From: Malacoraja senta
Lineage: Eukaryota
Assembly (NCBI GenBank): GCA_038087875.1
Contig: CM075995.1
Location: 4,280,001-4,344,000 of the forward strand
DNA: 64,000 nucleotides
Direction of reading: 5' to 3'
In this document: positions 1-64,000 of the stretch, piece after piece
Position numbering within the stretch: position 1 is the stretch's first letter
Layout of the letters: each line of letters opens with the position of its first letter
Notes under the pieces: model-generated
The model's database searches: none
What the model saw: only the letters and a program-made list of their open reading frames with translations
What the model was told of the DNA's origin: nothing
Made by a program: the position numbers and the translations under genes

Positions 1-224
1 CTAATCTTTGCTTGGTCTCGTCGATTTACAGGAAGCCATATTGGGAGCACTGAATGCAGTAAATGAGGTTAGAGGAGGTGCATGTGAATGATCTGCATGT
101 TTCGCCTCTCCATTCAGAAGATTGTGGATTCAAGTTCCATTCAAGGGATTTAAGCATTATAACTAATTTGATGGTCCAGGTGAGTGTTTCATTTTTGGCT
201 ATGTTTCAAACAAGGTAGTGAATC

Positions 225-760
225 GCTATACCTCCTCCCTCGACTGCGTCCAAGAACCCTGGCAGTCCTTTCAGATGAGGTAGAGGTCACTTCCTTCAAC
301 CTCCTCTACTGTATCCACTGTTCCAGATGTGAATCCAATATATCGGCAAGACCAATAGCAGGCTCGGCGATCGTTTCGCTGAACACCTCCGCTCAGTCTG
401 GCTAGGCCTACGCGATCACCCAGTTGCTAAAAACATTAACTCCCCTCCCATTCCCACACTAACCTTTCTGTCCTGGGCCTCCTCCATTGTCAGAGTGAGG
501 CCCAGCGCAAATTGGAGGAACAGCACCTCATATTTCACATGATCAGCCTACCACCCAGCGGTACGAATATTGACTTCTCTAACATCAAGTAACATGCTCT
601 CCCTCTCTTTCCGTCCCTCCCCCACCCTAGTTCTCCGACTAGTCCCTCTCCCCTGACTCTCAGTCTGAAGGAGGGTCTCGACCCGAAACGTCACCCATTC
701 CATCCCTCCAGAGATGCTGCCTGTCCCACTGAGTTACTCCAGCATTTTGTGTCTATATTG
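225..760 (+). mobile_element. Penelope-like element 3' fragment
   Basis: Homologous to 6680-7340 (GIY-YIG end, 3' UTR and terminal repeat). Confidence 0.85.
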
Positions 761-1061
761 AATCAGGAATTATTTTGCCCTTTCAGGAGATATGAAGATG
801 AGCACTCATCAGCAATGATGATCAGTACCTATTTCACATCCCACTTTGCTTGAATAGAAACCTCCTCTGGTGTGTGTGGGCTCTCAGATCAGCTATGAGG
901 TTTCTTGCATTACACCAGAGACTGGACTCCAGAAAATACTTAATTGTGTTTAAGTGTTTTGAAACAGACTCAGGTTGTGAAAGATGTGAATAAATGCAAT
1001 CATTTTTATTTCAGTATCATGTTACTTAAATAATATGTTTAAGTTCTGCATATGTGCTAAC

Positions 1062-1162
1062 CTGATCAATAGGCAGCTCCACTTGTGTCAGATTATCTTC
1101 TTGAATTTCCATTGCATCCAAGGTCTCCCTCCTTTCCTCAAAAGCTTTGAACACGCAGTTTT
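1062..1162 (-). CDS. DCDC2: DCDC2 coding exon (human exon 8 equivalent)
   Basis: cccctttcccccag|AA AAC TGC GTG TTC AAA...ATT GAT CAG|gttagc, 101 bp, phase-1 start. Encodes (E)NCVFKAFEERRETLDAMEIQEDNLTQVELPIDQ versus human EGIFKAGAERSETRGAAEVQEDEDTQVEVPVDQ. Confidence 0.93.
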
Positions 1163-1301
1163 CTGGGGGAAAGGGGATAATGTTATTAAGACGGTGTTAA
1201 ATACAAGACAATGATACAACAGTGGCTACCAGTGGTGTGCAGCAAGAATTGCATCTCATCTCCAGCAATAAGTGCTAGCAAATACTTCACATCGCATGGG
1301 A

Positions 1302-1605
1302 GGCACGGTGATGCAGCGGTACATCTACTGCCTTACTGCGTCAGAGGCCCGGGTTCGATCCCGACTACGGGTGCTGTCTGTAGGAGTTTGTACGTTCTCC
1401 CTGTGACCTGTGTGGGTTTTCTTCAAGACCTTTGGTTTCCTCCCACACACCAAAGATGTACAGGTTTGTAGGTTAATTGGCTTGGTATAAAATGTTAAGA
1501 AAAATTATCCCTGGTGTGTGTAGGATAGTGTTAATTTGCGGGGATCGCTGGTCAGTGTGGAATCAGTCGGCTGTTTCCGTGCTGTATCTCGAAACTAAAC
1601 TAAAC
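1302..1605 (+). mobile_element. tRNA-derived V-SINE (HE1-like); further copies at ~2053-2378(-), 5003-5645(+, split by CR1), 13870-14176(+), 15773-15927(+), 16803-17112(+), 18689-18985(-), 21154-21467(-), 22573-22718(+), 25692-26515(+, split), 27660-27915(+), 38604-38911(+), 41982-42290(-), 42998-43160(-), 49720-49935(-), 52330-52620(-)
   Basis: A-box/B-box head (tggcgcagcggtagag...gggttcgatccc), conserved core gagtttgtacgttctccccgtgacc...ggtttcctcccac, CR1-like 3' end and (taaac)n tail. Confidence 0.88.
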
Positions 1606-1632
1606 ATTTTGCCATCACCAGTTTGTTAATGT

Positions 1633-1851
1633 GTAGGAAGGAACTGCAGATGCTGGTTTACAGCCAAGATAGACACAAAAAGCTGAAGTAACTCGGCGGG
1701 TCAGGCAGCATCTCTGGAGAAAACGAATAGGTGACATTTTGGGTCGAGACCCTTCTTTAGACTAATTTCTTCAGACTGGAGTCGAAACGCCACCTATTCC
1801 TTTTCTCCAGAGATGCTGCCTGACCCGCTGCGTTACTCCAGCATTTTATGT
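1633..1851. mobile_element. Short Penelope-derived fold-back insert; similar units at ~2889-3080, 3240-3400, 4145-4361, 18440-18670, 21673-21768, 23605-24050, 24795-24890, 25588-25680, 26745-27112, 41810-41908, 51720-52075, 61876-62000, 63680-63930
   Basis: Inverted copies of the Penelope terminal repeat, flanked here by 21-bp imperfect direct repeats at 1612-1632 and 1852-1872. Confidence 0.85.
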
Positions 1852-2521
1852 CCATTACCAGTTTGTTGATGTTTGAAACCATTCACAGTAAAGAGAATGG
1901 TTTGTTTAAGAAATCTTAATTGTGGACATAGTTATAAGTTTGTTGCTGTCTGACTCAGACGTTTACTTTGTAAACAGTTCTCCATTATTCCCCTGTATTA
2001 GCAGGAACGTTTATGTGGTGGTGCTTGACTGGGGAACGAGGGGGGAAGGGGATTTAGTTTAGTTTAGATTAGTTTAGAGATACAGCGCAGAAACAGGCAC
2101 TTCGGCCCACCAAGTTTATGCCGACCAGCGATCCCTGCACATTAACGCTACCCTACACACACTAGGGAGAATTGACAGTTATACCAAGCCAATTAACCTA
2201 CAAACCTGTACGTCTTTGGATTGTGGGAGGAAACCGATGATCTCGGAGAAAACCCACGCGGTCACGGGGAGAACGTACAAACTCCGTCCAGACAGCACCC
2301 GTATTCGGGATCGAACCAGGGTCTCCGGCGCCACAAGCGCTGTAAGGCAGCAACTCTACCGCTGAGCCACCATGCGCCCCTGGCTGAGGGCAGCACTTAA
2401 CTGGGAAATACACATTCAGGCTTGGATAGCAATCACAGCATCAACTAGCAATCACCATTTGGAATACCTCCTGGACTTTAAATAATGATCATGGTTTTGA
2501 TTGTTTAACCAGCACATCTAA

Positions 2522-3216
2522 AGGGCCTGTCCCACTTACGTGTCCTTGGTACGCAAATTACGCGACCTCGTGGTCGCGTTGAGGCGCACGGGCATCGTAT
2601 GGCCGCGCGGGGCCGGTCCCACTTAGAAGCGCGGAGGGGTATGTAGTTGTGAGCGACATCGCGCGGGGCTCCGAAATGTTTGTAGTGAACAAAGTCTTCG
2701 CGCGCCAACGGCCTGTCACGGAACTGACGGCCAAAGTGGAACAGGCCCAAGACCCTGGCGCGATGCAACATCTCACCTCCAACAGCAGCAGAAGCAGGCA
2801 AACGATCGCCGAGCTCGGCCTGGGGCTCACGGCCGTTGCGGTCCGGATCCGCCCCCAATTCTACTCCCAGGGCGGGGCCAAGAAAATTGAAGATTGACAC
2901 AAAATGCAGGAGTAACTCAGCGGGACCGGCAGCATCTCTGGAGAGAAGCAATGGATGACGTTTCGGGTCAAGACCCTTCTTTTCAGACTGAAGAAGAGTC
3001 TCGACACGAAACGTCACCCATTGCTTCTCTCCAGAGATGCTGCCGGTCTGGCTGAGTTACTCCAGCTTTGTGTCCATCTTCAAATGACGTCACGCACTCC
3101 AGACGGCTGTGCGTACGCATGTAATCGCGCCCGACCTTCGCGGGACCATCGCGGCTCAACGCGACCACGAGGTCGTGTAATTTGCGTGCCAAGGACACGT
3201 AAGTGGGACAGGCCCT
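2522..3216. mobile_element. PIF/Harbinger-type MITE (with a nested Penelope fold-back)
   Basis: TIRs of ~65 bp starting AGGGCCTGTCCCAC; TAA on both sides. Confidence 0.88.
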
Positions 3217-6099
3217 TAACTCGATAAACATCGAATAGAAACAAGTAACTGCAGATGCTGGTTTACAGAAAAGGACATAAAGTGCTGGACTAATTCCGTG
3301 GGTCAGGCAGCATCTTTGGAGAGCATGGATAGGTGACGTTTCGAGTCTGAAGGCTCCCCTTCCATATTCTCCTGAGTTACTTCAGCACTGTATGTCCTTT
3401 TAAGTTAAACATTGATCTTTTAAAATGGTTGGAATAAAATGGTGGGATTGAGAATGACTTCTCATTGAGTAACCTAAATGAGATTCTGGTCCATTCACCT
3501 CTGGCATTGAGAATTTTTCTTGAATAAAATTGGACAATTCAATCTTTAAGCAAATAATTACAAATTAATCGCAGGGTGCCCCCACTTTTTCTGTGCACTG
3601 TTGGCTCTACAGTTTGCTGAAGAGTCTCTTGCCCAGAGTAGGGGAATCGAGGACCAGAGGACATAGGCCTAAGGTGAAGGGGACAAGATTTAATACGAAT
3701 CTGAGGGGTAACTTTTTCACACAGAGGGTGGTGGGCGTATGGAACGGGCTGCCACAGGAGGTAGTTGAGGTAGGGACTATCAAAACGTTTAAGAAACGGT
3801 TTGACAGGTACATGGAGAGGACAGGTTTGGAGGGAGATGAGCCAAACGCAGGCAGGTGGGACTAGTGTAGGTGGGACATGTTGCCGGGTGTTGGTAAGTT
3901 GGGCCGAAAGGTCTGTTTCCACGCTGTATCACTCTATGACTCTATAGAACTGAGTTTCTAGCTCCAGGTTCCTTTATTAAATTTGCTCTGATGTAAAACT
4001 ATCTTGTGTGTTTTTTCCCCCAACCCCATGGAAAATATGCAAAAGGTGTACCGGTTTTCCAGAATTAATCTTAGGTTTCACTGCATTGCTTTCACCAGTC
4101 GACCCTATGTATCGGTATTAAATCCAACAAAGATCCCTACGAAGATAGACACAAAAAGCTGGAGTAACTTAGCGGCACAGGCAGCGTCTCTGGAGAGAAG
4201 GAATGGGTGACGTTTCAGGTCGAGACCCTTCATCAGTGAAACTCGAACCGAAACGTCACCCATTCTTTCGCTCCAGAGATGCTGCTTGTCCCGCAAAGTT
4301 ACCCCAGCTTTTTGTGTCTATCTTCGGTTTAAACCAGCATTTGCAGTTCATTCTTACACATACAAAGATCTCTACGAAGCAGCCAAAAAGAAGTATTGAT
4401 TTTCTCACTTAAAAGGTGAAGGGATAACATTTTTCTGAAGGGTGGTACTGATCGGATGGATGTTAACATCTTCAGGGGCAACACACAAACAGACAGGCCA
4501 ATTTATTTCTAAATAGGGTCACTGAGACTAGACTTACTGATCTAAAACAAAGGCTTTGTTATCAGAGACCCAGCACAATGTATACACTATCTGGCCGGGG
4601 GAACTCAATCAATTGGAAGCACAATAGACGCTTCAAGCCTGCAGGAGCAATATGTTCTACTTTCAAAAGAACCTGATAGTGTGGCTCAGACTAAAGCTGT
4701 GCCCAACAAACAGATTGCTGAAAATTGGGGGAGTTCAAGGTCAAAAAGAAACAATATCCATTCGGCAGTGGATAATCTGCACCAATGTGACTTGTTACAT
4801 GAAACAGAAAGATTTGCAAATAAATATAAACCAAATATTTGGATTGAGGCAGACATCTTTGTTGTCTGTATATGTCAAGTGTTCGCTGAATAAACTCACT
4901 AAGTGATCGAGAGCAATTGTGTAAACAGTGCTAAAATACAGGCGAGCTTAAATATTCCTCACGCACTAAGAGCAGATGGAATGCATCCAATAGCCTTTAA
5001 ATGTGGTGGTGCAGCGGTAGAGTTGCTGCCTTACAGCGCCAGAGACCCGGGTTCCATCCTGACTGCAGGTGATGTCTGTACGGAATTTGTGCATTCTCCC
5101 CGTGGTTTTCTCCGAGATCTTCGCTTTCCTCTCACACTCCTACAAAACCATGAGAGGAATAGATCGGGTAGATGCACAGTGTCTCTTGCCCAGAGTAGGG
5201 GAATCGAGGACCAAGGTGAAGGGGAATAGATTTAATAGGAATCTGAGGGGTAACTTTTTCACACAAAGGGTGGCGGGTGTATGGAACAAGCTACCAGAGG
5301 AGGACGTTGAGGCTGGGACTATCCCATCATTTAAGAAACAGTTAGACAGGTACATGGATAGGACAGGTCTGGAGGGATGTGGGCCAAAGGGCAGGCAAGT
5401 GAGACAAGTGTAACTGGAACATTGTTGGCCGGTGTGGGCAAGTTGGGCTGAAGGGCCTGTTTCCACACTGTATCACTCTATGACACTATGACCCCATAGA
5501 CGTACAGGCTTGTAGGTTAATTGGCTTGGTATAACTGTAAATTGTGTATGTAGTATGTAGTTAGTGTGCGGGGATCGCTGGTCGGCACGGACTCGGTGGG
5601 CCGAAGGGCCTGTTTCCGCGCTGTATCTTTAAACTAAACTAAAGTTAACCGAGGGGGTTTATGGAGGGTGCTGCAGAGATGTTTTCAGTTTGTTATGCAC
5701 ACGATGATTCTGTAGAATCTGCCATGGCTCGTTCCCGCTCCAGAGGATCGTGGATTTGAGCCAGCTACAAGTCCCTATTGACGACACAAACACTATTGCT
5801 CACAGAGTGCCACTTCACACAGTGCCAGGACTCACTCACATACACCTATTCACCTATTCACCTGTGACAGCTGTCACAGCACCCACCCATCCACTACCTT
5901 CCATACCACACCCACACATGCATGTGGACACACACACACTATCCCCTCTCTCACCAATTTCTACAGATGCACCACAGAAAGCTTTTTATCGGGATTCATC
6001 ACAGCTTGGTTTGGGAACAGCTCCATCCAGGACCGCAAGAAATTGCAGCGAATTGTGGACGCAGCCCAGACCATCACACAAACCAAACTCCCTTCTATT

Positions 6100-7347
6100 G
6101 AGTAGGAATGAACTGCAGATGCTGGTTCAAACCAAAGATAGACACAAAAAGCTGGAGTAACTCAGCGGGACAGGCAGGATCTCTGAAGAGAAGGAATGGG
6201 TGACGTTTCGGGTTGAGACCTTTCTTCAGACTGGTTAGGGATAAAGGAAACGAGAGATATAGACGGTGATGTGGAGAGATAAAGAACAATGAATGCGTAG
6301 TGTCGGAGAGCAGGAGGAATCACAGATGGGAGCAGCGAGAGAGGATGTTGCAGAACCTTCGTCGGAGAGAGGAGGAGAACTTTGCAATGTGTATGACGGA
6401 AATGTAGATGCTGGTTTAAGCTGAAGATAGACACAAAAAGCTGGAGTAACTCAGCGGGACAGGCAGTATCTCTGGAGAAGAAATGGGTGACGTTCCTCCG
6501 AAATTTCAGCCACCTCCAACGGGATCCCACCACTAGCCATATTTTCCCATCTCCACCCCTTTCCACCTTCCGCAGAGACCGTTCCCTCCTCAACTCCCTG
6601 GTTAACTCATCCCTTCCCACCCAAACCACCTCCTCCCCAGGTACCTTCCCCTGCAACCACAGGAGATGTAACACCTGTCGCTATACCTCCTCCCTCGACT
6701 CTGTCCAGGGACCCCGACAGTCCTTTCAGGTAAGGCAGAGGTCCACTTGCACCTCCTCCAACCTCATCTACTATATCCGTTGCTCAAGATGTGGACTCTT
6801 ATACAGTGGCGAGACCAAACGCAGAATGGGCGATCGTTTCGCGGAACATCTTCGCTCAGCCCGCCTGAACCTACCTGACCTCCTGGTTGCTGGACACTTT
6901 AATTCTCCTTCCCATTCCTACACAGATCTTTCTGTCCTAGGTCTCCTCCATTGTCAGAGTTAGGCTAAACGCAAATTGGAGGAATAGCATCTCATATTTC
7001 GCTTGGGCAGCTTACAGCCCAGTGGTATGAATATTGATTTCTCTCACTTCAGGTAGCCCTGGCATTCCCTCTCTCTCTATCCCTCCCCCACCCAAGTCGC
7101 ACTAGCTTCTCATTTTCACCATACAAACAGCTAACAATGGCCTGTTTCGTCTATCATCATAACTTTTTTGCATATCTTTCATTCACTGTTCTTTATCTCT
7201 CCACATCATCATCTATATCTCTCGTTTCCCTTGTCCCTAACCAGCCTGAAGAAGGGTCTCGACCCGAAACATCACTCATTCCTTCTCTCCAGAGATGCTG
7301 CCTGTCCCGCTGAGTTACTCCAGCTTTTTGTGTCTATCTTTAGTGGT
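6100..7347 (+). mobile_element. Penelope-like element 3' part (GIY-YIG endonuclease) with inverted pseudo-LTR copies
   Basis: ORF 6487-6963 contains CNTC...TCTSSNLIYYIRCSRCGLLYSGETKRRMGDRFAEH. Inverted terminal-repeat copies lie at 6100-6490 and a direct copy at 7140-7340. Confidence 0.88.
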
Positions 7348-7442
7348 AACAGTGCCTCCTTTCAGCATAGCTCTTTGAGCAAGTACTAATTAATTTGCTC
7401 AAATAAGACATGTGGCTGGCTCACTTGTAATCTGTAGTTTAA

Positions 7443-7938
7443 AGGGCCTGTCCCACGAGCATGCGACTGCATGCGGCAAGCGTGACCTAACGTGGTCGCT
7501 TGAGCCGTACGGCCTCGCGGGGCCGGTCCCACTTCGATCGCCGGAGCCGTATGGAATTGTGCGGAGCTGGTCCCGACATCGCGCGGGGTTCTGAAAAACT
7601 GACAGTGTTCAAAAATTCCGCGCGGCAACGGCCTGCCGGCCCGCAGCCGCCTCAACGCCGTACGCACCGCCTCGATGGGCGTGCGCAGAGTCTCGACGCC
7701 GTACGCAGCGTCTTGACGCCGTACGTCACATGCGAACTTCCCGCGGACTTTGCTTGAACTTCACGTCACTCACTCGACCTCCGCGCGGCCCCCACTTCCG
7801 GTTTGGTCGCGCTCGCCGCATGCAGTCACATGCTGGTGGGACTGGCCCTGTCAGGGGATCACTCGACCTCCGGGCGGCCCCCGCTTCCGGTTTGGTGGCG
7901 CTTGCCGCATGCAGTTGCATGCTCGTGGGACAGGCCCT
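7443..7938. mobile_element. PIF/Harbinger-type MITE with a duplicated 3' end
   Basis: TIR agggcctgtcccacgagcatgc; TAA TSD; the 3' subterminal region occurs twice (~7770-7848 and ~7860-7938). Confidence 0.88.
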
Positions 7939-7980
7939 TAAGGCTCGCAAATAGTTTTTTTCGTTGTTGCTGCCTTACAG

Positions 7981-8410
7981 GTTCCCATTCCTACACAGAT
8001 CTTTCTGTCCTAGGTCTCCTCCATTGTCAGAGTTAGGCTAAATGCAAATTGGAGGAATAGCATCTCATATTTCGCTTGGGCAGCTTACAGCCCAGTGGTA
8101 TGAATATTGATTTCTCTCACTTCAGGTAGCCCCGGCAATCCCTCTCTCTCTATCCCTCCCCCACCCAAGTCGCACTAGCTTCTCGTTTTCACCCTACAAA
8201 CAGCTAACAATGGCCTGTTTCGTTTATCATCATAACTTTTTTGCATATCTTTCATTCATTGGTCTTTATCTCTCCTCATCAGTGTCAATATCTCTCGTTT
8301 CCCTTGTCTGAAGAAGGGTCTCGACCCGAAACATCACCCATTCCTTCTCTCCAGAGATGCTGCCTGTCCTGCTGAGTTACTCCAGCTTTTTGTGTCTATC
8401 TTTAGTGGTT
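7981..8410 (+). repeat. Local duplicate of the Penelope segment at 6910-7347
   Basis: Shares private changes (gagttaggctaaa, ggaggaatagcat) and the same 3' flank tttagtggt. Confidence 0.82.
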
Positions 8411-8967
8411 AAATCATCTACAGGTTCTATGCAAAGAAAGCACTTTTTGGGCTGAATTTTATCTTCTCAATTTAAAAAATCCTCTCTTAAAAAAGATCAA
8501 AGATGATTAAAAATTGAAGGCAAGTAATTGGCCATAGTTTACGAAGAACAATGGTTGTATATATTTTTTAAGCAAAGCTCTGTTTCACTGAAAAAATCAT
8601 TGCAAAAAAGATTATGAGGTGGGCAATGACTCTGGATACATTGATTAGCAAACCAGATACCGAAATAGGCAGAAAAAATGTCATTAAACTGCATGAGAGA
8701 AAAGCCAGTAATGCTATTACTCGTTGAACAGAAACCATGAAGACAATTCTACAGCGGGGTCAGAGCAACTCTAATTCAATTGCCCACAGGAAATAAAGCA
8801 ACTTGATGATCTCAGAGAATTAATTCACATGAGTGCTACCTCGTGATTTATCCGTTTTTTTAGGAAACCAGAAACATAATTAAATATTTAAGTGGTGTGC
8901 ATAACTCCACAGCATGCAACTCAAAGTCGAAAGATGTCATGCAAAAGGACTTTCAATTCAATTTGTA

Positions 8968-9145
8968 CAATATTTGCATTTGATATTCACCTCCAACATT
9001 TTCCATCTTCATCTATTTTTTTTAAAATAATATAATAGCTCTGATATTATATTACAAATCAGCTCTGCTCAGCTCTGATAAAGGGATGTTATTAAATAAA
9101 TAGATGATTTAAAATGTTGGACGTGAATACCAAATGCAAATATTG
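8968..9145. mobile_element. Small fold-back MITE, Tc1/mariner-like
   Basis: TA-flanked, with CA...TG ends and a ~35-bp near-perfect inverted repeat caatatttgcatttg(a/g)tattcac(c/g)tccaacatttt that extends imperfectly inward. Confidence 0.65.
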
Positions 9146-9525
9146 TAATATTGCAAATATTGTCTGAGCCGCTGAGTTACTCCAGCTTTTTGTGTCTATT
9201 TTCCCTTCATCAGGGCATTTGGTATGTTTGAGCCCAGAATTTCTCATCTGCGTTATTTTAACATCAGTGCTTACTCATTTAACACAAATAGGCTGACAAA
9301 TGTGCTATATGATCAGCAAATTCAAAACTGAGGTCTTCAGATCTCGGCTTTCCTCTCCAATTTTGGATAATTACATGTCAGAATTAGCTGGATGTGATAG
9401 TTCTGAGTAAAGATTCCACCAGGAATATTAACCTGTCTGCTTTCATTTTCTGAATCACCTGTTGTGAACTTTGAATATATTTTGTTCCTGTTCCAGTTTC
9501 TTTCATCCTCAGAGGTTCATCAATT

Positions 9526-11040
9526 TTAGGAGCAGAATTAGGCCATTCGGCCCGTCAAGTCTACTCTGCCCTTCAATCAAGCTGATCTATCTTTTCCTCT
9601 CAACCTTCTCCCTATAACCCCTGACACCCGTACCAATAAAGAACCTGTCAATCTCCGCCTCAAAAATATCCATTGACGGCCTCCACAGCCGTCTGTGGCA
9701 ATGAATTCCACAGATTCACCACCCTCTGACTAAAGAAATTCCTCCTCATCTCCTTTCTAAAGGTACGTCCATTTATTCTGAGGCTACGGCCTCTGGTCCT
9801 AGATTCTTCCACTAGTGGAAACATCCTCTCCACATCCACTCTTTCCAGACCTTTCACTATTCGGTAAGTTTTAATGAGGTGACCCCTCATCCTTCTGAAC
9901 TCCAGGGAGTAGAAGCCCAGTGCAGTCAAACGCTCATCATATGTCAACCCAAGCATTCCTGGGATCATTCTCGTAAACCTCCTCTGGACCCTCTCCAATG
10001 CCAGCACATCCTTCCAACACATATGGGACCAAAACTGCTCACAATACTTCAAAAATGCGGTCTGACCAGCACCTTGTAAAGCCTCATCCCGACTATATAT
10101 TTTTTTAATTGTCTTACCTACTTACATTAATGGAGTTTCAAGTCCTGCACTCAGTAAGCACACAAAGGGTGGTGGATGTATGGAACAAGCAGCCAGAGGA
10201 GGTAGTTGAGGCTGGGACCATCCCAACGTTTAAGAAACAGTCAGACGGGTACATGTACAGGACAGGTTTGGAGGGATGTGGACCAAGCACAGGCAGGTGG
10301 GACTAGTGTAGCTGGGACATGTTGGCCGGTGTGGGCATGCTGGGCCAAAGGGCCTGTTTCCACACTGTATCACTCTATGACTCTATGATTCAGTAAGTGA
10401 TTCACAGGGACACGTGCACACTGCAATACCACAGCGGCTGCAGGGGACTTCACAGTCGGGGAAGAGTTTGGGGGAAGAATACTCAGATGTGAGGACAATT
10501 GCAGAACCAGGAGTTTCCCATGAGCATGGCAAAAAGGAAGTTCTTCCACATTTTCACAAAGACTAGATAACCCATTCCTAGGTCATATGCCAATAAATAC
10601 TCTATTGGACAGCTGATCAAGTTGTCAGCAAGAGAGAGGTAATGGGGGGGGGGGGGACCTCATTGAAATGTACCAGATAGTAAAGGGCCTGGAAAGAGTG
10701 GATGCGGAGAGGATATTTTCACTAGTGGGAGAGTCTGGGACCTGAGGCCAAGGCCTAAGAATAAAAGGATGTACCTTTAGAAAGGAGATGAGGTGGAATT
10801 TCTTCAGTCAGAGGGTGGTTAATCTGTGGAATTCATTGCCACAGAAGGTCGTGGAGGTCAAGTCAATGGATATTTTCAAGGCAGAGATTGACAGATTCTT
10901 GATTAGTATGGGTGTCAGGGGTTATGGGGGGGGGGGAGTCGGGAGATTGGGGTTGAGAGAGAAAGATAGAGGAGCCATGATTGAATGTGGAGTAGCCTTG
11001 ATGGACCGAATGGCCTTATTCTGCTCCTACAACTCATGAA
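9526..11040. mobile_element. Cluster of 5'-truncated CR1 3' fragments; others at ~3620-3945, 5140-5490, 12527-13100, 15315-15650, 15930-16735, 21520-22095, 24116-24350, 25016-25587, 28885-29320, 39375-39617 plus 41642-41975, 50045-51425, 52630-53150, 54020-54606, 62270-62715, 63225-63660
   Basis: Repeated C-terminal CR1 ORF2 peptide ERVQRRFTRMIPG...LYSLEFRRMRGDLIETY...TRGH...NFFTQRVVNLWNSLP, with subfamily-specific short tandem tails. Confidence 0.9.
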
Positions 11041-11149
11041 AGGTAGATAAGCTGGTTCTGAACAGAATAAAAGTGAGTGGACAGGTACATGGAAGGGAAC
11101 GGTTTGAAGGGATATGGGGCCACGCTGGTAGGTGGGACGAGTGTAGATG

Positions 11150-11762
11150 GGGCACCTCTACCTCCTTAGAAGGCTTAGGAAGTTCGGCATGTCCCCAACA
11201 ACTCTCACCAACCTCTACAGATGCGCCATCGAAAGCATTTCATTGAGATGCATCACAGCATGGTTTGGGAACAGCTCCGTGCGAGACCACAAGAGGTTGC
11301 AGAGAATTGTGGACGCAGCCCAGACCATCATAGAAACCAACCACCCTTCCACTGTCTCCATTTACACTTCGCGCAGCCTCGACAAGGCCAGCAGCATAAT
11401 CAAGGATGAGTCTCACCCCAGTCGCTCCCTCCTCTCCCCTCCTTCATCAGGCAAGAGGTATAGAAGTGTGAAAACGCTCACCTCCAGATTCAGGAACAGT
11501 TTCTTCCCAGCTGTTATGAGGCAACCGAATTATCCTATCAACAACTAGAGAGCAGTCCTGAGGTACTATCTACCTAATTGGAGACCCTCGGACCATCATT
11601 AATTGGACTTAACTGGACTTTATCTTGCACTAAACGTTTATCCATGTATCTGTACACTGTGGACGGCTCGATTGTAATCATGTATTGTCTTTCCGCTGAC
11701 TGGTTAGCATGCAACAAAAGCTTTTCACTGAACCTCGGTACACGTGACAATAAACTAAAATA
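11150..11762 (+). mobile_element. Rex1-type LINE 3' fragment; the same 3' tail recurs at ~17245-17550 and ~31054-31330
   Basis: LYLLRRLRKFGMS...YRCAIES...AWFGNS...RFRNSFFP, then a 3' UTR ending cacgtgacaataaactaaa. Confidence 0.82.
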
Positions 11763-13189
11763 ATCTATACGAAAACTTGGTCGACATGGGCAAGTTGGGC
11801 TGCAGGGACCTGTTTCCATGCTGTATGACTCTCTTGATTCTACGAGTGGATGGGAGGAGGTAATTCTCAATTTAAAATGAACGCTTTGCCACTTTTGTTA
11901 AAATAGCGGTAAATACAAGGTCGCACCCTTGCGCTCGCACACACAATGGAAATAAAGTGGATTGCGATTTAACGTGATTGCTCGCCAATCGTTAAAAATC
12001 AAGTCTTACGAGACCAGGAATACAAATGGATTAGACTAGCTGTCTGTAGTTCGGTACAAATGCTTTGGGCAATTACCTTCATGTTGACAATTTCTTCGAA
12101 TGATCCTTCTTACGCTCCAGAACTGACACTTGGACCAGTTAAATGATGAGCCCCTAATGGTAAGTGCCTTCCCCGTGTTACCCTGTCATTCCAAATCAGT
12201 CAGACGGTGTTAAGAGCTCTGTGGATGATTGCACATTTCTGAGCATCCTCTTGGGCAGGCTGTCAACTGAAAGGCAAACCCTGTTGGGCCAGTATCGGTG
12301 TGACAACTTATTAAAAAATCACCATTATTAAACCACGGACGTCCTGAGTGTCACAATCCTCCAAACTACCCAGATGCCACTTACTACAATACTGTCTACA
12401 TCAGAATCCATGCCAAGCATGAGGTCTGTCCAATCCTGATGTCAATTTCAGAAATAGTAAGGATTATTTCACATAAAATATCACTGTCAACCGCACGCAA
12501 AAAGGTAATTTGTAGTTCAACCAACAAACTTTTTTGATTAGTACGGGTGTCAGGTACGGGTAGTATGTGGAGAAGGCAGGAGGATGGGGTTGAGAGGGAG
12601 AGATAGATCAGCCATCATTGAATGGTGGAGTAGACTAGATGGGGCAAACAATGGCCCAATTCTGCACGGAGAACTTTAGAACTCTCAAAAAATATTTTAA
12701 AAATTGGTGTTACTTGACGTGGCATGAGTTTTCACAAGCCATGCTTTTTTAAAAGATTGAGATAACAAAGGTCGAGGAGTTAAGTCAAGGGATGTACCGT
12801 TCTATCTAAGAATAAGGGGTAGGCCGTTTAGGAACGAGATGAGGAAAAACTTTTTCACCCAGAGTTGTGAACCTGTGGAATTCTCTGCCAGAGAAGGCAG
12901 TGGAGGCCAATTTACTGGATGTTTTCAAGAGAGAGTTCGATATACAGTAGCTCTTAGGGCTAATGGAGTCAAGGGATATAGGGAGAAAGGAACGGGGTAC
13001 TGATTTTGGATGATCAGCCATGATCATATTGAATGGCGGTGCCGGCTCGATGGGCAGAAAGGCCTACTCCTACAGCTATTTTCAATGCTTTTATGTTTCT
13101 ATTCCTTAAGTAAATCTAATTAACTTTTTGCACAATTCCATAAAATGTCTAAAATCACCTGTGCTTAAATTTGCACAAGATGAGACTTC

Positions 13190-13465
13190 CGGGAGGGAGC
13201 CGCTGGAGGTGTCGGACGTGAGGAGCAAGGGCCGGTAGGAGGGTGAACTTCAACGCCTTCAAGTTCGGCTGCAGTAGGTGCCACCGGGACACCAAGATGG
13301 CCGGGCGAGGAGAGGGACGAGGTTTGTGGGCCGATCCATTCGAAGGCGATGGAGGAAGGACCTGCAGGTGTCTGGGGCTTACCTGGATCGGGAAGTGCTC
13401 CAGTAGACCGAGCAAAAACAAATTTCACTGTGCAGTCCCACATGTGATAAATAAAGCACCATTGA
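13190..13465 (+). mobile_element. GC-rich SINE-like repeat with a Rex1-like tail; a related copy is on the minus strand at ~59985-60180 plus 61221-61400
   Basis: Shared blocks (ccagg.aagccccag; cagccga.cttga.ggcg; ttcactgtg...tgtga.aa...caccattga) between the two loci. Confidence 0.55.
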
Positions 13466-16222
13466 CGTTTGTCGGACAGATGGAACTCTGTCAAATGGCC
13501 TAAGCATTCGACTGGACATAAGTTCAAGAGCTGTTTGGAATGGAATGAATCGTGGAAAAATGGAATTTACGTGGTGGCTATTTGCATACCTAAGGTATGC
13601 AAATAGCCGCCACATAAAGGGTGTTGACAAAGTTACAAACTTTAAGCATCGTGCACAAGCACAAAGAGCACAATTGGGTACGAGGTCAACCAAAGACACA
13701 GGGGGGGGGGGGGGAGCTTGATCAGCAAGGCTTCCACTGGATCGTGCAGTTCGCGTCTTGGTTAGACTGACACAACGTATACAAATTAATCGTGACGCGA
13801 TCGTTAAGTTTCACAGTTCCTGCTTCAGTTCTTAAATACAGGTCCATCACCTATTCTCCAGCAACTGAGTGGCACGGTGGCACAACGGTAGAGTTGCTGC
13901 CTTACAGCGCTTGCAGCGCCAGACACCCGGGTTCTCTGTACGGAGTTTGTACGTTCTCCCCGTGACCACGTGGGTTTTCTCTGAGAACTTTGGTTTCCTC
14001 CCACACTCCAAAGACGTACAGGTTTGTAGGATAATTGGCTTGGGTTTATATACTTGGTATAAGTGTAAATTGTCCCTGGTATGTGTAGGATAGTGTTAAT
14101 GTGCGGGAAGCGCTGGTCGGCGTGGACCCGGTGGGCCGAAGGGCCTGTTTTTGCACTGTGTCTCTCAACTAAACTGGTGGGAAGTTTTTTTGCTATTTGA
14201 TTATAACAATATCAGCAGCTACCCTGTTGACAGAGCAATCAGCAATGCTTTGCTGTAAGATGCATCCCACATAGATCATTCATTTATTCATCATCGTTGA
14301 AAACATTAGCGCCGCAGTGGTGCTGGTTTCCAACGGCAATGGTGACGGACGCACCACACATCTCTGTCCTCCAGTTCCTGCAGACTTCCGCCGCTGGAAG
14401 TATAGGATTATGGTGTATGTGCTTTATCATTGTTCCTTACAATGCTATGTACGACAGTGATCGCAACTTCTACTGAAGTGTGGATGGCCGTTGGCTCGCT
14501 AGAAGCTCATCCGCCCTTTGACAGGTTTGTTTTTGGTCCTGCTGGGGGTCCACAGCCCCTCCTCACCTGGCAAACCAGGTGGGGAAGACGGTTTAGTCGC
14601 CGACTATCCGACCATGGAGCAGGTAGCACAGGATTACATGGTACCCGTGGCGGGCGGGAACTCCCCTGACCTGACCCACATAGAAATGAAGGCAGGACAC
14701 TATTTGAAGCATTAAGCTGAGCTCAATGACGTCCAGCAGTCCGTATGGAACCTCAACATTGGACAGAGGGACATGTCACGATTAACAAGGTAGTGCTTGT
14801 GACTGAAATCATAGTACGAATACAGCACAGAGGCCATTCACCCGATCATGTCCACGCCAGCTCTCAACCTGGGCAAAGCTCTAAATCCACCCACAGCTCT
14901 TTCTCCACAGCCCTGCATATTTTTCTTCTCCATTTATTTGTCCAGTTGCCTCTTGAACGCTATGATGGAACCTGCCTCTGCCACATATGCAGACAGTTCA
15001 TTCCAGATTCCAACCACACGCTGCACTCCTTTTCCTCCGCTTAGTTTGCACAATTCTATTCCCTTTTTTTTTCCTGCGACCTCTGATCTTCGACCACCTC
15101 ACCAATGGGAACACCCTCCCACTATCCACCCTGTCAAGATTCCTCATTAGTCTATACGCTTCCGTCAAATCTCCCAGTGGCCGGTTCCAAAGGAAAGATA
15201 CAGCCTGTCTCATCTATCCTTATAACGGCTGTTCCTTTACTTTATCTTCCCTCCTTTCTCACCAACATGCATCGCCTCACATCTCTCCACATTATAAACA
15301 TCATCAGAAGATCATAAGTGACAGGAGTAGAATTAGGTCATTCGGCCCATCAAGTCTACTCTGCCATTCAATCATGGCTGATCTATCTCTCCCTCCTAAC
15401 CCCATTCTCCTGCCTTCTCCCCATAACCTCTGACACCCGTACTAATCAAGAATATATCTATCTCTGCCTTAAAAATATCCACAGACTTTGCCTCCACAGC
15501 CTTCTATGGCAAAGATTTCCACAGATTCACCACCCTCTGACTAAAGAAATTCCTCCTCATCTGCTTCCCAAACGAATGCCCTTTAATTCGGAGGCTATGA
15601 CCTCTAGTTCCTAGACTCTCCCACTAGTGGAAACATTCTCTCCACATCCAATCAGTTCAAGTGATTGTAATAACGTGCCCACAAGGTGGTTCATACTTTT
15701 AGGTGCTCATTAAATACCTATATCTATGGTATGTACTGTGAGCATTTTAAATAAACATAAGCAGCAATCTTTGTGGCACAGTGGCGTAACGCTAGAGTTG
15801 CTGCCTTACAGCGCCAGAGACTCAGGGTTCGATCGTGACCACGGGTGCTGTCTGCATGGAGTTTGTACGTTCTCCCTGTGACCGCGTGGGTTTTCTCTGG
15901 GTGCTCTGGTTTCCTCCCACACTCCGAAGAAACATAGAAACATAGAAGAATAGGTGCAGGAGTAGGCCATTCGGCCCTTCGAGTCAGGACTGCCATTCAA
16001 TATGATCATGGCTAATCATCTAAACTCAGTACCCCGTTCCTGCTTTTTCCCATATCCTTTAGCCCGAAGATCTAAATATAACTCTCTTTTGAAAACATCC
16101 AGTGAATTGGCCTCCACTGCCTGCTGTAGCAGAGAATTCCCCAGATTAACAACTCTCTGGGTGAAGAAGTTTTTCCTCATCTCAGTCCTAAATGGCCTAC
16201 CCCTTATTCTTAAACTGTGACC

Positions 16223-16422
16223 NNNNNNNNNNNNNNNNNNNNNNNNNNNNNNNNNNNNNNNNNNNNNNNNNNNNNNNNNNNNNNNNNNNNNNNNNNNNNN
16301 NNNNNNNNNNNNNNNNNNNNNNNNNNNNNNNNNNNNNNNNNNNNNNNNNNNNNNNNNNNNNNNNNNNNNNNNNNNNNNNNNNNNNNNNNNNNNNNNNNNN
16401 NNNNNNNNNNNNNNNNNNNNNN
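16223..16422. other. Assembly gap (200 N)
   Basis: Run of 200 N flanked by CR1 fragments in opposite orientations. Confidence 0.99.
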
Positions 16423-17870
16423 GTTTCCACCAGTGGGATAGTCTTGGACCAGAGGTCATAGCCACAGAATTAAAGGGTATTCCTTTAGGAAGGAGATGAG
16501 AAGGAATTTCTTTAGTCAGACGGTGGTAAATCTGTGGAATTCATTGCCACCGAAGGCTGGGGAAGCCAAGTCCGTGGATATTTTTAAAGTAGAGATAGAT
16601 TCTTGATTAGTTTGGGTGTCAGGAGTTACGGGGAGAAGGCAGGAGAATGGGGTTAGGAGGGAGAGTTAGATCAGCCATGATTGAATGGTGGAGAATGGGC
16701 CAAGTGGCCTAATTCTGTTTCTATCACATGAACTTATTCACTTGTGGTCCCAGAATGTAGTATTGGGAGAATCATGCTTAAAGCAACCAAATCAAAAGTT
16801 ATGAGCACGGTGGCGCAGCGGTATGGTTGCTGCCTTACAACGCTGGAGACCCAGGTTCGATCCCGACTACGGGCGCTGTCTGGACGGAGTTTGTACGTTC
16901 TCCCCGTGACCTGCGTGGATTTTCTCTGGGTGCTTCGGTTTCTTCCCACACTCCAAAGACTTGCAGGTTTGTTGGTTAATTGGCTTGGTATAAGTGTAAA
17001 TTGTCCCTAGTGTGCAGGATAGTGTTCGTGTGCGAGGATCGCTGGTCGGTGCAGACTCGGTGGGCCGTAGGGCCTGTTTCCGCGCTGTATCGCTAAACTA
17101 AACTGAAACTGAGCACAACAGTGAACCTGGAACAGAGAATAAGCTTTGTAATAGTACTTTGTACAGCTACCGTAGCAGTGCCTGTGAATTGACACACAAA
17201 TTGTCTTTGATGTTTCAACTCTCCACTTGAATAAATGGTATACATGTGTGAAAACGCACACCTCCAGATTCAGGGACAATTTCTTTGCAGCTATTATCAG
17301 GTGACTGAATCATCCTACTAAATAAAACCAGAGAGCAGTCCTGAACTACTATCTACCTCCTTGGTGACCTTCAGACTATCCTTGATCGGACTTTGCTGGC
17401 TTAAACCTGCACTAAACGTTATTCCCTTATCGTGCATCCACACACTGTAAGTGGCTCGATTGCAATCATGTATTGTCTTCCTGCTGACTGGATAGCACGC
17501 AGCAAAAACTTATCACTGTACCTTGGTCCACGTGACAATAAACTAAACTGACTCAGACACTGAATAGTCTCCACGCAACCATGTCTGGTGCTGAACAAAG
17601 ACCTCTGTTACATGCTGAACACAATCCGCACTGATGCACACCTCTATCGGTGGCCGTTGTTTAATGAGAATGCCTCTCAAAGCTTGAATTTTTCTGAAAG
17701 TGAAGGGTGTGGGGAAGGGTGACGGAATTAAAAATCTGTTGCAAAATTCAAAAGAAAATGATTGTGCATTTCAGCAATGAAACCTCATCCTACCTCCCCC
17801 TCCCCCACTCCATTAATCATGAAAATAAGTCATTTTTGACAGGTTTAACCTTATTTTCACATACCTTGGA

Positions 17871-17916
17871 AGTTCAGCTTGCCGACAGAGCATAGTTCAG
17901 CTTGCCGACAGAGCAT
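17871..17916. repeat. Perfect 23-bp tandem duplication
   Basis: agttcagcttgccgacagagcat occurs twice in tandem. Confidence 0.9.
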
Positions 17917-20900
17917 CATTTACTTCAGTTATATTTATAACAGCACCACGCAAGTGTAGGCATTACAAATCCCCTGCCATCTGCCTGAGTTATGTTTTCA
18001 ATCCCACAATTATTTACAAAAATGGGGTGGGCTATTTTATGCTCAAATTTATTGAAGGCACATTAGTTCCTTCAGCGGTTGCTCTTAATTAATACTGCAA
18101 ATTGCCCGTCACTTGAAGCGGCTGGGACAATAAAAGTGGTAAGTTGGGAGGCATGCGAGAGGAATAATTGCAGTTCTACGGGAAACAAGACAATGGGGAA
18201 CTCGGAGTTGGGCAGCGGGGAATGAGGCTGGAAGGATTGCTCTGCTGGGAGCCAGCATAGACTTGATGGACCCAATGGCCTCTTTCTGCGGCATGTGTAT
18301 TTATACTATACGAAGCCAATCAACCAACAAGCCTGCAAGTCTTTGGAGTGTGGGAGGAAACCGAAGCACCCAGAGAAAACCCACGCAGGTCAACGGGGAG
18401 AACGTTCAAACTCCGTACAGACATGTGTATTTATGTTATACGTTATGAATCACCTAACAAAGAGCTAACAATGGCCTGTTTCCTTTATCATTGTTACTTT
18501 TTTGCATATCTTTATTCATTTGTTCTACCTCTACATCACCGTCTATACCTCTCGTTTCCCTTTCCCCTGACCAGTCTGAAGAAGGGTCCTTGACCTGAAA
18601 CGTCACCCATTCCTTCTCTCCAGAGATGCTGCCTGTCCCGCTGAGTTACTCCCAGCATTTTGTGTCTATCTTTTATTTATGTTACGGATTAGTTTAGAGA
18701 TACAGCACGGAAACAGGTCTTTCGGCCCACCGAGCCCATGGCGACTATCGATCCCTGCACATTAACACTATCCTACACTCACTAGGGACAATTGTACATT
18801 TATACCAAGCCAATTAACCTACAAACATGTATGTTTTTGGAGTGTGGGAGGAAACCGAAGATCTCGGAGGAAACCCACACAAGTCACGGCAGAACGTACA
18901 AACTCCGTACAGACAAGCACCCGTAGTCAGGATCAAACCCAGGTCTCTGGTGCTGTAAGGCTCTACCACTGCACCACCGTGCACCCTATTTATACAAATA
19001 GATGGTCTGTAAGCATGAGATGGGTGAGAAAACATTGATGGATTGAATATATGCTGCTGCAAGCAGTATATTCCCCAATAAAGTAACCACACAACAACAT
19101 ATCTTTTAAAAATACAATTGAAAAATAAGATGAGAGGCCTCCAACTCAATCATCTGTTAATTAAAGCAAGTTTAGCACTTAATTCACAGGAGAGAGTTTT
19201 TGAATCTCACTATCAGTGTGCAGCAGTGGAGTGCCTGCCTACTGTAGTAGGATAGTGTTAGTGTGTGGGGATCATTGGTCCGCGTGGGCTCAGCGGGCCG
19301 AAGGGCCAGTTTCTGCGCCGTGTCTCTAAAGCTAAAACAAAAACTAAAAACTATTCACTGCGTCTTCAGTCATAGGACAATCTGTAACAATGCTCAGGGT
19401 TAAACCTGCCCAGCCCACTTAGCACCTTCCATTCTTTGTAGGTAGGAGGCCATAAATAGCCTTGCCAATTTCCCATCATTAATCACGCTCCCAACACAAA
19501 GCGTCGCCCCTTTGTTGCAATCTTCCAGGGTTTGAGTGATTCATTGACCAGACCTGAAGCCTTCTTTCAAGGGGCAAGCTGACCAGACCAAACTGGCTTT
19601 AGACTAATGCCTACCTTCCTGAAATCAGCAGCACTCATCACATAAATACCCCGTCCTTTGCAATAAGAACCCTTCCATTGTGGGGAGTATATTAGTTTTT
19701 AATATCCACAATTTCTACACAGTTCCAAATTAACTTTTTTAGACTGTGTCTTTGGTTGCACAGACCTTGCTTGGAGTTGTTTTGCACTATTACTACAGTT
19801 AGTTAATATGTTGGATAGTTTTTCTTATTTTGTTTAATCTATGTGTATTATGTTAAGAATTTCATTGTTCGATCTGGGACATGACAATAAAACACTCTTG
19901 ACTCTCTCTTGTTAAGCTGCTGCAAGTAAGAATTTCATTATCCGTTGTTGGTTCATCTTGGCAACTAAACACTTTTTGAATCTCTCTTGACCCTTGATAT
20001 GGTGTAATCTTTTTCCAATTACTCTCCCGTTTTAATGAGCTGCACTTTCTCCCCACTAATACAGTAACACTTGCAAATTTGAACATATTATTTTGACTCC
20101 AAAACAGAAATTGAAATAAACAACCGCAGATTCTTTAAATTTAGAAGCGGAATTATTTTAAATATTCAGCAGGTCTTTCTGTGGAGTAAATGTTTTTGGT
20201 TATAGACCCTTTATCACAATTCATATCATTGCGGGTCATTGATCTGAACATTAACTCTGTTTTTCTCCCCACAGATGTGGCCTGATTTTTTCAAAGTGAT
20301 TTACACTTTAGAGATACATCACAGAATCAGGCCCTTTGGCCCACTGAATCCGTGCCAACCAAGATCACCCTATATACTAACACTATCGTACACATTAGGG
20401 ACAACTTACAATTTTTATCAAAGCAAATTAACCTACAAACCCGCAATGGTTTAGTTAGAAACCAGATTATTTAAATAGTTACATGGAGGTGAGGCAAACC
20501 ACAGGGAATTCTAGGCTGTCCACTCTGCAATACATGAATTTTGTTCTGCTTGATCAATTTGGTTCTTTTTACCAGTAAATTGTGTAAGACATGGAAACAC
20601 AGAAAATAGGTGCAGGAGTCGGCCACTCGGCCCTTCGAGCCAGCACCGCCATTCAATATGATCATGGCTGATCATCTAAAATCAGTATCCCATTTCCTGC
20701 TTTCTCCCCATATCCTTGATTCTGTTAGCCCTAAGAGCTAAATCAACTGAATTGTGCTTTCATCAGTAGTAGCAGGGCTGGAAACTCAGAGGAGAATCAC
20801 TCATAGTCATAAAGAGACACAACACTGAAACAGGCCTTTCAGCCCACTATGTGTGTGCCAACCAACCATGTTTACACTAACCCGACTCTAACTCATCTAT

Positions 20901-22724
20901 TGTTCAACATTTTCATCAATATCATTCCCCCCCAACCACTCCCTCGAGCCCTCAAATTCAATCATTTAACCAACACCACGGTTAAGTGTCCAATTAATTT
21001 ACAAATCTAGTTTGTGCGTATGTGGCAGTAACCTAGAGCACCTGGAGGAAACCCAGGCAGTCACTGGGAGAACATGCACACACCACATAGGCAGTACCAG
21101 ACATCATGATCGAATGCAGTTACTGGATCGGTGAGGCAAGCAGTTCTACCGCTCAGTTTAGTTTAGTTTAGTTTAGAGATACAGCGCACAAATAGGCCAT
21201 TCCGCCCACCGGGTCCGCGCCGATCAGCGATCCCCGCACACTAACACTATCCCACACACTAGGGACAATTTTACATTTATCAAGCCAATTGACCTACAAA
21301 CCTGTACGTCTTTGGAGCGTGTGAGGAAACCGAAGATCTCGGAGAAAACCACGCGGGTCACAGGGAGAACGTGCAAACTCCGTACAGGCAGCACCCGTAA
21401 TCAGGATCGAACCCGGGTTTCTGGCACTGTAAGGCAGCTACTCTACCGCTGCGCCACCGTGCCACCCTCAGCAAAGGGCTCTGATGCCACACAATAAATG
21501 ACCGCATCTGCACCATCTTCGCCCATTCAATCATGGCTGATCTATCTCTCGCTCCTAACCCCATTCTCCTGCCTTATCCCCATAACCTCTGACACCCGCA
21601 CTAATATAGAATCTATCTTTCTCTGCCTTAAATATATCCACAGCCGCTTGTGGCAAAGAATCCCACAGATTCTTTGAATCTGAAGAAGGGTTTCGGCCCG
21701 AAACGTTGCCTATTTCCTTCGCTCCATAGGTGCTGCCGCACCCCGCTGAGTTTCTCCAGCACTTTTGTCCACAGATTCACCACCCTCTGACTAAAGAGAT
21801 TCCTTCTCATCTCCTTCCTAAAAGAACGTCCTTCAATTATGAGGCTATGACCTCTAGTCCTAGACTCTCCCACTAGTGCAAACATCCTCTCCAAATCCAC
21901 TCTATCCAAGCCTTTCACTATTCTGTAAGTTTCAATGAGGTCTCCCCTCGTTCTTCTAAACTCCAGCAAGTACAGGCCCAGTGCCGACAAATGGTCATCA
22001 TAGGTTAACCTACTCATTCCTGGGATCATTCTCGTAACACTAGTGGAAACATCCTCTCCACATCCACTCTATCCAAGCCTTTCACTATTCGGTACATTCT
22101 TACCCTTCACTAAGCTCACTAACTAAATGTTAGCAGTTACCATGGTTATTATCACATGCATCTTGGTGACAAATGTTCAAGCAAGCACGGGCTAATAATA
22201 ATGGCACCTCTCAGTCAAATAGTTCTCGTGACATTGACGATGACAGACAAAGCTATGCATAATTAAAGCTATGCAGATTTATGAAATCTGTCCTCACATA
22301 GCAACAGCGCAGCTGAACAACACTGATACATCTAAGAAGCTCAGGACTAGATGAGAAATTTTAAATTCCTTTGCCGAATTATATTTTGAAAGATACGAAT
22401 ACTGTATTTCTGCAACGTGGTGTGGAGCAATATTGAACATGGATGATGAAAACTGAGCAGGTGGATCGCAAAACCATTAGCAAAATGGTTCAATGATTCA
22501 ATGCTGCCTTTATGTGCAGTGGAAACGCACAGTGAATTTATTTTCTTACAAACTGTCCAGTCGAGTAGTCATGGTGGCGTCGCAGCAGAGCTACTGCCTT
22601 ACGGTGCCAGAGGCCCGGGTTCGATCCCGACTACGGGTATGGTCTGTACGGAGTTTGTACGCTCTCCCCGTGACCTACGTTGGTTTTCGCCGAGATCTTC
22701 AGTTTCCTCCCACACTCCTATTCT

Positions 22725-23275
22725 TTTCCTCCAAAGATGCTACCTGACCAACTGAGTTACTCCAGCATTTTGTGTCTATCTTCTGTATAAACCAGCATCT
22801 GCAGTTCCTACCTATACAAAGGAAATTTGTACCTGGGAGGGGGTGGGAAGGGTGGGAAGGGACGAGTCGACCAGGGAGTTGCGGAGGGAACGGTCTCTGC
22901 GGAAAGCAGAAAGGAGTAGAGATGGGAAGATGCGGCCAGTAGTGGGATCCAGTCTGAGGTGGCGGAAATGTCAAAGGATTTTGTGTTGATGGGGTGAAGG
23001 TGAGGAAAAGGGGGACTGTCCTTGTTAGTAATGGGGGGAGGGCGAGCAAGAGCTGAGCTGCGGGATATCGAGGAGACCCTAGTGAGAGCCTCATCTATAA
23101 TGGAAGAGGGGAACCCCCATTCCCTTAAGAATGAGGACATCTCCAATGGTCCATCGTTAGCTGGGGACGAGGTGATAACAACGGAATACAAATGGTGAAA
23201 GTAACAAGAGGTCTAGGGTGGGGGAGCGACGGAGAGAGAGAGAATGCAAGGGTTACTTGAAGTTGGAGAAATCTA
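22725..23275 (-). mobile_element. Rearranged Penelope-like fragments
   Basis: Minus-strand EMSSFLREWGFPSSIIDEALTRVSSISRSSAL and sequence homologous to 6490-6645. Confidence 0.75.
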
Positions 23276-23440
23276 ATGCAATAATATCAATTATAATAAT
23301 GTATATTTATATTAATTTTATTATACATATTATATTATATATGATTTATATATATAAATATATAATATAATCATATATATAATTATATGATGTTATAAAT
23401 AATTATATAATTATGATAAATTATAATAATATAATAAACG
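23275..23440. repeat. AT-rich low-complexity tract
   Basis: Almost pure A/T with tat/taa repeats. Confidence 0.9.
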
Positions 23441-25729
23441 GAGAAGTTCTGAGGAACAAGTCTAGAACCCAGCAATTAGCAGTCTGGCACGCATTGAAAT
23501 GGGGAACTCTGGGATGGGATATGAGTGTACAAAGAAGGGAAAAAGAGCAAAGTAACTATTGCGGTTTATTCACGGAGCAGAGAGAATCAACACAATAAAC
23601 TAATCTGAAGAAGGTTCTCGACCCGAAACATCACCCATCCCTCCTCTCCAGAGTTGCTGCCTGTCCCGCTGAGTTACTCCATAATTTTGTGTCTATCGTA
23701 TCATAAGATCTTAAGTGATAGGAGCAGAAATAGGCCATTCGGCCCATTGTCTACCGGCCATTCAATCACGGCTGATCTACCCCACCCTCCTAACCCCATT
23801 CTCCGGCCTTCTCCCCATAACCTCTGACACCCGTACGAATCACAGATAGGTACTTTACACCTATCTTCGGTGTAAACCAGCATCTGTAGTTCCTTTCAGC
23901 ACAATAAACTAATCTGAAAATAGACACAAAAAGCTGGAGGACAGGCAGCATCTCTGGAGAGAAGGAATGGGTGACGTTTCGGGTCGAGACCCTTCCTCAG
24001 AATGGTTAGGGATAAGGAAATGAGAGATATAGACAATGATGTAGAGAGATAAAGTAGAGAAGGGGAGCAGCGAGAGAGGATGTTGCACAACTCTCGTCGG
24101 AGAGAGGAGGAGAGTTGTGAATCCATGGAATTCTCTGCCACGGAAGACAGTGGAGGCCAATTCACTGGATGTTTTCAAGAGAGAGTCGGATAGAGCTCTT
24201 AGGGCCAAAGGAATCAAGGGACATGGGAAAAAAGCAGGAACAGGGTGCTGATTCTGGATGATCAGCCATGATCACATTGAATGGTGTTGCTGGCTCGAAG
24301 GGCGAATGGCATACCCCTGCACTTATTTTCTATGTTGCTATGTTTCTATGAGAACTTCTTCAAACTAATCTGAATCTGATCTGAATGGGCAAGGTGCTAC
24401 AGAGTTAGATTGGCCATGTCCCGGACACACTGCCATATCTGCCTGTACTTCAGCACCACAAATGCAAACAACCTCAGACGTTAATTGAAAGGACATTTCC
24501 AGGGAATAGCAAAGCAACACACCCACCACCCGCACTGGGATCGCCTGCAACTCAGCAGTGAGATCAGAAGGGTGTGATCCAAGGGAGGATCGCCTGACTA
24601 GATTGACGATTGCCAAGACTCAGCAGTTTTTGTACGTCGAGTTAAAAAGGAAAAAGAAAATTTCCCTGAAAATTAAATATTCAGTCAAGGAAAGAAAGCT
24701 GAATGTTTAGGTTCAATCAGGACATTTTAAACTCCGGTCAATCATTATCCCACTCGCATTCCCAACAGCCCGCAGAGAAGCAATTAATGACAAAAGGACA
24801 CACAAAGTGCTGGAGCAACTCAGCGCGTCAGGCAGCAACCCTTGAGAACACAGATAGGTGACGTTTCAGGTCGGGACCCTTCTTCAGACGAGAAGCGATC
24901 AATGTGGCGTCCACTAAATACAGCAGGTTCTCACTGCCATCTACTGTCAAAATCCTTGAACTACAGGATTTGAAGGAGGTCATAATAAGTAGAATAGCAG
25001 ATGCTGGCTTACACAGAAACATAGAAACATAGAAACATAGAAATTAGGTGCAGGAGTAGGCCATTCGGCCCTTCGAGCCTGCACCGCCATTCAATATGAT
25101 CATGGCTGATCATCCAACTCAGTCTCCCGTACCTGCCTTCTCTCCATACCCTCTGATCCCTTTAGCCACAAGGGCCACATCTAACTCCCTCTTAAATATA
25201 GCCAATGAACTGGCCTCGACTACCCTCTGTGGCAGAGAGTTGCAGAGATTCACCACTCTCTGTGTGAAAAAGGTTCTTCTCATCTCGGTTTTAAAGGATT
25301 TCCCCCCTTATCCTTAAGCTGTGACCCCTTGTCCTGGACTTCCCCAATATCGGAGCAATCTTCTGCATCTAGCCTGTCCAACCCCTTAAGAATTTTGTAA
25401 GTTTCTATAAGATCCCCTCTCCATCTCCTAAATTCTAGAGAGTACAAGCCAAGTCTATCCAGTCTTTCTTCCTATGAAAGTCCTGACATCCCAGGAATCA
25501 GTCTGGTGAACCTTCTCTGTACTCCCTCTATGGCTTAATGTCCTTCCTCAGATTTGGAGACCAAAACTGTACGCAATACTCCAGGTGAAGGACACAGAGT
25601 GCTGGTGTAACTCAGCAGGTCAAGCAGCAGCACTGGAGAACATGGATAAGTGACGATTGGGGTCAGGACCCTTCTTCAGACAACTTTGTCAGGACAGCAC
25701 AGTGGCACAGCGGTAGAGTTGCTGCCTTA

Positions 25730-26408
25730 AAGGCTGTCTCACGAGTCTGCGGTCATTGGCGGAGAAACAGGAAGAATCTACCGCTCCTGGGCGCCATAGA
25801 CCGCGCACTCGGTCAAACGCCACCGCCGGGGCCGTGCGGCGTTGTTCCCACGGTGCTAAAATAAAACCAACACTGTTCAAAAATATGTTCCTACCGCACA
25901 GCTGCCGCCAGTGAGGCACGAGTGCGGCACGGCCGCCGCCACAGCCGCCGCCAGTGAGGCACGAGCACCGTGCGTCGAACTTGCACCGTCACAGCCGCCG
26001 CTTGTGAGGCGCGTGTGCGGCACGGCCGCCGCCGCTAGTGAGGCACGACCGCCGCCAGTGAGGCACGTGTGCGGCACGGCCGCCGCCACAGCCACCGCCA
26101 GTGAGGCACGACCGCCGCCAGTGAGGCGCGTGTGCGGCACGGCCACCGCCACAGCCACCGCCAGTGAGGCACGGCCGCCGCCACAGCCACCGCCAGTGAG
26201 GCACGACCGCCGCCAGTGAGGCGCGTGTGCGGCACTGCTGCAGCCACAGCCCCGCGATCTGAAAGCCGAAACAGCAAGCTCGTGGAACCGGCCGTACTTA
26301 GCCCCCCGCGCAGCATCTGTGCGGCGCTCTCGTGGTTGCCGTGCGGTCCCCTCTTCCGGCGATGCCGCGCTTCACCGCCAACGACCGCAATCCCGTGGGA
26401 CAGAGCCT
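25730..26408. mobile_element. Harbinger-type MITE with an internal GC-rich tandem array, inserted in a SINE
   Basis: Termini aggctgtctcacg and cgtgggacagagcct; TTA duplicated; splits the SINE sequence gttgctgcctta|cagcgccagag. Array of gccgccagtgaggcacg variants at 25903-26250. Confidence 0.75.
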
Positions 26409-28321
26409 TTATAGCGCCAGAGACCTGACTATGGGTGATGTCTGTAGAGAGTCTGTACGTTCTCCCCGTGACCCCGTGGGTTTCCTCCAGTGTTCCAGTT
26501 TCCACCCACACTCAAAAGCAAAGATTATAGAGCAGAGCAAGATGCGCCACCTCTGCGGAAAAAGCGTAGTATGACATGGGTGATTGTTGACGCCATTTTA
26601 CCGGACTGCAATTTACATAATAATAATAATATTTACAATAATATTAACTAAATATGAGAAGTGATAGATGCTATATACAACACTGTTCCCTACAACACCA
26701 AAGATGACACCAAAGATGATAGAGCGGATCAATCCCCGCATACTGGAGATGCTGGAGAAACTCAGCGCGTGCAGCAGCATCTATGGAGCGAAGGAAATAG
26801 GCAACGTTTCGGGCCAAAACCCTTCTTCAGACTGATAGGGGGTGGGGAGAAGAAAGGAAAAAAGGAAAAAAGGCGGAGGAGGAGCCCTCCCAATTCTGCT
26901 AGCCCTTGCTGTCCCCTCCCCTTCATCAGCCCTCTGGTTGTCTCCTCTCCTCCCCCAGCCCTCGGGCTCCTCCTCCGCCTTTTTTCCTTTTTTCCTTTCT
27001 TCTCCCCACCCCCTATCAGTCTGAAGAAGGGTTTCGGCCCGAAACGTTGCCTATTTCCTTCGCTTCATAGATGCTGCTGCACCCGCTGAGTTTCTCCAGC
27101 ATGTTTGTGTACCTATGGATGATCTATCTCTCCCTCCTAACCCCATTCTCCTGCCTTCTTCTCATAACCTCTGACACCCATACTAATCAAGAATCTATCT
27201 ATCTCTGCCTTAAAAATATCCACTGACTTGGCCTCCAGAGCCTTCTGTGGCAAATTCACCACCCTCTAAATAAATTTCTCTTCATTCTCCAGAGATGCTG
27301 ACTGACCTGCTGAGTTACTTCAGCAATCTATGTCGTTTTGAGATCATTACAAGAATTTTATGACGTGGAAGACCATTTCAGCTATTATGACTCCATCAGC
27401 ATTTGGGAGCGTGCATTTCAATGCCTTTTCTCCACATGCTTTCAAATTTCTCTCTTATCTATTTGCCTCTTTATTTTTCCAGTCGATTCTGTTTGGTGTT
27501 TCTTGCAGGACACTGCAGCTTGTGCCTGGGAACATGCACTGAAATGCCAGGAGACTCGCCCCATTCTCCTGGAACTATTAGCTGATGGCTTTTTGCGTAC
27601 ATCTCGTAATGACGAGACACTGATGGTGGTGCTTTGCCATCAGCCACTAACCACCAGTCGATCCTGACTACGGGTGCTGCGAGTTTGTACGTTCTCCACG
27701 TGACCTGCGTGGGCTTTCCCCGAGATCTTCGGTTTCCGCCCATGTTCCAAAGATGTACAGGTTTGTAGGTTACTTGGCTTGGTGTAAGTGTATATTGTCC
27801 GCAGTGTGTGCAGGATAGTGTTTGTCTGCGGGGATCGCTGGTTGGCGCGGGCTTGGTGGGCCGAAGGGCCTGTTTCCGCGCTATATCTCTAAACTAAACT
27901 ACACTAAACTAAACATGCTGGTACTAACCAGCACCAAGTGATATCATGGCTGCACTTAGTAAAGGGATGGAGACCACTAATATTCTGACATGCCAGGACA
28001 TGTATGGGCAGAAAAGGCATGGAAACAGCCATGCCACTTCACTGGCGGTGACCCCAAAGCCCAGATGCAAGAGGTGGTATCAGATATGGTGGTATCAACT
28101 ATGACTCTTTTGCTAAGCATAGGGGAATTGGAGAAAATTGGGTGAAACATAGAAACATTCTTGGTTTCATAGAAACATAGAAACATAGAAAATAGGTGCA
28201 GGAGTAGGCCATTCGGCCCTTCGAGCCTGCACCGCCATTCAATATGATCATGGCTGATCATCCAACTCAGTATCCTGTACCTGCCTTCTCTCCATACCTT
28301 CATTCTCTTCAGTCCTTGAAC

Positions 28322-28472
28322 CATGTCATCTCTGGGTGCCCGCTCTACCACCCACCAAATGGAGCTCAGGGCCTGGCAGACATTGACGCAGAGACAACAA
28401 CCTGGCTGCTCAACACCCGGCGTGAGATCTAACTATTCCTTTGATTTATGTTTCATTCGCAAGAAGAAGAAG
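28322..28472 (+). mobile_element. Heavily 5'-truncated Vingi/Ingi-like LINE end
   Basis: C-terminal peptide HVISGCPLYHPPNGAQGLADIDAETTTWLLNTRREI*, then a (gaa)n tail. An 11-bp direct repeat agtccttgaac lies at 28311-28321 and 28473-28483. Confidence 0.65.
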
Positions 28473-29673
28473 AGTCCTTGAACTAAATAAACAGCAGTCC
28501 TGAGAACAAAGCATAACCTAGTTGGTTACTAGGAAACTTACAGACAAACAAAAACTAATCTGTTGGTCCAAGTGAATAGTTAATTCAAGCTAAGTCTGGC
28601 CAGGGAAATGCTATCAGGGAGTAACAATCTCCCAAAATAATTCCTTCCACAATCCAAAACCAAAACATTGTTGGATCATCTTCATCCGCATTGTTTTCTT
28701 CATCATTTTACTTTTTCTTCACGTTATGACAATGAGAAAACCCAATTTGGAAGAAAAATATGTTCAAATTTTGATATACCAATATTGAATTGGCAATCTC
28801 CAGATACTAATTCAAAGTGTACCGAATTGACATTGGCAAAATGTATACACCGCTCCAGATATATATATTTTTTAATGCAGGATAGAAACATAGAAACATA
28901 GAAAATAGGTGCAGGAGTGGGCCATTCGGCCCATCGAGCCAGCACCGCCATTCAATATGATCATGGCTGATCAACCAAAATCAGTACCCCGTTCCTGCTT
29001 TTTCCCCCATATCCCTTGGTCCCCCTGGCCTTAAGAGCTAAATCTAATGCTCTCTTGAAAACATCCAGTGAATTGGCCTCCACTACCTTCTGTGGCAGAG
29101 AATTCCACAGATTAACAACTCTCTAGGTAAAAAAAAAAAATCCTCATCTCAGTCCTAAATGGCCTACCACTTATTCCTAAACTGTGACCCCCTGGTTCTG
29201 GACTCCCCCAACATGGGGAAATGGTTTCCTGCATCTAGCCTGCCCAATCCCTTAAGAATGTTATAGTTTTCTATAAGATTCCCTCTCACCCTTCTAAATT
29301 CCAGTGAATACAAGCCCAGTCTAATTCATCAATGCCCAAAGTACACCATTGATGGAATTTATTGACTCTGGTTTTTAAGAAGGAAACTTTAGATGCTGGG
29401 ACCAAGATGAGGCAAGGCCCCTCTACCAATGTTGGGAGCAGAGAGAATCCAGGGAGACCAAGACAATGAAAAAACAAATCGCTTCAAGAGCATGCGGAAC
29501 TTCTTTAATGTTTATCATCTTTATCATCATTATCATCTTTAACTTCTTTATTCATTGCGCGTGCCTGATCACCAACAACCATGAATAGTGAACTGCTTGG
29601 AGACAAAATGCACTCAGAAAAATGAGAACGTATCATTAAAAAGAAGCTTCAGAAGTAGTTATGCCAGATACGC

Positions 29674-30610
29674 GTGCTCAGCCCTCTGCTGTACTCACTC
29701 TATACTCATGAACGCGTAGCCGGATATGGTGCGAATTCCATCATCAAGTTCGCCGACGACACCACTGTTGTGGGACGAATCACTGATGGGGACGATTCAG
29801 AGTATAGAAGTGAGATCGACCGATTGACCAAATGGTGCCAGCACAACAACCTGGCTCTCAACACCAGCAAAACCAAGGAACTGATTGTGGACTTTGGAAG
29901 GGGTAGGATAGGGACCCACAATCCCGTTTATATCAATGGTGGAAAGGGTCAAGAACTTCAAATTCCTGGGCGTGCACATTTCCGAAGATCTTTCCTGGTC
30001 CCAGCACACTGATGCAATTATAAAGCAAGCACATCAGCGCCTCTACTTCCTGAAAAGATTACGGATAGTCGGTATGTCAAATAGGACTCTCTCGAACTTC
30101 TACAGGTGCACAGTAGAGAGCATGCTGAGTTGCATCGTGGCTTGGTTCGGCAACTTGAGCGTCCAGGAGCGGAAAAGAATGCAGAAAGTTGTGACCACTG
30201 CCCAGTCCATCATCGGCTCTGACCTCCCCACCATCGAAGGGATCTATCGCAGTCGCTGCCTCAAAAAAGCTGCCAACATCATCAAGGACCCACACCATCC
30301 TGGCCACACACTCATCTCTCCGCTATCTTCGGGTAGAAAGTACAGGAACCTGAAATCTGGTACATCCAGGTTCATGAACAGCTTCTTCCCCACAATCATC
30401 AGGCTATTACATTTGCCATCAAACAAACTCTGAACTGTAACAGCCTATTGCACTTTATCTGTTTATTTATGTGTACATATGTGGTCTATGCTATACAGAC
30501 CCACTGAACTGTTCTGTATTTATGCTTACAATATTCCGTTGTGCTGCAGCAAGCAAGAATTTCATTGTCCTATCTGGGACATATGACAATAAACTCTCTT
30601 GACTTGATTG
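29674..30610 (+). mobile_element. 5'-truncated Rex1/Babar LINE fragment
   Basis: LSPLLYSLYT, IIKFADD, FKFLG, AHQRLYFL and FYRCTVES motifs; ends tgacaataaa followed by (cttga)n. Confidence 0.88.
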
Positions 30611-30844
30611 TAGGATGGAACCCATTATCTGTCCCATCTTTAATTTCCTCCAAATGCACGAACGACGTTAATAACTGCAACTCCATTAGTTTCTGATTAG
30701 CAATAGTTTGGAGTTACCGGATGTGTCAGGAAGTGAATATTGAGTCACGGTAGTGCAGGTTAAATTCCTTATGGCCTCTGTGGGAGGGGGCACAATACAA
30801 GCATTACATGCATCTTATCGGGGACCGTAAAGAACATAACTCAC

Positions 30845-31035
30845 CGTTTTCAGGGCCAAGCATCGGGCTTCCATGGCCATTTTTGTCGGGCTTCACTTGG
30901 CCGGGTTTTGCATGGAACACGGATTCTTCTTTGGCCAGGACTTGTTCCTTCTTTCCTTTTCCTCTTTGGGGATTGTGACAGCATCAGTGGATAAACTTCA
31001 CTTTCGATCCCTGAGGAACGGATTTGCCGATCTCC
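30845..31035 (-). CDS. DCDC2: DCDC2 coding exon (human exon 7 equivalent), with an apparent +1 frameshift
   Basis: aacag|GGA GAT CGG CAA...GAA AAC G|gtgagt, 191 bp. Reads GDRQIRSSGIESEVYPLMLSQSPKRK, then after dropping one base GKKEQVLAKEESVFHAKPGQVKPDKNGHGSPMLGPEN (human NDRHSKS...PQPLKRKGKKE). The flanking exon phases require a length of 3n+1; the observed length is 3n+2. Confidence 0.85.
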
Positions 31036-31495
31036 CTGTTAATCCAATAAATTCAGCTGTTATCAGGCAACTGAACCATCCAACCAACTAGAGAGCTGTG
31101 CTGAGCTACTATCTACCTCATGGAGACCCTCGGACTATCTTTGAACAGACTTTACTGGGCTTTATCTTGCACTAAACATCATTCACATTATTCCCTTCAT
31201 CATGAATCTGTACATTGTGAATGGCTCGATTGTAATCATGCGTTGTCTTTCCGCTGACTGGTACACGTAAGAATAAATACACGAATAAACTAAACTAAAC
31301 TAAATTGAATTGAACTAAGCTAAACTAAATGCAGGTGAGCAGTACTTCACCTGTGGTTCTGCGCTAATTGTTAACGGGGAATTTCTGTCCATCTTGACAT
31401 TAATTGTTAAAGTGCGGCGTCACCTGATGGTCAGACCACTTACGGTCGAACCCTCGTCAGTGGTTACGAGGACTGTCGCGTGACGTCATGTGTTA

Positions 31496-31797
31496 AGGGC
31501 CTGTCCCACTGTACGAGGTAATTCAAGAGTTCTCCCGAGTTTTTAAAAAATCAAACTCGTGGTAAGTACGTAGAATGTACGTAGCGGCTACGTCGGAGCT
31601 CGTGGATGTCCCGTAGCGGCTCGTAATGCTAACAGCAGGTACTCGGGAAACGCGGTAACTCGTGAAGTTTTTCAGCACTGTGAAAAATGTCCATGAGAGC
31701 CCCGAGTATCTACGAACGGCTATTACCATAATTCTCGAAGTTCAAATCAGGGAAACTCGGGAGCTCTTGAATTACCTCATACAGTGGGACAGGCCCT
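31496..31797. mobile_element. PIF/Harbinger-type MITE
   Basis: TIRs of ~55 bp, agggcctgtcccactgtacgaggtaattcaagag; TTA on the left flank and TAA on the right. Confidence 0.87.
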
Positions 31798-32597
31798 TAA
31801 AGGGGAGTGTCCTGCTACATAAGCAGATCTTACCTTGAGATCATGGGAGTCGACAGGTAGCTGAGCTCGAGGCAACACCCTCGCTCAGCAGCAGCAGCAA
31901 TGACAATATGTTAGAGGACCAGACTTGCATGTACACCAACCATGTAATGTCTGAATAAAGCAACTGTTTGTTCATCACATTTGGTAACGCTACAAAAGCT
32001 CTTTAAACTCGCTATGAATGACTGTACAAGGTGCTGTCTTCTTCCGTGATTCCCTTTAGAAACGGAGGTATTTCTTAATTACATATCTCCCAACATCTTG
32101 CCCCCTGCATCTCACCCACCAACCAGACCTTTTCATTTCATATGTACTTAATCAAAAATGCCAAAAGCCAGTATTATAAAGTCAGTTGGACACATGAAGG
32201 CGTTGATTAGTTTGGTTTATGCATCCCCACGATAGTTTTGAAAAACATACGGCTGGCTATAAAACAAATAACTTGTATAGCTCACACTACATTAACAAAA
32301 AACTTCCGGTGGCGTCATGTTAGACTAACAGACGTGCACCCAGCTCCTCTCCCGAAAAACTTCACGATTTATCGTGTAAAACGGGTCCGAAAATCGGGAT
32401 TGTTTTTAAAAACCTTACCGGAGCTTCTGGTTACCGCGCTGATGACGTCATCGTTAAACGCGATGTTTTAAACGGTGGTTTGAAGCCCTTTAAATGAGTA
32501 AATTGACTCCAGCTGTGAGCCCTCAGAGAGCTGTGAATAAGCTGTCGAAACAGTTCGAACTGAAGTTACCTCTGAAGTCTCTGAAGTGGCTGCAGAA

Positions 32598-33563
32598 ATG
32601 GATACAAGATCTAAGAAAGACTTTGATGACTTGAAAAAATCAATGAAAAATTTGAAAGATGAGATCTCGGATAATAGGGTGGAAGATAAGAAGGAAATGA
32701 AGGAAAATTCGGCAAAAATGATGGAAGGAATGCAGAAGATGATGAAGGATTTAAATGCTGGTAACCAGAAGAATATGACGGATTTACTGGACACTATGAA
32801 TAAACGAATTGATGAGGTGAAAGATGGACTATCAGAGAAAATGGATAAGATGGATGTAATTACTACGGATAAGTTCACGGCTGTACTTGAAACAGTAGCT
32901 GCAAGTATGCAGACAATCACGGAATTGGAGAAAAATACGGCACGACTTGTTGAAGACATGGCGAAACTGAGGCAAGAACATGAGCAAATGAGGCGAGAAA
33001 ACGAACAAGCATCACTACAAATGGGGACTCAATTAGAGAAAGTCTCATTCAAATGCCTGGACCTGGAAGCTCGTTCTAGACGCCAGAATCTGAGGATTCT
33101 TGGTGTTTCAGAGGGGGCAGAAGGGGAACAGGTACGTGAATTTGCCATGGGCTTGTTGAAACAACTGTTGAATCTTCCCAAGGAACCGAAAATCGAAGTG
33201 GCTCATCGTGTCCCAAGATTTGGAAAAAGATTTGATGCGGGAAAAGCTTATCCACGACATATTATAGTGAAATTTCGAGATACTGCAGAACTGGAATATG
33301 TTATGACCCATATCAAATATGGTGTACAATTACGGCTGGACAAAGACACTATTAAGATATTCAGGGACTACCCACATGAAATTGTGCAAAAAAGAAACAA
33401 ATTTGATAAGGTTAAAGATCTTTTAAGAGGGAGAGAAGGGGTCAGATTCGGGGTTTTTTATCCCGCTAAAATGCGTATTTCTTTTAATGGTCTTGAAAAG
33501 TCATTTGTTAAGCCTGAAGACGCTTTCAAATATGCCCAAACGATTGTTGAAAGACAGAAATAA
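32598..33563 (+). CDS. L1 ORF1p (coiled coil, RRM and CTD; RNA-binding)
   Basis: Coiled-coil N-terminus followed by L1 ORF1 motifs DLEARSRRQNLRILGVSEG, AHRVP, PRHIIVKF, IFRDYP and YPAKMRI. The first ATG is at 32598. Confidence 0.93.
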   Translation: MDTRSKKDFDDLKKSMKNLKDEISDNRVEDKKEMKENSAKMMEGMQKMMKDLNAGNQKNMTDLLDTMNKRIDEVKDGLSEKMDKMDVITTDKFTAVLETVAASMQTITELEKNTARLVEDMAKLRQEHEQMRRENEQASLQMGTQLEKVSFKCLDLEARSRRQNLRILGVSEGAEGEQVREFAMGLLKQLLNLPKEPKIEVAHRVPRFGKRFDAGKAYPRHIIVKFRDTAELEYVMTHIKYGVQLRLDKDTIKIFRDYPHEIVQKRNKFDKVKDLLRGREGVRFGVFYPAKMRISFNGLEKSFVKPEDAFKYAQTIVERQK

Positions 33564-34368
33564 AAGGGAGCTTTGGCAGATCCGAATAATTTTCAGCTAT
33601 GTTTTGTCTGGGGATAGTTACACTGTTATCTCCGGAATGTTGAAGCAAGGACATTTTCTGTTCAAAACGTGTAAACAACTTTATAACGGGATATGAATTA
33701 GAAAATAATTGCTTATTGATTAAAATGTTATAACCAATTGTAAGAACTTATCCTATTAACAACTTTAAAAGTTATGCAGGTTAGATTAGAATACTAACAA
33801 AAAAAAACAAAAAATAATGAACTAACATACTAATATGAATTTTTAATAAATTGTAACCTTGTCTATAAGCAGGAGGAGGGGATGAGAAACGAGCTCCTGG
33901 CTTATGTCCAGGAGCACGTCTCGTTAACCCCTTCAACCAACAGCTGATTCTTATTGAAATCAAAAATATTGGTTTAATAATTAAACTCTGATATATATAT
34001 ATGTTATAAGGAAATATCAGGGTAAAATTGTATTATATATATGAATGTGAGGCCTCGTTTTAATATTTTAATATGTTATGATTAACTAAGAGAGCGGAGC
34101 GAGTTGAGCAACAACGCAATGGAAGTCAAAATAAGGTTTTTTCCCACCTACAGGTGGGTCACTTGCTACAGTGCCGACTATAGACACTGTAGCCTCACTC
34201 TTTTAGTTTTTTTTTTATTACATAAAATCACTTGTTTGTGTTTTGTGTTTAGTGATAAGAATAATATGGACATACCAACAAAAGTTAATAATTCAAAAAC
34301 TCCCCCAATACCTAAAGACCTGGGATATGGACGCACCACAAGATTCAAAGGTACTATAATTATTCAAA

Positions 34369-37300
34369 ATGCATGACACCACACAAAAGAACCTAGGAGG
34401 AGTCTCATTTTGTAGTTGGAATATAAGAGGCATTAATGAACCTATCAAAAGGGGTAAGATATTAGCTCAGCTAAAAATGTATAATTCTGACATTACCTTC
34501 CTACAAGAAACACACCTAAAACCTCAGGACCAAGTTAGGCTGAGGGCGAAATGGATAGGTCAAACATACCACTCTTCATTCACTTCAAAATCTAGAGGCA
34601 CGTCAATTATCATAAGAAAAGGTATACCATTTAAAGCAAAGAATATTATAACAGATATAGAAGGGAGATACTTAATAGTTAATGGAGAAATCCATGACAC
34701 TCCACTTACTTTGGTAAATATATATGCCCCTAACTTTGATAACCCCCACTTTTTCAATAAAATCTTTAATATAATTGCAGAGTCAAACTATCAAAATGTT
34801 ATAATAGGCGGAGACTTTAATTGTGTTTTAGACCCGTACTTAGATAAATCAAGTCAAAAACAGAGAGGGAATATGAAATCGAAAACTGGGGAACTCCTCA
34901 ATACCTACATAAACAACACTAATATAGCAGATGTTTGGAGAATTGTGAACCCAACTGGCAGGGAATATTCGTTTTACTCAATGGTACATAAGACATACTC
35001 ACGTATAGACTACTTTCTGCTGGATACAAAATTAATCCCCCAAACATCTAATGCAATATATCATACAAATTCAATTTCAGACCATTCTCCACTAACTTTC
35101 TTTTTAAAACTGGAAGGATTGTCTAAGAATAATTCATTCTGGAGATTTAACTCTCAAATTTTAAAAGATCCACAAGCGAGTATATATTTAAAAGAACAAA
35201 TGGAGGTCTTTTTTCAAACAAATGATACTTCAGATATATCGCCTACTTTACTTTGGGAATCTTTTAAAGCATACATTAGGGGTATTATAATTTCATATCA
35301 AGCTTTTCAAAATAAAAAGAATAAGAATGAACAAAGACAGTTAGAAGAACTTATTAGACAAATGGATATAGATAATGCTAAAGATCCAACAATAGATAAA
35401 CATAATAAAATAATAATTTTAAAATTTAAATTAAATAAATTATTATCTGCCAAACTTATAAGACTTTTTCAAATTACAAAACAAGAGCACTTTGAATTTG
35501 GGGATAAACCGCATAAACTTTTGGCTCGCCAGCTAAAAAAACGAGAAAAGGAACATACTATACCAAAGATCAAATCAGATAAAGGGGAATTATTAACAAC
35601 ACCGAAGGATATTAATAAAAGATTTGCGCAATTTTACGAGAATTTGTATACATCTAAAACGATAATTGATTCCAATAATATCACAAAGTTCTTGGATACC
35701 TGTAATCTTCCAAAGTTAGAGCTGAAGGAACAAGAGGAACTGGGTGCACAAATCTCAATTAAGGAATTAGAAGATACAATAAACTCACTAAAAAATGGAA
35801 AAACACCAGGCCCTGATGGATTTACTAATGAATTTTATAAAAACTTTTATGAAAAAATAATACCAAGATTACAAAAAATGTACCAATACGCTTTTAAAAA
35901 ACGAATACTACCTGATACATTAGCGGAATCAACGATTACATTAATACCTAAGAAAAATAAGGATTTAGAAGATCCTGGCTCATATAGAGCTATAGCATTG
36001 TTAAACACAGATCAAAAAATATTAGCGAAAACATTAGCCAGAAGATTAAGTAAATACATTAGTAAATTAATAAACCCAGATCAGACAGGGTTTATCCCTA
36101 AGAGATACTCTTCTAATAATATGAGACGTCTACTCAACATAATGCACTCACACAAATCTGAAGATCAAGAATTATCAATTATTTCGCTGGATGCTGAAAA
36201 AGCATTTGATCAAGTAGAATGGAATTATATGGATAAAGTATTACAAAAATTTCAACTGGGAGAGAATTTTATTTTATGGATTAAGTTACTATATAACAAA
36301 CCTACAGCTAGAATACTTACTAATAACATATTATCCTCGAAATTTCAACTATCAAGGGGAAATAGACAAGGATGCTCATTATCACCACAGCTGTTTGCTC
36401 TCATTATTGAACCGCTAGCAGAAAAAATTAGAATACACCCTGATATTCATGGATATAATACTAAAGACTCATATAATAAAATATCTTTATACGCGGATGA
36501 TATATTATTGTATATCACAAAACCTCAAATCACTATACCAAATATATTAAATTTAATTGAAGACTTCGGATCTTTTTCTGGATATAGAATAAATTGGAAT
36601 AAAAGTGAAATTATGTCAATAAAACCGAAAGATTCAACACATCTTTTAAAATTCCCTTTTAAAATAGCTACAGAAAAATTTAAATATTTGGGAATCGAAA
36701 TTACCAGAGCATATCAAGGTATGCTCAGGGCAAATTTTGACCCCCTACTTAATAAACTGAATACATTAATTAAATTCTGGAAAACGCTTCCGATGTCTTT
36801 AATAGGCCGAATAAACGCAATAAAAATGATCTTTTTACCACAAATTTTATACCTATTTCAATCAATTCCTATATACTTACCTAAGAAGTTTTTTAAAAAA
36901 CTCGACTCAGATATCACTAATTTTATATGGGACTATAAATCACATAGAATACAAAAAACCCATCTGAATAAATCTAAAGTATTGGGGGGTCTAGCACTAC
37001 CCAATTTTATGTATTATTATTGGTCAGTAAATATTAAAAACATGATTCAACTGATGGATAACTCCGCCCAGCAAGTAGACTGGATTGTAATGGAGAAAGA
37101 GGATTGCTCCTCTAGAAACATTGGAGCGATCCTCCTCTCTCCAATGAAATTGAATAACATAAACTATAATAAGAACCCAATTATTCATAGTACAATCCGT
37201 ATTTGGAAACAAATAAAACAAAATTTAAAATTAAGAAACTTATCACTTTTATTACCTATAGTCAATAACCCTTCGTTTAGTCCTTCTATTATAGATAAAG

Positions 37301-38160
37301 CTTATACACAATGGGATAGACTAGGAATTAAAACGCTTGGTGACTTGTATGAAACTGGAAAATTACTTTCATTTCAACAATTACAAATAAAATATAAACT
37401 CGGAAATAATCAATATTTTAAATACTTTCAAATATGCGACTATTTGAAAAAATATATAAAAGATCATCATAATAACCCAGCAGATGTACTGGACGAGGCA
37501 ATGCAGACAAAAGCGGAATCAGCAAACTTAATATCATATTTGTACAATATTATCTTAAATGTACAAATACCATCTACGGAGGGTATCAGAAGAGACTGGG
37601 AACAAGAGTTAGCCATTAAAATTTCAAAGGAAAGTTGGAATGAATACTTATTAAAAGTACATAAATGCTCGATTAATGTAAGACACACTTTAATACAATT
37701 TAAAATTTTACATAGATTATATTATTCGAAAACTAAAATTCATAAAATTTTCCCAAACGTATCATCTATTTGTGATAAATGTCAATCCCAAGAAGCAACT
37801 ATAGCGCACTCATTTGTCTTCTGTACAAAAATTCAAAAATTTTGGAATGAAATTTTTGAAATCTTTACAAAGTTATTTAAAACAAGACTGATACCCAAAG
37901 CAGAATGGATTATCTTCGGAATAACGGAAGATGATCCAGAACTAAATGTGTTTCAAAAGAAATTAATGGATTATGGGTTAATAACTGGAAAAAAGCTAAT
38001 TCTAAAATTTTGGAAGAAGGCTCCAATACCAACTATAAATATGTGGATTTCAAATATGTTTGAAACACTACACCTTGAAGAGATAAGACTCCTCCTAGCA
38101 GGTAAACCAGATCACTTCCACCTGACGTGGTCTGCATTTATAGAATTATTACAAACATAG
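34369..38160 (+). CDS. L1 ORF2p (APE endonuclease, reverse transcriptase, C-terminal CCHC), 1263 aa
   Basis: Endonuclease motifs SWNIRG, LQETH, GGDFN, SRIDY and SDH. RT motifs KTPGPDG, LDAEKAFD, RQGCSLSP, YADD and KYLG. C-terminal CDKC...H...C. No stops or frameshifts. Confidence 0.96.
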   Translation: MHDTTQKNLGGVSFCSWNIRGINEPIKRGKILAQLKMYNSDITFLQETHLKPQDQVRLRAKWIGQTYHSSFTSKSRGTSIIIRKGIPFKAKNIITDIEGRYLIVNGEIHDTPLTLVNIYAPNFDNPHFFNKIFNIIAESNYQNVIIGGDFNCVLDPYLDKSSQKQRGNMKSKTGELLNTYINNTNIADVWRIVNPTGREYSFYSMVHKTYSRIDYFLLDTKLIPQTSNAIYHTNSISDHSPLTFFLKLEGLSKNNSFWRFNSQILKDPQASIYLKEQMEVFFQTNDTSDISPTLLWESFKAYIRGIIISYQAFQNKKNKNEQRQLEELIRQMDIDNAKDPTIDKHNKIIILKFKLNKLLSAKLIRLFQITKQEHFEFGDKPHKLLARQLKKREKEHTIPKIKSDKGELLTTPKDINKRFAQFYENLYTSKTIIDSNNITKFLDTCNLPKLELKEQEELGAQISIKELEDTINSLKNGKTPGPDGFTNEFYKNFYEKIIPRLQKMYQYAFKKRILPDTLAESTITLIPKKNKDLEDPGSYRAIALLNTDQKILAKTLARRLSKYISKLINPDQTGFIPKRYSSNNMRRLLNIMHSHKSEDQELSIISLDAEKAFDQVEWNYMDKVLQKFQLGENFILWIKLLYNKPTARILTNNILSSKFQLSRGNRQGCSLSPQLFALIIEPLAEKIRIHPDIHGYNTKDSYNKISLYADDILLYITKPQITIPNILNLIEDFGSFSGYRINWNKSEIMSIKPKDSTHLLKFPFKIATEKFKYLGIEITRAYQGMLRANFDPLLNKLNTLIKFWKTLPMSLIGRINAIKMIFLPQILYLFQSIPIYLPKKFFKKLDSDITNFIWDYKSHRIQKTHLNKSKVLGGLALPNFMYYYWSVNIKNMIQLMDNSAQQVDWIVMEKEDCSSRNIGAILLSPMKLNNINYNKNPIIHSTIRIWKQIKQNLKLRNLSLLLPIVNNPSFSPSIIDKAYTQWDRLGIKTLGDLYETGKLLSFQQLQIKYKLGNNQYFKYFQICDYLKKYIKDHHNNPADVLDEAMQTKAESANLISYLYNIILNVQIPSTEGIRRDWEQELAIKISKESWNEYLLKVHKCSINVRHTLIQFKILHRLYYSKTKIHKIFPNVSSICDKCQSQEATIAHSFVFCTKIQKFWNEIFEIFTKLFKTRLIPKAEWIIFGITEDDPELNVFQKKLMDYGLITGKKLILKFWKKAPIPTINMWISNMFETLHLEEIRLLLAGKPDHFHLTWSAFIELLQT

Positions 38161-38561
38161 GGTGCAAAAGTACTTTAAAAAAATAAAAAATTGAGGTCGG
38201 GTAAGGGGGGATGATAGTTGAAGAGTTGGTATGTCCTATTTACGTGATGCTCAAAAAAAAAAACATTTGTTTTTCTTTTTTTCTCTCTCTCTTTTCTTTT
38301 CTTAGGGCCTATTTCTTAACTCCTTTTTTTTTTTGTCTTTAATTTCGCTTTCATAGGGTCCTCGTCCCTTTTTTTTTTTTTGTTTGTTGTTACATTTTCT
38401 ACACTTTTCTACACTTGCACTTTTTCCTTCACTTTCTTCTCTCTTTCAATCTTTTCTTTCTTTAGCGTAAAAAAAAAATAAAGGGAGTACATTAATTGTA
38501 AGAAGATATAAATGACGAGTATTAATGTATGTGGCTGTGATGTAATGTACTTCTAATAAAT

Positions 38562-38593
<32 letters not shown>

Positions 38594-39978
38594 CAGAAGA
38601 ATAGGTGGTGCAGCGGTAGAGTTGCTGCCTTACAGCACCAGAGACCCGGGTTCAATCCTGGCTACGGGTGCTGTCTGTACGGAGTTTGTGCGTTCTCCAC
38701 ATGACCTGTGTGGGTTTTCTCCGGGAGCTCCGGTTTCCTCCCACACTCCAAAGACGTACAGGTTTGTAGGTTAATTGTCCGGTAAAAATTGTAACTTGCC
38801 CTTAGTGTGTGTAAGATAGTGTTAGTGTATGGGGATCGCTGGTCGGCGCGGATTCGGTGGGCCGAAATGCCTGTTTCTCCGCTGTATCTCTGAACTAAAC
38901 TAAACTAAACTCAAGATTCAATATTGCAGAGGTCTAGGAAAAGGTTCATTTTTTAAACAGTATTAAGATCAATTCTGCAGTGTGTTTGTGATAAGTGATT
39001 GTTTTCCATTACTATCAGTTCAAGAAACTTTGGCTGTAACCTCGCCTGCCCAAGTAGATTAAAGTCAAGAAAAGTAATTCACTTTCACTTTCTTTGGGTT
39101 TATTCCTTTCCTCCTGTTTAACATTGCCAGTAAATAAACTTGCGGTAAAACTTGTCGTTAATAAGAAAAAATCTGAAATATTCAAAAATCACTCCTCACT
39201 CCTAAGGAAATATGCATATTACATAATATCCTATCGTCCATCTATAATTTTCAGGAAAAAATAATCTTAAATAATAAGAGTGATACCGCCAGAATTTTAA
39301 AAACTAATAACTTTAACAAACCTGGAGGATGAAGAGTAATACAGAAAGAGGTGATGGAAATAAAGTATGTTATAGAGTCAGTCATGGAGTCATATAGTGT
39401 GGAAACAGGCCCTTCGACCCAACTTGCCAAAACTGACCAACATGTCCCATCTACACTAGTCTCTCTTGTCTCCGTTTGGCCCATATCCCTCAAAACATGT
39501 CCTATCAATGTACCTCTAATTGTGTCTCAAACATTGCAATAGTCTCTGCGTCAACTACCTCCTCTGGCAGTTTGTTGCATACACCCAACGCACTTTTTGT
39601 GAAAAAATTACCCATCATCTTTATTACCAAAACTAAGATCTTGACCGCTTTTGACTTACTGTTTGGAGATTTACGAGAAAACGCCCCCACTTACGGCCGT
39701 CATTTTTGGCCACCTCGCTCAGAGCCCCCCCCCCCCTGCCGGACTGGACCAGAGTCTTTTTCCCATCGGTGAAAAATCAGAGAGATATTCATGTTTTTTA
39801 AAAATTCGCCATTCTCTCTGCTGCCCCCGCTGGTGGCAGGGGGGAGAGACTATAAAACCTGGAAGTGTCGTGGCTCACTCAGTCTCTGCCAGACAGATAA
39901 AGCGAGAGGGTCATGGCTCTCTGAGCTGCGAATAACGCTGAATGCATGTCTACTCCACGGTGAGTCCCCGGGATGTGG

Positions 39979-40662
39979 TTTTCAGAAAATGTGTTTGTTG
40001 CTTGCAAAGTGTTTGCCCAATTGGCATTTTGGCTTTTTAAAGGGCTTTCAGAAAATGTGTTTTGTTTGCTTGCAAAGTGTTTGCCCAATTGGCTTTTTGG
40101 CTTTTTAAAGGGCTTTCAGAAAATGTGTTTTGTTGGCTTGCAAAGTGTTTGCCCAATTGGCTTTTTGGCTTTTCAAAGGGCTTTCAGAAAATGTGTTTTG
40201 TTGGCTTGCAAAGTGTTTACCCAATTGGCTTTTTGGCTTTTTAAAGGGCTTTCAGAAAATGTGTTTTGTTGGCTTGCAAAGTGTTTGCCCAATTGGCTTT
40301 TTGGCTTTTCAAAGGGCTTTCAGGAAATATGTTTTGTTGGCTTGCAAAGTGTTTGCCCAATTGGCTTTTTGGATTTTTAAATGGCTTTCAGAAAATGTGA
40401 TTTGTTGGCTTGCAAAGTGTTTCCCAAATTGGCTTTATGGCTTTTTAAAGGGCTTTCAGAAAATGTATTTTGTTGGCTTGCAAAGTGTTTGCCCAATTGG
40501 CTTTTTGGCTTTTTAAAGGGCTTTCAGAAAATGTGTTTTGTTGGCTTGCAAAGTGTTTGCCCAATTGGCTTTTTGGCTTTTTAAAGGGCTTTCAGAAAAT
40601 GTGTTTTGTTGGCTTGCAAAGTGTTTGCCCAATTGGCTTGGCTTTTAAAGGGTTTGCTTGCA
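39979..40662. repeat. 68-bp minisatellite, about 10 copies, inside the Helitron
   Basis: Unit tttcagaaaatgtgttttgttggcttgcaaagtgtttgcccaattggctttttggctttttaaagggc repeated head to tail with few substitutions. Confidence 0.95.
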
Positions 40663-41157
40663 ACAGTTTTCGGATGGATAAAGCGTGAATAAACATTTTA
40701 TTAGATCAGGACTGTGTTTAATTTCAAAATTGACGTTCATTCTGTGATTTTCGCTTAGTTGCAAGATGGTGCCCATGATGTCATTATTTCTTAAAATTTG
40801 ACCGCTGAATCTCTCTATATTAAAATTGTCTCTTTTTATCAACAGGAAATAGTCATCAAGAGGCAGTGAGCAGCAGAACACAACAAGAGACACAACAAGA
40901 AAGAACTTAATAATTCTCATCTTTAACATTTAAATTGTTCTTATATTTTAAGTCATTCACATTTTAAACTTTAATAAATCCTTTTTGCACTTTTGATGCC
41001 TGTGTGTTCTTCATCACAATGGAAACCTAATGGGCAGAAATGGCTGCTCTGTGGGAGAGCCACTAAGAGTGCATGGGGGAGGGCTTTGGGGAGATGCACT
41101 GAATGTGTGGGGGGGAGGGGAATGGCAAGGAGCAGAGTGGGGGGGTGAAAGGAGAAG

Positions 41158-41440
41158 GGGTGACTGAGTGAACTGCCAGCGTACCAGGCGTGAGTGACTG
41201 CACTGCCAGCCCATGAGCCGTGAGTAAGTGAACTACCAGCCCACCAGCCATAAGTGACTGAACTGCCAGTCCAATAATCCATTCAGTCCACCCTCTCCCC
41301 CTTCTCTCTCACAGTCTGTCACCTGTTTTGGGCAGAATTTCTGGCAGTTTCTCAGCTGCCAGCCTGCCAGGTCCGAGTGACTGTACTGCCAGGCCTCAGT
41401 GACTGAGCTGCCTGGCCTCAGTGACTGAGCTGCCAGCCCA
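41158..41440. repeat. Degenerate ~25-30-bp tandem motif (gtgactgaactgccagcc) inside the Helitron
   Basis: About seven variants of gtgactg[a/c/t]actgccag are visible between 41160 and 41440. Confidence 0.7.
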
Positions 41441-43689
41441 AGAATCTATTCGGCCCACAATGTCCATACTAGCCCTCTGGAAACCAGTACCTTCGGCCCA
41501 CAACACCCATACTAGCGCAACAGAAAGCCCCCCCCCCCCCACTGGCCAGCTATATTGGAATTGGTGGAGAGGTGGAATATTGCATTGGGTGACCAGCCCT
41601 CCTGTGTGATGCTGGGACCCAACGGGTCCCACTTAGTCTAGTATTCATATTAAAAAAATTCCCCTTCACCTAAAACCTATGCCCTCTGGGTCTTGATTCC
41701 CCTACTCTGGGCAAGAGACTGTGAATTTCCCGATCTATTCTTCTCATGATTTTATACACCTCTCTAAAGATCATTCATCATCCTCCTGCATGCCAGGGAA
41801 TAGAGTTCCAGTCTGAAGAACGGTCTCGATCCAAAACGACACATATTCCTTTTCTCCAGGGATGCTGCCTGTCCCGCTGAGTTACTCCAGCTTTTTGTGT
41901 CTATCTTGCTCAACCTCTCTCCATAGCTCAGACCCGAGGCCTGGCAACATCCTTGTAAATCTTCTCTGAACCCTTTCTAATGTTTAGTTCAGAGATACAG
42001 CGTGGAAACAGGCCCTTTGGCCCACCGAGGCCGCACTAACCAGTGATCCCCGCACATTAACAGTATCCTACACACACTAGGGACAATTGATGTACACTTA
42101 TACCAAGCCAATTAACCTACAAAACAGTATATCTTTGGAGTGTGGGAGGAAACCAGAGCACCTGGAGAAAATCCAAGGAGCGAGCATACAAACTCCGTAC
42201 GTACAGCACCCGTGGTCAGGATCGAACCTAGGTCTCAGGTATTGTATGCGCTGGAAGGCAGCAACTCTACCGCTGCGCCACTGTGCCACCCATTGTTGAT
42301 CAGAATTTTTTCCAAGGCTATACTTGTGAGTGCATAATCAAAATGAATGCTCCAAAACACGCATCTTAATTTGCCAGACTTATATAACTAACTCCGATTG
42401 CTGTTACTCAGTGATCGTAGTGGACTAAAAACCTCACACCACCTTAAGCAATGCTCAGTGAAAATGAGCTCTACTTCGAAGGAGATTTGAAATCCATCTC
42501 TTTTACCACATGTTTAACAACCTATCTTAATATCTCTTTCTGAGACTAAGTGCCACATTTTATGTGATAACACCCCTGAAGCACCTTGCGATGTTTTACT
42601 ATATCAAAGCTACAAATGCAAGATGTTATTCTTGCCAAAAAAAACATGCCGTAGGCAACGAAGAAGTTCTTACAGACTTTGCTAATCAGCAGGTTTTATG
42701 GCTCTACCCCTTTCAGAAAACCTATCGTCAAGAGTGGGATGTGGATCATGCAAACTCATACAGCAGTGCCAGTTTTATGTCGGCATTCAAGGTTGGCCGT
42801 CAGAATTCTATCCATCTTGTGTGCGCAACAAATAGGGAAATCTGAGCTTGGAGATTGGAAAAGAATGCTAATTATTGGGAAGAGCAGAATTCATGGACAC
42901 CTCACAGTAAATTTTCCAAATGGTCCAAGGAGCAGCTTCATACCCAGTTATGCAAATCATCTCTGTTGACATGCTCCACGTAAAACAATTTGCATAGTGT
43001 ACCTCTTTGGAGTGTGGGAGGAAACCAGAGCAGCCAGAGAAAACCCACGCAGGTCAGAGGGAGAACATACAAACTCCGTACAGACAGCACCTGAAGTCAG
43101 GATCGAACCTGGGTCTCTGGCGCTGTAAGGCAGCAGCACCACTCCTGTGCCACCGTGCCGCCATTATCCTGCTTCAAAGCATAGTGCTTTAAATCAGCAC
43201 ATTAGCCTGTAACAGAAGTCACCAGCAGTCTGTACTGGGTAAGGACAACAATTATCCTGCTCCAAAAGGCATGTAAGGATCAGTCGTGTATTTTACAAAG
43301 AAAAAGGGTCCGACTCAGTGTCAAATTTGGGGATGTTAGCATTTCATTTCCAGATTAACTTATTAAATATTTCCAAATTCCCAGACTATGACAGTAGAAT
43401 ATGTATTCTCACTCTTACAATACAAGTCGTACTCCAACATCGTACGGTCAAAGTCGTACAGGTGTGTGGGTCACTTGGCTTTGGAAAGATGGTAAATTGT
43501 CCCAAGTGTGTAGGATAGTGTTAGTGTCCAGGGATCGCTGGTCGGCACAGACCCGGTGGACCGAAGGGCCTGTTTCCACGCTGTATCTCTAAACTCAACC
43601 AAATTAAAGTAAAAGTTGGGCCATATGTTGCTTTTGAGCATTGGTGTCCTGTGTTTTAATAAGGCATATAAGGCATGCTCAGACCTTAA

Positions 43690-44157
43690 AGGGCCTGTCC
43701 CACTTGGCCGTCATTTGCGCCTCATTTACGCATCATATGTAAAATAGGTCGACGCGTCGTGATGCACGATGTCGCGCGCAGATCACGCATCAGCGCAGCC
43801 GTCTGGTGCGTGTGACATCATTAGAATACCCTGCGGCGCGTGGCGACGCATGGTTACGGACATCGACGCACGGTGACGTAACCATGCGTCACCACGCGAT
43901 ACACGTGAGTCATCGGGACGCCAGCGTGCGACGCCAATATGTCAGCGTGCGTACGCGATAGATCCCGCAGGTGGCGAGCGAGGATTTAGTTACACTACGA
44001 AATCCTGGAGTGCCGCGCGATACTGCGAGCCACCGCATGCGATTCCACGCCTCACCATGCGCAATGCGTGCGTTACCCACACGCACCCCACGCGTCGACC
44101 TACTTTACATATGACGCGTAAATGAAGCGCAAATGACGGCCAAGTGGGACAGGCCCT
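43690..44157. mobile_element. PIF/Harbinger-type MITE
   Basis: TIRs of ~65 bp, agggcctgtcccacttggccgtcatttgcgc; TAA TSD; CpG-rich interior. Confidence 0.88.
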
Positions 44158-44959
44158 TAAGAGGATGACTGGTTTACGTCTTAAGTGTGTGGCGGTTTTT
44201 GTCTTGTACTTTTCAACACAGCCATATGGATTCCATTCGCCATGAAAAGCACGTGTATCCGGAATGCACTTTCAAAAGCCTTGAAGACAAAAAAAACATC
44301 TCAAAGATAAAACTATCTTAACTGCTTCATTAAACAATAATCTTGTCAGATTATTTTGCCCTGAACAGAGCAAAAATAAAAGCAGACTCCATCTTCACTC
44401 CTACAACCTTGGCAATAGAATGTAGTTTCTGCTATTATCACATCCCCATCCTAATGTAAAAATGAAGTGAATTAGTGAGGTATGAAGTGGAACACTTACT
44501 GAGAGAGAACTATCTATGGATTAGAGATGGTCGTGCTCGCAATGGATCTTCGAAACAAATCAGAACACAAATTGCAAATTAATGCTGAATGGTTTAAGAA
44601 GCCAGTAGCATTAACTTATGAATTATTAAGTTGATTTGGAATAATTCTCCAGTGAGAAAACTCACTGACCATATGAGTTACAAAAAGTTTTAAAAAGGAA
44701 GTGCAAGATGCAGAAAGGTGTGATTTAATTCTTCAAGCTGAACTGAAAATACATATTTGACAGAAGTACATCCTACTGCCTGTTCCTCGCAATGAAGCCA
44801 TACATTTGGAATGAAAGATGAAATACTTCCTTACATAGAGTCATTGAGAGTCATCCAGTAAGGAAGTATTTCATCTTTCATTCCTAGAAATTCTCCAGTG
44901 AGAAAACAGGCCCTTTGGCCCAAATTGCCTACACATACCAACAGGTCCCATCTATAGAC

Positions 44960-46670
44960 AGGAGACAACAGGTGCAGGTGTAGGCCATTCGGCCTTCGAG
45001 CCAGCACCGCCATTCAATGTGATCATGGCTGATCATCCCCAATCAGTACCCCGTTCCTGCCTTCTCCCCATATCCCCTGACTCCGCTATCTTTAAGAGCC
45101 TTATCTAGCTCTCTCTTGAAAGTATCCAGAGAACCGGAATCCAGAGAATTCCACACAACTCTCTGTGTGAAAAAGTGTTTCCACGTCTCCGTTCTAAATG
45201 GCTTACCCCTTATTCTTAAACTGTGACCCCCGGTTCTGGACTCCCCCAACATCGGGAACATGTTTCCTGCCTCTAGCGTGTCCAAACACTTAATCATCTT
45301 ATATGTTTCAATAAAATCCCCTCTCATCCTTCTAAACTCCAGCGTATACAAGCCCAGCCGCTCCAGTCTCTCAACATATGACAGTCCCGCCATCCCGGGA
45401 ATTAACCTTGTAAACCTACGCTGCACTCCCTCAATAGCAAGAATGTCCTTCCTCAAATTAGGGGACCAAAACGGCACACAATACTCCAGGTGTGGTCTTA
45501 CTAGGGCCCTATACAACTGCGGAAGGACCTCCTTGCTCCTATACCTCAACTCCTCTCGTTATGAAGGCCAACATGCCATTCGCTTTCTTCACTGCCTGAT
45601 CTACACTTGTCCCACCTGCCTGCATTTGGCCCATAAACCTCCAAGCCTGTCCTATCCATGTACCTGTCTATTTTTTTCTTAAACATTGAGATAGTCCCTG
45701 CCTCAACTACCTCCTCTGGCAGCTTGTCCCATACAGCCAACACCCTCTACCAGTTCTATTCCTCTCATGATTTTATACACCTCTATAAAATCACTCCTCA
45801 TCCTCCTGCACTCCAAGNNNNNNNNNNNNNNNNNNNNNNNNNNNNNNNNNNNNNNNNNNNNNNNNNNNNNNNNNNNNNNNNNNNNNNNNNNNNNNNNNNN
45901 NNNNNNNNNNNNNNNNNNNNNNNNNNNNNNNNNNNNNNNNNNNNNNNNNNNNNNNNNNNNNNNNNNNNNNNNNNNNNNNNNNNNNNNNNNNNNNNNNNNN
46001 NNNNNNNNNNNNNNNNNAGTCTTTTCAATCTTTCCTCAAATGACAGTCCGCCATCCCAAGGATCAATCTTGTGAACCTACGCTGCACTTGCCTCAATCAC
46101 AAGGATGTCCTTCCTCAAATTAGGAGACCAAAACTGTACACAATACTCCAGATGTGGTCTCACCAGAGCCTGTACAACTGCAGAAGAACCTCTCTACTCC
46201 TATACTGAAATCCTCTTGTTATGAAGGCCAACATTCCATTAGCTTTCTTCACTGCCTACTGTACCTGCACGCCAACTTTCAGTGACTGGTGTACAAGGAC
46301 ACCCAGGTCTCGCTGTACCTCCCCCTTACCTAACCTAACCCCATTGAGATAATAATCTTCCCCCTTGTTTTTGCCACCAAAGTGGATAACCTCACATTTA
46401 TCTATATTATACTGCATCTGCCACGTATCTGCCCACTCACACAACCTGTCCAGGTCACCCTGCAACCTCCTAACATCCTCTTCACAGTTCACACTGCCAC
46501 CCAGCTTTGTGTCATCTGCAAACTTACTAGTGTTGCTCCTAATTCCCTCTTTCAAATCATTAATATATATGGTAAACAGTTGTGGCCCCAACACCGAGCT
46601 TTGCGGCACTCCACTCGCCACTGCCTGCCATTCTGAAAGAACCCGTTCACTCCTACTCTTTGTTTCCTGT
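44960..46670 (-). mobile_element. CR1 RT-to-3' fragments spanning an assembly gap
   Basis: VPQSSVLGPQLFTIYINDL, FADD and RPHLEYC motifs. Confidence 0.88.
45818..46017. other. Assembly gap (200 N)
   Basis: Run of 200 N flanked by CR1 sequence on both sides. Confidence 0.99.
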
Positions 46671-49545
46671 CTCAGATTCAGATTCAGATTCAAACTTTAT
46701 TGTCATTGTGCAGTGTACAAGTACAGAGACAACGAAATGCAGTTAGCATCTCACCCAGAAGAGCGAACATAGAATAATGGAACAGTAATATATATATATG
46801 TACATACAGTAGCAGTAGTGCAATTTTTCTGGGGGAAGGAGTGTCCGGGGGGTGGGGGGGGAGGGGTGACTGGCAATCACCAAGGTGCAGAGTTAAGTAG
46901 TGTAACAGCCGCAGGGAAGAAGCTGTTCCTGAACCTGCTGGTCCAGCAACGGAGAGACCTGTAGAGCCTTCCGGATGGGAGGAGGGTAAACAGTCTGTGG
47001 TTGGGGTGAGAGCAGTCCTTGACGATGCTGCGTGCCCTTCGCAGACATCACTTGCTCTGGACAGACTCAATGGAGGGGAGTGAGGAACCGGTGATGCGTT
47101 GGGCAGTTTTCACCACCCTCTGCAGTGCTTTCCGATCAGAGACAGAGCAGTTGCCATACCATACTGTGATACAGTTAGTGAGGATGCTCTCGATGGTGCA
47201 GCGGTAGAAGTTCACCAGAATCTGTGGAGACAGATGGACCTTCTTTAGTGTCCTCAGAAAGAAGAGACGCTGGTGAGCCTTCTTGACCAGTGTTGAGGTA
47301 TTGTGGGTCCAAGAGAGGTCATCAGAGATGTTGACCCCCAGAAACCTGAAGCTGGAAACACGCTCCACCTCCGTCCCGTTAATATGGATGGGGGTGTGCG
47401 TGCCACCCCTAGACCTTCTGTAGTCCACAATGAGCTCCTTGGTCTTCTTGTAGTTACAGGCCAGGTTGTTGTCAGCGCACCATGCTGCTAGGAGCTGTAC
47501 CTCCTCCCTATAGGCCGACTCATCGTTGTCGCTGATGAGGCCAATCACCATTGTATCATCTGCATACTTGATGATGGTGTTAGTACCATGTACAGGTGTG
47601 CAGTCGTAGGTGAAGAGGGAATAGAGGAGAGGGTTCAGTGTGAGGGTTGAAGAGGTGTGGTTGTCTAACCTAACAGACTGGGGTCTGTTAGTTAGAAAGT
47701 CCAGTATCCAGTTGCAGAGGGAGGGGTCGATGCCCAGGTCGAAGAGTTTGGTGATCAGTTTTGAGGGGATAATGGTGTTAAATGCTGAGCTACAGTCGAT
47801 GAGCAGCATTCTCACGTAGGTGTCTCTGTTGTCGAGGTGGGAGAGGGCGGAGTGAAGTGCCGTTGAGATGGCATCCTCCGTACTCCTGTTTTTGCGGTAG
47901 GCGAACTGATAGGGGTCCAGTGTGGGAGGTAGGCAGCCTTTGAGGTGTGCCAGGACCAGCCTCTCGAAGCACTTAGTGATGATGGGAGTAAGTGCAACTG
48001 GGCGGATGTCGTTGAGGCTCGCCGCAGTGGAGTGTTTTGGCACCGGCACGATGGAGGTTGTTTTAAGGCACGTGGGGACAACTGCTTGGGCAAGTGACAG
48101 GTTGAAGATGTCAGTCCAGACGTCTGTCAGCTGCGCAGCACAGGCCCTGAGGACGCGCCCGGGGATGCCGTCAGGGCCAGCAGCCTTACGTGCCTTAATC
48201 CTGCTCAGTGCCACATATGGGGGTGAGTGTGAGGGGCTGGTGATCAGCAGGGAGCACAGCCTTGATGGCCATCTCTTGATTGTCACTGTCAAAGCGGCCA
48301 TAAAAGTGGTTAAGCTCCTCAAGGAAGGAGGCGTCGCTGGATGTGGGGGTGGTGTTGGTGGATCTATAGTCCGTGATGGCCTGGATGCCTTGCCACATGC
48401 GTCGGGGGTCGGAGTTGTTGTTGAAGTGCTCCTCAATCCTGAGCTCATGGCAGTGCTTGGCCTTCTTGATGCCCCTCTTCAGGTTAGCCCTGGATGAACT
48501 GTAGGCTCGGGCATCGCCTGACCTGAAAGCGGTGTCACGTGCCTTCAGCAGTAGCCTGACCTCGCTGTTCATCCATGGCTTCTGATTCGGGAATGTGGTC
48601 ACCCGTTTGAGGGAAGTGACACTGTCGATGGTGGAGTTGATAAAGTCCAAAAAGGAGGATGTATAAGAGTCAATGTCCGTGTGGGAGTCAAGGGTGGCCT
48701 GAGCTGCAAATGCATTCCAGTCAGTGTTTCCAAAACGCTGCTGAAGTGTGGAGTCCGCTCCCTCTGACCGGACTTTAACTGTCCTCACTGTGGGTTTAAC
48801 CCGTCTGATGAGTGGGGAGTACTTTGGGAGCAGGAACAATGAGAGTCGATCAGACTATCCAAGGTGGGGGAGGGGGACGGCTTTGTAAGCTTCAGCCATG
48901 TTAGTGTAGACTTTGTCCAGTATCTTGTCTTCTCTAGTGGCGAAGGAGACATGTTGGTGGAATATGGGGAGTACAGTCTTCAAGTTGGATTGATTGAAGT
49001 CACCCGCAACAATGAAGGCTGCCTCGGGGTTGTGAGTCTGTTGTTTGCTAATGGCAGTATGCAGATCTTTCATTGCAAGCTTAGCATTAGCATCAGGAGG
49101 AATATAGGCTGCATTCACAACAGTGGAGGTAAACTCTCTGGGCAAATAGAACGGTCTGCATCTAACCAAGAGGAACTCTAGGTTAGCTGAGCAGTGACTC
49201 TCGATGATGGTGGTGTCCATGCACCATGCTTTATTTACATAAATGCACAGACCCCCACCTCTAGTCTGTTGTCCTGTCCGCTCGGAGTATATGACGCCCC
49301 GTTAGCTGGATGGCGCTGTCAGGAACGTCGATGTTAAGCCATGTTTCTGTGAAGATCAAGATGCTGCAGTCTTTAATCCAGTTGTGGGAGGTAATCCGTA
49401 GCCGGAGTTCGTCCATTTTGTTCGCCAGTGAGCGTACGTTGGCGAGGAAAAGGCTAGGAATCGATAGCTTGTGTGGGGCTCGCTCTAACCTGGCCTTTAA
49501 CCCACCTCGGCATCCACGGCGGTGTTTGCGTTCGCGTCGCCGTAC
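46671..49545 (-). mobile_element. Rex1/Babar-type LINE, long decayed copy
   Basis: APE motifs FLANVRSLANKMDEL, IFTETWL and VAGDFN. RT motifs KAAGPDG, DPYQFAY, YADD and FRFLG, plus AHQRLFFLR...[11 protein letters not shown] short (ttcaga)n tail lies at 46671-46692. Several frameshifts. Confidence 0.9.
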
Positions 49546-52500
49546 AAACTTCAAGAGAGAGTTAGATAGAGCTCTTAAAGATAGCGGAGTCAGGGGATAT
49601 GGGGAGAAGGCAGGAACGGGGTACTGATTGTGGATGATCAGCCATGATCACTGTGAATGGCGGTGCTGGCTCGAAGGGCCGCATTGGCCTATTCCTGCAC
49701 CTATTGACTATTGTCACCAGCACTATCCTACACACTTGGGACAATACAGAATTTTTTTAACCAAAGCAAATTAACCTACAAACCTGTACGTCTTTGGAGT
49801 GTGGGAGGACCCGGGGGAAACTCACGTGGTCATGGGGAGAACGTACAAACTCCGTACAGACAGCACCCGTAGTTGGGATCGAACCCGGGTCTCTGGCACT
49901 GTTAGGCAGTATCTCTACCGCTGCGCCACCATGGCACCCAGAAACATGGTAATGTTTGAGGAATCCAACTCCTTACCTGCCATTGAGGTTGCTCCTGTGA
50001 TTGTGTTGCAATGGACACCACGACTCCACTATTAGGTTCATAAGTTCATAAGTGATAGGAGCAGAATTAGGCCATTCCGCCCATCAAGTCTACTCTTCCA
50101 TTCAATCATGGTTGATCTATATTTCCCTCCTAACCCCATTCTCCTGCCTTCTCCCCATAACCTCTGACACCCGTACTAATCAAGAATCTATCTCTGCCTT
50201 AAAAATATCCATTGACCTAGTCTCCACAGCCTTCAGTGGCAATGAATTCCACAGATTCACCACCCTCTAACCAAAGAAATTCTTCCTCATCTTCCTAAAG
50301 GAACATCCTTTAATTCTAAGGCTATGACCTCTGGTCCTAGACTCTCCCACTAGTGGAAACATCCTCCCCACATCCACTCTATTCAGGCCTTTGTGATATT
50401 ATGAGTGGCTTTGACGGTTCCAGTTGTCTTTATTTATTGGCTTCATCTCGTATCATCACCTTTCTGTCACCTATCATCGTATCATCACTTTCCTATCCAT
50501 CTACCTGTCCAAATGTCTTTCAAATGTTGTGATAGTCCCTGCCTCAACTATATCCATTGGCAGCTCGTTCCACCACCTTCTGTTTGAAAGAGTTGCCACT
50601 CAGGTCCCTATTAAATCTTAACCCTGTCTATTCACTTCATCATCTTATGCATCTCCATAAGATCACCCCTCATCCTCCTGCGCTACAAGGAATAAAGTCC
50701 TAGCCTGCCCAACCCCTCCCTATAGCTCAGGTCCTCGGGTCCTGGCAAAATCCTCGTAAATCATAGATACATAGAAAATAGGTGCAGGAGTAGGCCATTC
50801 GGCCCTTCGAGCCTGCACCGCCATTCAATATGATCATGGCTGATCATCCAACTCAGTATCCCGTACCTGCCTTCTCTCCATACCCCCTGATCCTTTAGCC
50901 ACAAGGGCCACATCTAACTCCCTCTTAAATATAGCCAATGAACTGGCCTCAACTACCCTCTGTGGCAGAGAGTTCCAGAGATTCACCACTCTCTGTGTGA
51001 AAAAGTTTTTCCTCATCTCGGTCTTAAAGGATTTCCCCTTATCCTTAAGCTGTGACCCCTTGTCCTGGACTACCCCAACATCGGGAACAATCTTCCTGCA
51101 TCTAGCCTGTCCAACCCCATAAGAATTTTGTACGTTTCTATAAGATCCCCTCTCAATCTCCTAAATTCTAGCGAGTATAAGCCAAGTCTATCCAGTCTTT
51201 CTTCATATGAAAGTCCTGACATCCCAGGAATCAGTCTGGTGAACCTTCTCTGCACTCCCTCTATGGCTATAATGTCCATCCTCAGATTTGGAGACCAAAA
51301 CTGTACGCACTACTCCAGGTGTGGTCTCACCAAGACCCTGTACAACTGCAGTAGAACCTCCCTGCTCCTATACTCAAATCCTCTTGCTATGAAGGCCAAC
51401 ACCCTCTTCTCTGCACCCTTTCTAACTTAATGGTGTCGTATTTTTGAACGTCGAAGAAGCTATTCATTTTCCTATTGAGAATAAAAATATTTGTCATCGT
51501 TCAGACGACTCTCAGCGTTTCAGTGTGTTTCTGCCACGGACGCTGCCAGCATTTGCACAGATCCTGTGTGGTCGCAGGATCGTCAAAGAATCCATGCAAG
51601 TCAGTAGAGGTCAGCACAAAGTCTGGGCGAATGAGCCTCAGTGGAGGAGGTTGCCAGCTAAACATTTCCATGCATGCACAACAAAGAACGGACACTAGAG
51701 GGCAACAGAGTCGCACAGTGTAGAAAGGAATTGCAGATGCTGGTTTAAACCGCAGGCAGACACAAAAAACTGGAGTAACTCAGCGGGACAGGCAGCATCT
51801 CCAGAGAGAAGGAATGGATGACGTTCCGGGCCGAGACCCTTCTTCTGACTGTCAGGGGAGACGGAGATAAGGAAGTGTAAGGTGTGAAAACGAGACAAAG
51901 GGGGTGGAGTTTAAGGAAATTGTACAATAGATCATTGTTAGCTAGGAGAAGGTAACAACAAAGCAGAGGTAAAATGTAAACAAGGACAGTCAGCCTGGCC
52001 GGAGAACTGGGAAGGGGGGAGGGATGGAGAGAGAGAGAGAGAGGGAAGGCAAGAGTTACTTGAAGTTTGAGAATTCATACAGTTGCTGGAGGCAAACCAC
52101 CTGCTCTTTAGTAACACTGAAACCAGTTATGTAAAATGAGAAATATCACACCATGTGCTGCCACCATCGGGCAGGGCTTCTCATTCTCTATTCTAAGAAT
52201 TTTCAAACTGTGCTAGAAGTCGAGTACCTAATCAGGATGGATCCTGCAGCTTGAAAGCATCCAAAACACAAAAGGTGTTCCGCTAATTAGCAGGAAAGGA
52301 TGCGGAAAAGATTTACGAGGATGGTCCGTTTCGTTTAATTTAGTTTAATTCAGAGATACAGCATGGAAACAGGCCCTTCGGCCCACCGATCCCCGCACAT
52401 TAACACTATCCTACACACACTCGGGACAATTTATATTTATACCAAGCCAATTAGCCTACAAACCTGCACGTCTTTGAAGTGTGGGAGGAATCTGAAGATC

Positions 52501-53836
52501 TCAGAGAAAACCCACGCGGTCACGGGGAGAACGTACAAATTCCATTCAGACAGCACCCGTAGACGGGATTGAACCCAGGTCTCTAGCACTATAAGGTAGC
52601 AGCTCTACCACTGCTCCACTTTACCTCCCTTGCCAGGACTCGAGAGCCTGAGCTATAGGGAGAGGTTGGGCAGGCTGGGACTTTATTCCTTGGCGTGCAA
52701 TAGGAAGATGAGCAGTGATCTTATAGAGGTGTACAAAATCATGCAAGGAATAGATCGGGTAGTGTCTCTTGCCCAAAGTCGAGGATCGAGAACCAGGCTT
52801 AAGGTGAGAGGGAAAAGATTTAATAAGAACCTGAGGGGTAACTTTTTCCACACAAAGGGTGGTGGGTGTATGGAACGAGCTGCCGGAAGAGGTAGGCGAG
52901 GCAGAAACTATCGCAGCGTTTAAGTCATTTAGACAGGTACATGGATAGAACAGGTTTAGAGAGATTATGGGCCAAATACAGGCAGGTGGGACTAGTGTGG
53001 ATGGAACAAGTATATGAAGGAACTGCAAATGCTGGTTTAAACCGAAGATAGACACAAAACACAATTTTGTGTCTTTCTGTGGATGGGACATGTTGGTCGA
53101 TGTGGGTAAGTTGGGCCTGTTTCCACGCTGTATGAATCCATGACTATAATTAGGGTTCTTGAGGACTTTGGGAATGGTTGTAATCAATAATTCACAGCAT
53201 CACATCAAAATGAGCACAGACTGTAACTTCATTACACCTTTTCTGCCTGTTCAGCATCATTCATCCCGTGTAGAAAAATAACCAGCGTGCCTTCAGTTAG
53301 AAATTACATTCTGGAACTTTTCTCATAGTGGTTTTGCAGGTTTTCCTTATCCCTTCCACGTCCATTTTATTACCTGGGGAACGGGATGCTGACAGCAAAC
53401 TCGCCATTCCTCCAGACAAATTGCAAACAGCAGTTTTAGTTCAGTTTATTGTCACGTGTACCAGGGTGCAGTAAAAAGCTTTTAGTTGTGTGCTAACCAG
53501 TGAGCAGAAAGACAATACGTGATAAATGTATAACGTTTAGTGCAAGGTAAAGCCAGCAAAGTCCGATCAAGGACAGTCCGATTCACCATGGCTGGAAAAT
53601 GGCAGATTGGCCGCGGTTTTTATCTCCTTAATCGTTCCAATCCCACACATTCACAGAAATTAAAAGCCAGTAGGTAGGTACGATGATGAGAAATTGGCAA
53701 CTCCTCTCAACTACGCTTGAATTCAATAGCAACGTCACAATCACCATTTTCTTTCATTAAACTATGACACAATAGATAATACTGCACTTCACTGGCACAG
53801 TAATTGTGACACAACACAAGGGATGAAATGACTCAC

Positions 53837-53891
53837 ATTTTCTTTATTCTTCTTGGAGCCTGGGATTGGAGGAAGTGATGCAGCCTTGGAT
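53837..53891 (-). CDS. DCDC2: DCDC2 coding exon (human exon 6 equivalent)
   Basis: tttctatgtttcttag|A TCC AAG GCT GCA TCA CTT CCT CCA ATC CCA GGC TCC AAG AAG AAT AAA GAA AAT|gtgagt, 55 bp. Encodes SKAASLPPIPGSKKNKEN versus human QKASSLPPIVGSRKSKGSG. Phase fits the preceding exon and it ends in phase 0. Confidence 0.92.
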
Positions 53892-54733
53892 CTAAGAAAC
53901 ATAGAAATAAACTAATGATCGTTGTGCTATTTTAGCGTCGAAATTGGAGTCAAACGAGGCCATTCGACTCACTGTGTTCACATTACCCCTGCTTTAAGGT
54001 GCTTAGGGTCATTGGGTCACAACAGCGTGAAAACAGGCTCTTCGGCTCAATTTGCCCACACAGGTCAAGACGTCCCAGCTACACTAGTCCCACCTGCCTG
54101 CGTTTGGTCTAAATCCATCCAAACCTGTCCTATCCATGTACCTATCTAACTGTTTCTTAAATATTGGGATAGCCCCAGTCCCATCTGCCTCCTCTAGCAG
54201 CTGGTTCCATACACACCGCTACCCTTTGTCTGAAAAAGTTACCCCTCGGATTCCTATTAAATCCTTTCCCCTTCACCTTCAACCTATGCCCTCTAGTCCT
54301 CGATTCCCCAACTCTGGGCAATGATTGTGCATCTACCAGATATATCAAACATAGAAACATAGAAAATAGGTGCAGGTGTAGGCCAGGTGTAACACAACAA
54401 TATAATCATGGCTGATCATCCAAAATCAGTACCCCGTTCCTGCTTTTTCCCCATATCCCTTGATTCTGTTAGCCCTAAGAGCTATATCCAACTCCCTCTT
54501 GAAAACATCCAGTGAGTTGGCCTCCACTGCCTTCTGTGGCAGAGAATTCCACAGATTCACAACTCTCTGGGTGAAAACGTGTTTCCTCATCTCAGTCTAA
54601 ATGGCCTTGAGGGGAAACTCGTTAAATAAGTAAGGAAGAATAGAAAGTTATGATGCCCTCTGACTGAATTGAGCTGGGAGGAGGACCATGAAGACCAACA
54701 TGAACTTATTTGCCAAAATGTCTCTATTTGAGC

Positions 54734-54787
<54 letters not shown>

Positions 54788-54865
54788 TTATTTTATAATA
54801 TATTTATGATATATATAATAAAATTAATATGTGCATGTATGTGTATAGATGTTATGAATATATAT

Positions 54866-54946
<81 letters not shown>
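54734..54946. repeat. Microsatellites: (TA)n(CA)n at 54734-54785 and (GACA)n at 54866-54946
   Basis: Seen directly in the sequence. Confidence 0.97.
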
Positions 54947-54947
<1 letters not shown>

Positions 54948-55499
54948 TTTGAAAGTAACTTCCACTCCATATGAATGAATGAATAAGGTTATTGGCCAAG
55001 TATGTACACATGCAAGGAATTCGTCTTGGTGCTCCACTCGCAAATAACAACACAACATATAGTAACAATTAAGAATGACACATAAAACATTAAACATTAA
55101 TAATAAAACATTATACATTAAACATGTGAATTAAATAAAATACCAGAGCAAAAGGAGGCTACGGACTTTTGGTGCCTGCCTACATTCCTGCCTATATCCC
55201 ACCTCTCCGCCCCCATCCCACGACCTCCCTCCCTCGCCCTCCAGCAATCCATCTACCAGTGCTTCAGGAGGTATCTGTTGGAAGGAACTGCAGATCGATG
55301 TCAGGCTGGGCAGAGATAGAATGTAGTTTCTTAAATGTTGGGATAGTCCCTGCCTCAACTACTCCCTCTGGTAGCTTGTTCCATACACCCACCACCCTTT
55401 GTGTGAAAATGTTACCCCTCAGGTTCCTATTAAATCTTTACACATGTATACATAAACACACATGTGTGTATACATAACAACCCCCCTCTGTTGTACTTT

Positions 55500-55728
55500 A
55501 CAAGCCAACATCTCCGTATATCCAACCACTAAATGGGAGGTCAATGGCTGAGCGTTCTACTTTCACTGTTATTGGGACCCAGCAGGCCAACCTCCAGAGC
55601 ACCATATAACATCAAAGGATGCAAGCATTCTGCAGCCTGCTCGGGATTGAAAAATGGAAGTGGACTTAGAAAAAAGGCTTGTGTTTCCCTCAGACATTGT
55701 GGCTACAACACTCCGGCCTGACATGGTC
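55500..55728 (+). mobile_element. Hero-like RLE non-LTR retrotransposon, C-terminal fragment, left part
   Basis: Frame reads DASILQPARD*KMEVDLEKRLVFPSDIVATTLRPDMV, the RPD motif of a restriction-like endonuclease. The left boundary is approximate. Confidence 0.78.
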
Positions 55729-58700
55729 ATAGAAACATAGAAACATAGAAAATAGGTGCAGGAGGCCATTCGGCCCTTCGAGCCAGCACCGCCATTCATT
55801 GTGATCATGGCTGATCGTCCCCGATCAATAACCCGTGCCTGCGTTCTCCCCATATCCCTTGACTCCACTAGCCCCTAGAGCTCTATCTAACTCTCTCTTA
55901 AATCCATCCAGTGATTTGGCCTCCACTTCCCTCTGTGGCAGCGAATTCCATAAATTCACAACTCTCTGGGTGAAAAAGTTTTTTCTCACCTCAGTCTTAA
56001 ATGACCTCCCCTTTATTCTAAGACTGTGGCCCCTGGTTCTGGACTCGCCCAACATTGGGAACATTTTTCCTGCATCTAGCTTGTCCAGTCCTTTTATAAT
56101 TTTATATGTTTCTATAAGATACCCCCTCATCCTTCTAAACTCCAGTGAATACAAGCCTAGTCTTTTCAATCTTTCCTCATACGACAGTCCTGCCATCCCA
56201 GCGATCAATTTCGTGAACCTACGCTGTACTGCCTCAATCACAAGGATGTCCTTCCTCAAATTAGGAGACCAAAACTGTACACAATACTCCAGATGTGGTC
56301 TCACCAGAGCCCTATACAACTGCAGAAGAACCTCTTTACTCCTATACTGAAATCCTCATGTTATGAAGGCCAACATTCCATTAGCTTTCTTCACTGCCTG
56401 CTGTACCTGCACGCCAACTTTCAGTGACCGGTGTACAAGGACACCCAGGTCTCGCTGTACCTCCCCTTTACCTAACCTAACTCCATTGAGATAATAATCT
56501 GCCCCCTTGTTTTTGCCGCCAAAGTGGATAACCTCACATTTATCTATATTATACTGCATCTGCCACGCATCTGCCCACTCACTCAACCTGCCCAGGTCAC
56601 CCTGCAACCTCCTAACATCCTCTTCACAGTTCACACTGCCACCCTGCTTTGTGTCATCCGCAAACTTGCTAGTGTTGCTCCTAATTCCCTCTTCCAAATC
56701 ATTAATATATATGGTAAACAGTTGCGGCCCCAACACCGAGCCTTGCAGCACTCCACTCGCCGCTGCCTGCCATTCTGAGAAGGACCCATTCATTCCTCCT
56801 CTTTGCTTCCGGTCTGCCAACCAATTTTCTATCCATGTCAACACCCTACCCCCAATACCATGTGCTCTTATTTTAGTCACCAGTCTCCCATGCGGGACCT
56901 TATCAAAGGCTTTCTGAAAGTCTAGATACACTACATCTACTGCCACTCCTTCATCCATTTTACTTGTCACATCCTCAAAAAATTCCAGAAGATTAGTCAA
57001 GCATGATTTCCCTTTCATAAATCCATGTTGACTTGGACTAATCCTTTTACTGCTATCCAAATGCCCCATTATTACCTCTTTAATAATTGACTCCAGCATT
57101 TTTCCCACCACCGAAGTCAGGCTAACTGGTCTGTAATTCCTCGTTTTCTCTCTCTCGCTCCTTTCTTGAAAAGTGGGATGACATTAGCTATCCAATCCAC
57201 AGGAACTGATCCTGAATCTATTGAACATTGGAAAATGATCACCAATGCGTCCACAATTTCTAGAGCCACCTCCCCGAGGACCCTGGGATGCAGACCATCA
57301 GGCCCAGGGGATTTATCATCCTTCAGTCCCATTAGCCTACCCAATACTATTTCTCGCCTAATGAAAATGTCTTTCAGTTCCTCTACCCCCTTAGATCCTC
57401 TGTCCTCCAGTACATCTGGGAGATTGTTTGTGTCTTCCTTAGTGAAGACAGATCCGAAGTACCTATTCAACTCTTCTGCCATTTCCTTGTTGCCCATAAT
57501 AATTTCACCCGTGTCTGCCTTCAAGGGACCCACATTTGACTTTGCTACTCTTATTCCCTTAACATATCTAAAGAAGCTTTTACTGTCCTTTATATTCTTG
57601 GCCAGCTTCCCCTCGTACTTCATCTTTTCAGCCCGTATTGCCCGTTTTGTTTCCTTCTGTTGTCCTATAAAAGTTTCCCAATCCTCTGGCTTCCAGCTGC
57701 TCTTTGCTGTGTTATACATCTTTTCTTTTAGTTTTATTCTATCCCTAACTTCTCTTGTCAGCCACGGTTGCCTCCTACTCCCCTTAGAATCTTTCTTCCT
57801 TTTTGGAAAGAAATGATCCTGCGTCTCCCGGATTATGCCCAGAAATTCCTGCCATTGCTATTCCACCGTCATTCCTGCTAGGATCCCTTTCCAGTCTACT
57901 TAGGCCAGCTCCCCTCTCATGCCTTCATAGTCCCCTTTGTTCAACTGCATCACTGCCACTTCCGATTTAACGTTCTCCTTCTCAAATTGCAGATTAAAAC
58001 TAATCATATTATGATCACTACCTCCAAGTGGTTCCTTTACCTCGAGTTCTCTTATCATAGCTGGTTCATTGGACAACACTAAATCCAGAATTGCCTTTTC
58101 TCTGGTCGGCTCTATTACAAGCTGCTCTTAGAATCCATCTCGGAGGCATTCCACAAACTCTCTTTCTTGGGGTCCTGAACCAACCTGATTTTCCCAGTCT
58201 ACCTGCATATTGAAATCCCCCATCACCTTTGTTACATGCCAGTTTTAACTCCTGCTGCAACTTACACCCTACATCCGGGCTACTATTTGGGGGTCTGTAA
58301 ATAACACCAATTAGTGTCTTCTTGCCTTTACAATTCCTCAACTCAATCCACAGTGACTCTACCACGTCAGTCCCTATGTCTTCCCTCGCAAGGGACTGAA
58401 TTCCATCCCTCTCCAGCAGAGCTACCACCCCCACCCCCCCCCCTCCTCTGCCCACCTGCCTGTCCTTTCTATAGGATGTATAACCCTGAATATTAAGTTC
58501 CCAGGCCCGATCCTCCTGCAGCCACGTCTCGGTAATCCCCACAATGTCATATCTACCAACCTCTAACTGAGCCTCAAGCTCATCTACTTTACTTCTTATA
58601 CTTCATGCATTCATATACAATACTTTTAATTCCTTACGCATCTCACCTTTCACATCGATCCCTATTACACATGGCCATACTCTCCGATCCCTTTGTGAGC

Positions 58701-59352
58701 TTCCTTTCCCGTTAATTCTGGGGTCATTAACCATCCCTTTACTCTCTTTGCCTTTAACTCCATCCTCGACTATCCCATTTGACACCGCACCCCCCCCTTA
58801 TTCAGTTTAAAACCACCCGTGTAGCAGTGGCAAACCTGCCTGCCAGAATGCTGGTCCCCCACCTGTTAAGATGCAATCCGTCGCTTTTGTACAGTTCCCC
58901 CTTACTCCAAAACAGATCCCAGTGATCTAAGAATCTAAATCCCTACCCCCTGCACCAGTTCCTCAGCCACACATTCAGGTCCCGTATCTCCCTGTTCCTG
59001 CTCTCGCCAGCACGAGGAACTGGAAGTAAACCTTGAGATAACAACCCTGGAGGTCCTGCTTTCCAGCATTTTTCCGAGCTCTCTAAAGTCACGCTGCAGA
59101 ATATTCATCCCCTTCTTTCCGACATCGTTTGTGCCGACATGCACTACCACTTCCGGCTGTTCACCTTCGCCCTTGAGGATTTTCTGCACTCTGTCCGTGA
59201 CATCCTGGATCCTGGCACCAGGAAGGCAGCACACCATCCTCGAATCCCATCTGTTGCCGCAGAAACCCCTGTCCGTACCACTCACAATGGAGTCTCCAAC
59301 TACAATGGCGTTGCCTGACGTTGGCCTCTTTGGTTTTGGTTCAACTGCCCTT
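55729..59352 (-). mobile_element. Near-full-length decayed CR1-clade LINE (HER1-like) with esterase-type ORF1
   Basis: Minus-strand ORF pieces: SGNH esterase (VVGDSIV...CCLPGARIQDV...VVHVGTND), APE endonuclease (GITETWL, IYRPPN) and RT ([39 protein letters not shown]). The 3' tail is (tagaaaca)n on the + strand at 55729. Several frameshifts and stops. Confidence 0.93.
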
Positions 59353-59371
59353 TGTGGTCCTGTGGTCCTGT

Positions 59372-59840
59372 TGTGGTCCTGTGGTCCACAACAGCCAAGT
59401 TGGCGTACGTTGTGGAATTGACAGATCCATGGGAAGATGGTGTTGAAGAAGCTTATGAGAGGAAAAAGACCAAGTACTCTGAACTGGCAACTGAAGCTTC
59501 CCAGAATGGCTGGAAGACCAAGACTTTCCCTGTCGAAGTGGGATGCAGGGGATTTGTTGCTACATCTATGACCAGGCTATTAAAGAAAATGGGGGTGAGG
59601 GGTCGCTCCCTCCAACAAGTAATCAAATCATTATCAAATTCTGCAGAAAAAAGCAGCAATTGAATTTGAATCAAAAGGAGAGACAACAATTGGGCTGCAA
59701 GATGAAGACAGGAGGGTATGGAATTGAGGGGGGTGTAACTGGGATGCTAGGTATCACCGTTGAGCCCTCTGGAAATGTTGTGGGCTTATCAATGAAACGT
59801 CAAAGGAGGGTGCCCACCTGATGACCCTGATGACATACCT
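59372..59840 (+). mobile_element. Hero-like RLE non-LTR retrotransposon, C-terminal fragment, right part plus 3' UTR
   Basis: VLWSTTAKLAYVVELTDPWEDGVEEAYERKKTKYSELA...FPVEVGCRGFV continues directly from RPDMV at 55728. Confidence 0.82.
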
Positions 59841-60180
59841 ACCCTATCTTTCACCACTCCAATCCCACTGCAAATAGCAAGAGTGCCGACTTATTACAAG
59901 GATTGAAACATCAAGTCCTATTAGCTCTACTCTACTTCCAGTCACCTCTTTTCCCACTTCAGTGCATGGAAAGCTTGATACATGGTTCAATGGTGTTTCT
60001 CTTGTCACGTGTGCAAAGAGCAAACACACAGTGAAATTATTTTCTTACAACCAGTCCAGTAGAGTATTGCTATACCTGAGCACATCCCGTGTTGGCAAGT
60101 ATACACAAATAGTCCACTGATCCCGCATGCAAGAGGCGCCATGTTTTGGCACCATTTTCAAAGTCCAGTGTGCGCTCTAG

Positions 60181-61220
60181 GTAGGTATGTTACAAAACTT
60201 ACCTTCAGCAGCGCTGCAGTTCAGTCACTGGCCGTGTGTGCGCGACTTTGGTGCCTTTGAGGTGGGGGGCGGGGTTAAAATGACGTTTTCTCCTACCTGT
60301 CCTCGATATATTTTCTCGGGGATCTAGCAAATGCTGAAGATTTGTTCCGACGGCCGTTCTGTGAATTTTTTTTTTAATCGCTCGACCATTTCAGCGCTGG
60401 AGTAAACTAAAAAGCCGCTTCTAATGCCGTGAACGCCGACAACGGGGACGGATTTCACGCACGGGACAGGTAAAGGAAAGCTGTTTATTTTACATATAAA
60501 CGTGCTTCTTAGGATGCCTTTAATCCAAATTTTATGTTGTGAAAAGGTGATTTATTCCCCATACGAACCGGCGGTGTTTTTCCTGCCGATATGGGGTTTA
60601 AATTCACCGCAAATGCAAAGTCCCAATCGCGTTCCACAAAATCCCACTCGCAAGATGATTTAAATGGCCATTAATTTACAGGAATTAAACACTAAATTCC
60701 TTCCATTTGGCCTATAAATTCATGACAATGAGATTTAAAAATCATGTTATATTGTGAATTCTTGTGTGAATGTTATTTGGACACTTACACAACTTAAAAA
60801 TATAAATCTTTTCTTAAGTAATGGATAGATGTTTAGATCTAGTAATTGAATTTTGTAATTAGTTATAATTGGGTAACTAACTAATTATATGCTTTAATTT
60901 CAGGTCATCCAAGTAAGATTATTTCATATTTGTTTCAGAATGCTTCAATCTATAATAACTGAATATTTCTTTCAGTTCTCTTAATTTTTAAGAAAGTTAC
61001 GGGCTTTTGACTGTCCTCGATCACAGCTTTTCTGTTAAGTCAATGGAAAAGCAATAGGGAACAAGATGCTAATTTCCGAGTATGAAAATGGCTATAACTT
61101 TTTTAATACTGAAGATATGAAAGTGAATTAGGTGTCAAATTAAACTTCTTTTATGCTTTATCTGGTGGGATAAATTGCAGACTTGATTTTTAAAATCTCA
61201 AAATTTTGTAGCATTGCTAC
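60181..61220. mobile_element. Non-autonomous DNA transposon, superfamily unassigned
   Basis: Imperfect 17-bp TIRs gtaggtatgttacaaaa and ttttgtagcattgctac. The flanking duplication is tctag, or ctctagg if the ends are taken as TAG..CTA. Confidence 0.75.
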
Positions 61221-62816
61221 TCTAGGTTTCATGAGCCCTGCCTGGACCAGGCAAGCCCCAGGCTGCTGCAGGCCACCAGCTTCCTTGGGCACGACGTCCC
61301 TCTCCTTGCCCATCCACCTTTGTTCCCCAGAGGCGCCTCCCACAGCCGACCTTGAGGGCGCAATAGGGAACACTGAGAAGTCCCTGTCCCTTTACAAAGA
61401 TTGAAGTAAAGAGGTCCCTCGGGTGTAATCAGTGGAATAAAAGTGGAGGCATCACTTTAACCACAAGATGCTGTCTTTTAGTGTCAAAGGTTATGGGGAG
61501 AAGGCAGGAAAAGGGGTTAGGAGAGATAGATCAGCCATGAATGAATGGCGGAGTAGACTTGATGGGCCGAATGGCCTAATTCTGCTCCTATTCCTGATGA
61601 CCTTATGACAGTGTCCATGATTGCTATTCCCACCTCTCATCCTCTTCTTTTACTTTTCTGGAAATGCCCAGTATCAAGGGGTAATCCAGACCAGCCAAAC
61701 ATGAAATTGTCCAGTCTGGGCCACAAAGACCAGCCATGCACAATTTGTATCCAAAAGCGGGGGGGGGTACTGGACACCATGCACATCCTCCTGTGTGGTA
61801 TCCCAATGACTGCACCACTGCTACTCAACACACAGTGGATTCCTAAGGACTTCCAAGACCGAGAGATTTGTCTAGGACGGAACTGCAGATGCTGGTTGGC
61901 ACCAAAGATAGACACAAAATGCTGGAGTGACTCAGCAGGTCCGGCAGCATCTCTGGGGAAAAGGAATAGGTGATGTTTTGGGTCGAGGTCCTTTGTCACA
62001 CTGAGAGATTTCTTGCTCTATCCCATTCTCAGCGATGGACAAGAAATCTCCCTCTGACCAAAAAATAATGCTGGGGAATTCCTCTCCAAATAACTTCCCT
62101 CTGCAGAATGCCCTTTTGCATGACTTTACCTTCATCATCCTTCTGGTTGGAATCCAGTCCCAATTATTACAGTCAATATCATTTTTATTTTTACATTGCG
62201 CTGACGAACAAAATATAAGAATCGTCTTGCAGTGAAATTGGACTAGAGTGTGGAATACAGTGATACAGTCATAGAGTGATACAGTGTGGAAACAGGCCCT
62301 TCGGCCCCACTTGCCCACGCCGGCCAACATATCCCAGCTACACTAGCCCCACCTGCCTGCATTTGTTCCATATCCCTTCAAACATGTCCTATCCATGTAG
62401 CTACCTAACTGTTTCTTAAACGTTGGGATAGTCCCTGCCTCAATTACCTCAGCTTGTACCATACACCCACCACACTTTGTGTGAAAAAGTTACCCCTCAG
62501 ATTCCTATTAAATCTTTTCCCCTTCACCTTGAACCTATGTCCTCTGGTCCTCGATTCCATTAGATTCTGTGCATCTTCCTGATCTATTCCTCTCATGATT
62601 TTATACACCTCTATAAGATCACCCCTCATCCTCCTACGCTCCAAGGAATAGAGACCCAGTCTACCCAACCTCTCCCTATAGCTCACACCCTCTAGTCCTG
62701 GCAACATCCTCGTAAAAATGAGGATGGCTGAAGACTGTGGACATCATTTTTTTTTAATCCACTATAGATTTCATTGCTTTAATATTTTACTAAAGCAGGA
62801 TTAACCCCAGCCTTAC

Positions 62817-62963
62817 CTGTTTGTCCTTCTTGGATATGATTTATCGAAAATAAGTTCGTTGTAGGGTAACTTCTTAAATTTATCTCTACCCACGGCAACA
62901 TAGTATCCTCCATTCTCGAGTTCTGAGCCGTCATTGACAGACCTTCCATCCAGAGTGTGAAGC
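62817..62963 (-). CDS. DCDC2: DCDC2 coding exon (human exon 5 equivalent), C-terminal half of the second doublecortin domain
   Basis: Minus strand cttccag|G CTT CAC...ACA AAC AG|gtaagg, 147 bp. Translates (R)LHTLDGRSVNDGSELENGGYYVAVGRDKFKKLPYNELIFDKSYPRRTN(R), closely matching the recalled human DCDC2 sequence RLYTLEGKLVESGAELENGQFYVAVGRDKFKKLPYSELLFDKS. Confidence 0.95.
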
Positions 62964-64000
62964 CTGGAAGATATTACGTGCAAGCAGAAAATGTTCACAT
63001 TGCAATAAAATTAAGGATGATCATGACATAACCCACGAGCAACTTCTTCACAACTTGGCTCAAGGTGCAATGAAATAAGTAATAGTCACAATGTTGTTAT
63101 TCACAGCATTGGGACTTAACGATTCAAACAAACCCATGCAATAATAGGCTTTATCATTCAGCTAACTAGGAACGCAACTTATGTGGATCCAAGGAACTGC
63201 AGACGCTGGTTTACATGTCGGCACTGGGCCTGTACTCGCTGGAGTTTAGAAGAATGAGCGGGGACCTCATTGAAATGTACAGAATAGTGAAAGACTTGGA
63301 TAGAGTGGATGTGGAGAGGATGCTTCCACTAGTGGGAGAGTCTAGGACTGGAGATGGGGAGAAGGCAGGAGAATGGGGTTAGGAGGGAGAGATAGATTGG
63401 ATGGGTATATGGAAGGGAAAGGAATGGAAGGTTATGGTCTGAGTGCAGGTAGATGGGACTAGGGGGAAGTATTTTTTTTTTTTTTTAATTTATTTATTTA
63501 TTTGTTTTTTAATGTTCGGCACGGACTTGAAGGGCCGAGATGGCCTGTTTCCGTGCTGTAATGGTTATATGGTTATATGGTTAGATAGATCAGCCATGAT
63601 TGAATGGCAGAGTAGACTTGAATTGGCCGATTGGCATAACTCCTATCACTTATGACCTTATGAATTTATGCCAATAGAAGGCACAAAGTGGTGGACTAAC
63701 TCAGCGGGTCAAGCTGCATCACTGGAGAAGACGAGCAGGTGACTTTTCAGGTCAGGACATCTTCTTCAAACGGATTGTAGATGTGGGAGGGGGTAGAAAG
63801 CTGGAAGAGAGGAGGGGCAGGACAAAGTCTGGCAGTGATAGGTTGATAGAGGTGAGGGGGATTTTTTAACAGGCAGATGGTGGACAACGGCCAGAGATGA
63901 AAAGACACAAAGTGTGAGACAAAAGGATTGAAGAGTTGTGAATTAAGATCATGTTCATCCGTTATAGGAGCAGAATTAGACCATTTGGCCCATCAAGTGT

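Follow-up and report, generated by a model that had tools for sequence, protein, structure and literature searches.

The element at the centre of this analysis, a canonical Helitron of ~2 kb that belongs to a high-copy family, is, at a probability that we put at roughly 85%, a deletion derivative in which what looks like a complete mini-gene is likely leftover control anatomy of the family's transposase gene. It lies in a 64,000-nucleotide stretch of Malacoraja senta DNA, referred to here as the window (Table 1). The original prediction had described a small spliced transcription unit inside a Helitron; the motifs that it listed are all present at the positions given, and its suggestion that the element might be the internally deleted remnant of its parent's own gene is supported by a ~5.96-kb deletion relative to a 7,880-bp RepHel relative.

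Table 1. Features of the Helitron and of its host locus (window positions; "." denotes strand not assigned).
Feature	Position	Strand	Remarks
Non-autonomous Helitron (HLE1-type), probable internal deletion derivative of ~7.9-kb RepHel family	39618..41641	+	
5' terminus, TC start	39618..39650	+	window TCTTTATTACC; family TCTATATTACT
TATA box (TATAAAA), likely of parent RepHel promoter	39851..39857	+	TATAAA in 87/89 aligned copies; invariant in 3 lineages
ETS-like site	39859..39866	+	family CCGGAAGT, here CTGGAAGT, consistent with CpG decay
Inr-like TCAGTCT, A at 39881	39879..39885	+	30 nt from TATA in window copy
Predicted non-coding exon 1 of parent transposase mRNA, 79 nt	39881..39959	+	
Predicted splice donor GTGAGT after ACG, parent intron 1	39960..39965	+	
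68-bp minisatellite, 9.7 copies, inside predicted parent intron 1	39980..40639	+	
Left module remainder	40640..40785	+	AATAAA 40688; rival acceptor TAG at 40758
Deletion junction	40784..40786	+	2-nt TT microhomology
3' portion and acceptor of parent's likely ~79-nt 3'-UTR intron	40786..40845	+	
Parent's likely terminal 3'-UTR exon	40846..40995	+	AATAAA 40973-40978; end position estimated
Subterminal 30-bp and 22-bp tandem repeats	41160..41436	+	
3' hairpin (41613-41631) and CTAG end at 41641	41613..41641	+	
Older host repeat split by Helitron insertion	39495..39617	.	resumes from 41642
DCDC2-type exon upstream of host intron	53837..53893	-	
DCDC2-type exon downstream of host intron	30843..31038	-	

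The element has the characteristics of a canonical non-autonomous HLE1 Helitron, with a TC start, a hairpin followed by a CTRR end, insertion at A^T, and ends that are common to an element encoding Rep and PIF1 helicase. The ends and target site originally described hold family-wide; the 5' flank ends in A in 53 of 57 distinct flanks of family copies, the 3' flank starts with T in 50 of 51, and no target site duplication was found at the 39618-41641 insertion. The 3' hairpin has an 8-bp stem 10 nt before the element end (-8.2 kcal/mol; 5 of 200 shuffled sequences were as good). Assignment to HLE2 or Helentron elements, which have short terminal inverted repeats and insert at T^T, was ruled out by the A^T flanks and the TC/CTAG ends. 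With regard to the host locus, DCDC2-type exons map to the minus strand at 62965-62816 and 1163-1062 as well as at the two positions in Table 1, and the element is therefore intronic and antisense to a DCDC2-type gene, as had been proposed for DCDC2. In the window, the five other copies of the interrupted host repeat carry A^G in place of A^T where the Helitron has inserted; the T at the insertion site thus needs one prior substitution.

The deletion origin is best seen by comparison with the 7,880-bp relative (G000:C1:146744430-146752309), a full-length copy with the same ends, which matches nt 1-1168 and 1167-2024 of the window element (right part 92%, 5' module 76%). In this relative, TATA and Inr are followed by donor 1 at nt 310, the minisatellite, an ETS/YY1-like array with donor 2 at 1013, an acceptor at 2269 (17 nt before the ATG), the Rep-PIF1 ORF with its stop at 6811, a donor position at 6826, an acceptor at 6905, AATAAA at 7038 and the end at 7880. 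The window copy corresponds to the first ~0.9 kb of this relative joined to its last ~1 kb, and the ~5.96 kb missing at the junction includes the whole RepHel ORF; no RepHel remnant was found in the window copy. Longer copies carry the left and right modules kilobases apart, and the gap between them holds PIF1 (PF05970, E 8e-62) and Rep (PF14214) coding sequence. The left module ends with the first ~25 nt of the ETS/YY1-like repeat array, which continues in longer copies, and the minisatellite differs in unit and copy number among family copies. The junction itself occurs three times in the genome (control, 0), and only the window copy of the three is intact and uninterrupted.

The search for a Rep/Hel partner with the same ends was thus successful in part, as such an element exists but its RepHel ORF is decayed and frameshifted; no intact RepHel ORF of the window family was found, and those seen were broken. 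Long-ORF Helitrons identified by Pfam search were rejected as parents, as they represent a sister family with different ends (open frames of 1727-1766 aa, 81% helicase identity) and served only as an outgroup. Also rejected were two 7-kb copies (L091 and L092), which carry a nested retroelement with RT and tyrosine recombinase, and a copy with a 6.5-kb interior (L103) made up mostly of other insertions.

The suggested test of whether the motifs are more conserved than their neighbours had a positive outcome for TATA, ETS, Inr and donor. Using majority sequences of three lineages (46, 22 and 16 copies; lineages 74-87% identical), all 28 of the 5' motif positions are invariant versus 193 of 292 background positions (Fisher p 1.8e-5), in a comparison where the ETS window was chosen after viewing the alignment, positions are non-independent and copies were picked by similarity. 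Constraint on the core promoter and donor is weaker over all eight clusters, some of which are singletons and one of which, with 4 copies, lacks the donor; here only 15 of 27 positions are invariant versus 87 of 303 (p 0.005), and invariance no longer extends to the donor. Within the lineage of 46 copies, the donor GT is retained in 42, and a 22-mer spanning the donor has 205 exact genome matches. The TATA-Inr spacing is 28-30 nt in 77 of 89 copies, maintained despite indels, and the ETS-like site is intact in 54 of 89 aligned copies while mutated in the window copy. With this invariance across lineages that differ so widely, TATA, ETS, Inr and donor are likely to be the real promoter and non-coding first exon of the transposase gene. 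For the 3' module, by contrast, the outcome was negative, as the neighbouring background is as conserved as the motifs.

This last result, together with the many AG sites that T-rich sequence yields (47 between 39990 and 40973), is what might be expected if the motifs were chance matches in a repeat. We regard that explanation as very improbable, given the invariance and the preserved spacing of the 5' motifs, the pairing of the acceptor with a GT donor at an intron-like distance in older copies, and the single occurrence of the TATA+Inr+GTRAGT composite in the element versus none on either strand of the other 62 kb. Capture of promoter and first exon from a host gene is an established process in bat Helitrons, where HelibatN3 carries a module made up of promoter, exon 1 and donor of NUBPL (PMC4224331, PMC4778049), and it would be consistent with the lack of any match to the promoter module in the long-ORF sister family. 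Capture nevertheless appears quite improbable for the window family; the module occupies part of the first 310 nt and is co-oriented with RepHel in full-length copies, it is common to the divergent lineages, and the best 40 matches, those scored in each 5'-end search, were all dispersed repeat copies. Every segment of the window element maps to the RepHel parent.

For the 3' module, the family comparison suggests that the acceptor at 40845, which corresponds to a position ~92 nt after the RepHel stop in the parent relative, likely closed a ~79-nt 3'-UTR intron in the parent. Exact genome matches number 156 for GAG|GTAAAT, which lies 15 nt after the RepHel stop, and 159 for GAG|ATAAAT, and 9 of 12 fetched GT copies have this CAG acceptor 68-91 nt further downstream. 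In a tree based on 35 of 57 rows, the four basal family rows are GT and all 16 AT rows fall inside one 100/100 clade, with four changes and five GT rows inside the AT clade, so that AT may have arisen more than once. Where older lineages have an upstream AATAAA, the window copy has AATAAT (40909). Since the acceptor's own likely partner is the donor of this short intron, the apparent intron of 886 nt (39960 to the acceptor CAG at 40845) is, judged from the alignment with the parent, a chimera made by the deletion. Inside it, a second AATAAA (40688) and a rival acceptor TAG at 40758 had been overlooked at first reading. The latter was rejected as the acceptor of the parent's intron 1 and retained only as a rival, because it forms part of the ETS/YY1-like repeat and several of 44 copies have GG in its place.

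We thus propose a history in which the parent mRNA would have been spliced by the mapped donors and acceptors, and in which the 3'-UTR donor, ancestrally GT, would have become AT in the window lineage, orphaning the acceptor. A ~6-kb internal deletion in a RepHel parent produced a non-autonomous Helitron whose mini-gene likely consists of the 5' promoter, non-coding exon 1 and donor joined to the 3'-UTR-intron acceptor and polyA signal. A RepHel of the family would have mobilised this copy in trans, inserting it at an A^T site of the DCDC2-type intron, where it has presumably undergone neutral drift and most likely yields little or no transcript.

A portable micropeptide or non-coding RNA cassette had also been suggested; in favour of one that was selected and amplified as a unit, other ORF-less derivatives (L253 and relatives) do retain promoter, exon 1, 3'-UTR intron and polyA signal. 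This reading is extremely improbable and has already been largely refuted by copy counts; the donor-acceptor pair exists only through the deletion found three times, whereas the two ends gave ~3,400 and ~2,700 candidates at first look. Among the 30 best 5'-end loci, the other short complete copies, 12 in all, lack the acceptor/polyA module, as does the fetched stretch of all 20 sister-family loci. The window ORFs over the splice are MHVYSTEIVIKRQ and MSTPRK. Although the start of MSTPRK is ATG in sister lineages (26 of all 89 rows), the majority codon is ACG at both start sites, 39942 and 39946 (31 and 30 of 46 lineage copies, with ATG in 6 each), and both ATGs are, by this alignment, CpG-decay variants rather than conserved starts of an ORF. 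An Rfam scan of 39000-42300 gave no match at E<=1. A third ATG, at 39913 (MAL followed by a stop), had been overlooked.

The locus itself is an ordinary transposon relic, and its value lies in the family comparison, which yields a map of how exons and introns were likely arranged natively in the transposase gene of a vertebrate Helitron: a TATA/ETS/Inr promoter is followed by non-coding exon 1, possibly a second promoter or exon, a single coding exon, a 3'-UTR intron and a polyA signal. With such a map, Helitron transcription can be tested at precise junctions. The at least 205 exact promoter-exon-donor copies could start new transcripts. No published description of this family was found in a literature search. 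The window element resembles other non-autonomous canonical Helitrons (HLE1/Helitron1; PMC11417382) in its TC start, hairpin and CTRR end, A^T insertion and terminal sequences common to a Rep/Helicase-encoding element, but retains a complete predicted Pol II signal set from its parent's own gene. Non-autonomous fragments also spread promoter elements of the transposase gene in C. elegans (Helitron1_CE and Helitron-acquired HSEs; PMC6927752, PMC6765114), where factor binding, transcription and rewiring of host genes were shown, whereas the TATA/ETS/Inr core promoter and UTR introns described here are predicted from sequence. HelibatN3 provides a vertebrate example of a mobile promoter, first exon and splice donor that could serve as an exon trap if inserted sense in an intron; its module is host-captured, while that of the window family is likely the element's own, and the window copy, which runs antisense to its host, also brings an acceptor and a polyA signal with it. 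Heli1Xen1 of Xenopus laevis is likewise a vertebrate HLE1 with a presumed promoter at the 5' end of the RepHel locus, with ChIP and low-coverage RNA evidence; the sections of PMC12001565 considered mention no UTR introns.

Compatible with a deletion origin, and differing only in current activity, is the reading that the window copy is an active antisense mini-gene producing a spliced, polyadenylated ncRNA of ~230 nt that might interfere with DCDC2 transcription. TATA, Inr, donor, acceptor (CAG|G after a 78-nt AG-free zone) and AATAAA are all intact, the right module is only ~2% from its tree node, this is the one uninterrupted junction copy, and a Helitron-borne promoter and donor can drive chimeric transcripts (PMC4778049). 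We nonetheless find such activity doubtful; the ETS CpG is mutated, CpGs are depleted as expected of a methylated copy (16 versus 21-22 in two sisters), new ATGs have arisen, the rival acceptor at 40758 is richer in pyrimidines (15 of 20 versus 13 of 20) and, like the AATAAA at 40688, lies upstream of the acceptor at 40845, and there is no sign of selection on the window copy. If Pol II did fire, 39959 to 40846 would be one plausible splice, giving an RNA antisense to the host intron, an outcome that we likewise rate as rather unlikely. Probes for intron-less genomic copies of the predicted junctions (3'-UTR intron, exon 1-terminal exon and exon 1-coding exon) gave no matches for any of the three, which is weak evidence because RNAs of DNA transposons are rarely retrocopied. 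In an unlikely joint reading, the family's own UTR architecture would give rise, time and again, to spliced mini-genes that have no ORF. In the young lineage the change of the 3'-UTR donor from GT to AT would have left a strong orphan acceptor, splicing of exon 1 to the terminal exon would skip the whole RepHel ORF as a self-limiting non-coding isoform, the window copy would be the DNA version of this isoform, actively transcribed antisense in DCDC2, and hundreds of promoter-exon-donor copies dispersed in the genome would act as exon traps. Should the window copy be expressed, it would be a clear-cut example of one deletion creating a new antisense RNA gene.

The element at 39618..41641 is a Helitron. 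Family copies begin with TCTATATTAC and end in a hairpin followed by CTAG, with A at the end of 53 of the 57 distinct left flanks and T at the start of 50/51 distinct right flanks, so that the ends and A^T target noted for the window copy are borne out family-wide, and the window copy has no target site duplication; these hallmarks are given for HLE1 in excerpts of two descriptions (PMC11417382; PMC4778049). Searches of the 1.94-Gb genome (window at G000:C19:4280001-4344000) with the 5' and 3' ends yielded 3423 and 2659 first-look candidates, respectively, and the best 40 of each, which were scored, were all strong; no Rfam family matched the element. Twelve of the best 3'-end matches (L035, L038, L040, L041, L043, L047-L049, L052-L054, and L060) have an identical right flank and thus did not insert one by one but were copied as part of a larger repeated unit.

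With regard to its origin, element nt 1-1168 and 1167-2024 (counted from 39618) were matched separately in family copies, with a gap of up to several kb that codes for PIF1 helicase and Rep domains, and all modules are present in order in a 7,880-bp relative (L184-L185; see table). The window copy is without approximately nt 880-6841 of this relative, no remnant of the transposase gene (RepHel) was found in it, and the deletion junction shows 2-nt microhomology. By this comparison, the window copy is a deletion derivative of a RepHel-bearing Helitron; the internally deleted remnant of a parental gene, offered in the original prediction as an alternative, names the right origin, and the RepHel-bearing relative found has a frameshifted ORF. 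Separately, L091 (G000:C4:41289904-41296886) and L092 contain a presumably DIRS-like retroelement of 4.9 kb, which encodes RT (PF00078) and a tyrosine recombinase (PF00589) and lies a few nt from the point at which the window copy's deletion ends; this may reflect an insertion hotspot or a common history. Inserts related to it occupy other sites in L105 and L109.

Positions of features in the window and in the 7,880-bp relative
Sequence	Feature	Position	Strand	Remark
Window	TATAAAA	39851	+	
Window	Inr A	39881	+	
Window	Donor 1	39960	+	
Window	68-bp minisatellite	39980-40639		
Window	AATAAA	40688	+	inside predicted intron
Window	Competing acceptor	40758	+	pyrimidines 15/20; AG-free zone 47 nt
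Window	ETS/YY1-like array	40760-40785		start of array only
Window	Deletion junction	~40784-40786		
Window	Predicted acceptor	40845	+	pyrimidines 13/20; AG-free zone 78 nt
Window	AATAAA	40973	+	
Window	Doublecortin-gene exons	53893-53837, 31038-30843, 1163-1062	-	placed by related proteins
Window	GC-rich tandem array	25897-26255		
Window	139-nt inverted repeat	26749-27102		arms 98% complementary; spacer 76 nt; adjoins the GC-rich array
Window	Low-GC stretch	35001-38000		29% GC over 3 kb, far lower than remainder of window
L184-L185	Whole copy	G000:C1:146744430-146752309		
L184-L185	5' part	donor 1 at nt 310		TATA, Inr, donor 1, then minisatellite
L184-L185	Middle	second donor 1013		ETS/YY1-like repeat array with second donor, then (GT)n
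L184-L185	Coding start	acceptor 2269		17 nt before ATG; then frameshifted RepHel ORF
L184-L185	3' part	stop 6811; predicted acceptor 6905; AATAAA 7038		then 3' end

All motifs of the predicted mini-gene are present at the positions given for them. The ETS, YY1, and Inr labels follow general consensus motifs. In an alignment of 89 5' modules, 87 retain TATAAA, 69 GTGAGT, and 77 a TATA-to-Inr distance of 28-30 nt; the ETS-like site CCGGAAGT is unmutated in 54. When three lineages are compared by their majority lines (46, 22, and 16 copies, with 5/89 rows unassigned; lineage identity 74-87%), 28/28 motif positions are invariant vs 193/292 others (p 1.8e-5). With all 8 clusters, the contrast weakens to 15/27 vs 87/303 (p 0.005), and the donor is absent from four small clusters; in both comparisons, positions are non-independent and copies were chosen by similarity. 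The expected conservation of the motifs held for the 5' signals and not for the 3' module, which showed none above background. The 5' signals look real, and the simplest reading would be that, in master lineages, selection acted on the promoter of the transposase gene and on splicing within its 5'-UTR.

According to excerpts, non-autonomous pieces spread a Helitron's own promoter in Caenorhabditis (PMC6927752, PMC6765114), and Xenopus HLE1 has a presumed promoter at its 5' end (PMC12001565). Mobile promoter-exon-donor modules in bats are host-captured (PMC4224331, in excerpt; PMC4778049), whereas the module described here is most simply read as the transposase gene's own promoter and 5'-UTR. 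In the part of the literature that was searched, neither an earlier description of this family nor a vertebrate RepHel gene with introns in its UTRs was found.

In the array at L184 7270-7450, ETS-like and YY1-like motifs are repeated in tandem at ~30 bp, and a second donor, CTATG/GTGAGT, comes next; the RepHel gene may have here another promoter, one that lacks a TATA box, or an exon of its 5'-UTR. In L144, a second tandem unit starts at this array. In a high-copy sister family (L193 2184-3897; L223-L242), the TATA/ETS/Inr/exon/donor module occurs twice in tandem, each followed by a different minisatellite. Each unit of the window's minisatellite carries the palindrome CCAATTGG and AG sites after T-runs; 10 CCAAT/ATTGG sites were counted.

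At the 3' end, the acceptor lies ~92 nt downstream of the RepHel stop in close relatives, with no intervening donor, and more diverged copies have GAG/GTAAAT 15 nt downstream of the stop; exact genome matches number 156 for the GT form and 159 for the AT form. The same CAG acceptor follows the GT donor by 68-91 nt in 9/12 fetched GT copies (two others are truncated or interrupted and one is without the acceptor G). The acceptor pattern is intact in 52/54 tabulated copies, the other two being pattern mis-catches; the acceptor of L091/L092 is AAG. A helicase tree (35/57 rows used; 22/38 AT rows dropped) placed GT in four basal rows and 16/16 AT rows in one 100/100 clade together with 5 GT rows, and GTAAAT follows the stop in 2/5 labelled outgroup rows; the AT form may have arisen more than once. 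Of the two AATAAA signals of older lineages, the window's lineage has AATAAT in place of the first, and another lineage has AATGAA in place of the second. It is likely, judging from these copies, that the acceptor closed a 3'-UTR intron in the parent; since donor 1 is that of parent intron 1, the 886-nt "intron" would be a composite, with the start of parent intron 1 joined to the end of the last intron.

Some copies of a related family (L131-L138; G000:C3619:51176, C4719:112731, C1:40977736) also carry a 3'-UTR intron-like GTAAAT...CAG downstream of the stop. Located among head-to-tail Helitron arrays, this family has Rep and PIF1 domains in uninterrupted frames 1669-1766 aa long and was possibly active recently.

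The proposal of a portable cassette fails on both copy number and ORF conservation. The deletion junction has three exact genome matches (control, 0); one sister is broken by ~10 kb of other sequence, and the other, in which no TATA/exon 1 was seen, adjoins an assembly gap. Apart from the window copy, the 30 best 5'-end loci include 12 copies that are short and complete, and 12/12 have no acceptor/polyA module; nor was the module found in the fetched stretch of 20 sister-family loci, and the window's mini-gene structure is not the amplified form. As for a micropeptide, lineage copies have ACG in place of the two ATGs in 31/46 and 30/46 cases and ATG in 6/46 each, which reads as a CpG decay pattern; sister lineages have ATG at the second position (26/89 rows overall). 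Another deletion retaining promoter and 3'-UTR intron was found in L253, with a breakpoint common to L243, L248, and L251, and such mini-genes thus arise more than once.

In the window copy itself, the ETS site is mutated and the 5' module has 16 CpGs (21 and 22 in two sisters). If the copy is transcribed, the predicted acceptor would compete with that at 40758. Genomic probes found 0 intron-less copies of the predicted junctions. We consider it unlikely that the window copy is active.

The element was inserted into an older repeat, which it splits without a target site duplication; the insertion point is A^G in this repeat's five other window copies, and the T beside the Helitron therefore implies one prior substitution. 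A minus-strand exon at 62965-62816 matches DCX, with a solved DCDC2 domain as top match (E 1.3e-15; doublecortin, E 0.033). Since exons of a doublecortin-type gene lie on the minus strand on either side, the Helitron is intronic and antisense to a DCDC2-type gene, in agreement with the original prediction; insertion into introns is frequent for Helitrons according to an excerpt of PMC6544945. Homologues align to exon 31038-30843 in two blocks that overlap but differ in frame; either a frameshift or a misassembly may be the cause.
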